Positions 1-8,552 of a DNA stretch of 8,552 nucleotides are shown here, in pieces. A program made the position numbers and the translations under genes. The stretch is from Zygophlyctis sp. KS116 (Eukaryota; Fungi; Chytridiomycota). The stretch spans positions 1 to 8,552 of the forward strand of contig BAAFSQ010000375.1 in assembly GCA_054661495.1 (NCBI GenBank), given 5' to 3'. A model generated the notes under the pieces. That model was not told where the DNA came from. It saw only the letters and a list, made by a program, of their open reading frames with translations, and did no database searches. Numbering within the stretch: the first letter of the stretch is position 1; each line of letters begins with the position of its first letter.

Positions 1-2
1 TC

Positions 3-77
3 GGGTGTTTATGTTATGCACATGTTCCAGATGAAAAACGAAAAAAGTTAGATGTTAAAGCTATGAAGTGTATATTT
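3..77 (+). mobile_element. Ty1/copia retrotransposon pol fragment (SH3-like domain C-terminal to integrase)
   Basis: Frame from nt 3 reads GCLCYAHVPDEKRKKLDVKAMKCIF, the characteristic copia 'FGC.aYah.p.ekRkKLD.ka.kcif.GY' motif. It ends at TTAGGGTTAGG, where LGY is expected. Confidence 0.9.
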
Positions 78-87
78 TAGGGTTAGG
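77..87 (+). repeat. short interstitial telomeric tract TTAGGGTTAGG
   Basis: 11-nt perfect match to (TTAGGG)n at the junction of the + strand copia fragment and the - strand zinc-knuckle fragment. Confidence 0.75.
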
Positions 88-252
88 AATTTCCTTCAAA
101 TGAGGCGGACAAAAGTCCTGGGGTCGTTTGGAAGATGCACATCGAAACGGTTTGTGTCCAAAACCACCGCAGTTTAAACATACAAGGGATTCATTGAATT
201 TGCCACCCTGTTTATTGTTGCCCTGGTTACTAGACTTTGAAATCGATTTTTT
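88..252 (-). mobile_element. retrotransposon Gag fragment with CCHC zinc knuckle
   Basis: Minus strand reads KKSISKSSNQGNNKQGGKFNESLVCLNCGGFGHKPFRCASSKRPQDFCPPHLKEI. C-X2-C-X4-H-X4-C lies at 139-180. Confidence 0.75.
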
Positions 253-255
253 TTA

Positions 256-501
256 GATCCTCTGTTAGAAAATAAGAATGATTGGCGAAGATCTGATTCA
301 GAAACCAGGTTCTACAATCGTAGAAAGCCTCTCTACACAGCCATTAACAAATTGGTGAATGTTAATTTCGAGATCCAGCAAGCTATTGAATATTTGGAAA
401 ATGTTAAAGGAGGAAACAGGTCCATTCGTAGACTCTGTGACTTAATTTTTAACTCTCAAAAGGATGATCAGTTCGACTTAAGAAATCTGGAGTTTAATTA
501 A
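256..501 (+). pseudogene. GCR1_C-like DNA-binding domain, 3' end only (Crypton-F-like or related gene remnant)
   Basis: Reads DPLLENKNDWRRSDSETRFYNRRKPLYTAINKLVNVNFEIQQAIEYLENVKGGNRSIRRLCDLIF...LEFN*. The WR....E.rfy.RRK....aI...Ai..LE.....S...L pattern is typical of GCR1_C. The N-terminal half of the domain is missing. Confidence 0.65.
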
Positions 502-801
502 TAAAGAAATTTATTATGCACAGTAGACATTCATCTTCAATATCTTCTTCTATCCTTATATCTTCTTCTTCTATCCTTATATCTTCTTCATCTGTTTCAC
601 TTGTATCTTGTTAAAATAAATCCCTATATTTGATAATATAAGCTTTAATCATTACTTTTTGAGATTATTTGAGATTGCTAGAATACAAATGTCATCACAA
701 ATCAAATGTCCTAGGGCATATTTATTCCTGGCCCTTAACGCGAAATTTACCAATTGTGGACTCACCTTAATAAATTTTCCGTCCCTAAGTATATGTGCAA
801 A
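498..801 (-). pseudogene. unidentified degraded coding fragment with acidic tail
   Basis: Minus strand reads FAHILRDGKFIKVSPQLVNFALRARNKYALGHLICDDICILAISNNLK, then after a frameshift VMIKAYIIKYRDLF*QDTSETDEEDIRIEEEDIRIEEDIEDECLLCII. It is protein-like but I do not recognise the family. Confidence 0.3.
541..593. repeat. 18/21-bp imperfect tandem repeat
   Basis: TATCTTCTTCTATCCTTA (541-558), TATCTTCTTCTTCTATCCTTA (559-579) and a partial third copy. Encodes EEDIRI repeats on the minus strand. Confidence 0.85.
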
Positions 802-914
802 CTACATTTAGTTTTAAAATTTTTCACCTTACCCGTGTTAAAGAATGAAGGGTTTATTTTTATATTTAGCAACAAAATTTAAGAATTAAGGGTTTAACTT
901 TACATCTAAGCCAC

Positions 915-1851
915 ATGAGAAAAAAATTTAAAATGATAACTCCTCCAGGATCTCCAGTAGCTACACTTGAACCAATTTTGAAGGAAATTTTGGAAAAACT
1001 TGAAATGGCCCAGTTTAAGATATCATCTCCGAGTATTATGGGGGTCATTCCAATTGATATCACATATAAAGATACCTTTCTGGATCAAACTTTAACTGCT
1101 ATCGTTAATTAGTCTCCTAACCTAGCTGATATTGGTAACTTCAAGCCAGGACACGCTTTTAAAAATAATAATAAGTTAGTGGATAAACCCCTCATGGGGG
1201 TCATTCCAATTGATATCACATTTAAAGATACCTTTCTGGATCAAACTTTAACTGGTATCGTTAAATACTCTCCTAACCTAACTGATATTGGTGACTTCAA
1301 GCCAGGACAAGCTTTTAAAAACAATAATATGTTGGTGGATAATCCCTAATCAGATTCTGACTGTTTCTGTTCCCAAAAATGTGCAATACATAGATGCACT
1401 CTCTAAATTTTCGGAAAAGTGTGCTGCAGCAAACATGGAAGATGACCCTATGATTAAAATGTAGGTTTTTAATGCAGATAAAGAACATTGGACTCTTAAA
1501 AATTCTCTTACTTGCAGAACAAAGAATAATTTGGCTATAGATGGTCTCTTTCAGTCTTTGGATAATAAAATGAAAGTCCAGGATAGTTACAAGACATGTG
1601 TTGCTCAGCTGCAGCAAAACACTTATCGGTAGACACAGAGTTCAGATTCGGAAAAAGGACGCCAGTGGTAAAGTATAACCTTTACCAGATCCAGTGATTG
1701 TAAAATTCCTTACATTTCAAATAGGCTTCCTCAAAACCAGTTTGGTCCGGGTTTCAAAATGGTCTCTGTCTTGCTTTAAAAAAAAGGAAATGGTTATTTT
1801 AGTATCGATTCGTCTGATACTATTTCAGCTATTGAACCTAGGAAAAGTTAG
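915..1851 (+). pseudogene. degraded gene, possibly HNH-endonuclease-like (HNH_2 type)
   Basis: Coding-like sequence continues past the TAG at 1110-1112 through several stops and frameshifts. It includes PLPDPVIVK.(L)HF (~1680-1720), then QNGLCL (1755-1772) and, after a frameshift, GYFSID (1792-1809). This resembles the HNH_2 'NGL.L...H..FD.G.FSID' motif but the catalytic His segment is missing. Confidence 0.35.
1038..1346 (+). repeat. 156-bp in-frame tandem duplication (2 diverged copies)
   Basis: ATGGGGGTCATTCCAATTGATATCACAT.TAAAGATACCTTTCTGGATCAAACTTTAACTG starts at both 1038 and 1194. Similarity continues to GGATAA.CCC (1190 / 1346). Unit is 52 codons. Confidence 0.95.
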
Positions 1852-1931
1852 TCTATTTTAGTGGTTAATAAAATTGATATTTTTCGATTTTTGCATGTAT
1901 TAGTTAATAATTTTTTTTCTTCGCCCAGCTA

Positions 1932-1976
1932 GTTAGGGTGAATACTAAGTCTACAGTTAAACTAACCCTTACCCTA
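1932..1976. repeat. opposed short telomeric tracts GTTAGGGT ... CTAACCCTTACCCTA
   Basis: G-strand tract at 1932-1939 and C-strand tract at 1962-1976 (15 nt, one mismatch), separated by 22 bp. They lie between the 3' ends of two convergent gene remnants. Confidence 0.75.
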
Positions 1977-2081
1977 CACCACCGAGCTTTGGATGTTGGA
2001 CCTTATTCATTTCTTATACTCTATTATTCACTTTTTATACTCTCTTTATATCTCTGTGACTTTAACTTTAATGATAAACTT

Positions 2082-3354
2082 TCAACAATAAACCCAATCT
2101 TCAACTTTCGGAAAAAGTATGATCTTAATTATGCCTGCCTCCGTAAAACCCTACGCTGTAAATAACCTGATTATTTCATCAGACTCTTTTAGAATTCTTG
2201 ACCTGACAGTATCAGAAACATATAGTTGCTGGAGTTTTAAATACATGATTTTTTTTACAAGATATGAGACTTCCAGCTTCCAGACCTTATTAATAGCTAG
2301 TGCTTATGTAAATCTACAAAATCTTTTGTATGTGAACTACTACATGATTAAGCCTTCGAGTTAGCATAAAAGCTAACTAAACCTCTTCTATCGCATACAA
2401 CACTGCCGATAAATGTAAAACAGTGAAAGTTAGTTTCGCAAACTCTGCCAGGAAGCTGTCATCCTCTATCAATTTTCTTTTTTCATTAATATTATTGTTA
2501 ATTATATCAAATGAGTCCTCTGGGAAGAGTTTTAATTTTGGGGGGTCTTTCTAACAATTAGAAACTCAATTTACATGAGAAGAATAATCAATTTTCCTAA
2601 TTCATGTATGGAAATTTTCATAGACTTTCAAATACAATTCTGTGTTTAAATGCCAGATTATTCCTTCTAAAATTTTTGAGTAAAACTGATTTTGACGCAT
2701 TTCTTCAAACGACACATTTTCATGATTGAAGCAAGTCGCGATAAATCTTTAATTAAAACTTAATTACATACCTCTCTAAAAAACCATCATGATTTTTATC
2801 ATTTATTTGAGAAATTTGATCATTGTTTCAGGGTGAATGAAACCGACAAAGTTTAAAACTACAGTTGGAATCTCATTCACACCCTTAGTCTTAATTACAT
2901 TTTTAAATTTTCCACCGCCGTGGAAATTCAAATACATAGTTCTGGCTTTGTTTTCATCCAGTTTCAATGATATATTCTTACCTTTAATTGAATACAATCT
3001 CTGAAAATAGTTTCAGCTTCGTTCGCCACATGAGGCAGCTCTCCATTGTTAATGCATAATTGACTTGTAAGGCCTTCTAGATTTCCATCTAAAAAAACAA
3101 ATTTACTTAGATTTACTTCACTTCCTGCAACCAATTTGGATATAGAATTTAGTGATGACGTTAATGCTTTTAAAATTGTTTTTTTGGTACTCTTTTTGCC
3201 ATTAGCAATTTGATCATAGTACGAACGAAAGTATTGGTATTAAGCCTGCTAATATTGCAATTGGATTTACCGCTAATGATGCACCTACTGGTTATGTTAT
3301 AATATTACTAATCTTATTGACTAGTTCTGCTGTAAGAGATCCACAACAGTGTTG
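2082..3354 (-). pseudogene. DUF3987/YfjI-like P-loop helicase pseudogene with probable C-terminal winged helix
   Basis: Ordered motifs on the minus strand across frameshifts: GASLAVNPIAILAGLIPILSF; degenerate Walker A GKKSTKKT (3177-3200); DGNLEGLTSQL; Walker B-like HVANE (3018-3032, D>N); RTMYLNFHGG; LNFVGFIHPETM; DGFLERY (2768-2788); VLHLSAVLYAIE; C-terminal IIRLFTA..TEAGII. Confidence 0.7.
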
Positions 3355-4154
3355 AATTTGGGGTACGGCTCGCCGGAGGCACTTTGACGTTTATGTGGAT
3401 TATGAAGATAAACGATTACACTTTGAACATTCGGCACCAACATGTACAAATGGATACACCTAATTGTCTTCCAAAATCTACCGTTTTCATTCGTCGATCA
3501 AGAAGAAAATAGAGCTAATTCAAAACTAAAACCAACTTGTAAGCAAAAATTCTCCCAAACGTGTTTGCTCTCATTTTTGATGGTTGGACTGCTGGTGATA
3601 CTCATTTTGTTGCCATATTCGCATCATTTATGCAACAAGTGCCAGTATTTGTAAAAAAGGACAAAGATGTCAAGACGACTCTCCTTAAAGCAATGTCACC
3701 AATGTAAGATGAAACTAGTCAAGACGCTGATATGCACCAGCTATTTATAATCTCAACACTTGCTACATATGGCAAAAAATTAGATAATGTCCGCGCATTA
3801 ATTGGAGATAACTGCAGCATCACATTGGGTGCTTTAGTCATATTTTAAATCTAGCCGTAAAAAAGGTTCTTTTTGAAAAAACCAAAATATGAAGGATTTA
3901 ATCGCTAAAGTTGCAGAGTTGATGCGTGTGTTGAATACTAGTAAAGGGGCAGGTCGTCTCGGTCAAATTGCGCATCTCGCTGCTGTTAAAAAAATGAAAC
4001 TAGATGAACTTCGACATATGATATGTTAGCCAGATTAGATAGATTAGCTCATGTGCTTCAAACATTATCGCTTGAGAACGCCGTAGCCTATAATATGCCA
4101 TATTACGTTGAATATTCAGCCATCAAGCCTGGTGCAATTGGGTGGGATTAACCA

Positions 4155-4188
4155 AATAATGATTTATTTGATAATAATGATTTATTTG
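4155..4188. repeat. 18-bp-period tandem duplication inside the hAT remnant
   Basis: AATAATGATTTATTTG at 4155-4170 and 4173-4188 (IMIYL-IIMIYL). Confidence 0.85.
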
Positions 4189-4321
4189 CAAAATGAAAAC
4201 ATTATTGTGGCGGATGCAAGCAAATGGTTTGATGCCATTATCAGAAATCATCTTTCTATGGGCTTCTATCTTTCTCATGAAGCTGCCCTTGTACTACATA
4301 ACCCAGATTTCTTAAAAGCTG

Positions 4322-4336
4322 TAACCCTAACCCTAA
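4322..4336 (-). repeat. interstitial telomeric tract TAACCCTAACCCTAA (2.5 units) inserted in hAT coding sequence
   Basis: 15-nt perfect (CCCTAA)n. Removing 4324-4336 restores AAA GCT GTA GTT AAA ATT CAA (KAVVKIQ). Confidence 0.9.
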
Positions 4337-4436
4337 GTTAAAATTCAAAATAATGCTAGCTATGAACTTACTGACGATGAACGAATTATTGTATAGTCTT
4401 TGAAAGTAGGTTGTGTTCAAAAGCCTTCGCTATTTC

Positions 4437-4589
4437 ATTTCCTTTGCTTATATTGTCAAGGCTTTTGGTGGTCAGAATGATGAATGTCTAAAGCCTAAAA
4501 TGGTTGGATATTTGTTGGAGTATCTGGTATCGTTTGGTTTGGTTGCAAATTATGCGAATGAAACCGCTGCCAATAGTATGAAGGCTTGA
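4437..4589 (+). pseudogene. unidentified coding fragment
   Basis: Reads SFAYIVKAFGGQNDECLKPKMVGYLLEYLVSFGLVANYANETAANSMKA*. It is protein-like and unrelated to the hAT sequence upstream; family not recognised. Confidence 0.3.
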
Positions 4590-4593
4590 AATG

Positions 4594-4604
4594 TAACCCT
4601 AACC
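4594..4604 (-). repeat. short interstitial telomeric tract TAACCCTAACC
   Basis: 11-nt perfect (CCCTAA)n immediately after the 4437-4589 fragment. Confidence 0.8.
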
Positions 4605-4719
4605 TGCTGAACTATGACATGTACTCCTCCACCTGAACCATGACACGGACTTAGACCAGATCCTCCAATAGCAACATAAGCCTACTCCATCCAATAGACC
4701 TTCTTACTCAGGATGAATA

Positions 4720-5950
4720 TTTCAACAGAATATGTAGCGCATTCCCCAGTAAAGGGACATCTTACCCATTAATCGTAGACTTAATATAGCTGAAACGATT
4801 ACTCTTATCATGGGTGAACATAACATACTTAGTCTTAGTAATGGCATTTAATCTTTTCACTATAGAAGCTTTTAAGTGAGGTTGAATTTTAAATAGTTCT
4901 CAAGTGGTAATAGGTGCTGGTTCATTTAATATCCGTTCAACAACAGATTCACTATCTAGTTTCGTGCTATTTGCATTTTAAGTTTCTTTGGATCTATCCC
5001 ATATACCTTTTTTGTATTTATTCCCACTGATGCTATATTTCTAGATTGATTCGCTAAATCATCTAATCTTATTCGCTTAGTTGAAAATGCCTCGTTTTCT
5101 TCCAAAGCTAAGAATACTTGTCCATTACCTAAAGGTACAGTATTTGATCCTGTTGCTGGAGATTTATTTGGTGTTTGGGAACGCTGATTATCTCTAGTGG
5201 GTCTATGTTCATGATATCTAGCTGGCGCATTGCAATTACTAGAATAGTGTCCCATTTCATTGCAATTATAACATCGAACTTCTTCCAATTGTCGTGGTAC
5301 CTTCTGCTTATTTATCATGAGAGCTAATGATCTAAATTGTTGCGCTAATTCATTAACATGCGAAGCTTCTGCGAATTTTGTTGTCAACTTGATCTATCTC
5401 TAACCTTTTCCAAAGTTTCTTATTCAATATTTATAGCTGATCGTTTTAAATCATCTAACTCTGCTGTTTTACTTTAGACGTCATTGTATGTCTTTAATGT
5501 TTCGTTTCTGATACAAATCCACCATATTTCATGATCAATTTGATGTTATGTCTTCAAATAGATATCTTATAGTAATTCAGCAGTATACATGTTATCAGGA
5601 ATGTGCGATAAATATTTGCGATGACGTAGATTGAAACAAAGTCAGAGTTTCATTATTCTCCGGTCGTAGCTGAGCCAATTCATAAAAGTTATAATTCTTT
5701 TTGTCTGCCTTTATGAACCCGCTGTATCTTTCTTTCAGTGCTTCAATCCATTGGTCATTTGTCCAGTTTAATATTGTTTTGTCCAAACTTTTTTTATACT
5801 GCCATAACGAAGCTGATCCAGATTATAATGCTATGAATAAGAGTTGCGCTTGCTATTCTGTCCAGGCATTTAAGAGCATAACCCTAAATTTCTTCATTGC
5901 CTTTAAACTTACGAAGGTTATCCTTGAGTGGTTAACTTTATATCTGCCAT
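4720..5950 (-). mobile_element. Ty3/gypsy-like retrotransposon 5' part: degraded gag and start of aspartic protease
   Basis: ATG at 5950 (MADIKL), then KFKGNEE, LLNAWTE.QAQLLFIAL.SGSASLW and WIEALKERY (retrotrans_gag-like). CCHC knuckle CYNCNEMGHYSSNC at 5232-5273. Then ILNEPAPIT..ELFKIQP and YIKSTING.DVPLL../ATYSV (eroded protease active-site region). Confidence 0.8.
5879..5887 (-). repeat. short telomeric tract TAACCCTAA inside gag
   Basis: 9-nt perfect match located at a frame change between FKGNEE and LLNAWTE of the minus-strand gag. Confidence 0.55.
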
Positions 5951-5969
5951 GATTATAATTCTTCTATCT

Positions 5970-6050
5970 TGGTGCAGATAACGCCGAAAATGAGGGGGTT
6001 GGTTCAATATAATTTATTCTCTTGACAATCAAACAAACTCTTGTCTAGTT
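5970..6050 (-). mobile_element. probable 5'-LTR end and primer-site region of the minus-strand element
   Basis: Minus strand reads AATAAA...AACCAACCCCCTCA | TTTTC GGCGTTATCTGCACCA, about 20 nt before the gag ATG. Position and CA end fit an LTR boundary. The upstream limit is uncertain. Confidence 0.4.
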
Positions 6051-6135
6051 CAATTAATCTAACCTGAATCTTAAGTTAAATGAATCTTACGATGTATGGA
6101 TGAGTTTAATTCGGACATTTTATACTTTTTACAGT

Positions 6136-6560
6136 ATGACCAGATGGGGTAGCCTATTCAGATGCATCGAAGGTATCTATAACTCGAAAGATGTTCTACA
6201 CACTGTAGTTACTGAGCGTAATTTCGCTCTATCAGCTAAGAAGGATGAGCAAATGAAAAGAATACTTGATTTTGTAACGGATGAATCCCAATTTATAAAT
6301 ATTTGACTTTGTTTCAAATTGAAACATGATCTTTTTAGAAAACAATACACCTCATGCGGAAATTTACAGGGTATTTGATTGCTTATTGTCAGCGGATATG
6401 AATAATCGTCTTTTGGATTATCACGAAAAGAGCTACCTTGACAAGTTGAATCATTCTAGATAGACTTTTATATATGGTGATGCACATGTGCTTATCTCTT
6501 GAACCCTCGATATTTGGGAGAAGGCTTTTCAGAAGTACTAGGAAATCAATTAATAGGTTT
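6136..6560 (+). mobile_element. second, distinct hAT transposase fragment
   Basis: TRWGSLFRCIEGIYNSKDVLHTVVTERNF...; then EKSYLDKL...DFIYGDAH/AYLLNPRYLGEGF. TRW and A.LLdPRy are hAT hallmarks. Frameshifted. Confidence 0.85.
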
Positions 6561-6616
6561 ATTTTAGTTCTAGGTTAATAATAATAAATTTTATCTTAAG
6601 AGTTTCATCTCTTACA
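6561..6616 (+). mobile_element. truncated 5'-LTR end (R/U5)
   Basis: AATAAA at 6583-6588; ends in ...TTACA (6616), 1 nt before the PBS. Confidence 0.65.
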
Positions 6617-6617
6617 T

Positions 6618-6640
6618 TGGTGGAGAATACCGGGATCGAT
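6618..6640 (+). promoter_or_regulatory. primer-binding site complementary to the 3' end of tRNA-Ala
   Basis: TGGTGGAGAATACCGGGATCGAT. Its reverse complement ATCGATCCCGGTATTCTCCA-CCA has the eukaryotic tRNA-Ala acceptor end (ATTCTCCA) and an ATCGA T-loop. Confidence 0.85.
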
Positions 6641-6696
6641 AAAAACAGAAAAAAAACTTTATAAAGACTTAAAAAAGTACTAAAAAGAGAAGAAAA

Positions 6697-7898
6697 ATGC
6701 CTCCAAGAAAAACTAAAAATAATGCTGCTTCCGGAACTACTGCTTGTAGTTCAGTTGCAGAATTTCCATTAGCTTCGTCAATGGAGCAAATGGAAATCGA
6801 TCAAGTTGAATATCTAGCACCCCCCGAGGTCGCAGTGTTAACGATCGTACCAAATTCCGCTGTTCAGAGCTCTACAGTACCTGCAGCGACGGAAGAAAAT
6901 AACCCCCCTGTGCCACAAAGTTTTACAAGTGGCGCAGAAAGTGTGCCACAAGCCACTCAAGTTCCTCAAAGTTCAGTTGGGTCAATGGGATACCGCTCTG
7001 CAGCTCCGCTGTCAGCTGGATCTATGGCCGCTAACTCTTTCCCGTCTTACAGATCAGGGACTTATGCATCTCAACCTGTTGTGGTGCAGACAGCTCAAAG
7101 ATGGGACGGACTAAAATGGGAGTTGGGAAGAAACCTGGTTAGTCATTTGGACGAAGTTAATAGACTAAGTTTATAGAAAAATTTCTGCTCAGGCTCTCAC
7201 TAGAGAACAGGCCGTAGAATATTTTCTAGATTCGCTTACCCCGCCAATGCAGGAAGTCGCTCGATTAAACGAGACCACGACAAATTCCTGGGCTGATTTG
7301 GCAGCAGTCCTAAAACAGGCCTTCCACTCACCTAATGACATAACGGGATGAAGAGCTATAATAACTAAAGTTAATCAAGGGCCACGTACCTCCATGCAGT
7401 TTTTGGGTGATTTGATGAAATTTCACCGAGAATGGGAACCACACCTTACAGCAGAAGAAATTCTTCAAATGGATCAAGCCTGTATAACAGCTTTACTCCA
7501 TCAGGGTTCCAGAAGGACAACTAAGATTGCTTCTGTATTTCACGAAAGAAGCCCTCAAGCTACCTGGTGTGAGTATGTGAATCACTTACTTACGAAGATA
7601 AGACAGGACGCACGGGTGGAAAATGTTACACGATTAGATGTGTCAAACATTAACCAAAACCGTCCATGGGAAAATAAGTCTCGAGGAATAGGTGACTCTG
7701 GGTATCCTAGCCCACCAAGTCGTTATGGAACGGCACCTTACCAAACCAGAATGTGTCGAGACTCCCCCAATTGTAATCGACGTGGATGTCGATTTACACA
7801 TGAGAGTGATCTTAATCGACCACGAAATATGACCTACATGTTCCATTTGCGAACGTCCAGGCCGCGTAGCAGAAAAATGTTTTGACCGTCGACCATAG
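6697..7898 (+). mobile_element. Ty3/gypsy gag (pseudogenised by stops and frameshifts)
   Basis: ATG at 6697, 57 nt after the PBS, followed by a low-complexity N-terminus. Capsid-like SWADLAAVLKQAF...VNQGPRTSMQFL. CCCH finger at 7754-7801; degenerate CCHC CSICERPG(R)VAEKC at 7839-7880 in a shifted frame. Confidence 0.85.
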
Positions 7899-8552
7899 GA
7901 AAACGGCGAGAAAGAAGAAATAAAAGACTTATCTTCTTTACTCGAGCCTTTTAAAATGAGTCCACAAAATAGAGTTACCCCATATCCTGTCCTTGTCGTA
8001 GCTCAGTCAAGTCAGGATTCCCCTGTCTTTGTCGTCCTACAGTTAAGTAAAGTGAATGTTATTACTTGTATGGACACAGGAGCCGCAGTCAACTGCATAT
8101 CTAAAAAGTTATGGGAATACCTTAAGATGTTACCCAATGTCACAATAGCACAAGCTCCAAGAGTCCAATTGACCTCTTCTAACCTGCTAACAATGGAAAT
8201 CTATCATGCCAAGAGTATGTTAGAATACCTATAAGTCTCGGTAATAAGACATATCCACTTTCTTACCCCTTTTACTGAGATAATATCTTTTGAACGAACA
8301 TCTTTATCATACGTTATACGATTGTTAACGTAGTCAAACTGAACACCATAATCTTTCATCCAAGAAAACCCATTCTTTGCTATCGACCAGCTGAATCAAG
8401 ACTGTATCTTTGGGTATCCAGCCATGAGACGTCGTAAGATTGACCTAATAAACAGCAGAGAATGTCTAATGATTTCTAATAAATATGGGTTTAAAGAAGA
8501 TATACCATATTATACTAAACCCAGTTACGAGGGACAAAGTGTATACTTACAA
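7899..8552 (+). mobile_element. Ty3/gypsy pol 5' end: retropepsin aspartic protease, disrupted; runs off the window
   Basis: TCMDTGAAVNCIS (catalytic D at 8073). After an 8-nt duplication: ANNGNLSCQEYVRIPISLGNKTYPL. After a ~109-bp insert: PFFAIDQLNQDCIFGYPAMRRRKID. Confidence 0.88.
8261..8371 (-). mobile_element. inverted fragment of a different retroelement protease C-terminus inserted into the protease gene
   Basis: Minus strand reads GFSWMKDYGVQFDYVNNRITYDKDVRSKDIISVKGVR, matching the retropepsin tail pattern 'lG..Wl......Dw....l'. Confidence 0.6.

Follow-up and report, generated by a model that had tools for sequence, protein, structure and literature searches.

A 13-nt tract of pure telomere repeat, ACCCTAACCCTAA, interrupts the relic of a hAT transposase gene in the window (the whole 8,552-nt stretch analysed here, contig C375 of a 12.7-Mb assembly of 1175 contigs), and in the reading that we favor, with modest confidence, telomerase lengthened one of the two ends left by an internal double-strand break, and that end was afterwards joined back to its partner with TA as a 2-nt overlap. 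Telomerase is normally kept off internal breaks, and healing a break as a telomere loses the chromosome arm. To our knowledge, evidence for telomerase in ordinary repair comes almost only from mammalian genome comparisons. The site is a base-exact natural example in an early-diverging, chytrid-like fungus from freshwater. Because the protein alignment anchors both flanks, one can read directly where the break lay, which bases were added, and how the ends overlap. The tract and its two flanks are as follows.

4324 to 4336, plus strand: the 13-nt insertion ACCCTAACCCTAA, placed by the sequence, a deletion scan, and the contigs of sequencing runs X2, X3, and X4
4322 to 4336, plus strand: the telomeric run in register, 15 nt (2.5 repeats), whose first two bases, TA, are the end of the hAT codon GTA
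3430 to 4323, plus strand: upstream part of the hAT relic, corresponding to about residues 32-343 of a 471-aa ORF on contig C292 and ending in ...HNPDFLKAV (tblastn, frame map, and translation)
4337 to 4409, plus strand: downstream part of the hAT relic, reading VKIQNNASYELTDDERIIV, a stop, and then SLKV, and taking up the protein with no residue missing

The tract sits between codons GTA and GTT of the relic, in the middle of the 8.5-kb contig and within the remains of a gene, and shifts the hAT reading by +1. The inserted part amounts to 2.2 repeat units, or 2.5 when the in-register bases are counted; the C-rich telomere strand is the plus strand at 4324-4336, and the G-rich strand, TTAGGGTTAGGGT, is the minus strand. 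The tract could equally well be placed 1 nt to the left, at 4323-4335. A sequence-only reading of this DNA had proposed a pure telomeric insertion at exactly these 13 positions, and both the sequence and the translated flanks agree with it: 4201-4323 translates into ...HNPDFLKAV, and 4337-4393 into VKIQNNASYELTDDERIIV followed by a stop. The sharing of TA between the left flank and the repeat register, which it had also noticed, is a real 2-nt overlap at the left junction that brings the run to 15 nt. On the primer side, the 3′ end ...AAC has 0 nt in register with the repeat, against 2 nt (TA) at the far junction. The same reading saw no target-site duplication, and we find neither a duplication nor a palindrome at GCTGTA/GTTAAA in the window sequence.

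The host of the tract is a relic and no working gene. The segment 3430-4409 matches residues 32-367 of the intact 471-aa hAT ORF on C292 (L009) in tblastn (E=4e-40), the frame map shows multiple stops and frameshifts, and the relic ends at 4409, with the last ~105 residues, including the dimerisation domain, absent. The colinear hAT transposase of the sequence-only reading thus holds up to 4409, and the copy itself is truncated and decayed. Pfam gave no matches for the relic pieces, and because these are too short for it, we take the hAT identity from the paralogues and from named homologues. Database homologues of the C292 ORF carry PF27039 or zf-BED domains, those from Phytophthora are named “HAT C-terminal dimerisation” or “BED-type domain” proteins, and the intact paralogues give weak Pfam matches to Dimer_Tnp_hAT (E=0.036-0.05). 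The C292 ORF (1189-2601, minus strand) is open, has ENA metagenome proteins 70% and 65% identical to it, and may be an active or domesticated copy. It adjoins a dienelactone-hydrolase gene, and the best named relatives of a host gene beside it are from chytrids (Spizellomyces, Boothiomyces, Kappamyces, and Globomyces).

Comparison with other hAT copies shows the tract to be an insertion. When the genome was searched at the protein level, hAT homology turned up at 16 further places, and tblastn shows that the copies on C1066, C622, C186, C292, C180, C309, C159, and C584 keep the same spacing, H.P.F...(V/I)(V/I)K(I/A)Q.... In a MAFFT protein alignment that took in 12 database homologues, the first window piece ends at column 449 and the second starts at column 450, and all 15 other hAT sequences (paralogues of the same genome together with metagenome and Phytophthora homologues) are contiguous across these two columns. 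A MAFFT DNA alignment put the 13-nt gap in the wrong place; the position is fixed by a codon-anchored deletion scan, in which frame-restoring lengths of 1, 4, ... 19 nt at 74 start positions were scored against seven paralogues, and the best deletion is 13 nt starting at 4323 or 4324. The restoration of the frame on removal of 4324-4336, read earlier from the sequence alone, is therefore also the top result of the scan, and the accompanying claim that no bases were lost is borne out by 15 hAT proteins that run uninterrupted with no codon gone. This zero-loss insertion is a point for the telomerase reading, as at least eight paralogues and the 12 database homologues read ...F..AV/VKIQ... ungapped. 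At the DNA level, the site reads GCTGTAGTAAAG in C186 and GCCGTGGTCAAAATTCAAAAT in C159, from which we conclude that the relatives held no pre-existing CCCTAA; the hexamer occurs at the site in 0 of the fifteen paralogues and homologues, in agreement with the earlier statement that no repeat had been there to slip on. The other hAT copies, intact ones included, are free of the tract, and VKIQ aligns immediately after ...AV, so that neither of the two outcomes named in advance as speaking against the insertion is what we see.

The empty site is predicted from paralogues rather than from an orthologous allele. The sequence-only reading expected such an empty site to turn up, and it was not found in this genome, in JGI metagenome contigs, or in three Logan samples; nor did the presence/absence polymorphism that it anticipated appear among those three samples (X2, X3, and X4). 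No near-identical DNA copy of the relic occurs in the genome, where the two short matches are both to the neighboring foreign fragment described below, and a pattern fitting both filled and empty alleles gave 0 matches in the JGI metagenome contigs, a collection that may not include the records of this genome. No paralogue spans a 20-nt telomeric run on C660, and none spans any of the other telomeric runs within the 169 kb sampled. One further hAT copy, on C440 (L018, 1494-1557), is ~89% identical to the C1066 copy and breaks off at the codon of the window's insertion (...PDFTNGI); TAACCCTAA lies 55 nt beyond this break, a coincidence that we estimate at ~10% by chance.

Several other origins were tried for the tract and rejected. 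An intron is not supported, as no GT..AG arrangement restores the frame, and the footprint of an excised DNA transposon would leave a duplicated flank or a palindrome, neither of which is present. A decayed long telomere array does not fit flanks that are coding sequence. A transposon terminus is rejected because the flanks of the telomeric runs in the local sample all differ from each other. A fused or internalised chromosome end is excluded because both flanks belong to one hAT copy, and a retroelement relic of the Pyricularia type fails likewise, the flanks being adjacent codons of a single hAT gene with no duplication. Finally, a search of the window against Rfam returned no known RNA, so the window is not a telomerase RNA gene.

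The tract is real DNA in several samples, as it is spanned without difference by Logan contigs of three runs from three studies, as listed here.

Run X2: contig over the tract of 1326 nt, depth 209
Run X3: contig over the tract of 1806 nt, depth 77
Run X4: contig over the tract of 320 nt, depth 4.6

Since the contigs of all three runs carry it identically, the tract is not an assembly artefact, and since X4 differs nearby, it is older than the split of X4. A chance match, local slippage, or an error of assembly or sequencing is very improbable as its source and is largely refuted. This reading can draw on the fact that telomeric 10-mers overall are no commoner in the genome than reversed controls, and, for slippage, on a TAACCC hexamer that lies ~20 nt upstream in hAT codons. 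However, comparison with 15 homologues shows an insertion, the three independent assemblies agree, and slippage on TAACCCAG would need extra steps to yield what is observed. The expected number of exact CCCTAACCCTAA in the window is 0.02, and that of a 15-nt run such as this one is ~0.02 per window or less. By arithmetic, 13 nt of random filler have a probability of ~2e-7 of being telomeric, whatever the register or strand. The exact 15-mer of 4322-4336, TAACCCTAACCCTAA, has 6 copies in the genome against 1 for its reversed control. Single CCCTAA hexamers number 8 in the window against 3.7 expected, a difference that is not significant alone.

On the telomerase reading, a double-strand break would have occurred between 4323 and 4337 in a hAT copy that was already dead, and the minus-strand 3′ end ...TTTTAAC would have been extended by telomerase with TTAGGGTTAGGGT(TA), which corresponds to roughly one complete copying of the RNA template and part of another. 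End joining with TA as the 2-nt overlap would then have reunited this end with its own partner, and the C-strand would have been filled in, with neither side losing bases. That there was a break, that telomerase acted on it, and that the steps came in this order is what we infer from the junctions and from what surrounds them. Several points count against this reading. The primer-side end ...AAC has no in-register base, whereas flank bases are in register in 67-80% of informative mammalian loci (PMC2246262); a direct repeat nearby suits templated copying in cis; the telomere repeat of the organism has not been seen directly; the genome-wide count of telomeric 10-mers is no higher than that of the reversed controls; and no empty allele was found. 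Of the earlier proposal that the bases were added de novo, the purely telomeric nature of the insertion stands, while addition by telomerase is the probable route and copying of a nearby template is another.

The case for such copying lies in the sequence immediately downstream, where two further features adjoin the relic.

4410 to 4590, plus strand: sense fragment of an unrelated multi-copy ORF family, represented by a 518-aa ORF on C226 and a copy on C53 (blastn and pairwise alignment)
4594 to 4604, plus strand: another telomeric run, 11 nt long, TAACCCTAACC, bordering this foreign fragment on its right

The second run begins 270 nt downstream of the tract. Together with the two bases before it, this run (4592-4604) matches 4320-4332 exactly, so that TGTAACCCTAACC stands twice as a direct repeat of 13 nt. 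The hAT relic is joined to the foreign fragment at 4409/4410, and the homology of the fragment is continuous across 4565/4566, to ~4585. A variant contig of X4 (depth 4.6) joins 4409 to 4566; it is missing the 156 nt of 4410-4565 and keeps the 13-nt tract, and the left edge of this polymorphism is the hAT/fragment junction. Given that the homology does not break off at 4566, a deletion in X4 is a likelier origin of this form than an insertion in the window.

It is unlikely, in our estimate, that the tract is a templated patch copied from another internal telomeric run. In that event, a 3′ end ...GCTGTA would have annealed by TGTA to 4592-4604 (or the reverse), copied ACCCTAACC, slipped back on TAACC to copy CTAA as well, and been joined, which is the pattern of end joining of a putative polymerase-theta type or of the synthesis-dependent kind. 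The exact direct repeat of TGTAACCCTAACC is what such copying would leave, telomeric runs cluster locally elsewhere in the genome as well (five within ~800 nt on C137, and two 10 nt apart on C590), and repair of the patch type is found right beside the tract, in the foreign fragment joined at 4410 and the 156-nt variant of X4. Set against this, two rounds of copying are needed, the switch between them must fall precisely where the template run stops, and the non-telomeric part of the shared 13 nt is TG only, a 1-in-16 coincidence. Templated copying also leaves unexplained the origin of the first runs and the genome-wide bias in the register of their 3′ ends, to which we return below.

The window as a whole is a patchwork of several dead mobile elements, with a base composition of ~35% G+C throughout. 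The family of the foreign fragment consists, on C226 (L003, 1013-2566, minus strand) and C53 (L002), of the 518-aa ORF, for which Pfam finds no match, and an upstream 98-aa ORF with a GAGKT motif. A segment of ~67 nt at 4661-4727 has ~20 times the depth of the surrounding contig in X2 (4170 vs 209) and in X3, and many contigs diverge at both of its edges; from the raised depth and this divergence, we take it to be a very high-copy short repeat. A 341-nt X2 contig (depth 51) is a diverged copy of 2810-3338 in which 2893-3008 is replaced by 32 nt starting with GGTAACCCTAAG; here too, an indel distinguishes two copies and a telomere-like snippet lies where the pieces meet. On the minus strand, 4959-5387 holds a Gag-like ORF with a CCHC zinc knuckle (Pfam E=4e-6), and on the plus strand, 6697-8234 holds Gag/protease-like ORFs with a CCCH-like motif and a weak aspartyl-protease match.

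The telomeric runs were surveyed across the genome by searching for the six registers of the telomeric 10-mer, with reversed motifs as the control. Summed over the six registers, the telomeric 10-mers number 384 and the reversed controls 426, which is no excess overall, and the telomeric signal lies in distribution, length, and register rather than in the total count. The 10-mer CTAACCCTAA has 4, 34, and 72 matches in contigs C1-C96, C97-C299, and C300 onward, whereas its reversed control, AATCCCAATC, has 41, 32, and 23 in the same classes (chi-square p=1e-12); on estimated class sizes, the control is evenly spread, with 7.2 per Mb in the large contigs, 7.9 in the middle class, and 7.7 in the small ones. 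The depletion of CTAACCCTAA in C1-C96 (4 vs 41 for the control) is explained only in part by stop codons in two of its six frames. For the 12-mer TAACCCTAACCC, 20 of the 22 matches fall in C300 onward, compared with 3 of 10 for its control (Fisher p=0.001).

Merging overlaps by hand gives about 166 maximal runs of 10-20 nt among the matches listed, a table that may include copies by descent, as with two identical 15-nt runs 3 kb apart on C340. Among these matches, runs of at least 10 nt number 9, 57, and about 99 in the three classes, which corresponds to densities of 1.6, 14, and 33 per Mb in large gene-rich, middle, and small contigs. Their lengths, again among the matches listed, fall from ~80 runs of 10 nt through ~40 of 11 nt, ~20 of 12 nt, and 8 of 13 nt to 2 of 14 nt, beyond which there are 7 of 15 nt, 4 of 16 nt, 2 of 17 nt, and one each of 18, 19, and 20 nt. 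The runs of at least 15 nt thus number 16 among the matches listed, 15 of them in small contigs; a random model would make 15-mers ~0.1% as frequent as 10-mers. The window itself has three runs of at least 10 nt in 8.5 kb, and in a local sample of 155 kb, the telomeric unit forms 10 such runs, compared with 0-3 each (mean 0.6) for nine hexamers of the same composition. As the flanks of the runs in the local sample all differ, the runs are not the end of a transposon.

The ends of the runs carry a further signal. On the G-strand, 34 of the 86 runs of at least 11 nt among the matches listed have a 3′ end in ...TTAGG (p=5e-7 against 1/6), as do 8 of the 16 runs of at least 15 nt among the matches listed, and 26 of the 46 runs of at least 12 nt among the matches listed end in ...TTAG or ...TTAGG. 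The G-strand 5′ starts of runs of at least 12 nt, among the matches listed, are near uniform across registers. Among short runs of equal composition in the matches listed, TTAGGGTTAG occurs 37-44 times against 17 for GTTAGGGTTA, and TTAGGGTTAGG 19 times against 6 and 11 for its neighbors of equal composition. Read from the primer side, the tract of the window opens with TTAGGG, and no other start is as common among the short runs listed. All these register statistics come from the hand-merged table of matches listed and may include copies by descent. The 3′ bias matches what would be expected of a reverse transcriptase that stops at a template boundary, for example that of a template 5′-CCUAACCCUAA.

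A further proposal, which we judge rather improbable, is that end joining took up ready-made telomeric nucleic acid as filler. This might have come from extrachromosomal telomeric DNA as a fragment, from the cDNA of a telomeric RNA, or from the telomere-like 3′ tail of a heavily 5′-truncated retroelement that targets telomeres. Such capture would account for a tract that is pure telomere repeat with no register on the primer side, other DNA has been captured by end joining in the same region, and fungal telomere-associated retroelements do leave internal telomere tracts, as in the MoTeR relics of Pyricularia (PMC8381367). However, random telomeric fragments would have both ends in all six registers equally, whereas the G-strand 3′ ends show a strong bias to ...TTAG(G). 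The tract has no retroelement sequence next to it, and the ceiling of 20 nt on run length suits short synthesis better than the sampling of long arrays.

Short interstitial telomeric sequences in primates, rodents, and the horse were inserted at double-strand breaks, with telomerase inferred as their source (Nergadze et al. 2007, PMC2246262; Santagostino et al. 2020, PMC7215372); their flanks may be changed or unchanged, and flank bases are often in register (PMC2246262; PMC7215372). The tract described here resembles these in that exact repeats have been inserted internally, at a place where homologues have none. It differs in its length of 2.2-2.5 repeats, below the threshold of at least four repeats applied in the mammalian surveys, which yielded 79-250 loci per ~3-Gb genome (PMC2246262; PMC7215372) and whose threshold is arbitrary by the authors' own account (PMC7215372). 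In further contrast to the mammalian loci, no run in this genome exceeds 20 nt, the runs of at least 10 nt reach ~33 per Mb in small contigs, the empty site comes from paralogues, and the primer-side register is 0 nt. Experimental evidence that telomerase can act at internal breaks comes from cell culture, in the insertion of telomeric sequence in MLH1-deficient, telomerase-positive human cells (PMC5388398) and in neotelomere formation at Cas9 breaks (bioRxiv 10.1101/2022.10.31.514589). These share with our reading of the window the action of telomerase on an internal break, although the cultured-cell events are cytological or amount to chromosome healing and are normally suppressed, whereas the window has a 13-nt scar between partner ends.

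Among fungi, Pyricularia has short internal telomere tracts, catalogued at 2-4 units, in unstable transposon-rich DNA, which have been ascribed to retrotransposon insertion into telomeres, to telomere internalisation, or to chance (PMC8381367; PMC7367193). Unlike those tracts, the one in the window is flanked by adjacent codons of one gene, and because of this, the Pyricularia routes are excluded for this site. With filler and templated insertions at end-joining junctions, it has in common a short insertion at a rejoined break and an overlap of 1-4 nt, and the 4409/4410 junction is of the same type; ordinary filler, however, is nearby or random DNA that has been copied, whereas the filler here is pure telomere repeat. 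Break-site telomeric insertions are already known from vertebrates, and telomere relics have been catalogued in one fungus. In the limited literature covered, we found no report of break-site telomeric insertions in chytrids or other early-diverging fungi. If confirmed, the genome-wide pattern would differ from the known cases in being shorter, far denser, and readable in register.

We raise, tentatively and with some doubt, the hypothesis that telomerase of this one chytrid lineage acts routinely on internal breaks in repeat-rich DNA, adding about one template length (10-16 nt, typically with ...TTAGG as its end) prior to end joining. The 20-fold gradient in density, the tail of lengths up to 20 nt, and the fixed 3′ register together suggest a process frequent enough to be studied in this lineage. 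If it is indeed routine, the ~160 scars would be a natural record of break repair that reads out the boundary of the telomerase template, and they might mark transposon DNA, or help to silence and fragment it. A transformable chytrid could show directly whether telomerase has a role in ordinary break repair.

The genome has a TERT gene, whose RNA-binding domain is recognized on C66 (82 bits). In the one chytrid checked in the literature, Batrachochytrium dendrobatidis, the telomeres are TTAGGG (PMC11797018). Since the assembly is without a telomere array (no exact (CCCTAA)3 in the register searched, and a longest run of 20 nt), the organism's own repeat is presumed rather than seen. A candidate template site of the telomerase RNA is CCTAACCCTAA at C64:32122-32132 on the minus strand, in a large gene-rich contig of the class in which the control otherwise outnumbers telomeric 10-mers 10 to 1. 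Two arrangements read from match coordinates alone are also of interest: at C738:204-223, two abutting copies of CTAACCCTAA stand out of hexamer phase, as if a unit of template length had been added twice, and at C826:94-124, TAGGGTTAGG is followed head-to-head, after two bases, by CCTAACCC... for 19 nt.
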